Assembly: GCA_040371205.1 (NCBI GenBank)
Contig: AP031382.1
Coordinates: 987,562 to 1,051,561 of the forward strand
Length of the DNA: 64,000 nucleotides
Direction of reading: 5' to 3'
Source of the DNA: Rhodanobacter sp.
GTDB taxonomy: Bacteria > Pseudomonadota > Gammaproteobacteria > Xanthomonadales > Rhodanobacteraceae
In this document: positions 1 to 64,000 of the stretch, piece by piece
How positions within the stretch are numbered: position 1 is the stretch's first letter
How the letters are laid out: the number at the start of each line of letters is the position of its first letter
The notes under the pieces: model-generated
What the model was told of the DNA's origin: nothing
The model's input: the letters and a program-made list of their open reading frames with translations, nothing else
The model's database searches: none
Made by a program: the position numbers and the translations under genes

Positions 1-1218
1 AGGTGGCCACGCCGATGCTGACGCCGACGGCTTGCGTGCGGCGTTCGACCACCAGCGGCTTGGCCATGTGGGCCAGCACGTGGTTGGCGATCGCCATGCC
101 GTGCTGCGCGGCGGCAGCGGCATCGGCGGCGCTGGCGTCCAGCAGCACCATGAATTCGTCGCCGCCCAGGCGCGCCACCGAGGCGGCATCGGGCACGGCA
201 TCGGTCAGGCGCTCCGCCACGGCTTGCAGCAGCAGGTCGCCGAAGCGGTGGCCCAGCGATTCGTTGACGGTCTTGAAGTGGTCGAGGTCGACCAGCAACA
301 CGCTGCCGTGCAAGCCGCTGTGCTCGGCGTCGGCCAGCAAGCCGCTCAGCGTGTGTTGCGCGTGCAGGCGGTTGGGCAGCCCGGTCAACGCATCGTGCCA
401 GGCGGAGTGGCGCAGACCCTGCTCGACTTGGCGCCGGGTGGCGGCTTCCGCGCGTAGCTGCGCCGCGGTGCGCTCGAGCTGGACGGTATGCATGCGCATC
501 TGCTCGACCAACGACAGGCCCATCAGCAGCACGAAGGAAAGGAAGGCGAATGCGTCCGTGGCCGGGTAGGGGCGGCCCATCGCGCCGATCATCACGATGC
601 TCCACAGCAGCGCGAGAAACTGCACCGCCAGGCAGGCCAGCAGCATGCTGCCGCGCAGGCGCTGGCCGCGCGTCGCGCATTGGCGCGCCGCGCGGTAGAA
701 CGCCCATGCGAACACCGCGTAGCAGAAAACATTGAACACTTGGCCGGAGGCCGAGCGCGTGCCGTTGATGCCGTGCAACGACTCGCCCCAGGGGAGCCGC
801 ACCGGCGTGCCCGGCTGCACCGACGTGTAGAACACGGTGCCGGGTTCGAGCAGGTTGAGCGCGAACAGCAGCAGCGTCGCCGCCAGCAGCAGCATCACCA
901 GCGGCCGCGACATCGGCCTGCCCGTGTAGCTGGCGACGAAGAACATCAGCGTGGGCAGGGCGATCAGCACGGCCCCGCCCAGGATGCGCAGCGCGAGCAT
1001 GGTCTGCGTATAGGTTTCCCCCGTGTAGACGCCTGTGCGTCCGAACGCCAGGGTCGCGGCGCACAGGCACAGCACCGCGAAGGCCAGCGACGTGCGGTCG
1101 TGCTTCTGGCGCCAGCCGATCAACAGGAACTGCACGCCGGCGGTCACCGCGACCGCGGCCGTGGCGATCAGTGCGGTGACGAAATATCCGAAGCTGGCTG
1201 GATGAGGTGCTGCTGGCA
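1..1218 (-). CDS. Membrane-anchored diguanylate cyclase (GGDEF domain). The C-terminus runs off the window start, so the gene is partial.
   Basis: The reverse-strand translation contains the ARLGGDEFMVLL motif (minus-strand translation of nt 151-190). It is preceded by hydrophobic N-terminal segments starting MPAAPHPASFGYFVTALIA. The ORF is absent from the six-frame track only because its stop lies outside the window. Confidence 0.7.
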
Positions 1219-1287
1219 TGCCCTGCGACTCTGGAAACGCAAAGCCCCGCCGGATCGCTACGGCAGGGCCGCGGGGGTACGCATACT

Positions 1288-1485
1288 CTAGCAGCAGCGC
1301 CCGCCGCCGCCCTTGTAGCGCGCCTCGGTACGCTCGCGATAGAACTCGGCATAGCTGGGCACACGGCGCTCGGGATGGCGTTCGCGCAGATGCTTCACGT
1401 AGGCCTCGTAGTCGGGCACGCCGCAGCACAGGCGGGCGGTCTGCACCGCCCACTTGCGCAGGGCCGCGAAACGCATGGCCGTCAT
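1288..1485 (-). CDS. ybdD: YbdD/YjiX family small protein (DUF466), the usual partner of CstA.
   Basis: It is 65 aa and begins [39 protein letters not shown], which matches the conserved YbdD family. It overlaps the cstA stop by 4 nt on the same strand. Confidence 0.75.
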   Translation of the reverse strand: MTAMRFAALRKWAVQTARLCCGVPDYEAYVKHLRERHPERRVPSYAEFYRERTEARYKGGGGRCC

Positions 1486-3584
1486 GGCGATGCCGCGTCC
1501 GCCAGCGCCACGTAGGGTTCCTCGTGGGCGGTGGGATGCCTGGCCTTCCAGGCCTTCGCCAAGGCGTTCAGGCAGAACAGCATCATCACCACCACCAACG
1601 CCATGAACAGCGCGGTCATCGCCATGTCCACGCGGTTGTTGGTGACGATCCGCTGCATGGCCGCTGCGGTCTTGGCCGGCGCCAGCAGCTGGCCCTGCGC
1701 CAACGCGGCGGCGTATTTGTCGGCGGCGGCGGTGAAGCTAATCGGCCCGACCAGCTTTTCGTAGCCGGCGCTCAACGTGCACACGACCAGCCAGAGGGCC
1801 GGGATGCCCGGTACCCACGCGTACCGTTCGCGCTTGAGCTTCACCACCACCACGGTCGCCAGCATCAGCGCGATGGCCGCCAGCATCTGGTTGGCGATGC
1901 CGAACAGCGGCCACAGCGTGTTGATGCCGCCCAGCGGATCGACCGCGCCCTGGTAGAGGAAATAGCCCCACAAGCCCACGCAGACCGCGGTGGCGAGCAG
2001 GTTGCCGGTCCACGACTCGGAGGCCTGCAGCGGCTTGTGCACGAGGCCGGCGATCTCCTGGATCATGAAGCGGCCCACGCGCGTGCCGGCGTCCACCGTG
2101 GTGAGGATGAACAGCGCTTCGAACAGGATGGCGTAGTGGTACCAGAACGCCATCATGCCCTCGCCCGGCAGGATGTTGTGCAGTAGCTGCGCCATGCCCA
2201 CTGCCAGCGTGGGCGCGCCGCCGGCGCGGCTGAGGATGCTCTGCTCGCCGACGTCTTTCGCGGTCTGCAGCAGCGCGTCCGGTGTTACCACGAAGCCCCA
2301 CGAACTGATCACCTGCGCCGCGTGTTCCGCGGTGGTGCCGATCAGCGCGCCCGGTGCATTCATCGCGAAGTAGACGCCCGGATGCAGCGACACCGCCGCC
2401 ACCATCGCCATGATCGCCACGAAGGCCTCGCACAGCATGCCGCCGTAGCCGACCATGCGCGCCTGGCCTTCGTTCGCCAGCAGCTTGGGCGTGGTGCCCG
2501 AAGCGATGATGGAATGCCAGCCCGATACCGCCCCGCAGGCGATGGTGATAAACAGGAACGGGAACAGGTGGCCCTGGAACACCGGGCCGCTGCCGTCGAT
2601 GAACTTCGTGACCGCCGGCATCTGCAGCATCGGCGCGGCGAGGAAGATCGCCAGCGCCAGCAGCGCGATGGTGCCGATCTTGAGGAAGGTGCTGAGGTAA
2701 TCGCGGGGCGCCAGCAGCAGCCACACCGGCAGCACCGAGGCGCAGAAGCCGTAGCCGATCAGCCACCATGCCAGCGCCTTGGCGTCGAGGTCGAACACCG
2801 GCGCCAGCGTGGCCGAATCGGCCACGATACGCCCGGCCCAGATCGATAGCAGCAGCAGCGCGAGGCCGATGATCGACGCCTCGAGGATGCGCCCCGGGCG
2901 CAACCAGCGCAGATAGCCGCCCATCAGCAGCGCGATCGGGATCGTTGCCGCTACCGTGAACGTGCCCCACGGGCTGTGCGTGAGCGCCTTCACCACCACC
3001 AGCGCCAGCACCGCCAGCACGATCATCATCAGCACCAGCACGCCGAACATGGCCACGATGCCGGGGATCGGTCCCAGCTCCTCGCGCAGCATGTGGCCGA
3101 GCGAGCGGCCGTCCCGGCGCAGCGAGAGGCCCAGGATCATGAAGTCCTGCACCGCGCCGGCGAACACCACGCCGAACAGGATCCACAGCGTGCCGGGCAG
3201 GTAGCCCATCTGCGCCGCCAGCACCGGGCCGACCAGCGGGCCGGCGCCGGCGATGGCGGCAAAGTGATGGCCGAACACCACCCACTTGTCGGTGGGCACG
3301 TAGTCCAGGCCGTCGTTGCGCAGCACCGACGGCGGCGCGCGCGCGGGGTCCATGCGCAACACGCTGTGTTCGACGAACTTGCCGTAGAAGCGGTAGCCGA
3401 TCACGAACACGCACAGCGAGGCGGCGACCAGCCAGATGGCGTTGATCGGTTCGCCGCGCCGCAGCGCCACCACGCCGAGGCAACAGGCGCCCACGATGGC
3501 GATGGCGGCCCAGAGGATCTTCGTCGCTGGGCCGGACGTGGGCTTCGCGTTGTGCATGGACTCGCTCCCGGTGGGTCGCCGCAA
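1482..3584 (-). CDS. cstA: Carbon starvation protein A (peptide/pyruvate transporter CstA family).
   Basis: It is a 700-aa polytopic membrane protein with a CstA-type N-terminus ([21 protein letters not shown]). It sits in the canonical CstA-YbdD arrangement. Confidence 0.9.
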
Positions 3585-3707
3585 GATTCCCGCCGGACGT
3601 GGCGGCGGTCAATGCCCGCGGGTTCGGCCGTGGGCCGGACGCCGCCGCATCGTGTCGACGCGCCGGCTCGGTTAAAGTCGGCGGATACCGACGGGCCGAC
3701 CGAGGCG

Positions 3708-4247
3708 ATGATGATCCACGAGATCCTGAAGATGGGCGACTCCCGCCTGCTGCGCGTGGCGCCGCCGGTGCCCGACGGCATGCTCGGCAGCGCCGAACTC
3801 GACGCACTGATCGCCGACATGTTCGAGACCATGCACGACGCCGGCGGCGTGGGCCTGGCCGCGCCGCAGATCGGCGTCGACCTGCAATTGGTGATCTTCG
3901 GATTCCAGCATTCCGAGCGCTACCCCGACGCGCCCGAGGTGCCGCAGACCATCCTGCTCAACCCCGTCATCACGCCGCTGTCGCAGGACATGGAAGAGGG
4001 CTGGGAGGGCTGCCTCTCCGTGCCCGGCCTGCGCGGCGCGGTGAACCGCTACAGCCTGATCCGCTACCAGGGCGTCGACCCGCGCGGCGCGCCCATCGAC
4101 CGCACCGCCGAAGGCTTCCATGCCCGCGTCGTCCAGCACGAGTGCGACCACCTGATCGGCCGGCTGTATCCTTCGCGCATCACCGACTTCGCCAAGTTCG
4201 GCTATACCGAGGTGCTGTTCCCGGGCGTGGACATGGCGGACGACTGA
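3708..4247 (+). CDS. def: Peptide deformylase.
   Basis: The translation is [18 protein letters not shown]...GCLSVPG...HECDHLIG. The three PDF motifs (GxGxAAxQ, EGCLS, HExDH) are present. The ATG lies in the same frame as the long ORF listed at 2976. Confidence 0.9.
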
Positions 4248-4309
4248 GCGCCTTGCCTGCCATCCACCGAGTCGCCGCCATCGCCGCTCCGCCGGAGAGT
4301 GCGGTACGG

Positions 4310-5461
4310 ATGCGCCAAGCGGATTTTTCCGCCGGACCGAAGCATCCGCCGGCGCGCGATCCCGGCATCGATCTGCTGCGCGGACTGGCCATCGTGCTGG
4401 TGGTGTTCAACCACCTCGGCATCCGCATCCCGCTGGAGAAGAGCGCGCTGGCCGACGTGCTGCCGGCGTGGCTGCTGAACCGGCTGAACTGGAACGGCTA
4501 CGAGGCCGTGTACGTGTTCTTCGTGATCTCCGGGTTCCTGATCGCGGGCAACGCGCTGCGCCGCTGGGGTCGTCTCGCGGCCATCGACGCGCGTGCCTTC
4601 TATGCGCGGCGCTTCGCGCGCATCGTGCCGTGCCTGCTGGCCTTGCTCGCGGTGCTGAGTGCGTTGCATCTGCTGGGCGTGCAGGACTACGTGATCCATC
4701 GCCCGGGCCAGTCGTTGCCGGGCGCGCTGCTGTCGGCGCTGGGCCTGCATCTGAACTGGTACGAGGGGCGCACCGGCTACCTGCCCGGATCGTGGGATGT
4801 GCTGTGGTCGCTGTCCATCGAGGAGGCGTTCTACCTCGGCTTTCCGCTGGCCTGCCTGCTGTTGCGACGCCGTGCGTTGCTGGTGCCGCCGCTGGCGTTG
4901 CTCGCGCTGTCCCTGCCGTGGGCGCGCGCGGCGTTGCACGGCAACGAGATCTGGCTGGAGAAAGCCTACCTGCCGAGCATGGCGGCGATCGCCACCGGCG
5001 TGCTGGGCGCGGTGCTGGCCGATGCCTGCCGGCCGCCGCGGCGCACGCTGGCGTTGCTGGGCTGGCTCGGTGCGGTGGGGCTGGGTGCGGTTCTGCTGGA
5101 TGGCGGAGCGCTGTGGCATTGGCTGCGCGACGGCTACATGCTGGTGCTCACGGCATCGAGCCTGTGCCTGCTGCTGCGCTGCCGGTGGCGCGCCGAAGCC
5201 GGTCCCGCGGCGCCGCTGCGCGGCTTCGGCTGGCTGCGCTCGTGGGGCCGGATGAGCTACGAGATCTACCTCACCCACATGTTCGTGGTGTTTGCCGCGG
5301 TGCGCGCGTACCGGGCATGGGACGGCGATCCGGCGCACGGCTGGCTCTGGTATCCGCCGGTGCTGGGCCTGTGCTGGCTGCTGGGGTGGATGGTGGAGCG
5401 CGGCCTGTCGGCGCCGTGCGAACGCTGGCTGCGCACGCGCCTGTCGCGTGCCGCAAGCTGA
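4310..5461 (+). CDS. Acyltransferase family 3 membrane protein (OpgC/OatA-like).
   Basis: The N-terminus reads MRQADFSAGPKHPPARDPGIDLLRGLAIVLVVFNHL, which is typical of acyltransferase-3. The protein has multiple TM helices. The part of the listed 620-aa ORF upstream of this ATG overlaps def and is treated as artifact. Confidence 0.7.
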   Translation: MRQADFSAGPKHPPARDPGIDLLRGLAIVLVVFNHLGIRIPLEKSALADVLPAWLLNRLNWNGYEAVYVFFVISGFLIAGNALRRWGRLAAIDARAFYARRFARIVPCLLALLAVLSALHLLGVQDYVIHRPGQSLPGALLSALGLHLNWYEGRTGYLPGSWDVLWSLSIEEAFYLGFPLACLLLRRRALLVPPLALLALSLPWARAALHGNEIWLEKAYLPSMAAIATGVLGAVLADACRPPRRTLALLGWLGAVGLGAVLLDGGALWHWLRDGYMLVLTASSLCLLLRCRWRAEAGPAAPLRGFGWLRSWGRMSYEIYLTHMFVVFAAVRAYRAWDGDPAHGWLWYPPVLGLCWLLGWMVERGLSAPCERWLRTRLSRAAS

Positions 5462-5636
5462 CGGTTGCAGGGCGGACGCTCAAGCATTGTGCGTTAGTTG
5501 CCGATAAGGCAACCATGCATTCACTCGAATTCAACTCTTGTTCGGCCATGTTCGCGGATGTGCGCGAAGGCTCGCACGTGCCTGCGCGCACGCGAAAGCC
5601 CACCTGCCCCGTGCCGGATCCAGAGTTCCCGTTGGC

Positions 5637-6005
5637 ATGAGCAAAGACAACAAACAGCCCTACGGCAACAACGTGGACTGGAGCAACGTCGATCTCCAGG
5701 CCTTGCTCGACAAGACCGAAGGTTGGGGTCTGGACAACCGCGGCGTGTATTCGCCGGTGGCCTGCGAGCTGCACGTCGGCTGGGGCGCGAGCACGGGCCG
5801 GAAGGCCACCCTGGTCTACGAACGCGAAGGGGTGATGGTGGTCGAGACCACGTTCATCCTGCCCAAGGGCGAGCACGTGCGCGTGGACCGCTTCCTGGGC
5901 GGGGCGCCGCGGTCGACCTGGAGCGTCGTGGTGGACGGGCGCGAGGGTTTCCGCACCGAGGACCGCGCCAACGGCATCTACGTGCACTGGCTGCACGTGC
6001 GCTGA
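5637..6005 (+). CDS. Hypothetical protein (122 aa).
   Basis: It has an ATG start and strong GC3 codon bias. I recognise no family. Confidence 0.45.
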   Translation: MSKDNKQPYGNNVDWSNVDLQALLDKTEGWGLDNRGVYSPVACELHVGWGASTGRKATLVYEREGVMVVETTFILPKGEHVRVDRFLGGAPRSTWSVVVDGREGFRTEDRANGIYVHWLHVR

Positions 6006-6098
6006 GGCGGCCGTGTCGAATGCGCCGCGTCGTGGAGACGGACGCGAGCCGGTCGGATCACGACGTTGCGCGGGCGGTGGCGAACCGCATCCATCGGC

Positions 6099-6794
6099 TC
6101 ATTGCGGATCGGGTTGGCCGCCGCGGTCGGCATGCATGCGCTGGATGCGCACGACGCTGCCGCCGTCGTAGGTCACCACGTAAGTGGACCCCTCGTGCGC
6201 CTCGTGCGCGACCCGCACCGGAGCGCTGCGTTCCGCCTGCTGCACTACCTGCTTGTGGAACGCCACAAGGTCGCCGGTGGGGATAAGCGTCAGCGGCGGG
6301 CTGATCTGCTCGAAGGTGGAGAAATGGCTCCCGCACTGTGTGGTGTCGTGGCTGAACATGAGCCAGCCCTGGCCGCAGCTTTGGCCCGATACTTCGGGAA
6401 GGCGCTTCAGCCAGATGAAGTACTTGTTCCCGTGGGTGATCCGCACGCGGTTGTAGCGTGAGTCCTCGCCGCCGATGTTGTCCGCGGTCCAGAAGCGCAC
6501 GATGCTGGCCTCGTGGCAATCGGCCGACGCGCATTCCTGCAGCACCAGGTATTCGTCGTCCTGCAGCGACATCGGTTCGATGCTGAGGATGTCGCCCTTG
6601 ACCAGCGCCTGCGCGGGAAACACCACCGACGGCATGCGCGGATCGACCTTGAAGTCGCCGGAGATCAGGTAGCCGCCGTGCTGCGACGAGTAGGGCGGGG
6701 CGGTGACCTTGACCGCCGGGAGATCGGTCTGCGCCGAAGCCGCGAAACACGCCAGAACGCAGCAGCCGGACAACGCGATGGCCAAGGCTTTCAT
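6099..6794 (-). CDS. Secreted or periplasmic hypothetical protein with a signal peptide.
   Basis: The N-terminus MKALAIALSGCCVLACFAASAQT looks like a signal peptide. A GGAG ribosome-binding site lies 6 nt upstream of the ATG at 6794. The predicted mature protein has 4 Cys. GC content is somewhat lower than in neighbouring genes. Confidence 0.5.
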   Translation of the reverse strand: MKALAIALSGCCVLACFAASAQTDLPAVKVTAPPYSSQHGGYLISGDFKVDPRMPSVVFPAQALVKGDILSIEPMSLQDDEYLVLQECASADCHEASIVRFWTADNIGGEDSRYNRVRITHGNKYFIWLKRLPEVSGQSCGQGWLMFSHDTTQCGSHFSTFEQISPPLTLIPTGDLVAFHKQVVQQAERSAPVRVAHEAHEGSTYVVTYDGGSVVRIQRMHADRGGQPDPQ

Positions 6795-6834
6795 GTGCAC
6801 TCCTGTGATGGGCCATGGTCGACCGGCTTGCCGG

Positions 6835-7911
6835 TCAGGACGACTCCTTGCACAGCATACGCCCGTAGGCGTGCACCTCGTCCACCAGCACGCGCACGTG
6901 CTCGGGATCGACTTCCGGCGTGATGCCGTGACCGAGGTTGAACACGTGGCCGGGATGCGGGCCGTAGCTGTCGAGCACGGCGCGCGCCTCGCGGCGGATC
7001 ACTTCCGGGCTGGCGCGCAGGATCGCCGGGTCGAGGTTGCCCTGCAGCGCCACCTTGCCGGCCACCGCGCGGCGCGCGTCGGCGAGGTTGATCGTCCAGT
7101 CCACGCCCAACGCGGCGCAGCCGGTGTCGGCCATCGCCGCGAGTTGCGTGTTGGCGCCCTTGGAGAACAGGATCACCGGCAGCTCGCGCGCGTGCGCGTC
7201 GTCCTTCAGCGCGGCGACGATCTGCGCCATGTAGCGCAGCGAGAATTCGCGGAACGGCGCGGGGCCGAGCAGGCCGCCCCAGGTGTCGAAGACCATCAGC
7301 GCCTGCGCGCCGGCCGCCGCCTGTGCCGCGAGATAGGCGGCCACGCTGCGCGCCAGCACGTCGAGCAGGCGGTGGGCGAGCGCGGGCTCGTTCCAGCACA
7401 TCGCCTTCAGCGTGGCGAAGTCGCGCGAGCCGCTGCCTTCGACCATGTAGCAGGCCAGCGTCCACGGGCTGCCGGCGAAGCCGATCAGCGGCACGCGTCC
7501 AGCGAGTTCGCGGCGGATCAGCCGCACCGCGTCCATCACGTAGCGCAGCTCGCCGTCCATGTCGGGCACGGCGAGCCTCGCGACGTCGGCGGCGCTGCGC
7601 ACGGTGCGCGCGAACTGCGGGCCTTCGCCATGCGCGAAACTGAGGCCCAGCCCCATCGCGTCGGGGATGGTGAGGATGTCGGAGAACAGGATCGCGGCGT
7701 CGAGGTCGAAGCGCGCCAGCGGCTGCAGGGTCACCTCGCAGGCGAACTCGGGGTTCTGCGCCAGCCCCATGAAGCTGCCGGCGCGCTCGCGCGTGGCGCG
7801 GTATTCGGGCAGGTAGCGGCCGGCCTGGCGCATCACCCAGATCGGCGTGGTGTCGACGGGCTCGCGGCGCAGCGCGCGCAGGAAGCGGTCGTTCTGCAAT
7901 GGCGCACTCAT
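6835..7911 (-). CDS. hemE: Uroporphyrinogen decarboxylase.
   Basis: It is 358 aa and contains [15 protein letters not shown] and SDILT motifs characteristic of HemE. Confidence 0.9.
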
Positions 7912-7915
7912 CGGG

Positions 7916-8176
7916 TCAGCGGCCGTAGGGGCCGTCGAGGCCCTGGCTGAACATCACGCGGAAGCCGCGCTTGAGTTGGGCGTCGCGCGCCTTCTCGAAC
8001 GCGGCGATGGCCTCGTCGCGCTCCAGGAACTGCTCGCGCTTGAGGGTGGCCTTGCCGCCCTGCTGGCCGGTCTCGCGGTACAGCGTCCAGCCGCCGAGCA
8101 GATCCTGCTCCAGCACGATCTGGACATAGCGTGGCGGCTCGGCGCTGCCGGGCAGGTTTTGCAGGTAGAGGCGCAT
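7916..8176 (-). CDS. Small WGR-like domain protein (86 aa).
   Basis: The sequence MRLYLQNL...[30 protein letters not shown]...KRGFRV resembles standalone WGR domain proteins. It is co-directional with the aroK-aroB-hemE string. Confidence 0.4.
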
Positions 8177-8255
8177 GGGGCAGGGCGTTGGGCGTGAGCC
8201 GGAGCGCAGAGTTTATAGGACGCGCTTGCGCTTTGTAGAAACGCGCCTCGCGCAC

Positions 8256-9356
8256 TCACCGCGATGCGGTGGCCTCGCGCAGCACGGTCAGCACGTCGGC
8301 CTCGCCCACGCCGGCCACGATCTCCGCCTTGCCGATGCCGCGCCACAGGATCAGCCGCAGCGTGCCGGCGGTGTTCTTCTTGTCCAGCCGCATCAGCGCC
8401 AGCAGTTGCTGCGCGTCCATGCCGGGCGGGATGGCGACGGGCAGGCCCACGGCTTCCAGCAGGCGTTGCAGGCGCGCGGTGTCGGCGCCGCCGCTCATGC
8501 CCAGCCGCTCGGACAGGCGCGCGGCCAGCAGCATGCCGACGGCGACGCCTTCGCCGTGCAGCAGGGTGGTGTAGCGGCCGGCGGTTTCCAGCGCATGGCC
8601 GAAGGTGTGGCCGAGGTTGAGCAGGGCGCGCTCGCCCTGTTCGGTCTCGTCGCGCGCCACCACGCCGGCCTTGTAGCGCAGCTTGCGCGCGATGGCCTCG
8701 ACCACGGCGTCTTCGTCGCGTGCGGCCAGCGCGTCGGCATGCGCTTCCAGCCAGGCAAAGAAGGGTTCGTCGCCGATCGCCGCGCCCTTGATGACCTCGG
8801 CGAGGCCGGCGCGGTATTCGCGCACGGGCAGGGTGGCCAGCGTGTCGATGTCGGCCACCACGGCGCGCGGCTGGTGGAAGGCGCCGACCAGGTTCTTGCC
8901 GGCCGGCAGGTTCACCCCGGTCTTGCCGCCCACCGAGGAATCCACCATCGCCAGCAGGGTGGTGGGCATCTGGATGAAGTCGATGCCGCGCATCCAGCAC
9001 GCCGCGGTGAAGCCGGCGAGGTCGCCCACCACGCCGCCGCCCAGCGCGATCACGCAGGCGTCGCGGGTGGCGCCGAGCGCAGCCAGTGCGGCCAGCGCGC
9101 GTTCCACGTTGGCGAAGCTCTTGTGCGCCTCGCCGTCATCGATCAGGAAGCTCGACCATTGCAGGCCGTCCAGACCCTGCTCCACACGGTCGAGGTAGAG
9201 CGGGGCCACCGTGGTGTTGCTGATCACCAGCGCGTGGCGTCCGCGCAGGCGTTCGCGCCAGCGCGCGGCGTCGGCCAGCAGGCCGCGGCCGATCCATACC
9301 GGGTAGCTGCGTTCGCCGAGGGCGACGTCGAGGGTGGTCGGGGTGTTCGGGTTCAT
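8256..9356 (-). CDS. aroB: 3-dehydroquinate synthase.
   Basis: The start is [20 protein letters not shown]. The Gly-rich NAD motif [11 protein letters not shown] and the metal-binding HTFGHALE motif are present. The start is trimmed from the longer listed ORF. Confidence 0.9.
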
Positions 9357-9892
9357 GCGGTGCACGTTTGACGTTGCCAGTGTTGGTCGATCAGCGCGAT
9401 GGCCTGCCGGCTGATCGCGGCGATGCCGTGGACGGCGGGCAGGGCGAGGTCGGCCAGTTCGCGGTACAGCGGCTCGCGCGCCGCGGCCATCGCCTCCAGC
9501 CGGGCGCGGCGGTCCGTGCCGGCCAGCAGCGGCCGCTTGGTGTCGTGCGCCAGCCGTTCCAGTTGTTGTTCGATGGTGGCCTGCAGCCACAGCACGTAGC
9601 CGCGCCCGGCCAGCAGGGCGCGGTTGTGTTCGGCCAGCACCACGCCCGCGCCGGTGGCGATCAGCACGCCGTCGTGCGCGCTGAATTCCTCCAGCAGCGC
9701 GCTCTCGCGCTGGCGGAAGCCGGCCTCGCCCTCGATCTCGAACACCATGCTTACATGGGTGCCGGTGCGCCGCTCGATCTCGCGGTCGAGGTCGACGAAG
9801 CGCAGGCGATAATGTGCGGCAAGGCGCCGGCCCGCCGACGTCTTGCCGGCGCCGGTCGGGCCAATCAGGAACAGATTGCGCGACGGATTCAT
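9353..9892 (-). CDS. aroK: Shikimate kinase.
   Basis: The start is [25 protein letters not shown], which carries the P-loop. It overlaps aroB by 4 nt. Confidence 0.9.
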
Positions 9893-9919
9893 TCCCTCAC
9901 TTTAGCAGCAGGCGTTTGG

Positions 9920-10753
9920 ATGGCTGAACGAATTTTGCTTGCCGGTTGCGGAGACCTCGGCATGCGCGTGTCGGGGCGCCTGCTGGCGCGCGGCGACGAG
10001 GTCTGGGCGTTGCGCCGCAATCCGCCAGCCGCCCGCATGCAGGGCATGCGCTGGCTGGCGGGCAACCTTGCCCAGCCGCGCACGCTGACCGGGCTGCCGG
10101 CCGGCGTCACGCGGGTGGTCTACCTGCCTGCGCCCGATGCGCGCGAGGCGGCGGCGTACCGCGCGTTGTTCGTGGATGGCCTGCGGCACCTGCTGGAAGC
10201 GCTCGATGCGGATGCGCTGAAGCAGGTGCTGCTGGTGTCCTCCAGCGCGGTGTACGGCGCGCATGGCGGCGACTGGGTGGACGAGGACACGCCGCCCGCG
10301 TCGCCGGGTTTCAATGGCGCCTTGCTGCTGGAGGCGGAACGGTGGCTGGCCGCGCAGGCCGTGCCGTCCACCGTGCTGCGCCTGGCCGGCCTGTACGGGC
10401 CGGGCCGCATGCAACTGGTGGAGCGCGTGCGCTCCGGCGCGCAGCGCGTGCCGCGCGAGGTGCCGCATTGGGCCAACCGCATCCATGTCGACGACGCGGC
10501 GGCGGCCATTGTTCATTTGCTGGGCCTGCGCGCGCCGCAGCCGCTTTACGTGGGCGCGGACGACACGCCGCTGCCGCTGCATCAGCTGTGCGATTTCCTG
10601 GCGCAACGGCTCGGCGCGCCCTTGCCGTGCGAGGGCACGGCGCCGGTGGGCGTGGGCAGCAAGCGCCTTCGCAACGCACGCCTTCGCGCGAGCGGCTGGG
10701 CGCCGCAATGGCCGGATGCACGCGACGGTTACGCGGCCTTGCTGGATACTTGA
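9920..10753 (+). CDS. NAD(P)-binding SDR-family epimerase/dehydratase-like protein.
   Basis: The start is [28 protein letters not shown] (a Rossmann fold). The N-terminal region of the listed 461-aa ORF is antisense to aroK and is discarded. Confidence 0.65.
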
Positions 10754-10778
10754 GGCTTCAACCACAGGAGTCCGCATC

Positions 10779-11123
10779 ATGGCCAACCTTCCGATTCCGC
10801 ACGGCATGGTCACCACCGGCAACGACCTGCACGGTTACCGCGTCACCCGCACGCTGGGCATCGTGCGCGGCATCACGGTGCGTTCGCGCAGCGTGGTGGG
10901 CAACATCGGCGCCGCGCTGCAGACCCTGGTGGGCGGCAACATCACGATCTACACGGAGCTGTGCGAGAAGGCGCGCGAGGAAGCCTTCGAGCTGATGCTG
11001 CAGCACGCTGCAGCGATGGGCGCGAACGCGGTGGTGGCGATGCGCTACGACGCCAACGACGTGGCCGAAGGCGTCACCGAGGTGCTGTCCTACGGCACGG
11101 CGGTGCAGGTGGAGCCCGCGTAG
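10779..11123 (+). CDS. YbjQ/UPF0145 family protein.
   Basis: The start is [39 protein letters not shown], which is typical of YbjQ. A CAGGAG ribosome-binding site precedes the ATG. Confidence 0.75.
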
Positions 11124-11183
11124 CGGGCTCCTGCGATCCACGGATGGATCGCACGCCGGGCAATCGCCTTGGCGATTGCCCGG
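11111..11183. terminator. Three consecutive perfect hairpins at a convergent gene junction. This is a candidate bidirectional terminator or REP-like palindromes.
   Basis: The hairpins are gagcccgc-gta-gcgggctc (11111-11129), tgcgatcca-cgga-tggatcgca (11132-11153) and ccgggcaatcgcc-tt-ggcgattgcccgg (11156-11183). None has a clear U-tract. Confidence 0.3.
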
Positions 11184-11261
11184 CATCCGATATACATCGC
11201 ATAGGCTTTTACGACCTGCCGAACCCTCACCTCCAGCTTCTCTGGAGAGGCGTGTCGCCAG

Positions 11262-12101
11262 TCACGAATGCGTAAGCCCGGTCACGTGCCGCTCGTCGTC
11301 GTATTCCACGCAACTGTCGGCGAGTGCGGGGAGGGTGGCCAGCGCGTGCCGGCTGAGCCGCTCGAAGTGCTGCAGGAAGCGCGCCATGGCGGCCGCGTCC
11401 ATCGCCAGCGGCGCGCGGCGGGCCAGCAGCTCCTGCTCGGTCTCGCCGCGCCAGCGCCGCACCACGTCCCAGCCTGGCGCTTGCAGCACGATCAGCGCGT
11501 CGAACTTGCGCCACAGCGGCTGGTAGCCGCGCAATTGCTTGTTGACCCAGTGACGCCAGTTGCCTTCGGGATCTTCCTCGCGCTCCAGTGCGTTCACCGG
11601 TTCTTCCAGCGCGGTCTGCAGCTGCGGCCGGATGCCCAGCGCCCAGCCTTCCACGATCACCAGCTTGGGCGGGCGGGTGGCGCGCGGCCAGCGCGAAGGT
11701 TGCATGCGCGTGTCGCGGCCCTTGTCGAAGCGCGGCCACGCCACCGGCAGCTTCTCCGAGGCCTGCGGCAACGCCGCCAGCACCGAGAGCAGCAGTTCGA
11801 TCTCGTGCGTGCCCGGCACGCCGCGGGTGCGCAGCAGCGGATGGATCTGCTGGGCCATCAGCTCGCGGTCGGCGCGCGAATAGTAGAAGTCGTCCAGCGA
11901 CAGGATTTCGGTGGGCCAGCCGCGCGCCTCGGCCTGGGCCTTCATCTCCCGCGCCAGCGTGCTCTTGCCGCTGCCCTGCAGGCCGGACAGGCCGAGGATG
12001 TAGGGCCGGCGCGAGCGGGCGATGCGGCCGCCGTACTGGTCGAGCAGATGACCGGCCAGCGAAGCGTTCGGCCCGGGCGGCTGCGGCTTGGCCGCGCTCA
12101 T
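11262..12101 (-). CDS. P-loop kinase of the uridine-kinase/PRK superfamily, D-glycerate-3-kinase-like.
   Basis: A P-loop ILGLSGLQGSGKSTLAR is followed by LSLDDFYY. This resembles plant/yeast-type glycerate 3-kinase and bacterial homologs annotated simply as kinase. Confidence 0.6.
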   Translation of the reverse strand: MSAAKPQPPGPNASLAGHLLDQYGGRIARSRRPYILGLSGLQGSGKSTLAREMKAQAEARGWPTEILSLDDFYYSRADRELMAQQIHPLLRTRGVPGTHEIELLLSVLAALPQASEKLPVAWPRFDKGRDTRMQPSRWPRATRPPKLVIVEGWALGIRPQLQTALEEPVNALEREEDPEGNWRHWVNKQLRGYQPLWRKFDALIVLQAPGWDVVRRWRGETEQELLARRAPLAMDAAAMARFLQHFERLSRHALATLPALADSCVEYDDERHVTGLTHS

Positions 12102-12237
12102 TGGCGCGGGCCTGCTTCGGGCGGGCGCAGCCGGTCGTGGCCTCGGGCGGGATGGGGGATTGGGTTAAGATGGGCAGGCTTCATCCGCGTCATGATGGCG
12201 CGAGCGCGCCACGTTTCAAGGGAAAAGTTTCCAAGCC

Positions 12238-12825
12238 ATGCTGAGCCCCGAGATCCTGCAGACTTTCCGGCAATTGCTGGACGAGGCCCAAGCCTCCGGC
12301 GACCCCGAGCCGACCGCGATGAACCTGGCCACGGCGGATGCCGACGGGCGGGTGGCCTCGCGCATCGTGCTGCTCAAGGGTGTGGACGAACGCGGGTTCC
12401 GCTTCCACACCAACTACGACAGCGACAAGGGCGGCCAGCTGGCGGCGCATCCGCAGGTGGCGCTGTGCTTCCACTGGAAGCAGCTGCGCCACGGCGTGCA
12501 GGTGCGCGTGGAAGGCGTGGCGCGCAAGTTGCTGGCGGAGGAGTCCGACGCCTACTTCGCCACCCGCCCGCGCGGCAGCCAGATCGGCGCGTGGGCCTCG
12601 CTGCAGTCGCAGACGCTGCCCGACAGGCACAGCTTCGACGAACGCGTGGCGCGCTACGAGCACGAGTTCGAGGGCCGCGACGTGCCGCGTCCGCCGCACT
12701 GGGGCGGCTTCCTGGTCGAGCCGGACGTGGTCGAGTTCTGGTACGGCGCCGAGTTTCGCCTGCACGACCGCGTGCGCTGGAGCCGGCACGGCCAGACCTG
12801 GACGAGCCGGTTGTTGTACCCCTGA
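12238..12825 (+). CDS. pdxH: Pyridoxamine 5'-phosphate oxidase.
   Basis: It is 195 aa with RIVLLKG...RGFRFHTNYDSDKG and a C-terminal LYP, which is the PdxH signature. Confidence 0.9.
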   Translation: MLSPEILQTFRQLLDEAQASGDPEPTAMNLATADADGRVASRIVLLKGVDERGFRFHTNYDSDKGGQLAAHPQVALCFHWKQLRHGVQVRVEGVARKLLAEESDAYFATRPRGSQIGAWASLQSQTLPDRHSFDERVARYEHEFEGRDVPRPPHWGGFLVEPDVVEFWYGAEFRLHDRVRWSRHGQTWTSRLLYP

Positions 12826-12833
12826 GACCGGTC

Positions 12834-13631
12834 GTGAGCGATCCGTTTCCGCGGCGCATCGTCTGCCTCACCGAGGAGCCGACCGAGGTCCTCTACGCGC
12901 TGGGCGAGGAACACCGCATCGTCGGCATCTCCGGCTTCACCGTGCGCCCGCCGCGGGCGCGCAGGGAGAAGCCCAAGGTCTCGGCGTTCACCAGCGCGAA
13001 GATCGGCGAGATCCTCAAGCTGGAGCCTGACCTAGCGATCGGCTTCTCCGACATCCAGGCCGACATCGCGCGCGAGCTGGTGAAGGCCGGCGTCGAAGTG
13101 TGGATCAGCAACCACCGCAGCGTGGACGGCATCCTCGCCTACATCCGCCGCCTCGGCGCGATGGTCGGCGCGCATGCCAAGGCCGAGGCCTATGCGCAGC
13201 GCGCCGAGCGGCACATCGCGGCGGTCCGCGCGGCCGCGGCGGAATTGCCGCGCCGGCCCAGGGTGTATTTCGAGGAGTGGGACGAGCCCCTCATCACCGG
13301 CATCCGCTGGGTGGCCGAACTGGTGCGGATCGCCGGCGGCGACGACTGCTTCCCCGAACTGGCGCGCGAGCCGCTGGCGAAGCAGCGCATCCTCGCCAAC
13401 GGCGACGAAGTGGTGCGCCGCGCGCCGGACATCATCCTGGGCTCGTGGTGCGGCAAGCGCTTCCGGCCGGAGAAGGTGGCGGCGCGGCCGGGCTGGGCGG
13501 CCATTCCCGCGGTGCGCGACGGCGAGCTGCACGAGATCAAGTCGCCGATCATCCTGCAGCCGGGCCCGGCGGCGCTGTTCGACGGCCTGGATGCGATCCA
13601 CGCGGTGATCGCCGCCTGGGCGCGGCCTTGA
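12834..13631 (+). CDS. BtuF/FecB-like (cobalamin or siderophore) ABC substrate-binding-fold protein.
   Basis: A GTG start gives VSDPFPRRIVCLTEEPTEVLYALGEEHRIVGISGF, which is typical of the BtuF-like fold. There is no obvious signal peptide. The start was chosen just after the pdxH stop. Confidence 0.55.
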   Translation: MSDPFPRRIVCLTEEPTEVLYALGEEHRIVGISGFTVRPPRARREKPKVSAFTSAKIGEILKLEPDLAIGFSDIQADIARELVKAGVEVWISNHRSVDGILAYIRRLGAMVGAHAKAEAYAQRAERHIAAVRAAAAELPRRPRVYFEEWDEPLITGIRWVAELVRIAGGDDCFPELAREPLAKQRILANGDEVVRRAPDIILGSWCGKRFRPEKVAARPGWAAIPAVRDGELHEIKSPIILQPGPAALFDGLDAIHAVIAAWARP

Positions 13632-13750
13632 ACGGCGTGACCCGGTCCGCGGGCCGGGGCGGATTCGTGCCGCCACCGCGCGCCTAGGTTATGCCGTGCT
13701 GCAGCATGGGCTAGAATAGGCGTTTCCTCTCGTGCAGCGCCGTTCCCCGC

Positions 13751-16700
13751 ATGATCGCACTCGACGGGCAGAGCGCCCTTTCGTCCTTCCGCCTCGAACG
13801 CCTCAATGCCCGCCTCGATGCCTTGCATCGCGGCGCACACGTGCAGGCCGCGTGGTTCGTGTATTTCCTCGATGCCGCCGTTGCGCCGGATGGCGCGTTG
13901 CGCCAGCGCCTGCTGGAAGTGCTCGAGGCCAAGGACGCCGCGCCGGCGCCCGCCACGCTGTGGGTGGTGCCGCGCCTGGGCACGATCTCGCCATGGTCGA
14001 GCAAGGCCACCGACATCCTGCATGGTGCCGGTTTCGACCTGCGCCGCGTGGAGCGCGGTACGGCCTGGCATCTCACCGGGCTTCCCGTGGCGGGTACGCC
14101 CGCCCACGACGCCGTGCTGGCCCTGCTGCACGATGCGATGACGCAGTCCGTGCTGACCGCGCTGGCCGACGCGCAAGGCCTGTTTCTCGCCGGCCAGCCG
14201 GGCGACCTGGTGCACGTTGCGCTGGGCGGCGATGCCCGCGCCGCGCTCGCGCGCGCCAACGAGGAGCTGGGCCTGGCGCTGGCCGACGACGAGATCGACT
14301 ACCTCGCCGCGCGCTACGCCGAACTGGGCCGCGATCCCACCGACGCCGAACTCTTCATGTTCGCCCAGGCGAACTCCGAGCATTGCCGCCACAAGGTGTT
14401 CAACGCGAGTTGGACGCTGGACGGCGAAGAACAGGACAAGAGCCTGTTCGGGATGATCAAGAACACGCACCAGCACTCGCCCGCCTACACGCTGTCCGCC
14501 TACAAGGACAACGCGGCGGTGATCGAGGGCAGCGCGGGCAAGCGCTTCTTTGCCGCCGAGGGCGGCGTGTGGCGCGCGCACCAGGAGCAGATCGACTACG
14601 CGATCAAGGTGGAGACGCACAACCACCCCACCGCCATCGCGCCGTGGCCCGGCGCCGCGACGGGCGCGGGCGGCGAGATCCGCGACGAGGGCGCCACCGG
14701 CCGCGGAGCCAAGCCCAAGGCCGGCCTCACCGGTTTCTCGGTGTCCGACCTGCGCATCCCCGGCCATCCGCGGCCGTGGGAAGTGGAACGCCCGCTGCCG
14801 CCGCGCATGGCCAGCGCGTTCGAGATCATGCGCGACGGCCCGCTCGGCGCCGCCGCGTTCAACAATGAATTCGGCCGCCCGTGCCTGGGCGGCTATTTCC
14901 GTACCTACGAGCACGAGACCGGCGAAGCCGGCGTGCGCCGCGGCTACGACAAGCCGATCATGCTGGCCGGCGGCCTCGCCAACATCCGCCGCGACGACGT
15001 GCAGAAGCACGAGATCCGGCCCGGCCACGCGGTGATCGTGCTGGGCGGCCCGGCGATGCTGATCGGCCTGGGCGGCGGTGCGGCGTCGTCCGTGGCCTCC
15101 GGCGCGTCGAGCGCGGAACTGGACTTCGCCTCCGTGCAGCGCGACAACGCCGAGATGGAGCGCCGTTGCCAGCAGGTGATCGACGCCTGCTGGGCGCGCG
15201 GCGAGCACAATCCCATCGTCAGCATCCACGACGTCGGCGCGGGCGGCCTGTCCAACGCGATTCCCGAGCTGCTCAACGATGCCGGCGTGGGCGGCGAGAT
15301 CGACCTCTCGAAGGTGCCCTGCGACGACCCCTCGCTGTCGCCGATGCAGGTGTGGAGCAACGAGTCGCAGGAGCGCTACGTGCTCGGCATCGCGCCGGAG
15401 AACCTGCCGGAGTTCGAGGCGTACTGCGCGCGCGAGCGCTGCCCCTACGCCGTGGTCGGCACGGCGACCGAGGCGCGCGTGCTGCGCGTCACCGACCCGC
15501 GCCGCGACCTCGCCGTGATCGACCTGCCGATGGACGTGCTGTTCGGCAAGCCGCCGCGCATGCACCGCGACGCCAAGCGCATCAAGCCGCGCGTGGATCT
15601 GGTGCCCGACCTCACCGGCATCGGCATGGACGAAGCGCTGCTGCGCATCCTCCGTCTGCCCACCGTGGGCAGCAAGAACTTCCTGATCACCATCGGCGAC
15701 CGCACCGTCGGCGGCCTCAGCCATCGCGACCCGATGGTGGGCCCGTGGCAGGTGCCGGTGGCCGATTGCGCGGTGACGATGGCCGACTTCGATGGCTACC
15801 GCGGCGAAGCGATGGCGATGGCCGAGCGCGCGCCGGTGGCGCTGCTCGGCAGCGCCGATGCCGCGCGGCTGGCAGTGGGCGAGGCGATCACCAACCTGGC
15901 CGCCGCGCCGATCGCCTCGCTGGGCGAGGTCCGCCTGTCGGCGAACTGGATGGCCGCGGTGAACCACCCCGGCGAGGACGCCGCGCTGTTCGACGCGGTG
16001 AAGGCGGTGGGCATGGAACTGTGCCCGCAGCTCGACATCTCCATCCCGGTGGGCAAGGACTCGCTCTCCATGCAGACCGTGTGGAAGGACGGCGACACGC
16101 CGCAGCGCACGGTGTCGCCGGTGTCGCTGGTCATCACCGGCTTCGCGCGCGTGGAGGACGTGCGCCGCACGCTCACGCCGCAGCTCCGGCTGGATCGCGG
16201 CGACACCGACCTGTGGCTGCTCGACCTCGGTGCGGGCCGCGACCGGCTCGGCGCCTCCGCGCTGACCCAGGTGTTCAACCGCGGCGGCGGCGTGCCGCCG
16301 GACCTGGACGACGCCAAGCGCCTCAAGGCGCTGTTCGAGCTGGTGCAGGAAGCGAACCGCGCCGGCTTGCTGCTGGCCTATCACGACCGCTCCGACGGCG
16401 GCGTCATCGTCACCCTGCTGGAGATGGCCTTTACCGGCCATTGCGGCCTGGAAATCCTGCTCGACGGCTGGGCGGACGCCGCTTTGCGCGCGCTGTTCAA
16501 CGAGGAGCTGGGCGCGGTGCTGCAGGTGGCCGCGGCGAACCGCGAAGCCTTTGAGGCGCTGCTGGTGAAGCACAGCCTCGCCGGCATGAGCCACCGCATC
16601 GGCCGTCCCACCGAGAAGCTCGGCATCAAGCTGCTGTCCGGCGGCGAGAAGTTGTTCAAGTGGAACTGGACCACGCTGTACCGCGCGTGGAACGAAACCA

Positions 16701-17611
16701 GCCATGCCATGCAGCGCCTGCGCGACAACCCGCACAGCGCCGACGCCGAACTGGAATGGCGCCTGGACGACGCCGATCCCGGCATCAGCCCCAAGCTCAC
16801 CTTCGATCCGGCCGATGACATCGCGGCGCCGTTCGCGGCCAAGGGTGCGCGCCCGCGCGTGGCGATCCTGCGCGAGCAGGGCGTCAACGGCCAGGTGGAA
16901 ATGGCCGCCGCGTTCGACCGCGCCGGCTTCGAGGCGGTGGACGTGCACATGTCCGACCTCGCCAGCGGGCGGGTCAGGCTCGCCGACTTCCGCGGCCTCG
17001 CCGCGTGCGGCGGTTTCTCCTACGGCGACGTGCTGGGCGCGGGCCGCGGCTGGGCCACCTCCATCCTCTACAACGACTACCTGCGCGCCGAGTTCACCGC
17101 GTTCTTCGCCGATCCGTCGAAGTTCGCGCTGGGCGTGTGCAACGGCTGCCAGATGCTGAGCCAGCTCAAGGAGATCATCCCCGGCGCGCAGCACTGGCCG
17201 AAGTTCCTGCGCAACGCCTCCGAACAGTACGAGGCGCGCGTGGCCACGCTGGAGGTGCTGGATTCGCCCAGCCTGTTCTTCGCGGGCATGGCCGGTTCGC
17301 GCATCCCGGTGGCGGTGGCGCACGGCGAAGGCCGCGTGCACTTCCCCACCGTGTGCAGCCCGTCCAAGGCGCAGGCGGCGGTGCGCTTCGTGGACAACCG
17401 CGGCAAGCCCACCGAACACTTCCCGCTCAATCCCAACGGTTCGCCCGGCGGCCTGGCCGGCTTCACCGCCGCCGACGGCCGCGTGACCATCCTGATGCCG
17501 CATCCGGAGCGTGTGTTCCGCAGCGTGCAGATGAGCTGGCACCCGGACAGCTGGGGCGAGGATTCGCCGTGGATGCGCATGTTCCGCAATGCGCGGGCGT
17601 GGTGCGGCTGA
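13751..17611 (+). CDS. purL: Phosphoribosylformylglycinamidine synthase (single-chain large PurL).
   Basis: It is 1286 aa. The N-terminus [18 protein letters not shown] matches the PurL PurS-like start. A C-terminal glutaminase domain is present. Confidence 0.95.
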
Positions 17612-17664
17612 GCCAGCCACTGCCGGGGCGCCGGTGGCCGGCGTGGCTGCCGGCGCTGGCTGGG

Positions 17665-18339
17665 TTGCTGTTGCTGGCTTGCCTGCCGTGGTGGCTGGGA
17701 CTCCCTTTGTTGCTGGCCTGCGCATGGGCTTTGTGCTGGCGCGCCGGGCGGTTTGCCGCGCCGTTGCGGCGCGGCCTGCGCTGGGCATTGGCCGGTTGGC
17801 TGCTGGCGATCTGGCGCGGCTTCGGTGCCGACGCGCAGGCGCTGCTATGGAGCCTGCTGGCCGCGCTGGCCGGCTATTCCTTGCTGGTGTTGCTGGAGAG
17901 CTGGCTGGGTCGTGGCCGCAGCGGCGAAGCCTTGCACGCGCCGACGAGCGAGTGGTCCGAGCTGGCGCAGGCGCCCATCGGCCCCACGGACACCCTCATC
18001 GAGCTGCGGCCACCTTCGTGGCGCGCATTGGCGCAGGGCGCGGCCGATCCGCTGGGCGGCCGCTTGCATTGGCGGCAGGGCGCAGCCCAGCTGGCGGAGG
18101 GGCGCGCCATCGCAGGGGTAGAGCCATGCTGCGACTTTTCGGACGATGGACGCTGGCTGGCGTTGCCCATGGCCGATCACGGCGGCCTGTGGCTGCTGGA
18201 TCGCCGCCGCGACCGCTGCCATCGCCTGCGCGGCTGGCAACTCGCGGGCTGGCATGGCGGCCAGCCGTGGCTGAGCCGCGGCGACGAACGCATGCCGATG
18301 CCGCTCGCCCATGCGCTTGGCCGCGACGAGGACGATTGA
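17665..18339 (+). CDS. Hypothetical membrane protein with a soluble C-terminal domain. The start codon is uncertain (a TTG is proposed).
   Basis: In the frame after the purL stop, two Trp/Leu-rich TM segments (LLLLACLPWWLGLPLLLACAWALCW and LLWSLLAALAGYSLLVLLESW) are followed by a non-repetitive domain. GC3 is high. There is no in-frame ATG or GTG between the purL stop and the first TM segment. Confidence 0.3.
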   Translation: MLLLACLPWWLGLPLLLACAWALCWRAGRFAAPLRRGLRWALAGWLLAIWRGFGADAQALLWSLLAALAGYSLLVLLESWLGRGRSGEALHAPTSEWSELAQAPIGPTDTLIELRPPSWRALAQGAADPLGGRLHWRQGAAQLAEGRAIAGVEPCCDFSDDGRWLALPMADHGGLWLLDRRRDRCHRLRGWQLAGWHGGQPWLSRGDERMPMPLAHALGRDEDD

Positions 18340-18433
18340 GCGTGTCGCGCCGCATGCCTGCAGTCGCAAACTTCACTTGCCTTGCGGCAGAATCTCGCCG
18401 CGATCTCCATTGTTCGTCCCGAGCCTTCGCATC

Positions 18434-19312
18434 GTGAACACGTTTTCCCCTTTCCAGCCCTTGCCGCTCAGCGTGATCGTGGTCTCCGCCGACAGCGGTC
18501 CGGGTTTGCGCGAATGCGTGCGAAAGGTGCTGGCGTGCACCACACGGCTCGAACTGCTGCTGATCGACAACGCCTCGCGCGACGGCGTGCCGGCCGCGGT
18601 GGCGCGCGCCTGCGAGCACGATGCGCGCTTCCGCCTGATCCAGAACCATCGCAACCTCGGCTTCGGCCCGGCGGCGAACCGTGCCGCAAAGCAAGCCACC
18701 GGCGAGCTGCTGCTGGTGCTCAATCCGGATTGCCTGCTCGACCAGGCCAGCCTCGACCGCCTGCTCGCGGTGTTCGCGCAGGAAAAGCAGGTCGGCCTGC
18801 TCGGCGCCGTGGTCTGCGATGCGCAGGGCGTGCCCGATCCCGCCTCGCGCCGGCGCGATCCGCTGCTGCGCCGCGCATTGTCCAGCCTGTCCGGCGGCAA
18901 GGGCGAACGGGTCGAGGTCGGTGGCGCGATGCCGGACGGACTGGTCGAGGCCGAGGCGGTGTCCGGCGCGCTGATGCTGCTGCCGCGTCGCCTGTTCGAG
19001 CGGCTGGGCGGCTTCGACGAGGGCTACTTTCTGCATTGCGAGGATCTCGACCTTTGCCGCCGCGTGCGCGACGCCGGCTGGCGCGTGCTGCTGGCCGGCG
19101 ACGTGCGCGTGCAGCACGGCAAGGGCGGCTCCAGCCGGCACCGGCCGGTGTTCGTGAGCCGCCACAAGCATCGCGGCATGTGGCGCTGGTTCCGCAAGTT
19201 CGATCCGTTCGCGCGCAACCCGTTGGTGGCGGCCACGGTATGGCTGGGCATCTGGGCGCATTTCATGGTGCAGGTCCCCGGCCTGCTGGTGCGCAGGGCG
19301 AGGAGCGGATGA
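18434..19312 (+). CDS. Glycosyltransferase family 2.
   Basis: Motifs LSVIVVSADSG...IDNASRDG...(DxD) are present, and HCEDLDLCRR is typical of GT2. A GTG start was chosen after the upstream gene. Confidence 0.7.
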   Translation: MNTFSPFQPLPLSVIVVSADSGPGLRECVRKVLACTTRLELLLIDNASRDGVPAAVARACEHDARFRLIQNHRNLGFGPAANRAAKQATGELLLVLNPDCLLDQASLDRLLAVFAQEKQVGLLGAVVCDAQGVPDPASRRRDPLLRRALSSLSGGKGERVEVGGAMPDGLVEAEAVSGALMLLPRRLFERLGGFDEGYFLHCEDLDLCRRVRDAGWRVLLAGDVRVQHGKGGSSRHRPVFVSRHKHRGMWRWFRKFDPFARNPLVAATVWLGIWAHFMVQVPGLLVRRARSG

Positions 19313-20205
19313 CCTCGCGCCACACGGTTCTGCCCACCCTGGGTCTGCTGACGATGACCGCCGTGTGGGGTTCCACCTTCGTGCTCATCAAGGACGTGGT
19401 GGCGCGCATGCCGGTGGCGGATTTCCTCGCCGTGCGCTTCGCCGTGGCCGCGCTGGCGATGCTGGCGCTGTTTCCGCGCCATGTATGGCGGCTCGGCCGC
19501 AACGGCTTCGCGCAGGGGCTGGCGCTCGGCGCGATCTACGGCTGCGGGCAGTTGCTGCAGACCTGGGGGCTGGCGCTGATCTCGCCGAGCGTCAGCGGCT
19601 TCGCCACCGGCATGTATGTGGTGTTCACGCCCATCCTCGCCACGGCGCTGTTCCGGCAGCGGATGCCTGGCGTGGTGTGGGTCGCGGTGGCGCTGGCCAC
19701 GGCCGGCCTGGCGCTGCTCTCGCTCAACGGCTTGTCGGTGGATGCCGGCGTATGGCTGACGCTGGCTTCGGCGGCGCTGTACGCGCTGCACATCGTGTTG
19801 CTGGGGCAGTGGTCGCGCCACGGCGAGGCCTTCGGCCTGTCGGCGGTGCAGATGGTCGCCATCGCCGTCGTCTGCCTGCTCGCCACGTGGCCGCACGGCG
19901 GGCCGGCGTTGCCGCCCGACCGCGCCGCGTGGCTGGCCGTGCTCTACATGGCGCTGATCGCCGGCGCGGGAGCGATGCTGATGCAGACCTGGGCGCAGGC
20001 GCATCTGCCCGCCACCCGCGCCGCCATCGTGATGACCACCGAACCCGTGTTCGCCGCCGCCTTCGCGGTGGCGCTCGGCAGCGACGTGCTGGGCTGGCGC
20101 ATGCTCGCCGGCGGCGCCCTGGTGCTGGGCGCGATGTATCTGGTGGAACTGATGCCGCGCCGTTCGGCGGCGCTGGGCGCGGAGGCGGCGCACCACGAGG
20201 TGTGA
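19309..20205 (+). CDS. DMT-superfamily (EamA-like) transporter.
   Basis: It has ten predicted TM segments and two EamA repeats. AGGAG lies before the ATG. It overlaps the GT2 stop by 4 nt (ATGA). Confidence 0.8.
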   Translation: MTSRHTVLPTLGLLTMTAVWGSTFVLIKDVVARMPVADFLAVRFAVAALAMLALFPRHVWRLGRNGFAQGLALGAIYGCGQLLQTWGLALISPSVSGFATGMYVVFTPILATALFRQRMPGVVWVAVALATAGLALLSLNGLSVDAGVWLTLASAALYALHIVLLGQWSRHGEAFGLSAVQMVAIAVVCLLATWPHGGPALPPDRAAWLAVLYMALIAGAGAMLMQTWAQAHLPATRAAIVMTTEPVFAAAFAVALGSDVLGWRMLAGGALVLGAMYLVELMPRRSAALGAEAAHHEV

Positions 20206-20223
20206 GCCGGCGCGGACGGCCGC

Positions 20224-21813
20224 TCAGCAGCGCGCGACGAATTCCGCCGCCCGTTCGCCGATCATCGCGCAGGCCGCCTGGGTGTTGCCGGAGATCAACG
20301 TGGGCATCACCGAGGCGTCGGCCACGCGCAGGTTGGCGATGCCGCGCACGCGCAGTTCCGGATCGACCGCCGAGGCGGCATCGCTGCCCATGCGGCAGGT
20401 GCCCGCCGGGTGGTAGATGGTGTCGGCGTGCGCACGCACGATGCCGCGCAGGCGCGCTTCGTCGTCCGTCTCGGCGTCGTACAGCGCCGGCCCCGCATAG
20501 CGCGCGAAGGCGGGCGCGGCGAGGATGCGCCGTGCGAGCGCGGTGCCGGCGAGCAGCGTTTCCATGTCGCGCTCGTCGGCGAGGAAGGCCGGGTCGATCA
20601 GCGGCGCATGCCGCACGTCGGCGCTGGCCAGCCGCACATGGCCGCGGCTGTGCGGGCGCAGCACGCAGGTATGCAGCGACAGGCCGCGCGTGGCGTGCAG
20701 GCGGCGGCTGTGGTTGTCCACGATGCCGATGCACAGGTGCAACTGGATGTCCGGCCGTTCGAGTTCGGGGCGCGAGCGCAGGAAGCCGCCGGCCTCGGCC
20801 ACGTTGCTGGTGAGCAGGCCGCTGCCGCGCCGGAACGGTGCGATGGCGCGCACCGCCTGCGGCACGATGGACGGCACCGTGCCGAACAGGCCGCGGTCGT
20901 TCACCGCGCGGCTGATGACGAAGTCCACGTGGTCCTGCAGATTCGCGCCGACCTCGGGGCTGTCGCGCAGCACCGGGATACCCAGCGCATGCAGGTGGCC
21001 GGCGGGGCCGATGCCGGAAAGCATCAGCAATTGCGGCGTGCCGAAGGCGCCGGCCGACAGCACCACTTCGCCGCGCGCGGCGTACCGTGTGCCATCGGCG
21101 CAGGCGATGCCGCACGCGCGGCCATGTTCGACCAGCACGCGCGCCACCGGCGTGTCGCTCAGCACGGCAAGGTTCTTCGGCGCCAGTGCGGCAAGGTAGG
21201 CGCGCGCCGCGTTCCAGCGCCGGCCGTGGCGCTGGAACACCTGGTACAGGCCGACGCCTTCCTGGCTGGCGCCGTTGAAATCGGTATTGCGCGGATGGCC
21301 GCATTGCACGGCGGCCTCCACGAAGGCGCGCGCGCACTCGCTGGGGCTGGCCAGGTCGCTCACCGCCAGCGGACCGCCGGTGGCGTGCCAGCCGTCCGCG
21401 CCGCGCGCGTTGTCCTCGCTGCGCAGGAAGTACGGCAGCACGTCGCGCCAGGCCCAGCCGTCGGCGCCCAGGCGCGCCCAGCCGTCGTAGTCCTCGCGCT
21501 GGCCGCGGATGTAGATCATCGCGTTGATCAGGCTGGAGCCGCCCAGCCCGCGCCCGCGCGGCTGCACGCCGCGGCGCCCGTCCAGGCCGGCTTGCGGCAC
21601 GGTGCGGTAGCTGTAGTTGCGCGCGTTGCGGAATGGCACCAGGGTGGCGATGCCCAGCGGCACGTCGGAGCGGATGCCGCTCTTCGCCGGCCCGGTCTCG
21701 ACCAGCAGCACCGAGGCCTGTGGTTGAGCGAGCGCCAGCCGCGTGGCCGCGGCGCAGCCCGCCGGCCCGGCGCCGACGACGATGTGGTCGAAGGTGCCGA
21801 GTGGTCCGCTCAT
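20224..21813 (-). CDS. GMC-family FAD oxidoreductase (choline-dehydrogenase-like).
   Basis: The start is [27 protein letters not shown] (an FAD-binding GxGxxG fold). A C-terminal HPAGTCRMG motif is the GMC signature. Confidence 0.85.
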   Translation of the reverse strand: MSGPLGTFDHIVVGAGPAGCAAATRLALAQPQASVLLVETGPAKSGIRSDVPLGIATLVPFRNARNYSYRTVPQAGLDGRRGVQPRGRGLGGSSLINAMIYIRGQREDYDGWARLGADGWAWRDVLPYFLRSEDNARGADGWHATGGPLAVSDLASPSECARAFVEAAVQCGHPRNTDFNGASQEGVGLYQVFQRHGRRWNAARAYLAALAPKNLAVLSDTPVARVLVEHGRACGIACADGTRYAARGEVVLSAGAFGTPQLLMLSGIGPAGHLHALGIPVLRDSPEVGANLQDHVDFVISRAVNDRGLFGTVPSIVPQAVRAIAPFRRGSGLLTSNVAEAGGFLRSRPELERPDIQLHLCIGIVDNHSRRLHATRGLSLHTCVLRPHSRGHVRLASADVRHAPLIDPAFLADERDMETLLAGTALARRILAAPAFARYAGPALYDAETDDEARLRGIVRAHADTIYHPAGTCRMGSDAASAVDPELRVRGIANLRVADASVMPTLISGNTQAACAMIGERAAEFVARC

Positions 21814-22451
21814 CAGCCTGGCAGTTGCTTGGTGCCGAAGATCTTGTCGCCGGCGTCGCCCAGCCCGGGCAGGATGTAGCCGTGTTCGTTGAGCCGCTCG
21901 TCGATGGCGGCGGTGTAGATCTCGATGTCGGGGTGCGCCGCCTCGATGCGCTTCAGGCCTTCCGGCGCGGCGACCAGGAACAGGCCCTTGATGCGCGTGC
22001 AGCCGGCCGCCTTGAGCATGTCCACGGTGGCGACCAGGGTGCCGGCGGTGGCCAGCATCGGGTCGACGATCAACGCGATGCGCTCGTCCATGCGGCCGGT
22101 GAGTTTCTCGTAGTAGGCGATCGGCTGGAGCGTCTGCTCGTCGCGCTGCAGGCCTACCACGCTGACCTTGGCGGCGGGGATCAGGTCGAGCACGCCGGGC
22201 AGCATGCCGAGGCCGGCGCGCAGGATCGGCACGATGGTGATCTTGGCGCCCTTGATCCGCTGCACGGTAAGCGGGCCGGCCCAGCCGTCGATGTGTTCCT
22301 CGACGGTTTCCAGGTCCTTGGTGGCCTCGTAGGTGAGCAGGGCGGCGACCTCGCCCGCCAGCTCGCGGAACTCCTTGGTGCTGATGCCGGCGCGGCGCAT
22401 CAGGCCGAGCTTGTGCTGGATCAAGGGGTGGCGGACTTCGACGGTCTTCAT
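21813..22451 (-). CDS. upp: Uracil phosphoribosyltransferase.
   Basis: The start is [19 protein letters not shown], followed by [13 protein letters not shown], the PRPP-binding motif. Its stop overlaps the GMC start by 1 nt. Confidence 0.9.
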
Positions 22452-22496
22452 TCGGCGGATGTTTCGGCGGCGGTGCCGCAAGCATAGCGGCAGACG

Positions 22497-22526
22497 AAAA
22501 GGCGCCGCCTGCCGGCGACGCCTTTG
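22497..22526 (-). terminator. Rho-independent terminator downstream of psiF.
   Basis: On the minus strand the sequence reads ggcgtcgcc-ggca-ggcggcgcc, a 9-bp stem with one G.U pair. It is followed by a uuuu tract about 32 nt after the psiF stop. Confidence 0.5.
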
Positions 22527-22557
22527 CCCGAGAACGGCTGCAAGGGTTCCGGGCGCG

Positions 22558-31439: not shown

Positions 31440-32561
31440 ATGTTCTGGATCAAGCAGATCGTGGTCGGCGACGGCGAGCGCGGCCTGCTGTACCGCAACC
31501 GTCGCTTCGAGCGCGTGTTGGCCCCCGGCGTGTACCGGGTGTTCGACCCGCGCAACCGCGTGGCCGTGACCGTGCACAACCTAGTCCGTCCGGAGTACGC
31601 CGGCAACGATGCCGAGGTGTTGATGACGCGGATCGACGGCCCGCTGGCCGAGCACCTGCAGCTGGCCGACATCGGCATCGACCAGGTCGGTCTCGTGCTG
31701 AAGAACGGCAAGCTGGAGGACGTGCTGGCACCGGGTACCCGCAAGCTGTACTGGAAGGGCCTGGTGGCGGTCGAGGTGGTGGCCGTATCGCTGGTCGACT
31801 CGCTGCGGGTCGACCCGCGGGTGGCCGAACGCCTGCGCCAGCTCGGCGTGCTGGCCAAGGTGGCGGTGACGGTGGACGTGCCGACCGAGTCGGCCGGCCT
31901 GCTGTTCGTCGACAGTACCCTGGTCGAGACGCTGGCGCCGGGCGCGTACGCGTTCTGGAGCTTCCGCAGGAATGTCTCGCTGGAGGTGATCGACCTGCGC
32001 GTGCAGTCGCTGGAGGTGTCGGGTCAGGAATTGCTGACCCGCGACAAGGTAAGCCTGCGCGTGAACCTGGCCGCCAGCCTGCGCGTGACCGACCCGGTCG
32101 CCGCGCGCACCAAGGTGGCCAAGTACGGCGACTACGTCTACCGCGAACTGCAGTACGGCCTGCGCAAGGCGGTCTCGGTCAAGACGCTGGACGAGTTGCT
32201 CGGCGACAAGGCCTCGCTGGACGCCGACATCTTCGCCTACGTCCGCGGCCGCGTGGTCGAGCTGGGCCTGGAGGTGCTCAGCGTGGGCGTGAAGGACGTC
32301 ATCCTGCCGGGCGAGATGAAGGACATCCTCAACAGCGTGGTGCAGGCGGAGAAGGCGGCCCAGGCCAACGTGATCCGCCGTCGCGAGGAGTCGAACGCCA
32401 CGCGTTCGCTGCTCAACACCGCCAGGCTGATCGAGGAGAGCCCCGTGCTGATGCGCCTGAAGGAGCTCGAGGCCTTGGAAAAAGTCACCGAGAAGATCGA
32501 CAAGCTGACCGTGTTCGGTGGCCTGGACGGCGTGCTGAAGCAGTTGGTCAGTCTCAACTAG
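31440..32561 (+). CDS. SPFH/band-7 domain protein with no obvious N-terminal TM segment.
   Basis: It is 373 aa. GAAGGAG lies 7 nt before the ATG. It has an SPFH-like core and a C-terminal coiled-coil/Ala-Glu-rich region (VVQAEKAAQANVIRRREESNATR). Confidence 0.75.
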   Translation: MFWIKQIVVGDGERGLLYRNRRFERVLAPGVYRVFDPRNRVAVTVHNLVRPEYAGNDAEVLMTRIDGPLAEHLQLADIGIDQVGLVLKNGKLEDVLAPGTRKLYWKGLVAVEVVAVSLVDSLRVDPRVAERLRQLGVLAKVAVTVDVPTESAGLLFVDSTLVETLAPGAYAFWSFRRNVSLEVIDLRVQSLEVSGQELLTRDKVSLRVNLAASLRVTDPVAARTKVAKYGDYVYRELQYGLRKAVSVKTLDELLGDKASLDADIFAYVRGRVVELGLEVLSVGVKDVILPGEMKDILNSVVQAEKAAQANVIRRREESNATRSLLNTARLIEESPVLMRLKELEALEKVTEKIDKLTVFGGLDGVLKQLVSLN

Positions 32562-32617
32562 CAACACCCGGCACCGCCGCACGGAGGCGACGGTACCGGG
32601 GCCATCAAGGAATGAAC

Positions 32618-33838
32618 ATGAGCAATCAACAGTACGAATGGCTGCACGCCGAGGGCAGCGCCACGCCGATCAAGGGCTGGGTACAGGGCGTGCCGCTGGA
32701 AGATTCGGCGAAGCAGCAATTGCAGAACATCGCCACGCTGCCCTTCGTCGGGCCGTGGGTGGCCGTGATGCCGGACGTGCACCTGGGCAAGGGCGCCACC
32801 GTGGGATCGGTGGTGCCGACCCGCGGCGCGATCATCCCGGCCGCGGTGGGCGTGGACATCGGCTGCGGCATGGCCGCGGTGCGCACCACGCTGACCGCCA
32901 AGGATCTGCCGGACAACCTGGCCCAGCTGCGTTCGAGCATCGAGCGCGGCGTGCCGGTCGGCAACGGCCGCGGCGGCGATCACCATCGCCTGCCGGACAG
33001 CCTCCATACGCGGCTGGTCGAGTCAGGCCTGGCCGCGCGGCTGGAGATGGTGAAGGCGAAGCACCGGAAGATCCGCACCGACAAGGTCGACAAGCAGCTG
33101 GGCACACTCGGCGGCGGCAACCACTTCATCGAGGTCTGCCTCGACGAATCGGACGCCGTGTGGGTGATGCTGCACTCGGGTTCGCGCGGTACCGGCAACC
33201 TGATCGGCAGCTACTTCATCGAGCAGGCCCGACAGGAACTGGGCAAGCGCGTGCTGGGTTATCACGTGCCAGACAAGGACCTGGCCTTCTTCATGGAAGG
33301 CGAGCCGCTGTTCGACGACTACGTCGAGGCGGTGTCCTGGGCGCAGGACTACGCCCGCGCCAACCGCGAGGCCATGATGGCCCGCGTACTGGCGGATATG
33401 CGTCACCGCCTGCCGACCTTCCAGCTCGCCGCGATGGCGGTGAACTGCCATCACAACTATGTGCAGAAGGAGACGCACGGCGGGCAGGAACTGCTGGTCA
33501 CCCGCAAGGGCGCGGTGAGTGCGCGGGCCGGCGAGCTGGGCATCATCCCCGGTTCGATGGGTACGCGCAGCTACATCGTGCGCGGCAAGGGCAACGCGGA
33601 CAGCTTCCACAGCTGCAGCCACGGTGCCGGTCGCGTGATGAGCCGCAGCGCGGCGCGCCAGCAGATCACCCTGGCCCAGCACCGCGAGGCCACGGCGCAC
33701 GTGGAATGCCGCAAGGACGCAGCGGTGATCGACGAGTCGCCGGCGGCGTACAAGTCGATCGACGCAGTGATGGCTGCCCAGACCGACCTGGTCGAGGTGG
33801 TACACACGCTGCGCCAGGTGCTGTGCGTTAAGGGCTGA
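32618..33838 (+). CDS. rtcB: RNA 3'-phosphate (2',3'-cyclic phosphate)/5'-OH ligase RtcB.
   Basis: The start is MSNQQYEWL. Conserved RtcB metal and GTP motifs are present ([43 protein letters not shown]). AAGGAA lies 7 nt before the chosen ATG. The first roughly 430 aa of the listed 844-aa ORF are an out-of-frame overlap with the SPFH gene. Confidence 0.9.
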
Positions 33839-33933
33839 TGCCCGCCGCCATGGGCGCCGCTCCGGACGGGGCGGCGCTTTTTGTGTCCTGGCTGCCGGTC
33901 TGCGGGATAATGCCGCGTTGCACGACCTTGCGT

Positions 33934-34986
33934 ATGCCGACCGAGCCCGTTGCCTTGAAGAAGTCCGATTTCGATTTCGACCTGCCACCCGAACTGATCG
34001 CCCAGGCGCCGCTGCCTGAGCGTTCGGCCAGCCGCCTGCTGCTGTTGGACGCGGCGGCAGGCCGGCGCGAGGACCGGATGTTCCGCGAGCTGCCCGGTTT
34101 CCTGCGTCCCGGCGACCTGCTGGTGTTCAACGACACCCGCGTGCTGCCGGCGCGCCTGTACGGGCGCAAGGACACCGGCGGCGCGGTGGAGATCCTGATC
34201 GAGCGCGTCACCGGCGCGCACGAGGCGGTGGTGCAACTCGGCGTCAGCAAGAAGCCGAAGGAGGGCGGCCGCATCGAGCTGGCCGACGGCAGCCACGCGG
34301 TGGTGCTGGGCCGCGACGAGGGATTCTTCCGCCTGCGCTTCGAGGCGCCCGAGCCGCTGGAGAAGCTGCTGCTGAAGCTGGGCGAGATGCCCTTGCCGCC
34401 GTACATCGAGCGCCATGCCGACGCCGGCGACATGGAGCGCTACCAGACTGTCTACGCGCGCGAGCCCGGCGCCGTGGCCGCGCCCACCGCCGGCCTGCAT
34501 TTCGACGAGCCGCTGCTCGCCGCCCTGCGCGAGCGCGGGGTGGGCTTCGGCTACGTCACCCTGCACGTGGGCGCGGGCACCTTCCAACCGGTGCGCGCGG
34601 AGAACATCGGCGACCACCACATGCACCGCGAATGGCTCAACGTGGGCGCCAGCCTGGTCGAGCAGATCCGCCGCACGCGCGCCGCCGGCGGCCGCGTGTT
34701 CGCGGTGGGCACCACGGTGGTGCGCGCGCTGGAAAGCGCCACGGTGGAAGGCGAGCTGCATCCGTTCGCGGGCGAGACGCAGATCTTCATCTTCCCCGGC
34801 TACAAGATCACCAGCATCGACGGCCTGATCACCAACTTCCACCTGCCGCAGTCGACCCTGCTGATGCTGGTGTCGGCGCTGGCCGGCCGCGAGTTCATGC
34901 TCGACGCGTACCGGCATGCGGTGGAGCAGCGCTATCGCTTCTTCTCCTACGGCGACGCGATGCTGATCCTGCCGCGCAGCGCCTGA
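33934..34986 (+). CDS. queA: S-adenosylmethionine:tRNA ribosyltransferase-isomerase.
   Basis: [31 protein letters not shown] aligns with the E. coli QueA N-terminus. The motifs GAGTFQPVR and [12 protein letters not shown] are present. Confidence 0.9.
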
Positions 34987-35001
34987 GCGCCTGAGCGCCG
35001 G

Positions 35002-38000
35002 TCAGCGCCGCGCGCCCTTCGGCCGGCACAGCGTTGCGTAGATCACCGGCATCGCCAGCAGCACCAGCGGCACCTGCACCGCCATGCCGGAGATGATCGC
35101 CACCGCCAGCGGCTGCTGCATCTGCGAGCCCTGGCCGAGCGCCAGCGCCAGCGGCAGCAGGGTGAGGATGGCGGCCAGGGTCGACATCAGGATCGGCCGC
35201 ATGCGGTGCTGGCCGGCGTACTGCATCGCCTCGTGCAGCGGCATCCGCCGGTGCGCTTCGGTCAGTTCGGAGAAGTAGAAGATCGCGATCTCGGTGACGA
35301 TGCCCACGATCATCGTCATGCCCATCATCGCGGAGATGTTGAGTTCGATGCCGGTGATCCACAGCCCCAGGAACACCGCCGCCAGCGCCAGCAGCGGCGA
35401 GGCCATGATCGCCAGCGCCACGCGGAAGCTCTCGTACAGGAACAGCAGCAGGGCGAACACCAGGGCGACCGCCGCCAGCATCACGAGGGTGAGGTCGTGG
35501 AAGGCGATCTGCTGCTGCGCATAGAGGCCGCCGAGTTCGTAGTACATGCCGGCCGGAAGCATGTCCCGCCGGTCCAGCACCTTCCTCACGTCGGCCACGG
35601 TGGAACCCATGTCGCGGCCGACGATGCGCGCGGTCACGGCCACCATGCGCTTGAGGTCGTCGCGGTCGATCTCGGGCTGGCCCTGCTCGGCGCGGATGCT
35701 GGCCAGCCGCGACAGCGGCACGCTCTGGCCGTTGGCGGTGCGGATCGGCAGCGACTCCAGCTGCTCCCGCTGCGCACGCGCCGACGGCGGCAGCCACACG
35801 CGCACGCCGATCATCTTCGGCCCCTGCGGCAACTCGGCCGCCACGTTGCCGGCGACGGCGTCGTTCACCTGCTGCGCCACGGCCAGCGGATCGAGGCCGT
35901 ACAGGCCGGCCTTCACCGGGTCGACCTTCACTTCCAGCGCATCGCCGGCGGGGTTGATGCCGTTGCGCACCTCGGCCACGCCGTCGACCTTGCCGATCGC
36001 GGCCGCGACCTTTTTCGCCGTGGCGTCGAGCTGCGCCTGGTCGTCGCCGAACAGCTTCACCTCGATCGGCTGCGGCACCTCGGTGAGGTCGCCGATCATA
36101 TCCTCCATCAACTGGGTGACTTCCACGTCCAGGCCCGGTACCTGCGCCGCCACCTGTTCGCGGATCTGTTCCATCACGGTGTCGGTGGGCGGGCGCGAGC
36201 CGTTCTTCAGGCGCACGAAGATGTCGCCGGTGTTCGCCTCGGTGAGGCCGCCGCCCAGCTGCAGCCCGGTGCGGCGCGAATAGGTGCTGACATACGGGTT
36301 GGACCGGATGATGCGCTCGACCTGCTGCAGCAGGCGGTTGGTCTCGGCCAGCGAGGTGCCGGGTTCGGACAGGTAGTCCAGGGTGAAGCCGCCCTCGTCC
36401 ATCTTCGGCATGAAGCCGCTGCCGACGTGGCGGTAGGCCAGCACGCCGGCGAGCAGCAGCGGCAGCACGCCGATCAGCAGCAGGGCGGGTCGCCGCAGCA
36501 GGCTGCCCAGGGTACGTTCGTAGCCGGCGAGCAGGCGCTGCGAGAAGCGGCCCGGCGGATGCTCCGCCGCGTGCCGTTCGTCGATCAGCCATTCCGCCAG
36601 CAGGGGTACTGCGATCCAGGTCAGCAGGTAGGAGATCACCAGCGCGCTGGCCATGGTCAGCGACAACGCCTTGAAGAACGCTCCGGTGACGCCGGTGAGG
36701 AAGGCCAGCGGCAGGAAGATCACCACGGTGGCCGCGCTGGAGCCGGTCAGCGGCCGGGTGAACTCACTGGCCGCGTGCGCGATGCGTTCGCCGACCTCGG
36801 ACGGCGCGTCCGCGCCGCCGCCGTCGCGCAGCCGGCGCATGATGTGCTCCAGCATCACGATCACGTCGTCGATCAGCAGGCCCACCGCGGCCGCCATGCC
36901 GCCCAGCGTCATCATGTTGAAGCTCATGTGCAGCAGGTCGAGCAGCAATACGGTGATCGCCAGCGTGGCCGGCACCACGATCAGCGCCACCAGGATCACC
37001 CGCACGTTGCGCAGGAACAGGAACAGCACCAGCCCGGCCAGCACGATGCCGATCAGGATCGCGTCGCGCACGCTGCCGGCCGCGCCCCGCACCAGCTGCG
37101 TCTGGTCGTACCAGTTGGCGATGTGCAGGCCTTTCGGCGCGTGCTTTTCGTACTCGGCCAGGCGTTGCCCCACGTCGCGCGCAATCTGCAGGCTGTTGCC
37201 GCTGGGCTGCTGGAACACCTGCAGCAGCACCGCGTCGTGGCCGTCGGCGGTGGTGCTGATCCATTGCGGCTCGTGGCTCATGCGCACGCTGGCCACGTCG
37301 CCGAGCCGCACCAGGCCTTGCGGTCCGGCGCGCAGCACGATGCCGTCGAGCGCCTGCACGGTGGCGGGCTGGTTGTTCGCCAGCACCAGGTAGAGCTTGT
37401 AGTGGTCCTGCAGCCGGCCCAGCGCCTGGATCGTGGCCGCGTCGGCCACCGCCTTGTTCACGTCGGCGAGGCTGAGTCCCTGCGCGCGCAGCTTGCCGGC
37501 GTCGACGTCGACGTGGAACTCGGCCACGTCGCCGCCCTGCACGTCGACCTGGGCCACGCCGGTGACGCCGGACAGCAGCGGGCGCAGCTGGAACTCGGCG
37601 ATGTCGTGCAATTGCGCGGGGCTGAGCGTGTTCGAACCGAGGCTGTAGGCCAGCACCGGATCCACGGTGGGGTCCAGCCGCCGCGCACGCACGTTCACGT
37701 GCGCAGGCAGTTCCGGCAATACCTCGCTGACCGCGGCGTCGACATCGAGCAGGGCGCGCCCCATGTCGGCGCCCCAGTCGAAGCCGACGTTGATCTCTGC
37801 GCTGCCGCGGCTGGTGGTGGAGCGCACCTCGCGCACGCCGCGCACGCGGCGGATCGCTTCCTCCACGGGGCGGGTGACGCTCACCACCATCTGGTCGGCG
37901 GGCTGGTCGCCGGCGTCCAGCGACACCCTCACGCGCGGGAACGAGACGTCGGGGAACAGCGAGACCGGCAGGTTGAACGCCGCGGCGATGCCGCCGAGGG

Positions 38001-38079
38001 CGAGGATGAAGGCGAGGAACAGCAACGAGCGCCGGTGCCTGTGCATCCACTGGGCGATCGTCATCGGCGCTGCGCTCAC
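35002..38079 (-). CDS. RND efflux permease. The CzcA/CusA heavy-metal-efflux type is suggested by context.
   Basis: It is 1025 aa with 12 TM segments and two large periplasmic loops. The motif LIDDVIVMLEHI is present. It forms an operon with a membrane-fusion protein and an outer-membrane factor next to a two-component system. Confidence 0.85.
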   Translation of the reverse strand: MSAAPMTIAQWMHRHRRSLLFLAFILALGGIAAAFNLPVSLFPDVSFPRVRVSLDAGDQPADQMVVSVTRPVEEAIRRVRGVREVRSTTSRGSAEINVGFDWGADMGRALLDVDAAVSEVLPELPAHVNVRARRLDPTVDPVLAYSLGSNTLSPAQLHDIAEFQLRPLLSGVTGVAQVDVQGGDVAEFHVDVDAGKLRAQGLSLADVNKAVADAATIQALGRLQDHYKLYLVLANNQPATVQALDGIVLRAGPQGLVRLGDVASVRMSHEPQWISTTADGHDAVLLQVFQQPSGNSLQIARDVGQRLAEYEKHAPKGLHIANWYDQTQLVRGAAGSVRDAILIGIVLAGLVLFLFLRNVRVILVALIVVPATLAITVLLLDLLHMSFNMMTLGGMAAAVGLLIDDVIVMLEHIMRRLRDGGGADAPSEVGERIAHAASEFTRPLTGSSAATVVIFLPLAFLTGVTGAFFKALSLTMASALVISYLLTWIAVPLLAEWLIDERHAAEHPPGRFSQRLLAGYERTLGSLLRRPALLLIGVLPLLLAGVLAYRHVGSGFMPKMDEGGFTLDYLSEPGTSLAETNRLLQQVERIIRSNPYVSTYSRRTGLQLGGGLTEANTGDIFVRLKNGSRPPTDTVMEQIREQVAAQVPGLDVEVTQLMEDMIGDLTEVPQPIEVKLFGDDQAQLDATAKKVAAAIGKVDGVAEVRNGINPAGDALEVKVDPVKAGLYGLDPLAVAQQVNDAVAGNVAAELPQGPKMIGVRVWLPPSARAQREQLESLPIRTANGQSVPLSRLASIRAEQGQPEIDRDDLKRMVAVTARIVGRDMGSTVADVRKVLDRRDMLPAGMYYELGGLYAQQQIAFHDLTLVMLAAVALVFALLLFLYESFRVALAIMASPLLALAAVFLGLWITGIELNISAMMGMTMIVGIVTEIAIFYFSELTEAHRRMPLHEAMQYAGQHRMRPILMSTLAAILTLLPLALALGQGSQMQQPLAVAIISGMAVQVPLVLLAMPVIYATLCRPKGARR

Positions 38080-39158
38080 GGCTTGCGCTCGCGCACGCGG
38101 TCGCCGTCGCCCACCTCGTAGGCGCCGTCCACGATCACCGGCAGCTTTGCGTCGAGCCGGCCGAGCACGCCTACGGGGTCGCCCGCCGGCTGGCGCAGCC
38201 GCACGTCCACGCGGTGCGCCTTGCCGTGGTCGAGCTGGAACACGTAGTCGCTGCCGCCGGGAGTGGTGTTGTCCTGCAGCACCGCGCCGCGCGGTACCGC
38301 CCAGGCGGTGTACTCGTCGCTCTCGATGCTGGCCTGCAGCGCCGTGCCGGCCACCAGCGCGGCATCCGCGGCGGCCGGGATGGACGCCTGCACCGGCAGC
38401 AGGCCGGTTTGCGGGTCGATCGCGCCGCCCACCATGACCAGCTTGCCGGCGAACGCCTTGCCGTCGCCGTACACGCCGCGCAGCTGTACCGGCAGGCCGG
38501 CGTGCAAGTCCGTGGCCGCGTCCGGTTGCACGCCGAGCACGGCGATCAACGCGTGCGCTGGCATGAAGGAAAGCAGCGGCGCGTTGGCGGCGAAGCGCTC
38601 GCCCAGCGTCACCGCGACTGCGCTCACCACGCCATCGTCCGGCGCGGCGAGGGTTTCCTGCGCGGCGCCGCCGCCGAGCGCGCGCTGCGCCGCCAGCGCG
38701 GCCTGCGCGTCGGCCAGCGCCTTGCGCGCCGCGGCGACCTGCGACTGCGTGGCCAGGTGCTGCGCGGCCAGGTGTCCGGTGCGTTGCAGCTCGCCGCTGG
38801 CCAGGGTCAGCGCAGCCTGTGCCTGCCGATAGGCGCTGCGCGCCGTCGGGTCGGGTGCGATCACCAGCAGCGCCTGGCCGCGCTTGACCGTCTGGCCCGC
38901 GCTGACCTTCAACGCCAGCACCTGGCCGCCGTGGGCCAGGCTGAGGGTGCGCGCGCGGTGCGGATCGGCCACCGCGCTGCCCCAGGCGTCCACGCTGTCG
39001 TGGAAACGTTGCCGCACCGGCAGCGCCGTCGTGACCAGGGCCACGCCCTTGGCGTCGGTGGCGGCATCGTCGTCGCCGCCGCTGCCCTGGCCGCAGGCAG
39101 TCAGGAGGAGGGCCGTCGCGGCCAGCGCGGCGCAGCGCGCGAGCAAGGTCTGCTTCAT
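38076..39158 (-). CDS. RND efflux membrane-fusion (periplasmic adaptor) protein. It is a lipoprotein.
   Basis: The start is MKQTLLARCAALAATALLLTACGQ, giving a lipobox. The body is biotinyl-lipoyl/beta-barrel-like. It overlaps the RND gene start by 4 nt. Confidence 0.8.
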   Translation of the reverse strand: MKQTLLARCAALAATALLLTACGQGSGGDDDAATDAKGVALVTTALPVRQRFHDSVDAWGSAVADPHRARTLSLAHGGQVLALKVSAGQTVKRGQALLVIAPDPTARSAYRQAQAALTLASGELQRTGHLAAQHLATQSQVAAARKALADAQAALAAQRALGGGAAQETLAAPDDGVVSAVAVTLGERFAANAPLLSFMPAHALIAVLGVQPDAATDLHAGLPVQLRGVYGDGKAFAGKLVMVGGAIDPQTGLLPVQASIPAAADAALVAGTALQASIESDEYTAWAVPRGAVLQDNTTPGGSDYVFQLDHGKAHRVDVRLRQPAGDPVGVLGRLDAKLPVIVDGAYEVGDGDRVRERKP

Positions 39159-40528
39159 CGTTTGGACGTCTCTGGCGTGACGAAGTCGGTGCGGCCCAGC
39201 AGGGCTTCCAGGGCGATCGCGGCGTCGTCGCGCGACTGCGCGAGCGCGATCAGTTCGCTGTCGGCCGCCAGCGCGTTGGCGCGGATCGCCAGGTAGGCGG
39301 GCCAGTCGAGCAGGCCCTTGCGCCAGGCTTGTTCCGCCGCGTCGCGCGCCGTGTCCAGCCGCCGCGCGTGCGCCACCTGCGCCGCCTGCTGCGCATCCAG
39401 CGTGCGCAGGTCGGCCGCGAGCCGCTGGATGTCGCTGCGGGTGGCCAGCAGGCGCGCCGCGTAGTCGTCCTTCAACTGCTGGCGGGTGGCGCGCGCGATC
39501 GCGATGTTGCCGCGGTTGCGGTCGAACAGCGGCAGGGTGAGGCCGATGCTGAAACCGTTGGTGGTGACGTTGCCGGTGTCGCGCGCACGGTTCAGGCCCA
39601 GCGTGATGGCGGGAAACTGGGCGAGGATGGCGCCGCGCAGCGTCGCCTCCTGCGCGCGGTAGCCTGCCTGCAGGGCCAGCAGGTCGGGGCGACGTCGCGG
39701 CAGGTTGGCCAGCGCGGTCTGGCGTTGTGCAGCATCGGGGTTCGCGTGGTACGGCGCGCCCGTCAGGTCCAGTCGCGCAGTCGGGGCGAGTCCCAGCAAC
39801 TGGCGCAGCCCGGCCTCGGCCTGGTGCAGGGCGAGCGCGTTGTCGCCCGCGCGCTGGCGCACGTCGGCCACCGCGTTGAGGCCGGCGCTGGCGCTGTCGT
39901 AGTCGAGGTTGCCGGCGGCGAGCGCGGCCTGCACCGACCGGTCCACCGGCACCAGCGCCTGCAGCTCGGCGTCGAGTTCGGCCTGCTGCCGGCGCAGGCT
40001 CTGCACCTGGTCGAACAGCAGGCGCGCCTGCGCGATGGTCTGCCATTCCGACCAAAGCAGGTCGAGATTCACCTGCTCGGCCTGCGCGTTCGCTGCATGT
40101 GTGCGTGAGGAGCGCAGCAAGAGGGCGCTCACGTCCGCGCTGATGCCGATGTTGTAGGCCTTGGTGAGGCCGCTGCCGGAATGGTGCGGCAGATCCTCCT
40201 CCAGACTCAGCTGCGGGTCGGGCAGCAGGCCCGCGGCGAAGGCCTGCGCGCGGGCGATGCCCAGCGCATCGCGCTGCACCTTCAGTTCGGGATTGTTCGC
40301 CACCGCCAGCATCGCCACTTCGGTAGCGTCCAGGCCGTCGGCGGGATCGAAACGATGCGCGGCCAGCGCGGGCAGCGGCATCGCGGCGGCCGGCACGCCG
40401 AGCTGCGCGGCGCTGGCGGCGCCGTCGCCCCGGCCCAGCGGCAGCGGGCGATAGACGGCGCAGCCGCCCAGCAGGGCGGCCGTGGCGATCCATGCGATGC
40501 GGGCGGGCGGGCGTGCGACGGCAATCAT
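39155..40528 (-). CDS. Outer-membrane efflux factor (TolC/NodT family lipoprotein).
   Basis: The start is MIAVARPPARIAWIATAALLGGCAVYRP (a lipobox). It carries two OEP repeats. It overlaps the adaptor gene by 4 nt. Confidence 0.8.
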   Translation of the reverse strand: MIAVARPPARIAWIATAALLGGCAVYRPLPLGRGDGAASAAQLGVPAAAMPLPALAAHRFDPADGLDATEVAMLAVANNPELKVQRDALGIARAQAFAAGLLPDPQLSLEEDLPHHSGSGLTKAYNIGISADVSALLLRSSRTHAANAQAEQVNLDLLWSEWQTIAQARLLFDQVQSLRRQQAELDAELQALVPVDRSVQAALAAGNLDYDSASAGLNAVADVRQRAGDNALALHQAEAGLRQLLGLAPTARLDLTGAPYHANPDAAQRQTALANLPRRRPDLLALQAGYRAQEATLRGAILAQFPAITLGLNRARDTGNVTTNGFSIGLTLPLFDRNRGNIAIARATRQQLKDDYAARLLATRSDIQRLAADLRTLDAQQAAQVAHARRLDTARDAAEQAWRKGLLDWPAYLAIRANALAADSELIALAQSRDDAAIALEALLGRTDFVTPETSKR

Positions 40529-40635
40529 CCGCGCAGCTTGCCGTGGGGCGCTTAGCGCCTTCTTATCCGCAGGGACTTTGTGTCGTGATCCGGCGGCAGT
40601 CGGAGCCGTTTGCGAAAGGCGGGCGGATAACTTCC

Positions 40636-41166
40636 TCAGCCCGGCTCTCTCCCCGGCGACAAGGACGAAACAAGCCCGGCCAGCGCACGCCAAGGATCGA
40701 GATCCCAGTGCCCGCGCGCCTGCCCCGAGGGCGAGGGCAGCACGAATACGCGCGTGTCGCCGATGCGCTCCGGTTGCAGTCCGTATGGCACGTTACGGCC
40801 CAGCGCCGCGCGCCCCGCGTTCTTGCTGGTGAAGGCGATCACGCGCGGCGCGTGGCGTTCGACCTTGGCGCGCAGCGCCGGCACGTCGAAGGCGCCGGGC
40901 GGCAGTTCGTCGTCGTTGCCGCTGTGGCGCTTGGCGAGGTCGGTGAGGCCGATGCCGAACTGCGGCAGCAGCGGAAATTCGGCCGGGACGAGCAGGCGCG
41001 GGGTAAGGCCGGCTTCGTGCAGCGCGCGCCAGAACAGGTTGCCGGGATGCGCGTAGTAGGCGCGCTCGGCGGCGGAGCGCTTGCCGGCCGCGGTGCCGCA
41101 GAACACCAGCGCGAGGCCGGGTTGCAGCACGTCGGGCAGCACGTGGCGCTCAGCCGTGCGCGGCAT
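40636..41166 (-). CDS. mug: G/U-mismatch-specific uracil-DNA glycosylase (Mug/TDG family).
   Basis: PGLALVFCGTAAGKRSAAERAYYAHPGNLFWRAL corresponds to Mug GINPGL...HPxNRFW. VFVLPSPSG corresponds to the Mug LPNPSG motif. Confidence 0.75.
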   Translation of the reverse strand: MPRTAERHVLPDVLQPGLALVFCGTAAGKRSAAERAYYAHPGNLFWRALHEAGLTPRLLVPAEFPLLPQFGIGLTDLAKRHSGNDDELPPGAFDVPALRAKVERHAPRVIAFTSKNAGRAALGRNVPYGLQPERIGDTRVFVLPSPSGQARGHWDLDPWRALAGLVSSLSPGREPG

Positions 41167-41848
41167 CGTCGAGCAGGAAGTCGGTGAACTGGAAGCGGCC
41201 GTCGCGCAGCACCGATTCGCCGCGCTTGAGCCTGAGCGGCTGGCGGAACAGCGGGCCGCCGCAGCTCAGGGTGTGGAACTCGCCGCGCTCGCCGCAGGGA
41301 TCGACGCCGTTCGGCAGCGCGTCGAGCAGGCTGGCGTCGAAGGCGCGGCCGCTGAATGCGGCGTCGAGCTGCTGCGTGTCCACGCAGCACAGCATGGCGC
41401 GATGGCCTTCGGCCACGAAGCGGCGCGACAGCGCGGCGGTGTCCTCGCCCCACAGCGGGAATACCGCGCGCCAGTTGTCGCGGCCGAGCTGGCGCACGCG
41501 GTAGTCGCGCACGTCCTGCAGGAACAGGTCGCCGAACGCGCAATGGCGGATGCCGGGCCAGCGCATGCGCGCCTCGACCAGGGCCTGCGCATGCGCGGCT
41601 TCGTAGGCGTCGTTGCTGCCGGGCCAGTCCAGCAGCACTTCCACCAGCGGCAGGCCGAGCGCGGCCACCTGCGCCTGCAGCACGTCGTGCCGCACGCCGT
41701 GCATGGCGATGCGCTGGTAGTTGCGGTTGATCGTGGTGAGCAGGCCGACCACCTGCCAGCGCGGATCGGCGCGCAGGCGCTGCAACGCCATCAGGCAGTC
41801 CTTGCCGCCGCTCCATGCGAGCAGGATGGGAGTGCGCGTGTCGTTCAT
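41150..41848 (-). CDS. PP-loop ATP pyrophosphatase-like protein (Dph6/MJ0570 'ATP_bind_4' family).
   Basis: The start is MNDTRTPILLAWSGGKDCLMAL, which contains the SGGKD PP-loop. It is about 232 aa. Confidence 0.65.
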   Translation of the reverse strand: MNDTRTPILLAWSGGKDCLMALQRLRADPRWQVVGLLTTINRNYQRIAMHGVRHDVLQAQVAALGLPLVEVLLDWPGSNDAYEAAHAQALVEARMRWPGIRHCAFGDLFLQDVRDYRVRQLGRDNWRAVFPLWGEDTAALSRRFVAEGHRAMLCCVDTQQLDAAFSGRAFDASLLDALPNGVDPCGERGEFHTLSCGGPLFRQPLRLKRGESVLRDGRFQFTDFLLDDAAHG

Positions 41849-43206
41849 GGCGTGGGGTTTTCCGGGGTGGCGGCGGCTTGCCAGTCCAGCGAGGCATGCA
41901 GACGCTGCTGCGGATCGAGCCGGAAGTCCAGCGCGATGCCCAATGCCCGTGCGGCGGCATTGGCCAGCGCGAGGCCCAGGCCGGCATGGTTGGCATGCGG
42001 CAGCTGCTTGCGCCAGAAGCGCGTGCCGAAGCGGACGAGGTCGGCATCGGCAAGGCCGGGTGCGGCATTGTCGATGGCCAGGCCGCGCGCATCGACGGAC
42101 AGCCGCACGGTGTCGCCCGCGGGCGCGTAGGCGCAGGCGTTGCCGAGCAGGTTGCCGACGATCACTTCGAGCAGGGCGGGGTCGGTGCGCAGCGCGGCGG
42201 GCGGCGTGCCCTCCATCGCCAGCGCGATGCCGCGTGCGGCGGCGCTGGGCTGCTGGCGTTGCAGCTGGCGTTCGATCCACGGCGCCGTCGCCAGCGACTG
42301 CCATTGCGGTTGTTCCAGCCCGGATTCCAGCCGGGTGAGCAGCAGCAGGGCGGTGACGGTGGCCTCCAGCTCCGCGCCGATGCTGCCGATCTCGGCGAGC
42401 AGGTCGGGCAGGCTGCGGCCGCTCGGATAGCGCGCTTCCACCTCGGCCAGCACGCGCAGTTCGGCGAGGCGCGTGCGGGTCTCGTGGGCCAGGCCGCTGG
42501 CGAACTGGCGCTCGCGCGCCAGGCCCTCGTCCATGCGGGCCAGCACGTCGTTGAAGCGCGCCACCAGCGGATCGAGTTCGCGCAGCCCGATCGGCGCGAG
42601 ACGCTGGCCGGGCGCATGCGGGCCGATGCCGCGCATGCGCTCGACCAGGGCGCCCATCGGACGCAGGCCGCGATGCACGACCAGCGGCACGGCGATCAGC
42701 GCGACGGCGGCGGCGAGCAGGGGGCCCAGCGCGAGGATCCAGTCGATCGCCAGCATCAGCTCGTCGAGCGAGTGGCGGTCCTGCACGAACAGCAGGCGAC
42801 AGCCCGCGGACGGAGCGCCGCCGGAGCGGGCGAGCTCCAGCCGCACCGTTTCCAGGTGGTGCGCCAGCCGGGCGTAGCGCGGTCTGGCATCCACGTCGTC
42901 GGGCCAGCCGCGGGGCACGGCCGGCGGCGGCGGATCGCTGCGCTGCGGCGGGTAGCCCTGGCAACGCAGTTCGTACCAGGTGCCGTCGCCGGCCGGGCTC
43001 GCGGCGCCGTGCGGGGGCGGCGCGGGTTGTTCGCGCGCGAGCATGTCGCCCAGTTCGCGCGCCTGCTCGAGCAGGCTGCGGCGGGAGCGGTTGGCAAGCT
43101 CGTGGTCGATGCGCCAGTCCATCAGCTTCGCGCCGCCGCCCAGCACCAGCAGGCAGACCACGGCCAGCAGCACGGTGACGCGGGCGGAAAGCGAGGCGGG
43201 CTTCAC
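41845..43206 (-). CDS. Sensor histidine kinase (OmpR-partner type, with periplasmic domain, HAMP, HisKA and HATPase). It is probably the CzcS/CusS-like kinase.
   Basis: A GTG start overlaps the response-regulator stop (GTGA). TM1 is VTVLLAVVCLLVL, followed by a periplasmic domain and TM2. The H-box is ASGLAHETRTRLA and the G-boxes are GLGLALA. Confidence 0.8.
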   Translation of the reverse strand: MKPASLSARVTVLLAVVCLLVLGGGAKLMDWRIDHELANRSRRSLLEQARELGDMLAREQPAPPPHGAASPAGDGTWYELRCQGYPPQRSDPPPPAVPRGWPDDVDARPRYARLAHHLETVRLELARSGGAPSAGCRLLFVQDRHSLDELMLAIDWILALGPLLAAAVALIAVPLVVHRGLRPMGALVERMRGIGPHAPGQRLAPIGLRELDPLVARFNDVLARMDEGLARERQFASGLAHETRTRLAELRVLAEVEARYPSGRSLPDLLAEIGSIGAELEATVTALLLLTRLESGLEQPQWQSLATAPWIERQLQRQQPSAAARGIALAMEGTPPAALRTDPALLEVIVGNLLGNACAYAPAGDTVRLSVDARGLAIDNAAPGLADADLVRFGTRFWRKQLPHANHAGLGLALANAAARALGIALDFRLDPQQRLHASLDWQAAATPENPTP

Positions 43207-43868
43207 GGGATCAGGTAGCCCGCGCCGCGCCGCGTCTCGACCAGGCCGGACAGTCCGGCGCCCTCCAGCTTGCGGCGCAAGCCGAACACCAGCACTTCCA
43301 CGCTGCGGTCCGAGACCTCGCTGTCGCTGCCGGCGGTGCGGTCGAGGATTTCCTGGCGGCTGAAGGCGCGGCCGCGATGGCGCAGCAGCAGGCCGAGTAC
43401 GGCGAATTCGCGCGGCGTCAGCGCCAGCGGGCGCCCCTTGACCGTGGCGCTGTGCGAACGCGGGTCCAGCCGCAGCGGGCCGTGGCTGAGCACGTCGGGC
43501 TGGGCCTGCTGCGGGCGGCGCGACAGCGCGTGCAGGCGCGCCACCAGTTCGTCGAAGGCGAACGGCTTGACCAGGTAGTCGTCGGCGCCGGCATTCAGCG
43601 CCTCGATGCGGTCGGCCACCTGGTCGCGGGCGGACAGCACCAGCACGCGCGGGCGCCGGCCGCCGGCGGGCAGGCTGCGCAGCACGCCGATGCCGTCCAG
43701 CCGCGGCAGCATCAGGTCCAGCACCACCAGGTCGTAGTCGTACCCGGCCAGGAAGCCGCAGGCCGCCACGCCGTCGCCGGCCGCGTCCACCGTGAAACCG
43801 GCGCCCTGCAGGCCGTGGCGCAGGGTCTGGCGCAGGCGTTCGGAGTCTTCCACCAAGAGCAATTTCAT
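43203..43868 (-). CDS. OmpR-family response regulator.
   Basis: The start MKLLLVEDSERL gives a receiver domain. The C-terminal winged helix ends ...LVETRRGAGYLI. The listed 2034-aa ORF in this frame is otherwise antisense read-through. Confidence 0.9.
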   Translation of the reverse strand: MKLLLVEDSERLRQTLRHGLQGAGFTVDAAGDGVAACGFLAGYDYDLVVLDLMLPRLDGIGVLRSLPAGGRRPRVLVLSARDQVADRIEALNAGADDYLVKPFAFDELVARLHALSRRPQQAQPDVLSHGPLRLDPRSHSATVKGRPLALTPREFAVLGLLLRHRGRAFSRQEILDRTAGSDSEVSDRSVEVLVFGLRRKLEGAGLSGLVETRRGAGYLIP

Positions 43869-44015
43869 GCCGGATCGGTTGTCCAAGCCAGGTCGGGTCG
43901 TTCCATTGTCGCCGTTTGGGCTTAGCAAAACACACGGTCTTTTGCACCCTGCGCCGCGCATCGACAGCTGCAGCGGCCAGCCGCTATAAAGGCCGTCTAT
44001 CCGGGGAGTTGCGCA

Positions 44016-45494
44016 GTGAGCGAAGAGATCCTGATCAACGTGACCCCGCGCGAGACGCGGGTGGGCGTGGTCGAGAACGGCATGTTGCAGGAGGTGCATG
44101 TCGAACGCGCCTCGAAACGCGGCTACGTGGGCAACATCTACAAGGGCCGGGTGCAGCGGGTGATGCCGGGCATGCAGGCCGCGTTCGTGGAGATCGGGCT
44201 GGACCGCGCGGCCTTCCTGCACGCCTCGGACATCGTGCGTCCGGCCCTGCCGGAAGGCGCCGAAGGCAACGGCCACGGCAACGGCCACATGCCGTCGATC
44301 AGCGAACTGGTGCACGAAGGGCAGGAAGTCGTCGTGCAGGTGGTGAAGGACCCGATCGGCAGCAAGGGCGCGCGCCTGTCGGCGCACCTGTCGATCCCTT
44401 CGCGCTACCTGGTGCTGCTGCCGTATGCGCACACCATGGGCATTTCCGCGCGCATCGAGGACGAAACCGAGCGCACGCGCCTGCGCGAGGTGATGGGCAG
44501 CCTGGTCGGCGAGAACCCGCTGGGCTACATCGTGCGCACCAACGCGGAGGGGCAGAGCGCCGAGTCGCTGGCCTTCGACGTGACCTACCTCGGCAAGGTC
44601 TGGCGCGTGGTGCAGGAGAACATCGCCAGGACCAAGGTGGGCGAGCGCGTCTACGAGGAACTCTCGCTGCCGCTGCGCAGCCTGCGCGACATGCTCACCG
44701 ACGACATCGAGAAGGTGCGCGTGGACTCGCGCGAGACCTTCGAGAAGGTCGTGAAGTTCGTGCACAAGTTCATGCCCAGCCTGGACGACCGGGTGGAGCA
44801 CTACGACGGCGAGCGGCCGATCTTCGACCTGTACAGCGTGGAGGACGAGATCCAGCACGCGCTGAAGAAGGAGGTGCCGCTGAAGTCGGGCGGCTACCTG
44901 GTGGTGGACCAGACCGAGGCGATGACCACCATCGACGTCAACACCGGCGCCTACCTCGGCACGCGCAACCTGGAGGAAACCGTCTACCGCACCAACCTGG
45001 AGGCGGCACAGGCGGCGGCGCGGCAGCTCAGGCTGCGCAACCTCGGCGGCATCATCATCATCGACTTCATCGACATGGTGGACGAGGAACACAAGCGCCA
45101 GGTGCTGCGCATGCTGTCCAAGGGGCTGGCGCGCGACCACGCCAAGACCACGGTGTACCCGATGTCCTCGCTGGGCCTGGTCGAGATGACCCGCAAGCGC
45201 ACCACCGAGAGCCTGGAACGCCAGCTGTGCGAACCGTGCCCGGCCTGCGGCGGGCGCGGCACGCTGAAGACCGCCGAGACGGTGACCTACGAGATCTTCC
45301 GCGAGATCACCCGCGCGGTGCGCCAGTTCAACGCCGAGAAGCTGCTGGTGATGGCCAGCCCCGCCGTGGTCGGCCGCATCCTCGAGGAGGAGTCCGCCGC
45401 GGTGGCCGAACTGGAGGAGTTCATCTCCAAGAGCATACGCTTCCAGGCCGAGGAACATTATTCGCAGGAACAGTTTGATGTGGTGCTGCTGTAA
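44016..45494 (+). CDS. rng: Ribonuclease G (RNase E/G family).
   Basis: It is 492 aa with an S1 domain (GNIYKGRVQRVMPGMQAAFVEIG) and an RNase E/G catalytic core. Confidence 0.9.
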   Translation: MSEEILINVTPRETRVGVVENGMLQEVHVERASKRGYVGNIYKGRVQRVMPGMQAAFVEIGLDRAAFLHASDIVRPALPEGAEGNGHGNGHMPSISELVHEGQEVVVQVVKDPIGSKGARLSAHLSIPSRYLVLLPYAHTMGISARIEDETERTRLREVMGSLVGENPLGYIVRTNAEGQSAESLAFDVTYLGKVWRVVQENIARTKVGERVYEELSLPLRSLRDMLTDDIEKVRVDSRETFEKVVKFVHKFMPSLDDRVEHYDGERPIFDLYSVEDEIQHALKKEVPLKSGGYLVVDQTEAMTTIDVNTGAYLGTRNLEETVYRTNLEAAQAAARQLRLRNLGGIIIIDFIDMVDEEHKRQVLRMLSKGLARDHAKTTVYPMSSLGLVEMTRKRTTESLERQLCEPCPACGGRGTLKTAETVTYEIFREITRAVRQFNAEKLLVMASPAVVGRILEEESAAVAELEEFISKSIRFQAEEHYSQEQFDVVLL

Positions 45495-45521
45495 CCCGGC
45501 CGCCGTGGCGGCCGCACCCCG

Positions 45522-48500
45522 ATGAGCGCCGGCTGGCCACGGCGGCTGCACATCGCCGCACGCGTGCTGGGCTGGACCGCGGGCGTCGCGGTGATCGCGC
45601 TGGCCGTATTGATGGCGCTGGCGCAGCTGCTGGTGCCGATGGTGGCGCGGCATCCCGAATGGGTGGCGCGCGAGCTGTCGGAGAAGCTGGAGCGGCCGGT
45701 CAGTTTCGGTTCGCTGAAAAGCGAATGGAGCGGTTCCGGCCCGCTGTTCGTGCTGCGCGACGTCACCGTGGGCGTGCCGCCCGGCGGCAAGGGCGAGCCG
45801 GTGCATGTCCCGGAGTCCGAGCTGCTGATCGACTTCGGCGGCTGGCTGCCGACGCGGCACCTGCTGAACCTGCGCACGCGCGGACTGCAGCTCGACCTCA
45901 GCCGCGACAAGGACGGCCGCTGGCACATCAACGGCCTCGGCACCGGCGGCAGCTCGCAGCAGCCCGGCTTCGGCAGGCTGTCGATCGAACTGTGGCTGGA
46001 CGACCTGCGGTTGAACGTCGTCGATGAAACCAGCCACCGGCAATACAGCCTGATCGCCGACCAGTTGCGCATCAGCCGGCAGGGCCGCCGCATCCGCGTA
46101 GGCGCCCGGCTGCGCCGCGAAGGGGCGCCCGGCGTGTTGCGTGGGGCGGGCAGTTTCCGGGACGACGGCAGCAGCGGGCGCTTGTGGCTGTCCGGGCAGA
46201 AGCTCGACCTCGCCGCGCTGTTCGCCGGCATGGACCTGGGTGGCTACAGCGTGCGGGGCGGCCACGGCAACGTGGCGGTATGGCTGGACTGGAAGCGGGG
46301 CCGGGTGGTGCGCAACGTCAGCCGCTTCGACCTCGACGACGTGCGTATCGACGGCGCGAACGGGGCCGCCGAGGTGCCGGCCTTGCACGGCGAGGCCGAG
46401 CTGCAGCGCGCCGCCGACGGCTTCGTGCTGCGCTGGGCCGGCGACGACCGCAGCGCGCTGGCGGTGTGGCTGCACGATCCCGGCACGCCGCGGTTGGCCG
46501 TGCAGGCGGCCGCGCGCAACCTGCAGATCGGGCCGCTGCTGCCCTGGCTGGGTCTCGCGCCGGGCGTGCCTCCCGCGCTGGCGAACTGGCTGGGCGCGGG
46601 CCACCCGCGCGGCCAGTTCGGCGACGCCTCGCTGGCCTGGTCGCAGGCTGCCGGGCTGAGCCGGCTGCAGGCCAGTTTCGATGGCCTGGCGATCGATCCG
46701 GTGGGCAGCTTGCCCGGCGTGGACGGCCTGGCCGGCACGCTGCGCGGCGACGGCGAGGCGGTGTCGCTGGAGCTGCCGGCGCAGGCCGCGACGGTACGCG
46801 CCACGCACGTATTTCGGCAGCCCTTCGTGATGTCGAAGCTGTCCGGCACGCTGGCGCTTTGGCATGCGGACGGCGACTGGCATCTCGGCATCGATCCGCT
46901 GGATTTCGAAGGGCAGGGCTACGGCGGGCAGGCGCGCGGCGAGATGCGCCTGCACGATGCCGGCGGCCCGCCCTTCCTCAACCTCTACGCCAGCGTGACG
47001 CATGGCGACGTCACCGCCGCCAAGCTGTTCTGGCCGGTCAACGTGATGCCGGCGCCCACCGTGGCGTGGCTGGACCGCGCGCTGGTGAGCGGCCGCATCG
47101 ACCATGCCGAGGCGCTGGTGCGCGGCGACCTCAAGGACTGGCCGTTCCACCACAACGAAGGCCGTTTCGAGGCGCGCGCCGAGATCAGCGACCTCGACTT
47201 CCGCTACGCGCCCGACTGGCCCGATGCCACCGGCGTCCACGCCATCGCCAGCTTCATCGACAGCGGCATGCTGGTGCAGGCCGACACCGGCCAGGCGCAG
47301 GACGTGAAGCTGGTGCGGGCGGTGGCGCTGATTCCCGAATTCGCCAACGGCACGCTGGATCTCAACGTCGACGGCAACGGCAGCGCGGCGAACCTGCTCG
47401 GCTTCGTGGTGAAGAGTCCGATCGCCAGCCGGCAGGCCGACCAGCTCGCCAAGCTCAAGCTGGGCGGCAGCGGCAGCTTCGATTTCCATCTTTCGCTGCC
47501 GCTGGGTGCGCCGCAGAGTTTCCTGCTGGCCGGCAACGCCCAGCTCAAGGACGTGGACGCCAGCGATGCGGACTGGAACCTGCAGCTCGACCAGCTCAAC
47601 GGCCCGGCCACGTTCGACGGCAAGGGCTTTCACGCCGGCCCGCTGAGCGGCGGTTTTCATGGCCGGCCGGCTTCGCTCGACCTCGCCATCGGCGGCGCCA
47701 CCGGCGACCCGGACACCGTGCTGGCGGCCAAGCTGAGCGGCAGCTTCAGCCTGGCCGACCTCACCCTCGGCTACCCGTCGCTGGACTGGCTGGCCCCGCT
47801 GGGCAAGGGCCGCAGCGCCTTCGACATCGGCTTCAAGCTCGCCGCGCCGGCAGGCGGCGGTGCGTCGGCGCAGACCCTCAGCATCGACTCCAGCCTGGCC
47901 GGCATGGCGCTGGACGTACCGGTGCCGCTGAAAAAGGCCGCCGCGAGCGAACTGCCGCTGCATGTGGCGATGGCCTTGCCGTTGAGCGGTGCCGACCTCA
48001 AGCTGGCGCTGGGCGAACAGGCGCGCGGCCACCTGCGCCTGGCCGACGGCGACAAGCCGCTGGCCGGCACCCTGGCGTTCGGCGCGCAGATGCCCGAGGA
48101 ACTGCCTGCGCAGGGGTTGCGCATCCGCGGCCATGCGTCCGCGCTGGACGTCACCGGCTGGGTGCAGCAGGCCGTCGCGCTCGCCGCCGGCAGCAGTGCT
48201 GGCGGCAGCGGCGGTCCCGCGCTGGAAAGCGTCGACGTGGGCACCGACCGCGCCGAATGGTTCGGCCGTCCGCTCGGCGCGATGACCCTGCAGGCCGTTC
48301 CGGCCGCCGACAACCTGCAGGTGGACGTGAGCGGCGCCGCCATGGCCGGCCGTTTCAGCATCCCCAACGCGGAGCTGGACAAGCGCGGCATCACCGCGCG
48401 CCTCAGCCACCTGTACTGGCCCGGCAACCCGACCGCGCCCACCGGCAAGGCGGCCGCCGCGCAGCCGCAGGACAACCCGGCCAACACCGGCATCAACCCC

Positions 48501-49436
48501 GCCGCGCTGCCGCCGTTCCACCTGTGGGTGGGCGATCTCCGCTTCGGCGACGCCAAGCTGGGCGAGGCGCGGCTGGAGACCTGGCCGACCGCGCAGGGCA
48601 TGCACATCGACCAGTTGCGCGCGCTGTCGCCCAGCGTGCAGATCACCGGCAGCGGCGACTGGAACGGCACGCCCGCCGACAGCCACACCCGCATGCGCAT
48701 CGGTTTCGCCGCCGACGACCTCGGCAAGATGCTCACCGCGTTCGGATACAACGGCCTGGTCAACGGCGGCAAGACCAGCGACCAACTGGACGCCAGCTGG
48801 CCCGGTGCGCCCTCCGCATTCAGCCTCGCCAATGCCGACGGCACGCTGGCCATCGACGTCAGCGACGGCCGTATTCCGGACCTGCCGCCCGGCGTGGGCC
48901 GCCTGTTCGGCCTGGTCTCGCTGACCGAGCTGCCGCGCCGCCTCACGCTGGATTTCGGCGACGTGTTCGGCAAGGGCCTGGGCTTTGACTCGATCAAGGG
49001 CGACTTCCGCCTCGCCGACGGCAACGCCACCACCAACGACCTGATGATCAAGGGGCCGGCCGCGCAGATCAGCATCACCGGCCGCACCGGCCTGCGCGCC
49101 AAGGACTACGACCAGTACGTGCAGGTGATTCCGCACATCGGCAACAGCCTGCCGGTGATCGGCGCCGTGGTGGGCGGCCCGGTCGGTGCCGCCGCCGGCC
49201 TGGCCGTGCAGGGCTTGCTGGGCAAGGGTCTCAACAAGACCGCCAGCGCGCGCTACCACGTCACCGGCAGCTGGGACAAACCGGTGATGACCCTGGTGGA
49301 GAAGCATGAAGTGCCGGCCGCCCCGGCCACGGTCACCGAGCCGCCTTTACTGCCTGCCGCACCGTCGCCCAGACCGGCCGTCACCGTGCCGTTGCGCAGC
49401 GAGGCGCCGGCGGCGGCATCCTCGGCGGGGCGCTGA
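45522..49436 (+). CDS. yhdP: YhdP-family (AsmA-like) inner-membrane-anchored giant protein.
   Basis: It is 1304 aa with a single N-terminal TM segment. Its position downstream of rng matches the E. coli rng-yhdP-tldD arrangement. Confidence 0.8.
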   Translation: MSAGWPRRLHIAARVLGWTAGVAVIALAVLMALAQLLVPMVARHPEWVARELSEKLERPVSFGSLKSEWSGSGPLFVLRDVTVGVPPGGKGEPVHVPESELLIDFGGWLPTRHLLNLRTRGLQLDLSRDKDGRWHINGLGTGGSSQQPGFGRLSIELWLDDLRLNVVDETSHRQYSLIADQLRISRQGRRIRVGARLRREGAPGVLRGAGSFRDDGSSGRLWLSGQKLDLAALFAGMDLGGYSVRGGHGNVAVWLDWKRGRVVRNVSRFDLDDVRIDGANGAAEVPALHGEAELQRAADGFVLRWAGDDRSALAVWLHDPGTPRLAVQAAARNLQIGPLLPWLGLAPGVPPALANWLGAGHPRGQFGDASLAWSQAAGLSRLQASFDGLAIDPVGSLPGVDGLAGTLRGDGEAVSLELPAQAATVRATHVFRQPFVMSKLSGTLALWHADGDWHLGIDPLDFEGQGYGGQARGEMRLHDAGGPPFLNLYASVTHGDVTAAKLFWPVNVMPAPTVAWLDRALVSGRIDHAEALVRGDLKDWPFHHNEGRFEARAEISDLDFRYAPDWPDATGVHAIASFIDSGMLVQADTGQAQDVKLVRAVALIPEFANGTLDLNVDGNGSAANLLGFVVKSPIASRQADQLAKLKLGGSGSFDFHLSLPLGAPQSFLLAGNAQLKDVDASDADWNLQLDQLNGPATFDGKGFHAGPLSGGFHGRPASLDLAIGGATGDPDTVLAAKLSGSFSLADLTLGYPSLDWLAPLGKGRSAFDIGFKLAAPAGGGASAQTLSIDSSLAGMALDVPVPLKKAAASELPLHVAMALPLSGADLKLALGEQARGHLRLADGDKPLAGTLAFGAQMPEELPAQGLRIRGHASALDVTGWVQQAVALAAGSSAGGSGGPALESVDVGTDRAEWFGRPLGAMTLQAVPAADNLQVDVSGAAMAGRFSIPNAELDKRGITARLSHLYWPGNPTAPTGKAAAAQPQDNPANTGINPAALPPFHLWVGDLRFGDAKLGEARLETWPTAQGMHIDQLRALSPSVQITGSGDWNGTPADSHTRMRIGFAADDLGKMLTAFGYNGLVNGGKTSDQLDASWPGAPSAFSLANADGTLAIDVSDGRIPDLPPGVGRLFGLVSLTELPRRLTLDFGDVFGKGLGFDSIKGDFRLADGNATTNDLMIKGPAAQISITGRTGLRAKDYDQYVQVIPHIGNSLPVIGAVVGGPVGAAAGLAVQGLLGKGLNKTASARYHVTGSWDKPVMTLVEKHEVPAAPATVTEPPLLPAAPSPRPAVTVPLRSEAPAAASSAGR

Positions 49437-49501
49437 CGCGGCTTTGATTTCGCGCGCGGCGCCCCCATCCTCTCCACTCTCACCATCATCGACCGAACAC
49501 C

Positions 49502-50941
49502 ATGGATTCCCTGATCGCCCAGGCCCAGAGCCGGCTGCTCACCCCCGGCGGACTCGCCACCGGCGACCTCGAGCGCGTGTTCGCGCAGCTGATGGGGCCG
49601 TCCATCGACGCTGCCGACCTCTACTTCCAGCACTCGCGCAGCGAGTCGTGGACGCTGGAGGAGGGCATCGTCAAGGACGGCAGCCACTCCATCGAGCAGG
49701 GCGTGGGCGTGCGCGCGATCTCCGGCGAGAAGACCGGCTTCGCCTATTCCGACGAGATCGTGCTGCCGCAGCTGCTGGAAGCCTCGAAGGCCGCGCGCGC
49801 CATCGCGCAGGACGGCCGCGGCGCCGGCCAGCCGCTGGCGCTGGGCAACGCGCGCCAGCTGTATCCCGCCATCGACCCGGTGGAAAGCCTGCCCAACCCG
49901 GACAAGATCGCCCTGCTGCGCGAGGTGGATGCCTACGCGCGCTCGCGCGACCCGCGCATCACCCAGGTCATCGTGAGCATGGCCGCCACCATCGACACCG
50001 TGCTGATCGCCGCCTCCGACGGCACGCTGGCCGCCGACGTGCGGCCGCTGGTGCGCCTCAACGTGCAGGTGATCGCCGAGGCCAACGGCCGCCGCGAGCA
50101 GGGCTATGCCGGCGGCGGCGGCCGCTACGGCTACCGCGAGCTGATCGAGAACGGCCGCGCGCTGGCCTTCGCCGACGAGGCGATACGCCAGGCGCTGGTG
50201 AACCTGGATTCCATCGACGCACCCGCCGGCCAGATGACCGTGGTGCTCGGCCCCGGCTGGCCCGGCGTGCTGCTGCACGAGGCCATCGGCCACGGCCTGG
50301 AGGGCGACTTCAACCGCAAGGGCAGCTCGGCCTTCGCCGGCCGGTTGGGCCAGCGCGTCGCCGCGCCCGGAGTCACCGTGGTGGACGACGGCACGCTGCC
50401 CGGCCGCCGCGGCTCGCTCAGCGTGGACGACGAGGGCACGCCGACCGAATGCACCGTGCTGATCGAGGACGGCATCCTCAAGGGCTACATGCAGGACAAG
50501 CTCAACGCGCGCCTGATGGGCATGGCGCCCACCGGCAACGGCCGCCGCGAATCCTTCACCGCACTGCCGATGCCGCGCATGACCAACACCTACATGCGCA
50601 GCGGCAACCACGATCCCGAGGAAATCATCCGCTCGGTCAAGAAAGGCCTCTACGCGCCCAACTTCGGCGGCGGCCAGGTCGACATCACCAACGGCAAGTT
50701 CGTGTTCTCCGCCAGCGAGGCCTACCTGATCGAGGACGGCAAGATCACCGCCCCGGTGAAGGGTGCCACCCTGATCGGCAGCGGCCCCGACGTGCTCACC
50801 CGCGTCTCCATGATCGGCAACGACATGAAACTCGACGAAGGCGTGGGCGTGTGCGGCAAGGACGGCCAGAGCGTGCCGGTGGGCGTGGGCCAGCCGACGT
50901 TGAAGATCGACGCGATGACGGTGGGCGGGACCGTCTCCTGA
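49502..50941 (+). CDS. tldD: Metalloprotease TldD.
   Basis: It is 479 aa with the HExxxGH-type motif ([12 protein letters not shown]) and conserved synteny. Confidence 0.9.
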
Positions 50942-51029
50942 TTCCGCACGCGCGGGTAGCGGGCATTCGTCGCGCCGACATCACTGGGCGATTATCCGCG
51001 CTGTGCTTTTGAACGTCCCGTGGAGAGGG

Positions 51030-51905
51030 CTAGAGCTCAGAATCATCCGCGTAAAGTCTCTGGTACATGACCATCGCCGCCGAAAGGCCCAGAGCGATGA
51101 ACGCGGTCATCAGCACCAAGTTTCGTCTGGCGACGCCCAGGTTCCAGCCCTGTGCCACCGGCAAGGGCGGGCCGATCACCGGTGGCGGCAACACCGGCGG
51201 CACGATCACGGGCGGGCCGCCGCCCAGAACCGCCGCAACTACCGGAACTGCTGCCGCAGCCAGATGCAAGTCGCCGATGCTCTGCCCGTGCCAGTTGAAA
51301 GCTGCGTTCAACTCGTTGGCCACCATCGCACGCAGCGGCGGCGCCACGAACCCTGCAGCGATCTGATGCCAGGCGCCGCCTTGATGTACCCGGAAAATTC
51401 CTGCCAGCTGCGCCATCCGCGGTGGCCCGTACCAACCCGCCGGCGGAATGAGTGGACTGGGTCCCAATGCGGCTGCGACATTGACTTCCGCGATCGCCTG
51501 AACCTGCGAATGTTCCTGATCCAGTGGCGTATTGGCGCCGATGTTCAGATTGATGTCGTTAACCAACTGGTTCAGATCGGCGAGCGCGGCCAGTTTCACG
51601 TAGAGCGTGGAGAAGGCCGGACGGTTGATCAAATGGGTGTTGGTGATGTGGTAAGTCGCCACCGTCAGCGGTAGCGCAAGATCAATACCGGTTTCTTCAA
51701 GAAACTCCCGTTCGGCCGCAGCCTGCGGGGCTTCGCCAGCATTGATCTGCCCACCCGGAAAGCATGCCTGGCCGGCGCCGTGCAGCAGCACCGGGGGCGC
51801 AACGGCTGCGCCATTAAAGCGGGAGCCTGTGAAGTGTTTGGTTGCCAGGAGCACCTGACGCGCAGCAGCGTTGTCGCACCAGACAACCGTGTAAGCGTAA
51901 GGCAT
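51030..51905 (-). CDS. Nudix hydrolase fused to a Pro-rich linker and a C-terminal transmembrane anchor.
   Basis: The Nudix box is GGQINAGEAPQAAAEREFLEETGI. The C-terminus contains GGGPPVIVPPVLPPPVIGPPLP followed by LVLMTAFIALGLSAAMVMY. GGAG lies before the ATG. GC3 is clearly lower than in core genes. The upstream 50 codons of the listed ORF have even lower GC3 and were excluded. Confidence 0.65.
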   Translation of the reverse strand: MPYAYTVVWCDNAAARQVLLATKHFTGSRFNGAAVAPPVLLHGAGQACFPGGQINAGEAPQAAAEREFLEETGIDLALPLTVATYHITNTHLINRPAFSTLYVKLAALADLNQLVNDINLNIGANTPLDQEHSQVQAIAEVNVAAALGPSPLIPPAGWYGPPRMAQLAGIFRVHQGGAWHQIAAGFVAPPLRAMVANELNAAFNWHGQSIGDLHLAAAAVPVVAAVLGGGPPVIVPPVLPPPVIGPPLPVAQGWNLGVARRNLVLMTAFIALGLSAAMVMYQRLYADDSEL

Positions 51906-52354
51906 GACACACTCCTGGTCGCATTGAAAGCTGCGCTGGGGACAACACGGATCGTCCGGGTCTGGAGGCGGAACCACATCCAGCCGTGCCCCTTGTTCGG
52001 GGCAGTCAGCCCGCACATTTTCTTGGTGTCCGCCGTATTGAGAATGTGATGGCACCGAACAACAAGGATGGCTGCCTCCGGCTACCAGCGTAATCGCGGC
52101 GTGGGTCGACCCTGCTATCCCAAATCTACGCCCGATGATCGGGCAGCATTCGGTGGTGGCGAAGACATGGGTATTTGCTGCACGGGCGGGCGGGGTGTGC
52201 CGGTGCGAATAGACAGTTGGACGACGTCAAAGCTTGAGGCGATAACCCTGGTCAAGTACTGAGGCTTGCCTGACTGTACCGAGCGGCAGCATCAGCAAAC
52301 TTGTAAAATGCCCGCCTCGCATGGGCGCCCGGCCCGTCAAGGATTGCTGCTGAC

Positions 52355-52816
52355 ATGAAAACCATCGAAGGCGATTTCGCCACGCCCAAGGGCCGCTTTG
52401 CCATTGTCGCGGGCCGTTTCAACGGCTTTGTCGTGGAGCCGCTGGTGGCCGGTGCGCGCGACGCGCTGGTGCGCCACGGCGTGAAGGACGACGACATCGA
52501 GCTGGTGCGCGTGCCCGGTGCGTGGGAAATCGCATTGGCCGCGCACAAGCTGGCCAGCTCGGGCAAGTACGCCGCGGTGATCGCGCTGGGCGCGGTGATC
52601 CGCGGTTCCACGCCGCACTTCGACTACGTGGCCGGCGAATGCGCCAAGGGCTTGGCCAAGGCCGCGCTGGACACCGGCGTGCCGGTGGCGTTCGGTGTGC
52701 TCACCACCGACAGCATCGAGCAGGCCATCGAGCGCTCCGGCACCAAGGCCGGCAACAAGGGCGCCGACGCGGCCGTCGCCGCGCTGGAGATGGTCAACCT
52801 GTACGGGCAGCTGTGA
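52355..52816 (+). CDS. ribH: 6,7-dimethyl-8-ribityllumazine synthase.
   Basis: It is 153 aa, with a start and motifs typical of RibH ([12 protein letters not shown]). Confidence 0.9.
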
Positions 52817-53262
52817 TGAACCAGCGTCCGGAAGGCATCGACCTCGCCGCGCGCTCGCGCGCCCGCCGCCGTGCGTTGCAGGCGCTGTACGCGTGGCAGC
52901 TTTCCGGCAGCCACATGAACGCGGTAATCGAGCAGTTCCGCCACGAGCAGGACATGGAAGTGGCCGACCTCGACTACTTCGAGGACCTGCTGCACGGCGT
53001 GGAGCAGCACGTGGCCGACCTCGACGCCGTGCTGCGCCCCTACCTCGACCGCGAGGTGGCCGAGGTCGATCCCATCGAGCGCGCCGCGCTGCGTCTGGCC
53101 GCCTACGAGCTGCAGCACCGCCCCGACGTGCCGTACCGCGTGGTGATCAACGAGGCCATCGAAGTCACCAAGCGCTTCGGCGCCGACCACGGCCACAGCT
53201 ACGTCAACGGCGTGCTGGACAAGCTGGCCGCGCAACTGCGCAGCGCGGAGAAGCGCGGCTGA
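52816..53262 (+). CDS. nusB: Transcription antitermination factor NusB.
   Basis: [27 protein letters not shown] is typical of NusB. It overlaps the ribH stop by 1 nt. Confidence 0.9.
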   Translation: MNQRPEGIDLAARSRARRRALQALYAWQLSGSHMNAVIEQFRHEQDMEVADLDYFEDLLHGVEQHVADLDAVLRPYLDREVAEVDPIERAALRLAAYELQHRPDVPYRVVINEAIEVTKRFGADHGHSYVNGVLDKLAAQLRSAEKRG

Positions 53263-53795
53263 TGCCGGGCGCGGGTGTCACGTCCGTGCCGGTGCTGGAA
53301 ACCGAGCGTTTGCGCCTGCGCGCGCATCGTGCCGAGGATCATGCCGACTGCACTGCGATGTGGGCCGACCCGGAGGTGGTGCGCTACATCGGCGGACGCC
53401 CGTTCACCGCCGAGGAATCCTGGCGCCGCATGCTGGCCTCGCGCGGGTCGTGGAGCATGCTGGGCTACGGCTACTGGGCGGTCGAGGAAAAAGACGGCGG
53501 GCGCTACGTGGGCGACCTCGGCTTCAGCGACTTCCGCCGCGAGATCGAGCCTTCGCTGGTGGGCATGTTGGAATTCGGCTGGGTGCTGTCGCCGCGGGTG
53601 CATGGTCGCGGCTATGCCAGCGAGGCGATAGCTGCGGCTACCGCATGGGCCGATGCGCACCTGCCGGGCATGCGCGCCGTGTGCCTGATCAACGAGGGCA
53701 ACGGCGCCTCCATTCGCGTGGCCGCCAAGGCCGGCTTCCGCGAATGGCGGCGTACCGCCTACCACGGCGAGCCGGCGCTGGTTTTTTCGCGCTGA
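53262..53795 (+). CDS. GNAT-family N-acetyltransferase.
   Basis: LETERLRLRAHRAEDH begins a typical GNAT fold. It overlaps the nusB stop. Confidence 0.7.
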   Translation: MPGAGVTSVPVLETERLRLRAHRAEDHADCTAMWADPEVVRYIGGRPFTAEESWRRMLASRGSWSMLGYGYWAVEEKDGGRYVGDLGFSDFRREIEPSLVGMLEFGWVLSPRVHGRGYASEAIAAATAWADAHLPGMRAVCLINEGNGASIRVAAKAGFREWRRTAYHGEPALVFSR

Positions 53796-53807
53796 GCGAG
53801 GCCTTCG

Positions 53808-54266
53808 TCATGGCGCAGGGCAGTCGCGGCTGTTGTCGGCAATGCCGCTGATCAGCCAGCGCCCGTCCACCCGCGCCAGGTTGAATACGTCGGTGCCGCA
53901 GTGGTGCGGCTTGCCGTCGAGCAGGAACACGTAGGGCGCCCATACCACCGCGATGTCGTCGTCGATGCTCACCTGCGGATGGCGGATGCGCTCCTCGAAG
54001 CGCGCCTTGCCCGGTTTCACGTGATCCACGAAGTCGCCCAGCGCGATCTGCACCGGCTTGCCGTCGCGCATCAGCGTGGCCATGCCGGCGGGAAGCACCT
54101 GTGCGCGCATGCCGGCCTGGTCGTAGCGCGACATCGCCGTGAAGAAGGCATGCACCGGCGCCAGCACGTCCGCATCGCGGGCGGGCGGTGGCGCGGCAGC
54201 CAGGGCCGGGGCCGCCGCGAAGACGGCGAACGACAGGGCGGCAAGGCAAGCATGAGTACGACGCAT
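53808..54266 (-). CDS. Secreted SnoaL/NTF2-like (DUF4440-like) protein.
   Basis: A signal peptide is MRRTHACLAALSFAVFAAAPALAA. The body looks NTF2-like (...GRWLISGIAD). It is 152 aa. Confidence 0.45.
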   Translation of the reverse strand: MRRTHACLAALSFAVFAAAPALAAAPPPARDADVLAPVHAFFTAMSRYDQAGMRAQVLPAGMATLMRDGKPVQIALGDFVDHVKPGKARFEERIRHPQVSIDDDIAVVWAPYVFLLDGKPHHCGTDVFNLARVDGRWLISGIADNSRDCPAP

Positions 54267-54400
54267 GGCGGCTGGCTCTGGGCGGAAGGTGGCGCCAGCC
54301 TCGCATGTGCGCCGCGCCGATGCATGCGCCGCAGGTCACGGGCTTGCGCCGCACGCGCGCGGATGCTCTGCTGTCGGGTCGAATGACCCGCAGGACCGCC

Positions 54401-55363
54401 ATGGAATTCCGCCTGATCGACCGCATCCGCGAACGCACCGCGCAGCCGCGCGAGGACGTGCGCCTCGGCATCGGCGACGACGCCGCGGTGCTGGCCGTTC
54501 CACCGGGGCAGGAGCTGGTGGCGGCGATCGACACGATGGTCGAGGGCGTGCATTTTCCGCCGGGCACGGCGCCCGCCGACATCGGCTGGAAGGCGTTGGC
54601 GGTGAACCTTTCCGACCTCGCCGCGATGGGCGCCACGCCGGCATGGGCGCTGCTGGCCTTGACGCTGCCGCGGCCGGATGCGGATTTCGTCGACGGCTTC
54701 GCCGAGGGGTTTGCGCAATTGGCGAGCCCGTACCGGTTGGCGCTGGTGGGCGGCGACACCACGCGCGGCGCGCTTTCGCTCAGCGTGGCGGTGCACGGTT
54801 TCGTGCCGCCGGGGCAGGCCCTCACCCGTGCCGGCGCGCAGGCGGGCGATGCGCTGCTGGTCACCGGCACGCTGGGCGACGCGGCGGCGGGGCTGCGCTG
54901 CCTGCAGTCGCCATTGGACGTCCAGACGTCCGCGCGCGATTTCCTGGTGGGCCGGCTCAACCGGCCCGTGCCGCGGGTGGCGGCCGGGTTGGCGCTGCGT
55001 GGACGCGCCAGCGCCTGCCTCGACGTTTCCGACGGGTTGCTCGCCGACCTCGGCCACTTGTGTGCGGCCAGCGGCGTGGGCGCGGAGATCGACGCGGCCC
55101 GGCTGCCGTGCTCGCCGGCACTGCGCGGCGCCTTCGACGCGGACGCCGCGCGCGATTTCGCATTGGCCGGCGGCGACGATTACGAACTGTGCTTCACCGT
55201 GCCCGCCGCGCTCGTGGACGACGTGCTGGCGGGACTGGCGCAGACGGGGTGCACGGCCACGCGCATCGGCCGCATCGTGGCGGGCGAAGGCGTGCGCGTC
55301 CGCGCCGCGGACGGCGCGTGGCTGGAGTCCGGGCGCCAGGGCTGGGATCATTTCGCGCCATGA
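54401..55363 (+). CDS. thiL: Thiamine-monophosphate kinase.
   Basis: MEFRLIDRIRERTAQ...LGIGDDAAVL is the ThiL signature. Confidence 0.9.
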   Translation: MEFRLIDRIRERTAQPREDVRLGIGDDAAVLAVPPGQELVAAIDTMVEGVHFPPGTAPADIGWKALAVNLSDLAAMGATPAWALLALTLPRPDADFVDGFAEGFAQLASPYRLALVGGDTTRGALSLSVAVHGFVPPGQALTRAGAQAGDALLVTGTLGDAAAGLRCLQSPLDVQTSARDFLVGRLNRPVPRVAAGLALRGRASACLDVSDGLLADLGHLCAASGVGAEIDAARLPCSPALRGAFDADAARDFALAGGDDYELCFTVPAALVDDVLAGLAQTGCTATRIGRIVAGEGVRVRAADGAWLESGRQGWDHFAP

Positions 55364-55869
55364 GTGCTTCCATCGAACGCAAGACGCTGACGCCCGCGCA
55401 ACGCCGCACGCTGCTCGCCACGCCGGCGGGCTGGATCGCCTGCGGCCTGGGCTCCGGCCTGGCACCGGTGGCGCAGGGCACGTTCGGTTCGCTGGCGGCG
55501 ATCCTGCCGTGGCTGCTGCTGCGCGAACTCTCGCTGCCGCTCAACCTGCTGGCCATCGTGCTGGGTTTCGCGCTGGGCGTGTGGGCTTGCAACGTGGCCG
55601 GCCGCGCGCTGGCCGTGGACGACCATCGCGCGCTGGTGTGGGACGAATTCATCGGCCTGTGGATCGCGCTGCTGCCCGCGCTGGCGGCGCCGTGGTGGGC
55701 GGCGGCGATCGGCTTCGCGCTGTTCCGCCTGTTCGACGTGTGGAAGCCGTGGCCGATCCGCGTGTTCGACCGCCGCCTCAAGGGCGGCTTCGGCGTGATG
55801 GTGGACGACGTGATCGCGGGCGCGTTCGCCGCGGCGGTGCTGGCGGTCGCGCTGCACTGGCTGCGCTGA
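55360..55869 (+). CDS. pgpA: Phosphatidylglycerophosphatase A.
   Basis: It is 169 aa with GSGLAPVAQGTFGSLAAI and VDDVIAG motifs. It overlaps the thiL stop, giving the conserved thiL-pgpA pairing. Confidence 0.85.
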   Translation: MSASIERKTLTPAQRRTLLATPAGWIACGLGSGLAPVAQGTFGSLAAILPWLLLRELSLPLNLLAIVLGFALGVWACNVAGRALAVDDHRALVWDEFIGLWIALLPALAAPWWAAAIGFALFRLFDVWKPWPIRVFDRRLKGGFGVMVDDVIAGAFAAAVLAVALHWLR

Positions 55870-55952
55870 CGTTGGCGGTTGCCGGGCTTTGCCTTGGGCC
55901 ATGACCGCATCGGTCATGGCAGGAAGCGCTGGCTTTCAGTCTTGAGGCAGGC

Positions 55953-57443
55953 TCATTTCTCGTTGTGCCCCGGCCCGTACTGGCGATCCGGCCGGCGGTA
56001 CGCTGCCACGCGCGTCAGCCGCGGCGTGGCGTAGGCGAATTCCAGCGATACGCGCAGCTTGTCCGTGCGCACGGGGTCGAAGCGGGTGAGCTTCTTGTGG
56101 CCGATGGTGGTGCCCCAGGTCAGCGGTTGCCACGCGCCGTCGCCCCATCGTTCGACGCGGTAATTGGCGATGTTCTGGCCGAAGGCGACGGCTTCGCCGA
56201 GTTCCAGCGTGTCGAACTCGACCTCGCGCGGCAGGGCGATCAGCAGCCACGCATTGCGCACGCTGTGCGCGGCGCTCCAGTAGGCGTCGGGATCCGCATT
56301 GAGCACGTTGGATGAAGGGTGGGCGATGTCGCTGCTGCTGGCGCGCACGCTGGCGCCCTGCAGCAGGTTGCTGGCGAACAGCGCGGTGCGCTTGGCCGTG
56401 AAGCCTTGCAGCGCGGCGACGTCGGTGTCCTCGAACAGGCCGTCGCGGTTCGGCGGCACGTTGAGCAGCAGCTTGCTGTTGCGGCCCACGGTGCTGAAGT
56501 ACAGCTCCATCAGGCCGTCGGGCGAGCGCACCTGGTCGTTTTCCTCGGGATGCCAGAACCAGCCGGGGCGGATCGACACGTCGGATTCGCCGGGGCGCCA
56601 CACGCTGCCGTGCGGATCGCCGTGGCCGAGCACGTCGCCGACCCAGGGGCGGTCGTAGCCGGGGTAGGGCACGCTGGCCGGGTCGATGCTGGACCAGCAG
56701 GTCTCGCCGGCCACGCCTTTCTCGTCGCCGATCCAGCGCACGTCGGGGCCGGCGTCGGAGAACATGATGGCGTCGGGCTGCAGGCGGCGCACGGTGGCGT
56801 GGATGCGCGGCCAGTCGTAGGCCTGCTTGCGCCCGTTCGGGCCTTCGCCGTTGGCGCCGTCGAACCACACCTCCACGATCTTGCCGTAGTGGGTGAGCAG
56901 CTCGGTGAGCTGGGCGATGTAGTAGTCGTTGTAGGCCTGGCCGCTGCCGTAGCTCTTGGCGTTGCGGTCCCACGGCGAGAGGTACAGGCCGGCACCCAGG
57001 CCTTCGGCGCGGCAGGCGTCGGTGAACTCGCGCACCACGTCGCCGTGGCCGTTCTTCCATGGGCTGTTCTTCACCGAATGCTGCGTGGTGGCAGTGGGCC
57101 ACAGGCAGAAGCCGTCGTGGTGCTTGGCGGTGAGGATCATGCTGCGGAAGCCGGCCTGCTTCGCCGTGCGCGCCCATTGCCGCGCGTCCAGCTTGCGCGG
57201 GTTGAAGATGCTGGGCGATTCGGTGCCGTCGCCCCACTCCTTGCCAGTGAAGGTATTCACCGTGAGGTGCACGAACATCGCCAGTTCGTCGCGTTGCCAG
57301 CGCAGTTGCTGCGGGGTGGGCTGCGGTCGCGTCCCGCTGTCGACAGGCAGGGGGGCGGTAGCGGCCTGGCCGGCGCGCGGCATGCCGAGGGCGCCGAGCG
57401 TGGCGATGGCGGAGCCGGTGAACAGGAAGCGGCGACGATCCAT
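55953..57443 (-). CDS. Secreted alpha-L-fucosidase (GH29) with a Tat signal.
   Basis: The start is MDRRRFLFTGSAIATLGALG (a Tat motif). GH29 core motifs are present (HHDGFCLWPT, YLSPWD). Confidence 0.8.
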   Translation of the reverse strand: MDRRRFLFTGSAIATLGALGMPRAGQAATAPLPVDSGTRPQPTPQQLRWQRDELAMFVHLTVNTFTGKEWGDGTESPSIFNPRKLDARQWARTAKQAGFRSMILTAKHHDGFCLWPTATTQHSVKNSPWKNGHGDVVREFTDACRAEGLGAGLYLSPWDRNAKSYGSGQAYNDYYIAQLTELLTHYGKIVEVWFDGANGEGPNGRKQAYDWPRIHATVRRLQPDAIMFSDAGPDVRWIGDEKGVAGETCWSSIDPASVPYPGYDRPWVGDVLGHGDPHGSVWRPGESDVSIRPGWFWHPEENDQVRSPDGLMELYFSTVGRNSKLLLNVPPNRDGLFEDTDVAALQGFTAKRTALFASNLLQGASVRASSSDIAHPSSNVLNADPDAYWSAAHSVRNAWLLIALPREVEFDTLELGEAVAFGQNIANYRVERWGDGAWQPLTWGTTIGHKKLTRFDPVRTDKLRVSLEFAYATPRLTRVAAYRRPDRQYGPGHNEK

Positions 57444-57604
57444 GAGAGACCCGGAAGCACGTGCGGTGTCGGTATTTGTACGATTTATAACGATCCAATA
57501 GCAAGTCTGCGTTTGCGTGGCTGCGGCGCGGGCACGGCTTGCATTCGTTGCCGGCGGCGACGCAGCATGCGTGCATTCCCCGCATTGCCTCGATGGAGCC
57601 CCCC

Positions 57605-58573
57605 ATGCACTACCGCCGCCTCGGCCGTTCCGGCCTGCCGCTCTCCGTGCTTTCCTTCGGTGCCTGGGCCACGTTCGGCAAGAGCGTGGGGCGCTCGCTG
57701 GCGCGCGAGATGCTGGCGCTGGCGTGGGACCGCGGGGTCAACTTCTTCGACAACGCCGAAACCTACGGCAACGGCGCGGCGGAAGCGCTGATGGGCGACG
57801 TGCTGGCCGACCTGCGTTTCCCGCGCGACAGTTGGTGCGTGTCGAGCAAGGTGTACTTCGGCGCGCAGGAGCATCCCAAACCCACGCAGCGCGGCCTGTC
57901 GCGCAAGCACGTGATCGAGGCTTGCCACCAGGCGCTGCAACGCCTGCGCGTGGATTACCTCGACCTGTATTTCTGCCATCGCCCCGATCCCGACACGCCT
58001 GTCGACGAGACGGTGGCCGCGATGGACCTGCTGGTGCGCCAGGGCAAGGTGCTGTACTGGGGCACCAGCGAGTGGCCGGCGGCCGCCATCGTCGAGGCGC
58101 ATCGCGTGGCCAAGGAGAACCATCTCGCCGCGCCGGTGATGGAGCAGCCGGAATACAACCTGCTGCACCGCGAGCGCGTGGAGGTGGAATACGCGCCGCT
58201 GTATCGCGACTACGGCATGGGCACCACGATCTGGTCGCCGCTGGCCTCGGGCCTGCTCAGCGGCAAATACGACCAGGGCGTGCCGGCGGACTCGCGGCTG
58301 GCGCATCCCGACTATGCGTGGCTGCAGGCGCGCGTGCTGGGCGACGGCGGCCAGCACGTGGCGAAGGTGCGCCGCCTGCGTCCGCTGGCGGACGAACTGG
58401 GTTGCAGCACCGCGCAGCTGGCCATTGCCTGGTGCGCGGCCAACCCCCGGGTCTCGACCGTGATGCTGGGGGCGAGCCGGCTGGAGCAACTGGAGCACAA
58501 CCTCGTCGCGCTGGAGGTGCTGCCAAAGATGGACGAGGCGATGCGCCAGCGCGTCGCACAAGCGGTGGAGTAA
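57605..58573 (+). CDS. Aldo/keto reductase (Kv-beta/Tas-like).
   Basis: The start MHYRRLGRSGLPLSVLSFGAW is canonical for the AKR family. It could instead begin 12 nt upstream at MEPP. Confidence 0.85.
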   Translation: MHYRRLGRSGLPLSVLSFGAWATFGKSVGRSLAREMLALAWDRGVNFFDNAETYGNGAAEALMGDVLADLRFPRDSWCVSSKVYFGAQEHPKPTQRGLSRKHVIEACHQALQRLRVDYLDLYFCHRPDPDTPVDETVAAMDLLVRQGKVLYWGTSEWPAAAIVEAHRVAKENHLAAPVMEQPEYNLLHRERVEVEYAPLYRDYGMGTTIWSPLASGLLSGKYDQGVPADSRLAHPDYAWLQARVLGDGGQHVAKVRRLRPLADELGCSTAQLAIAWCAANPRVSTVMLGASRLEQLEHNLVALEVLPKMDEAMRQRVAQAVE

Positions 58574-58660
58574 GCCGGGCCGCGCGATCGCGGCGATCGA
58601 GCAAGGCCGTTCGCCGGGCGGCCTGGCGGTGCAGCGGCGTCGCGGCCGGCGCCGAAAAAA

Positions 58661-58682
58661 TTTACGCGTTCTTTATGCGCGT
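58661..58682 (+). promoter_or_regulatory. Candidate KdpE binding site. TTTACGCG and TTTATGCG are direct repeats with 11-bp spacing, preceded by an A6 tract. A possible -10 element, TCATAT, lies about 20 nt downstream.
   Basis: I read it directly from the sequence. The arrangement resembles the E. coli kdpFABC KdpE box, which is T-rich direct repeats one helical turn apart. Confidence 0.4.
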
Positions 58683-58755
58683 GCCGCGAATCGCTACCCC
58701 ATTCATATACGCCACTGCCTACAGTGCGCGGCGTCGTTTCCATGAGTCGGCGCCG

Positions 58756-58848
58756 ATGGATCTCCCCTACCTGCTGTTCCTGTTCGCGCTGCTTGCGCTG
58801 ACGCTGGTGTTCCTGCGCGTCTGCGACCGCTTGAGTCCGCGCAAGTAG
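58756..58848 (+). CDS. A 30-codon hydrophobic small ORF in the kdp leader.
   Basis: It encodes MDLPYLLFLFALLALTLVFLRVCDRLSPRK, a single TM helix with a basic tail. GC3 is very high (28 of 30 codons). The ribosome-binding site is weak. Confidence 0.3.
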   Translation: MDLPYLLFLFALLALTLVFLRVCDRLSPRK

Positions 58849-58902
58849 CCCGCCCGGTCTGTCCTTAAACCTTGCTCGCATCGCCATGCGAGGAGTGTAC
58901 GC

Positions 58903-58995
58903 ATGCATTTCGCCTACGCCGTTGCCGCCGTCATCGCGGTGCTGTTGATCGCCTACTTGTGCGTGGCTCTGCTCAAGCCGGAGTGGTTCGAATGA
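58903..58995 (+). CDS. kdpF: KdpF, the small K+-ATPase subunit.
   Basis: It encodes MHFAYAVAAVIAVLLIAYLCVALLKPEWFE, which matches the KdpF consensus (LL..YL..AL..PE.F). GAGGAG lies 7 nt before the ATG. The stop overlaps the kdpA ATG. Confidence 0.6.
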   Translation: MHFAYAVAAVIAVLLIAYLCVALLKPEWFE

Positions 58996-60794
58996 CCTCC
59001 AACGATATCGTCCAACTCAGCCTGTACATGGCTGTGCTGCTGCTGCTGGTCAAGCCGCTGGGCGGCTACATGGCCGGCGTTTTCGCCGACGCGCCCAATC
59101 GCGTCGTCCGCTTCGGCGCGCCGGTGGAACGTGCGCTTTACCGCCTGTGCGGCATCGACCCGGCCGAGGACATGGGCTGGAAACGCTATGCGCTGGCCAT
59201 GCTGGTGTTCAACATGCTCGGCCTGCTGGCGGTGTACGCGCTGCAGCGGCTGCAGCAGTGGCTGCCGCTGAACCCGCAGCACCTCGGCGCGGTGTCGCCG
59301 GATTCGGCGATGAACACCGCGATCAGCTTCGCCACCAACACCAACTGGCAGGGCTACGGCGGCGAGACGACGATGAGCTACCTGACCCAGATGCTGGGCC
59401 TGTCGGTGCAGAACTTCCTCTCGGCGGCCACCGGCATCGCGGTGCTGCTGGCGGTGATCCGCGGCTTCACCCGGCGCAGCACCAAGGGTCTGGGCAATTT
59501 CTGGGTGGACATGGTGCGCAGCACGCTCTACGTGCTGTTGCCGCTGTCGCTGCTGCTGTCGCTGCTGCTGGTGTCGCAGGGCGTGGTGCAGAACTTCAAG
59601 TCCTATGTCGACGTGCCGGTGGTGCAGGCTTCCAGCTACGTGGACACGCTCAAGGATGCCGCGGGCAATCCGCTCAAGGACGCCGCCGGCAAGGTGGAAA
59701 CGCAGCAGGTGCCGGTGACCGTGCAGAGCCTGCCGATGGGGCCGGCCGCGTCGCAGATCGCGATCAAGCAGCTCGGCACCAACGGCGGCGGTTTCTTCAA
59801 CGTCAATTCGGCGCATCCCTACGAGAATCCGACGCCGCTGTCGAACTTCGTCGAGCTGCTGGCCATCCTGCTGATCCCCGCCGCGCTCTGCTACACCTTC
59901 GGCCAGATGGTCGGCGACCGCCGTCAGGGCTGGGCGCTGCTGCTGGTGATGCTGGTGATTTTCGTGCCGCTGCTGTTGACCTGCACCGCGGCCGAGCAGG
60001 CCGGCAATCCGGCGCTGATGCATCTGCCGGTCGACCAGCACGCCTCGGCGCTGCAGGCAGGCGGCAACATGGAGGGCAAGGAGACCCGCTTCGGCATCGT
60101 CAATTCCACGCTGTGGGCCACCGCCACCACCGCCGCGTCCAACGGCTCGGTCAACGCGATGCACGACTCCTTCACCCCGCTGGGCGGCCTGGTGCCGATG
60201 TGGCTGATCCAGCTGGGCGAGGTGATCTTCGGCGGCGTCGGCTGCGGCTTGTACGGCATGCTTGCCTTCGCCGTGGTGGCGGTGTTCATCGCCGGCCTGA
60301 TGGTGGGCCGCACGCCGGAATACCTCGGCAAGAAGATCGAGGCGCACGAGATGAAGATGGCCAGCCTCGCCGTGCTGGTGCCCTGCGCGCTGGTGGTGGT
60401 GGGCACGGCGATCGCCGTGATGGTTCCCGCCGGCGTGGCGGGCGTGGCCAACCCGGGCGCGCACGGTTTCAGCGAGATCCTCTACGCGCTGTCGTCCGCT
60501 TCCAACAACAACGGCAGTGCGTTCGCGGGGTTGTCGGCGAACACGCCGTTCTGGAACACGTTGCTGGGCGCGTGCATGTACTTCTCCCGCTACCTGCTGG
60601 TGATCGCCATGCTGGCGATGGCCGGTTCGCTGGCCGCCAAGCGCCACGTGCCGGCCTCCGCGGGCACGCTGCCTACGCACACGCCGCTGTTCGTCACCCT
60701 GCTGGCCTGCGTGGTCATCGTGGTCGGCGCGCTGACCTTCCTGCCGGCGCTGGCGCTGGGCCCCATCGCCGAATACCTGATGTCGGCGCACTGA
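58992..60794 (+). CDS. kdpA: Potassium-transporting ATPase subunit A.
   Basis: It is 600 aa. The start MTSNDIVQLSLYMAVLLLLVKPLGGYMA is the KdpA signature. Confidence 0.95.
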   Translation: MTSNDIVQLSLYMAVLLLLVKPLGGYMAGVFADAPNRVVRFGAPVERALYRLCGIDPAEDMGWKRYALAMLVFNMLGLLAVYALQRLQQWLPLNPQHLGAVSPDSAMNTAISFATNTNWQGYGGETTMSYLTQMLGLSVQNFLSAATGIAVLLAVIRGFTRRSTKGLGNFWVDMVRSTLYVLLPLSLLLSLLLVSQGVVQNFKSYVDVPVVQASSYVDTLKDAAGNPLKDAAGKVETQQVPVTVQSLPMGPAASQIAIKQLGTNGGGFFNVNSAHPYENPTPLSNFVELLAILLIPAALCYTFGQMVGDRRQGWALLLVMLVIFVPLLLTCTAAEQAGNPALMHLPVDQHASALQAGGNMEGKETRFGIVNSTLWATATTAASNGSVNAMHDSFTPLGGLVPMWLIQLGEVIFGGVGCGLYGMLAFAVVAVFIAGLMVGRTPEYLGKKIEAHEMKMASLAVLVPCALVVVGTAIAVMVPAGVAGVANPGAHGFSEILYALSSASNNNGSAFAGLSANTPFWNTLLGACMYFSRYLLVIAMLAMAGSLAAKRHVPASAGTLPTHTPLFVTLLACVVIVVGALTFLPALALGPIAEYLMSAH

Positions 60795-60815
60795 TCCGTC
60801 CGGGACAAAGCATCC

Positions 60816-62903
60816 ATGACCTCGCATACCCAAGCCGTGCGCGCCGATTCCGTCAAGGGTTTCGGCCGCGAATTGATCCTCAACGCGGTGGCCGACGCCT
60901 TCCGCAAGCTCTCGCCGCGGGTGCAGTTCAAGAACCCGGTGATGTTCGTGGTGTTCGTGTGCAGCGTGTTGACCACCCTGCTGTGGCTGCAAGCGCTCGC
61001 CGGACACGGCGAGGCGCCCACCGGCTTCATCTTCTGGGTCGGCCTGTGGCTGTGGTTCACCCTGCTGTTCGCCAATTTCGCCGAGGCGCTGGCGGAAGGG
61101 CGCGGCAAGGCGCAGGCCGACGCGTTGCGCAGCTCGCGCAAGGATGTGATGGCCAAGAAGCTCGCCGCGCCGGAGCGCGAGGCGGCGATCACCTTCGTGC
61201 CGTCCAACGACCTGCGCAGCGGCCACCACGTGCTGGTGGAAGCGGGCGAGCAGATTCCCGGCGACGGCGAGGTGGTGATCGGTGCCGCCAGCGTGGACGA
61301 GAGCGCGATCACCGGCGAGTCTGCGCCAGTGATCCGCGAGTCCGGCGGCGACCGCAGCGCGGTCACCGGCGGTACCCGCGTGTTGTCGGACTGGCTGGTG
61401 GTGCGCATCACCAGCAACCCCGGCGAGAGCTTCCTCGACCGCATGATCGCGATGGTGGAAGGCGCCGCGCGGCGCAAGACGCCGAACGAGATCGCGCTGA
61501 CCATCATGTTGGCCAAGTTCACCCTGATCTTCCTGCTCGCCTGCGCCACGCTGCTGCCGTATTCGATCTACAGCGTGCAGGCCAGCGGCGCCGGCCACCC
61601 GATCACCTTGACGGTGCTGACCGCGTTGCTGGTGTGCCTGATCCCCACCACCATCGGCGCGCTGCTCTCGGCCATCGGCATCGCCGGCATGGACCGGATG
61701 ATCCGCGCCAACGTGATCGCCACCTCCGGCCGCGCGGTGGAGGCGGCCGGCGACGTGGACGTGCTGCTGCTGGACAAGACCGGCACGATCACCCTGGGCA
61801 ACCGCCAGGCGGTGGCGTTCCATCCGGCGCCCGACGTGGACGAGCACGCGCTGGCCGAGGCCGCCCAGCTCGCCTCGCTGGCGGACGAGACGCCGGAGGG
61901 GCGCAGCGTGGTGGTGCTGGCGAAGGAGCGCTTCAACCTGCGCGAGCATTCGCTGGAAGCGCTGCACGCCCATTTCGTGCCGTTCACCGCGCAGACCCGC
62001 ATGAGCGGCGTGGATGTGGACGGCCGGCTGATCCGCAAGGGCGCGCTGGACGCGGTGGAGCGTCATCTCGTGGCCGCCGGCAGCCACCTGCCGCCGCGGG
62101 TCAAGGGCATGGCCGAGGACATCGCGCGCCGCGGCGCCACGCCGCTGCTGGTGACCGAGGGCAGCGCCGCGCTGGGCGTGATCGAGCTGAAGGACATCGT
62201 CAAGGGCGGCATCAAGGAGCGCTTCGCCGAGATGCGCAAGATGGGCATCAAGACCATCATGATCACCGGCGACAACCCGCTCACCGCGGCGGCGATCGCG
62301 GCCGAAGCCGGCGTGGACGACTTCCTCGCCGAGGCCACGCCGGAGGCCAAGCTCAAGCTGATCCGCGACATCCAGTCCGAGAACCGGCTGGTGGCGATGT
62401 GCGGCGACGGCACCAACGACGCGCCGGCGCTGGCGCAGGCCGACGTGGCGGTGGCGATGAACACCGGCACGCAGGCGGCCAAGGAAGCCGGCAACATGGT
62501 CGATCTCGACTCCAACCCGACCAAGTTGATCGAGGTGGTGGAGATCGGCAAGCAGATGCTGATCACCCGCGGCGCGCTGACCACGTTCTCGATCGCCAAC
62601 GACATCGCCAAGTATTTCGCGATCATCCCGGCCGCGTTCGCCACCACCTATCCGGCGTTGAACGCGCTCAACGTGATGCACCTGGCCACGCCGCGCAGCG
62701 CGATCCTGTCGGCGGTGATCTTCAACGCGCTGATCATCGTGTTCCTGATTCCGCTGGCGCTGAAGGGCGTGAAGTACCGCGCGCTGGGCGCCGGCGCGCT
62801 GCTGCGGCGCAACCTGCTGGTCTACGGCCTCGGCGGTGTCGTGGTGCCGTTCATCGGCATCAAGCTGATCGACATGCTGCTGGTGCTGCTGGGCATGGCC
62901 TGA
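60816..62903 (+). CDS. kdpB: Potassium-transporting P-type ATPase subunit B.
   Basis: It is 695 aa with DKTGTIT, TGDN and GDGTNDAP motifs. Confidence 0.95.
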
Positions 62904-62961
62904 GCACGCCGCATTTTCCACCCCGTGCGCTGCGGCATCTGGGCCGGGCGCGGAGTCCATC

Positions 62962-63774
62962 ATGAAATCCCACGTCATCCTTTTCCCGCTCGCCGCACTC
63001 GCCTTGGCCGCTTCCATGCCGGCACCGGCGGCCGACGCGCCAGCCGCCACCGTCACCGGCAACGTGGCCGTGGTCTCCGATTACATGTTCCGCGGACTGA
63101 CCCAGACCTGGGGCCACCCGGCCATTCAGGGCGGCGCCGACCTGGCGCTGGCCAACGGCTTCGCCGCGGGCTTCTGGGGTTCCGCGATCAGCGAGAACAG
63201 CTATCCGGGCGGCTCGATGGAGCTGGACCTCTATGCCAGCTACGGCGCGTCCATCAACCAGGACTGGTCCTGGCGCGCCGGCCTCTACGGCTACGTCTAT
63301 CCCGGCGCCAACCTGGACAAGGCGGGCTTGCCCGCGCGCTCCTTGAACACGGGCGAGGCCAACCTCGCGCTGAGCTGGAAACAGTTCACGCTGAAATACA
63401 ACTACGCGCTGACCGATTATTTCGGCGCCGACGTGGAGCAGGGCTACCGCGGCGATTCCAAGGGCACCAGCTACACCCAGCTGGACGCCAGCTTCCCGTT
63501 CGGCCAGGCCTGGAGCCTGACGCTGCATGGCGGCTACACGCACTTCACCACCGTGCTGGCCGTGCCGAATGCCTACGGCGCACGCAACCCCGACTACGCC
63601 GACTTCGGCGCCACGCTGAAGGACCAGTTCTCCACGCACTGGTCGGCCAGCGTGGGCATCACGCACGCCACCAACGACCGCTACTACCGCCGCACCAGCA
63701 GCTTCATGAACGTCAATGACGTGCGCAACGTCGGCGGCACGCGCGGTTTCGTGATGCTGCAGGGAACGTTCTGA
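62962..63774 (+). CDS. TorF-like putative outer-membrane beta-barrel protein (Gcw_chp family), inserted between kdpB and kdpC.
   Basis: A signal peptide is [24 protein letters not shown]. Alternating aromatic beta-strand-like segments follow, and the C-terminus is F. It is about 270 aa. Confidence 0.55.
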
Positions 63775-63847
63775 CGCGGCCGGCTGCCGTTCGCGAAGAC
63801 CATCCAGCGGCCATCCGCGGCCGCGCTTTCCAGACACCGAGTCCCCT

Positions 63848-64000
63848 ATGAGCAAGCTGTTGCGTCAATCCCTTCTGATGCTGGTGCTGTTGACCGTCCT
63901 GACCGGCGTGGCCTATCCCTTGCTGGTGACCGGCCTGGCGCAGGCGGTGTTCCCCGGCCCGGCCAACGGCAGCCTGGTCCTGAAGGACGGCAAGGCGGTC
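63848..64000 (+). CDS. kdpC: Potassium-transporting ATPase subunit C (partial; it continues beyond the window end).
   Basis: [43 protein letters not shown] is a canonical KdpC N-terminus. Confidence 0.8.

Follow-up and report, generated by a model that had tools for sequence, protein, structure and literature searches.

An SPFH–RtcB gene pair with an upstream tRNA-like RNA in Rhodanobacter: a probable Band-7-type RNA-repair locus without RtcR and RtcA

Introduction

The 64-kb stretch of Rhodanobacter DNA analyzed here (the window; all features below lie on its forward strand) contains a gene for an SPFH (Band-7) protein, which is followed by rtcB and preceded by a non-coding RNA with tRNA-like modules. 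We consider it likely that this locus is one of the Band-7(SPFH)–RtcB RNA-repair systems that are associated with a tRNA-like non-coding RNA, and that it represents a form lacking RtcR and RtcA which is typical of the Xanthomonadales/Lysobacterales. Few RNA ligases are understood as well as RtcB, but what it acts on in bacteria, and with which helpers, is still unclear. The Rtc branch with Band-7 proteins and tRNA-like RNAs has been a prediction since 2012–2016, and no published experimental test of the SPFH protein or the RNA as RtcB cofactors was found in the literature.

The literature summarised in one preprint (bioRxiv 10.1101/312249) gives RNA repair a role in conflicts with phages and toxins. 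According to the summary in that preprint, Burroughs and Aravind (2016) described the combination of Band-7, RtcB and a "b7a-tRNA" and proposed a Ro/Y-RNA-like cofactor system. For Pelobacter carbinolicus, the order rtcR / 'mutant tRNA' Pcar_R0061 / stomatin-like Pcar_2837 / rtcA1 / rtcB was reported in 2012, and the RNA was suggested to be a substrate or guide (PMC3543383). The P. aeruginosa gene paFlo8 (2026) is an SPFH gene embedded in an rtc locus; the assays found in that study, which covered growth, motility, biofilm, virulence and oxidative stress but no RNA-damaging condition, revealed no phenotype of its deletion. The Salmonella rsr-yrlBA-rtcBA operon encodes Ro60, the Y-RNA-like YrlA and YrlB, RtcB and RtcA, and is controlled by RtcR (PMC7790460; PMC4201824), which senses tRNA halves with cyclic-phosphate ends (PMC7790460). 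A trcR mutant of Anabaena de-represses rtcB, a tRNA operon and alr0740, whose product ('slipin family protein') is likened to the SPFH family studied here by its description.

The original prediction of a scaffold-and-ligase repair module agrees with the published comparative genomics. The operon type itself had already been described, so its novelty is largely absent; the Xanthomonadales variant, which lacks RtcR and RtcA and carries a non-coding region of about 1.1 kb, may be new. The locus is a clean three-component version of the system without RtcA and RtcR and has 78 or more relatives, including ones in the culturable genera Xanthomonas, Lysobacter, Dyella, Rhodanobacter and Pseudoxanthomonas. 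It offers a large covariation-supported RNA that is absent from Rfam and a candidate cis-acting control element amenable to simple reporter fusions. Its study could reveal a role for soluble SPFH proteins, SPFH cages that hold RNA as vaults do, and a way of inducing RNA repair without RtcR.

Results

The SPFH–rtcB gene pair and its boundaries

The SPFH gene is located at positions 31440–32561 and encodes a protein of 373 aa, which carries the label 'slipin family'. The rtcB gene, encoding the RtcB RNA ligase of 406 aa, is located at 32618–33838. Pfam matches of both products (PF01145 and PF01139, respectively) confirm the gene order that had been read from the ORFs. The genes lie on the same strand, and the 56 nt between them contain no site flagged by the terminator scan. 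The SPFH gene had been said to start 57 nt before rtcB; it is the end of the SPFH gene that lies 56 nt before the rtcB start. The strong ribosome-binding sites that had been noted are present: AAGGAG (31427–31432) is positioned 7 nt ahead of the SPFH start codon, and AAGGAA (32607–32612) precedes rtcB. Since the latter overlaps the alternative ATG at 32612, the likely start of rtcB is at 32618 (MSNQQ...).

The product of rtcB matches the PF01139 profile with an E-value of 3e-126 and shares 58% identity with E. coli RtcB. The enzyme belongs to the E. coli type, and its conserved RtcB motifs are intact and align with the solved RtcB structures.

The pair is closed by an intrinsic terminator (33852–33886) with a 12-bp stem, nine G-C pairs and a TTTTTGTG tail; the G+C-rich hairpin and its T-tract span 33852–33879, between rtcB and queA. 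The gene queA (PF02547 match) is indeed the next gene, as had been noted. Its membership in the unit, suggested by the tRNA-modification theme, was ruled out: because the terminator intervenes and queA is found next to only 3 of 80 related loci, it is regarded as a separate unit. The other flanking genes encode a histidine kinase, a bacterial PH-domain protein and an RND pump.

The predicted lack of RtcA and RtcR was borne out. With the E. coli and Citrobacter proteins as tblastn queries, no homologue of either was found in the 64-kb window; the E. coli RtcA query gave no match at E <= 1e-3 in the window or the related loci, and no RtcR homologue was detected in the window or in 80 related loci. 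Judged by the gene products listed above, neither the ORFs of the putative transcription unit nor those directly beside it could code for archease or Ro60. A TROVE domain is absent from the ORFs of the unit, which according to Pfam encodes Band_7 and RtcB alone.

The SPFH protein

Residues 147–317 of the SPFH protein match the Band_7 profile PF01145 with an E-value of 4.6e-25. No membrane segment was found in the protein, its top Kyte-Doolittle 19-residue mean being 1.44, which is consistent with the original prediction that it has no membrane anchor. With the HflK equivalog models, whose cut-offs are 159 and 660, the scores were 35 and 19 bits. Membrane SPFH scaffolds (HflK/C, QmcA-YbbJ, stomatin-NfeD) have an N-terminal anchor and an NfeD or protease partner, traits that were not found here; neither neighbouring gene matches NfeD. 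The protein is evidently soluble and belongs to a distinct, widespread family, which comprises 579 clusters (50% identity) at E < 1e-30. Judging from its sequence, a role as membrane protease modulator, as the label 'slipin family protein' would imply, does not apply.

A structure of the SPFH monomer was predicted from 81 diverse sequences with a pLDDT of 90. A first model, built from 16 close homologues, was poor (pLDDT 62) and was discarded. In the model, a beta-hairpin unit is repeated three times in tandem (residues 13–37, 82–106 and 151–175), and the third copy leads into a predicted stomatin-like SPFH core followed by long C-terminal helices. SPFH proteins of solved structure assemble into rings or cages.

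Conservation in other genomes

Conservation beyond the Rhodanobacter genome had been named as a check on the prediction and was found. In 77 Xanthomonadales loci the sequence extends far enough downstream for the comparison; a same-strand RtcB gene follows the SPFH gene in 66 of these, and a split copy does so in one more. The two genes are immediate neighbours in 57 loci (median gap 67 nt) and are separated by an insert of 0.6–1.6 kb in nine. The RNA and the SPFH gene are kept without a nearby RtcB gene in nine loci, and RtcB is split or fragmentary in two. The SPFH–RtcB order also occurs in Burkholderia, Photobacterium and Subdoligranulum (Clostridia), with SPFH identities of 35–48%. Full-length tblastn matches in this identity range were obtained from Burkholderia, Photobacterium, Citrobacter, E. 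coli and Subdoligranulum, and the matched genes of these five lineages adjoin rtcR, RtcB or a nucleotidyltransferase; P. aeruginosa PaFlo8 and P. carbinolicus Pcar_2837 stood outside this homology comparison. The genomic comparison argues that the SPFH–RtcB pair is a conserved unit across bacterial phyla and not a chance adjacency. The two genes and the RNA have kept together in differing genomic neighbourhoods.

The absence of RtcR and RtcA cannot be upheld as a hallmark of the operon type, since the Burkholderia and Photobacterium relatives carry the RNA, SPFH and RtcB genes together with RtcR. In these loci (L084 and L085, respectively) rtcR and a sigma54-like promoter are located upstream of the RNA, and the RNA and the SPFH gene therefore share one promoter there. 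In another locus (L082), rtcR and a sigma54-like promoter lie upstream of a T-arm-like motif. Other enzymes accompany the pair as well. A gene for an ATP-dependent RNA ligase lies between SPFH and RtcB in L068, from which the PF09414 profile match comes, and L071 is laid out alike. In four other lineages the pair comes with a nucleotidyltransferase. The ORFs of 267–309 aa inserted between SPFH and RtcB in three loci (L047, L059 and L080) have no Pfam match, and comparison ruled them out as homologues of the enterobacterial nucleotidyltransferase.

Given the place of RNA repair in host-phage and toxin conflicts, and given SPFH homologues on four IMG/VR viral contigs, the locus might be read as an anti-phage defence or abortive infection system with the SPFH protein as effector or sensor. 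We consider this very unlikely. The unit contains no nuclease or toxic effector, and its enzyme joins RNA and does not cut it. Neither SPFH nor RtcB has a match in PADLOC-DB, for which reason the defence reading was dropped, and tblastn gave no SPFH match in 50,697 phage genomes. As the phage genomes gave no match and only four IMG/VR contigs carry homologues, the module is not typically carried by phages.

The structured RNA

The SPFH gene is preceded by a conserved non-coding region of about 1.1 kb, the greater part of which is structured RNA. Protein coding in 30184–30880 and 31023–31439 was ruled out by flat GC content over the codon positions, with a small ORF (30356–30475) in the first of these regions as the exception. 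In the leader at 31023–31439 (417 nt), which is structured, the values are 0.66/0.68/0.66 against a GC3 of 0.90–0.94 in the genes; because of this flatness it is taken to be non-coding. The structured RNA comprises about 715 nt, is supported by covariation and holds tandem tRNA-like modules. The leader had been described as hairpin-dense, and it is structured; the treatment of the leader and the tRNA-like islet as mere surroundings of the genes was not borne out, as their linkage to SPFH described below indicates.

The 5′ domain of the RNA (30560–30881) was delimited with RNAalifold and the conservation profile. In the RNAalifold consensus of 31 loci, 32 of its 54 predicted pairs show compensatory changes. 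It contains the motif CAGCGG-hairpin-CCGGTGCGCGCGGC..GCCGTG..GCGTATGCC at about 30800–30858. The motif CCGGTGCGC...GCGTATRCC is also present downstream of the sigma54 promoter in Photobacterium (L085), and a looser variant, CTGGTGCGC...GCGCATGCC, in Burkholderia (L084).

Module 1 (30882–30948; covariance model R1, 142.8 bits) consists of a 7-bp acceptor stem, a D arm and a T arm followed by ..CCA, with a 5-bp stem and a 4-nt loop where the anticodon loop is expected. Its acceptor and T stems covary, and CCA comes next in 26 of 37 aligned sequences. Module 2 (30949–31022) was called a tRNA-Met(CAT) by ARAGORN. Its acceptor stem has four pairs (TGGA/TCCA), the top three positions being C·C, A·C and C·A, and compensatory changes to GAGA/TCTC and GATA/TATC occur. 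At orthologous loci this position reads Met, Ile, Pro, Asn, Cys, Leu, His, Phe, Lys, Tyr, Gln, Glu, Gly, Thr or Ser. The 4-bp acceptor stem and the anticodon varying among orthologous loci rule out a genuine tRNA-Met. Both modules evidently mimic tRNA without keeping the anticodon or a full acceptor stem.

These data bear on the possibility that the adjacency of the genes is meaningless, the SPFH protein being a membrane scaffold of the HflK/C or QmcA type and 30949–31022 a real tRNA-Met at the integration site of an island. ARAGORN and Rfam do call a tRNA, Pfam and NCBIfam give only generic Band_7 and weak HflK matches for the SPFH protein, and the G+C content of the locus is lower than in the flanks (0.62–0.68 versus 0.70–0.72). 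We find this explanation scarcely credible, as the SPFH protein lacks a membrane segment and an NfeD partner, conservation of the pairing extends over three Pseudomonadota classes and Clostridia, the supposed tRNA has the short acceptor stem and changing anticodon described above, and the flanks examined showed neither an integrase gene nor a repeat of the tRNA 3′ end.

In searches of Rfam (gathering thresholds over the whole window; E-value mode over 30000–31500), the tRNA family was the only one found. The weak matches, far under threshold, to ctRNA_pGA1, ncS037, Tymo_tRNA-like and Deinococcus_Y_RNA were rejected as chance hits or echoes of the tRNA shape. None of the Y-RNA families of Rfam reached its threshold, the Deinococcus_Y_RNA match covering 49 nt at E=3.2. 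The minimum free energy fold of 30875–31050 alone is not significant against shuffles (z = -1.06); the case for RNA structure therefore rests on covariation and not on energy.

The 3′ domain (31021–31285) was defined by covariation with slide and shuffle controls. It starts with the hairpin CATGAC/GTCATG (31021–31039) and a GNRA hairpin (31047–31060). An 11-bp long-range helix, GGAAACGCCCC (31066–31076) / GGGGCGTTTCC (31263–31273), encloses the helices at 31079–31126 and 31128–31259 and is followed by a T-rich tract. For the 54 pairs of the domain, 88.6% of the cells are paired, compared with 37–48% when the partners are slid. The covariation score is 0.497 against a maximum of 0.12, and the observed value was reached by none of 500 shuffles.

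A further, pseudoknot-like element is predicted in the SPFH 5′-UTR (31361–31432), and it includes the AAGGAG site. The hairpin 31361–31369/31383–31391 has the loop CGATCCG (31369–31375), which is complementary to CGGATCG (31405–31411); in the Rhodanobacter genome of the window the hairpin is followed by ATTTTGT. Of the cells, 76% are paired against a maximum of 47% with slid partners, and the covariation score is 0.286 against a maximum of 0.16. Support for this putative fold is moderate because the alignment is imperfect.

The tandem tRNA-like element was found at full length by R1 in 78 of 80 loci, and the two misses have no upstream flank, giving 78 of 78. R1 also matches Photobacterium (123 bits) and, in reduced form, Burkholderia. 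The RNA is the component most tightly linked to SPFH (78/78 loci versus 66/77 for RtcB). Because loci without RtcB occur, the RNA and SPFH may be the core pair and RtcB one of several partners. The working unit could then be an RNA–SPFH particle which senses, stores or sequesters tRNAs or their fragments, in quality control or as a decoy, and does not mainly serve repair, with the enzymes as exchangeable accessories. Besides the closer linkage of the RNA, this would fit the enterobacterial loci, where Citrobacter has RtcR, SPFH and the nucleotidyltransferase without RtcB, and E. coli likewise has SPFH and the nucleotidyltransferase without RtcB. It would also fit the tRNA arrays directly upstream of SPFH in locus L045 and in the viral contig L088, the latter without RtcB, and the anticodon loop of module 2, which varies freely among species as that of a decoy or mimic might. 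We nevertheless judge it rather unlikely that such a particle, with a main task other than repair, is the working unit, since RtcB is still the commonest neighbour across phyla, the other partners too are enzymes that join or modify RNA ends, and the RtcR of the relatives responds to broken tRNAs, which fits repair at least equally well.

The upstream control region

A candidate sigma70-like promoter is located at 30266–30294, with the –35 element TTGCAA (30266–30271), a 17-nt spacer, the –10 element TATGCT (30289–30294) and an A-rich tract before it. The columns CTTGC and GTA..GT.CGC are at least 90% conserved in 32 aligned loci with differing flanking genes. A sigma70 promoter scan of 30000–34200 returned nothing, and because the candidate scores below the scan threshold, the assignment rests on conservation and position. 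The best upstream match to a sigma54 promoter has 8 of 12 consensus positions, compared with 10–11 of 12 in the loci with RtcR.

The candidate promoter is followed by the small ORF of 39 codons (30356–30475; MNLSCFIASKPNTSPEMRDAGLRVWTWFPVTEGQFHSID), a candidate leader peptide. In all 53 loci with hairpin 1, an ATG 95–200 nt upstream of the hairpin opens a frame whose first stop lies 9–20 nt ahead of it, and in 25 of them this is the sole ATG in the 95–200 nt span. The small ORF is conserved with 34–50 codons (mostly 33–50, in steps of three) and ends with TGA, TAG or TAA; the 51 distinct peptides are weakly alike. It has neither a Shine-Dalgarno sequence nor a Pfam match. Hairpin 1 (30486–30508; GGAGATCGG / CCGATCTCC, 9 bp, 5-nt loop) is near-invariant across genera, with a sequence conservation of 8–9 out of 10. 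An intrinsic terminator (30523–30557) with the 10-bp stem CGCCCTCGGG/CCCGGGGGCG followed by TTTAGTTTT comes next; the terminator scan flags 30532–30547, and the element is conserved in the aligned loci. The sequence of both hairpin 1 and the terminator is too conserved for a covariation test, and as covariation is absent we infer the fold of hairpin 1 from its sequence. The 5′ arm of the terminator (30526–30532) can pair with CCCGAGG (30507–30513), a possible antiterminator. Because hairpin 1 overlaps it by 2 nt only, the switching logic of the putative attenuator is incomplete.

All upstream blocks keep their order and orientation in loci with differing flanking genes. This constancy, like the sigma54 promoter which RtcR-bearing relatives have upstream of the RNA and share between RNA and SPFH, speaks against the view that the small ORF with its terminator and the long RNA are independent neighbours (a small protein gene and sRNAs) and that SPFH and rtcB are expressed from an unregulated promoter of their own. 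The strong terminator after the small ORF, the T-rich tract after the closing helix of the RNA and the approximately 90 poorly conserved nucleotides (31285–31345) between the RNA and the 5′-UTR element would suit independent genes, an arrangement we hold to be quite unlikely. The T-rich tract might end the RNA, in which case SPFH–rtcB would need its own promoter; no promoter for SPFH–rtcB alone was identified. The 1.1-kb region seems to take the place that the regulator RtcR usually has.

Discussion

We propose that the soluble SPFH protein would oligomerise, by analogy with SPFH rings and cages, and that the oligomer and the tRNA-mimicking RNA could form a scaffold or cofactor, in parallel to Ro60 and Y RNA in rsr-yrlBA-rtcBA. 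The scaffold may capture or present RNAs that ribotoxins or stress nucleases have cleaved, in the anticodon loop or at other sites, and RtcB would rejoin the 2′,3′-cyclic-phosphate or 3′-phosphate end to the 5′-OH end. Presentation of broken tRNAs to RtcB by an SPFH–RNA scaffold is what we infer from these analogies. In the relatives, RtcR and the sigma54 promoter would switch the unit on as tRNA halves accumulate; in Rhodanobacter the sigma70-like promoter, small ORF, hairpin and terminator may replace this control. They could act as a translation-coupled attenuator, in which ribosomes would stall on the small ORF when tRNAs are damaged or scarce, and transcription would then continue past the terminator to the RNA, the SPFH gene and rtcB.

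The locus resembles the Band-7–RtcB–b7a-tRNA system, as summarised in the literature, in RtcB next to a Band-7 protein, an upstream tRNA-like non-coding RNA and a proposed role as scaffold or cofactor. Compared with that summary, it has a tandem tRNA-like pair in an RNA of about 715 nt, a preceding small ORF with a terminator, and no RtcR. With P. carbinolicus it shares the order of tRNA-like RNA, stomatin-like protein and RtcB, Pcar_2837 being likened by its description (PMC3543383), whereas that locus has RtcR and RtcA and the window has neither. As in Salmonella rsr-yrlBA-rtcBA, an RNA ligase is combined with a putatively oligomeric RNA-binding protein and tRNA-mimicking non-coding RNAs transcribed within the operon; here, however, the protein has an SPFH fold and not TROVE/Ro, the RNA falls below all Y-RNA thresholds of Rfam, and regulation proceeds without RtcR. 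Compared with E. coli rtcBA and its divergent rtcR, with which it shares a closely related RtcB, the unit lacks RtcA, RtcR and a sigma54 promoter and adds SPFH and the RNA.

The control region resembles trp/his and other leader-peptide attenuators: ahead of the regulated genes come a promoter and a short conserved ORF, together with sequences capable of alternative pairing and an intrinsic terminator. In contrast to these, a run of codons for a single amino acid and a Shine-Dalgarno sequence are absent, the switching is putative, and about 900 nt of structured RNA separate the terminator from the first regulated gene. We also put forward, as a doubtful possibility, a two-part RNA device of an undescribed kind in Xanthomonadales, in which a leader-peptide attenuator composed of the small ORF, hairpin 1 and the terminator would sense damage to the tRNA pool directly through ribosome stalling and take the place of RtcR, and the RNA of about 715 nt with its two tRNA mimics would form a vault-like ribonucleoprotein with SPFH that holds broken tRNAs for RtcB. 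If true, this would mean a large bacterial ribonucleoprotein on an SPFH cage and a new RNA-repair switch. If the locus is merely accessory to ordinary RtcB repair, a correction of the annotations 'tRNA-Met' and 'slipin family protein' remains. The eukaryotic vault consists of vault RNAs and the major vault protein, in which an SPFH-like shoulder is combined with beta-repeat domains and a cap helix. The likeness lies in a soluble SPFH-fold protein with beta-strand repeats before the fold and a long helix after it, and in small structured RNAs. In Foldseek, the predicted SPFH structure aligned with the major vault protein over 420–480 columns with an E-value of about 1e-11.

The SPFH–RtcB gene pair and its conservation

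The gene at 31440-32561 on the forward strand encodes a protein of 373 amino acids, residues 147-317 of which form a Band_7/SPFH domain (PF01145, E=4.6e-25). It is followed on the same strand by rtcB at 32618-33838, which encodes a protein of 406 amino acids (PF01139, E=3e-126). These matches bear out the original prediction of an SPFH gene beside rtcB, and both of the ribosome-binding sites that it named are present. The original description is inexact on one point only: the SPFH gene does not start 57 nt before rtcB; it ends 56 nt before the rtcB start. The RtcB protein shares 58% identity with E. coli RtcB, and its conserved motifs align with the solved RtcB structures. A “slipin family protein” of a Rhodanobacter sp. 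metagenome-assembled genome matches the SPFH protein at 100% identity. A closing terminator, consisting of a 12-bp G+C-rich hairpin and a T-tract, is located at 33852-33879 on the forward strand, before queA. As predicted, no homologues of RtcA or RtcR were found in the whole 64-kb window by tblastn with the E. coli and Citrobacter proteins.

The SPFH protein was expected to have no membrane anchor, and no hydrophobic segment was found in it. The motif xxGLLxxxGxxxxxLAPGxYxxW occurs in it three times in tandem (residues 13-37, 82-106 and 151-175), and the SPFH domain proper starts with the third copy. The AlphaFold2 model obtained with a diverse alignment (pLDDT 90) predicts three beta units of five strands each, together with an alpha/beta SPFH core and long helices at the C-terminus.

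The genome from which the window derives is Rhodanobacter-like and has a G+C content of approximately 70%. Over 30001-34000, the region of the module, the G+C content is 0.62-0.68 versus 0.70-0.74 elsewhere; a second dip (0.63-0.65) is seen at 51001-53000. The upstream neighbour gene at 29599-30183 on the reverse strand encodes a bacterial PH-domain protein (bPH_5, E=2e-11) whose N-terminal half is hydrophobic. This gene is probably unrelated to the module, since tblastn revealed no homologue of its product in the related loci.

To assess conservation, one genome per GTDB species was scanned, and the best 80 of at least 533 confirmed SPFH matches were taken. All 80 loci belong to the Xanthomonadales/Lysobacterales, with an SPFH identity of 69-96%. 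Sufficient downstream sequence was available for 77 of them. In 57 of the 77, RtcB is encoded directly downstream on the same strand with a median gap of 67 nt; in nine it lies behind an insert of 0.6-1.6 kb, in two it is split or fragmentary and in nine it is absent. The queA gene comes next in only 3 of these best 80 loci, and therefore the neighbours vary while the SPFH–RtcB pair stays. Beyond the order, three lineages have RtcB directly behind a full-length SPFH homologue (35-48% identity), namely Burkholderia multivorans, Photobacterium sp. and the clostridial Subdoligranulum variabile. The recurrence of the pair in 66 of 77 loci and in these three lineages shows that it is conserved well beyond this genome. 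The SPFH family as a whole comprises 579 clusters at 50% identity (E < 1e-30). In one related locus (L027:5207-6420), RtcB is encoded in two overlapping pieces, covering residues 2-234 and 224-406; this is a frameshift, reflecting either a pseudogene or an assembly error.

Further genes that accompany the pair are in keeping with RNA repair. In Lysobacter brunescens (L068:5130-5816), a gene for an ATP-dependent RNA ligase (PF09414, E=5e-20) is located between the SPFH gene and rtcB. The related locus L071 shares this layout, the PF09414 match being that of L068. In these loci, one SPFH gene is thus followed by genes for two distinct RNA ligases. In four lineages, either SPFH or RtcB is followed by a nucleotidyltransferase, and tRNA arrays lie directly upstream of the SPFH gene in a related locus (14 genes, L045:1-2043) and in a 94-kb IMG/VR viral contig (24 genes, L088:146-3551). 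No RtcB follows SPFH within the fetched locus of the latter. The inserts between SPFH and RtcB in three further relatives (L047:5237-6040, L059:5282-6163 and L080:5218-6147) are ORFs of 267-309 amino acids with high GC3; they match nothing in Pfam and do not resemble the enterobacterial nucleotidyltransferase.

The tandem tRNA-like element and the extended structured RNA

Two adjacent tRNA-like modules are located upstream of the SPFH gene on the forward strand. Module 1 (30882-30948) usually ends in CCA directly before module 2 (30949-31022), which is called tRNA-Met(CAT) by ARAGORN and Rfam. An assignment as tRNA-Met(CAT) was ruled out, because only four of the seven acceptor pairs are possible and the anticodon varies between loci. 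In the related loci, ARAGORN likewise detects two adjacent tRNA-like elements at the same position. The first has a shortened “anticodon” loop, and the second displays anticodons for Met, Ile, Pro, Asn, Cys, Leu, His, Phe, Lys, Tyr, Gln, Glu, Gly, Thr or Ser, depending on the locus. The D and T loops are invariant in an alignment of 37 copies, and the stems of the acceptor, anticodon and T arms covary; in some copies of module 2, GAGA/TCTC or GATA/TATC takes the place of TGGA/TCCA in the 4-bp acceptor stem. A covariance model of the tandem element was matched over its whole length ahead of SPFH in 78 of the best 80 of at least 533 loci, the two misses having an upstream flank below 370 nt. Its sole match in the window is at 30876-31034 (143 bits). 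According to the model, Photobacterium also has the tandem element (123 bits) and Burkholderia has it in reduced form. No more than a T-arm-like motif is left in E. coli/Citrobacter and Subdoligranulum. Judged from these sequence comparisons, the tRNA-like element belongs to the SPFH–RtcB system and is not a tRNA.

The approximately 420-nt leader, originally described as hairpin-dense, is indeed structured and non-coding, and it is conserved across genera. No codon periodicity was seen in the 417 nt that separate module 2 from the SPFH start. For this region, RNAalifold with 35 loci gave two hairpins and an 11-bp long-range helix (31066-31076/31263-31273) that encloses nested helices. In this fold 88.6% of the cells are paired, versus 37-48% with the partners slid, and 48 of the 54 pairs have compensatory changes. 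The covariation score is 0.497 versus at most 0.12, and none of 500 shuffles reached the observed value. Conservation extends approximately 600 nt further upstream of module 1, where 54 pairs, 32 of them compensatory, are predicted in the block 30560-30881. Except for tRNA, Rfam finds no known family in the upstream region. Just before the SPFH start, a 5′ UTR hairpin has a loop complementary to a downstream segment, resembling a pseudoknot; its covariation support is moderate.

The promoter, small ORF and terminator block

On the 5′ side of the structured RNA, a conserved σ70-like -35/-10 pair at 30266-30294 is a candidate promoter. Behind it, on the forward strand, come a small ORF (30356-30475), a 9-bp hairpin that hardly varies (hairpin 1, 30486-30508) and a strong terminator (30523-30557), for the 5′ arm of which 30507-30513 is a possible alternative partner. 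Orthologous loci support the small ORF, because an ATG-opened frame runs to 9-20 nt before the hairpin in 53 of 53, its lengths differ in steps of three and all three stop codons are in use. The peptides are poorly conserved, and no Shine-Dalgarno sequence precedes the ORF. Asp, Thr, Ile and His are frequent among the four C-terminal residues of the 51 distinct peptides (for example ..HSID, ..THID, ..HLDT). Queuosine-modified tRNAs read His and Asp codons, and colicin E5 cuts such tRNAs. The C-terminal bias may also arise because the RNA itself is conserved (ATCGACTGATC). A common self-complementary core, CCGATC/GATCGG, underlies both hairpin 1 and the 5′ UTR element (31369-31411). The two do not seem to pair mutually, since in one relative (L022) only the UTR copy is altered, to CCGGCCC/GGGCCGG.

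A divergent rtcR stands ahead of the SPFH gene in Burkholderia, Photobacterium and Citrobacter, and the two genes are separated by a σ54-type promoter (TGGCAC-N5-TNGC). This promoter lies upstream of the RNA in Burkholderia and Photobacterium and upstream of the remnant T-arm motif in Citrobacter. By its position, the RNA and the SPFH gene of the former two are predicted to be under one RtcR-dependent promoter, similar to the Y-RNA-like genes of the Salmonella rsr-yrlBA-rtcBA locus. In contrast, neither RtcR nor the σ54 motif was found in the window and the 80 related loci (best 80 of at least 533), and the promoter, small ORF and terminator block stands in their place. Because of this replacement, we propose that the block would act as an attenuator. 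The loci of E. coli STEC639 (L081, 4998-6922) and Citrobacter freundii (L082, 2960-6913) encode SPFH and then a nucleotidyltransferase, and lack RtcB. Upstream they have a σ54-like promoter and only a T-arm-like remnant (TGGGTTCGATTCCCA), with rtcR annotated in Citrobacter only. Both are filed as plasmids in PLSDB, yet their neighbours rluF, lysC and pgi are housekeeping genes.

Relation to previously described systems

The SPFH–RtcB pair belongs to a system already predicted in the literature and still uncharacterised. In the P. carbinolicus genome paper of 2012, a “mutant tRNA” is reported ahead of genes for a stomatin-like protein, rtcA and rtcB, rtcR being divergent, and a role of the RNA as substrate or guide is suggested (PMC3543383). 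As far as a 2018 preprint relates it, Burroughs and Aravind coined the term “band-7-associated tRNA” in 2016 and proposed that Band-7 and its tRNA-like RNA are the counterpart of Ro60 and Y RNA; the preprint passage calls the RNA still unvalidated (bioRxiv 10.1101/312249). For the originally suggested scaffold-and-ligase module, the identity of the proteins and their linkage are shown, whereas the scaffold/cofactor mechanism and the attenuator are inferred. What is added here appears to be an RtcR-independent variant, with a tandem tRNA-like pair within a structured RNA of approximately 715 nt, a conserved small ORF and terminator upstream and a pseudoknot-like 5′ UTR downstream. No description of the RtcR-independent variant with its tandem pair, long RNA, small ORF/terminator and 5′ UTR element was found in the literature, in which the 2016 work is represented by a second-hand account, and no experimental work on the function of the SPFH–RtcB system was found there. 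A 2026 study reported the P. aeruginosa SPFH gene paFlo8 (PA14_60630) inside the rtc locus, its deletion giving no phenotype in the conditions tried. In Anabaena sp. PCC 7120, TrcR represses the “slipin family protein” alr0740, the rtcB gene all3526 and a 26-gene tRNA operon, which is reported to be switched on by antibiotic translational stress (PMC10272220). If alr0740 belongs to the SPFH family of the window, the TrcR data would represent experimental co-regulation.
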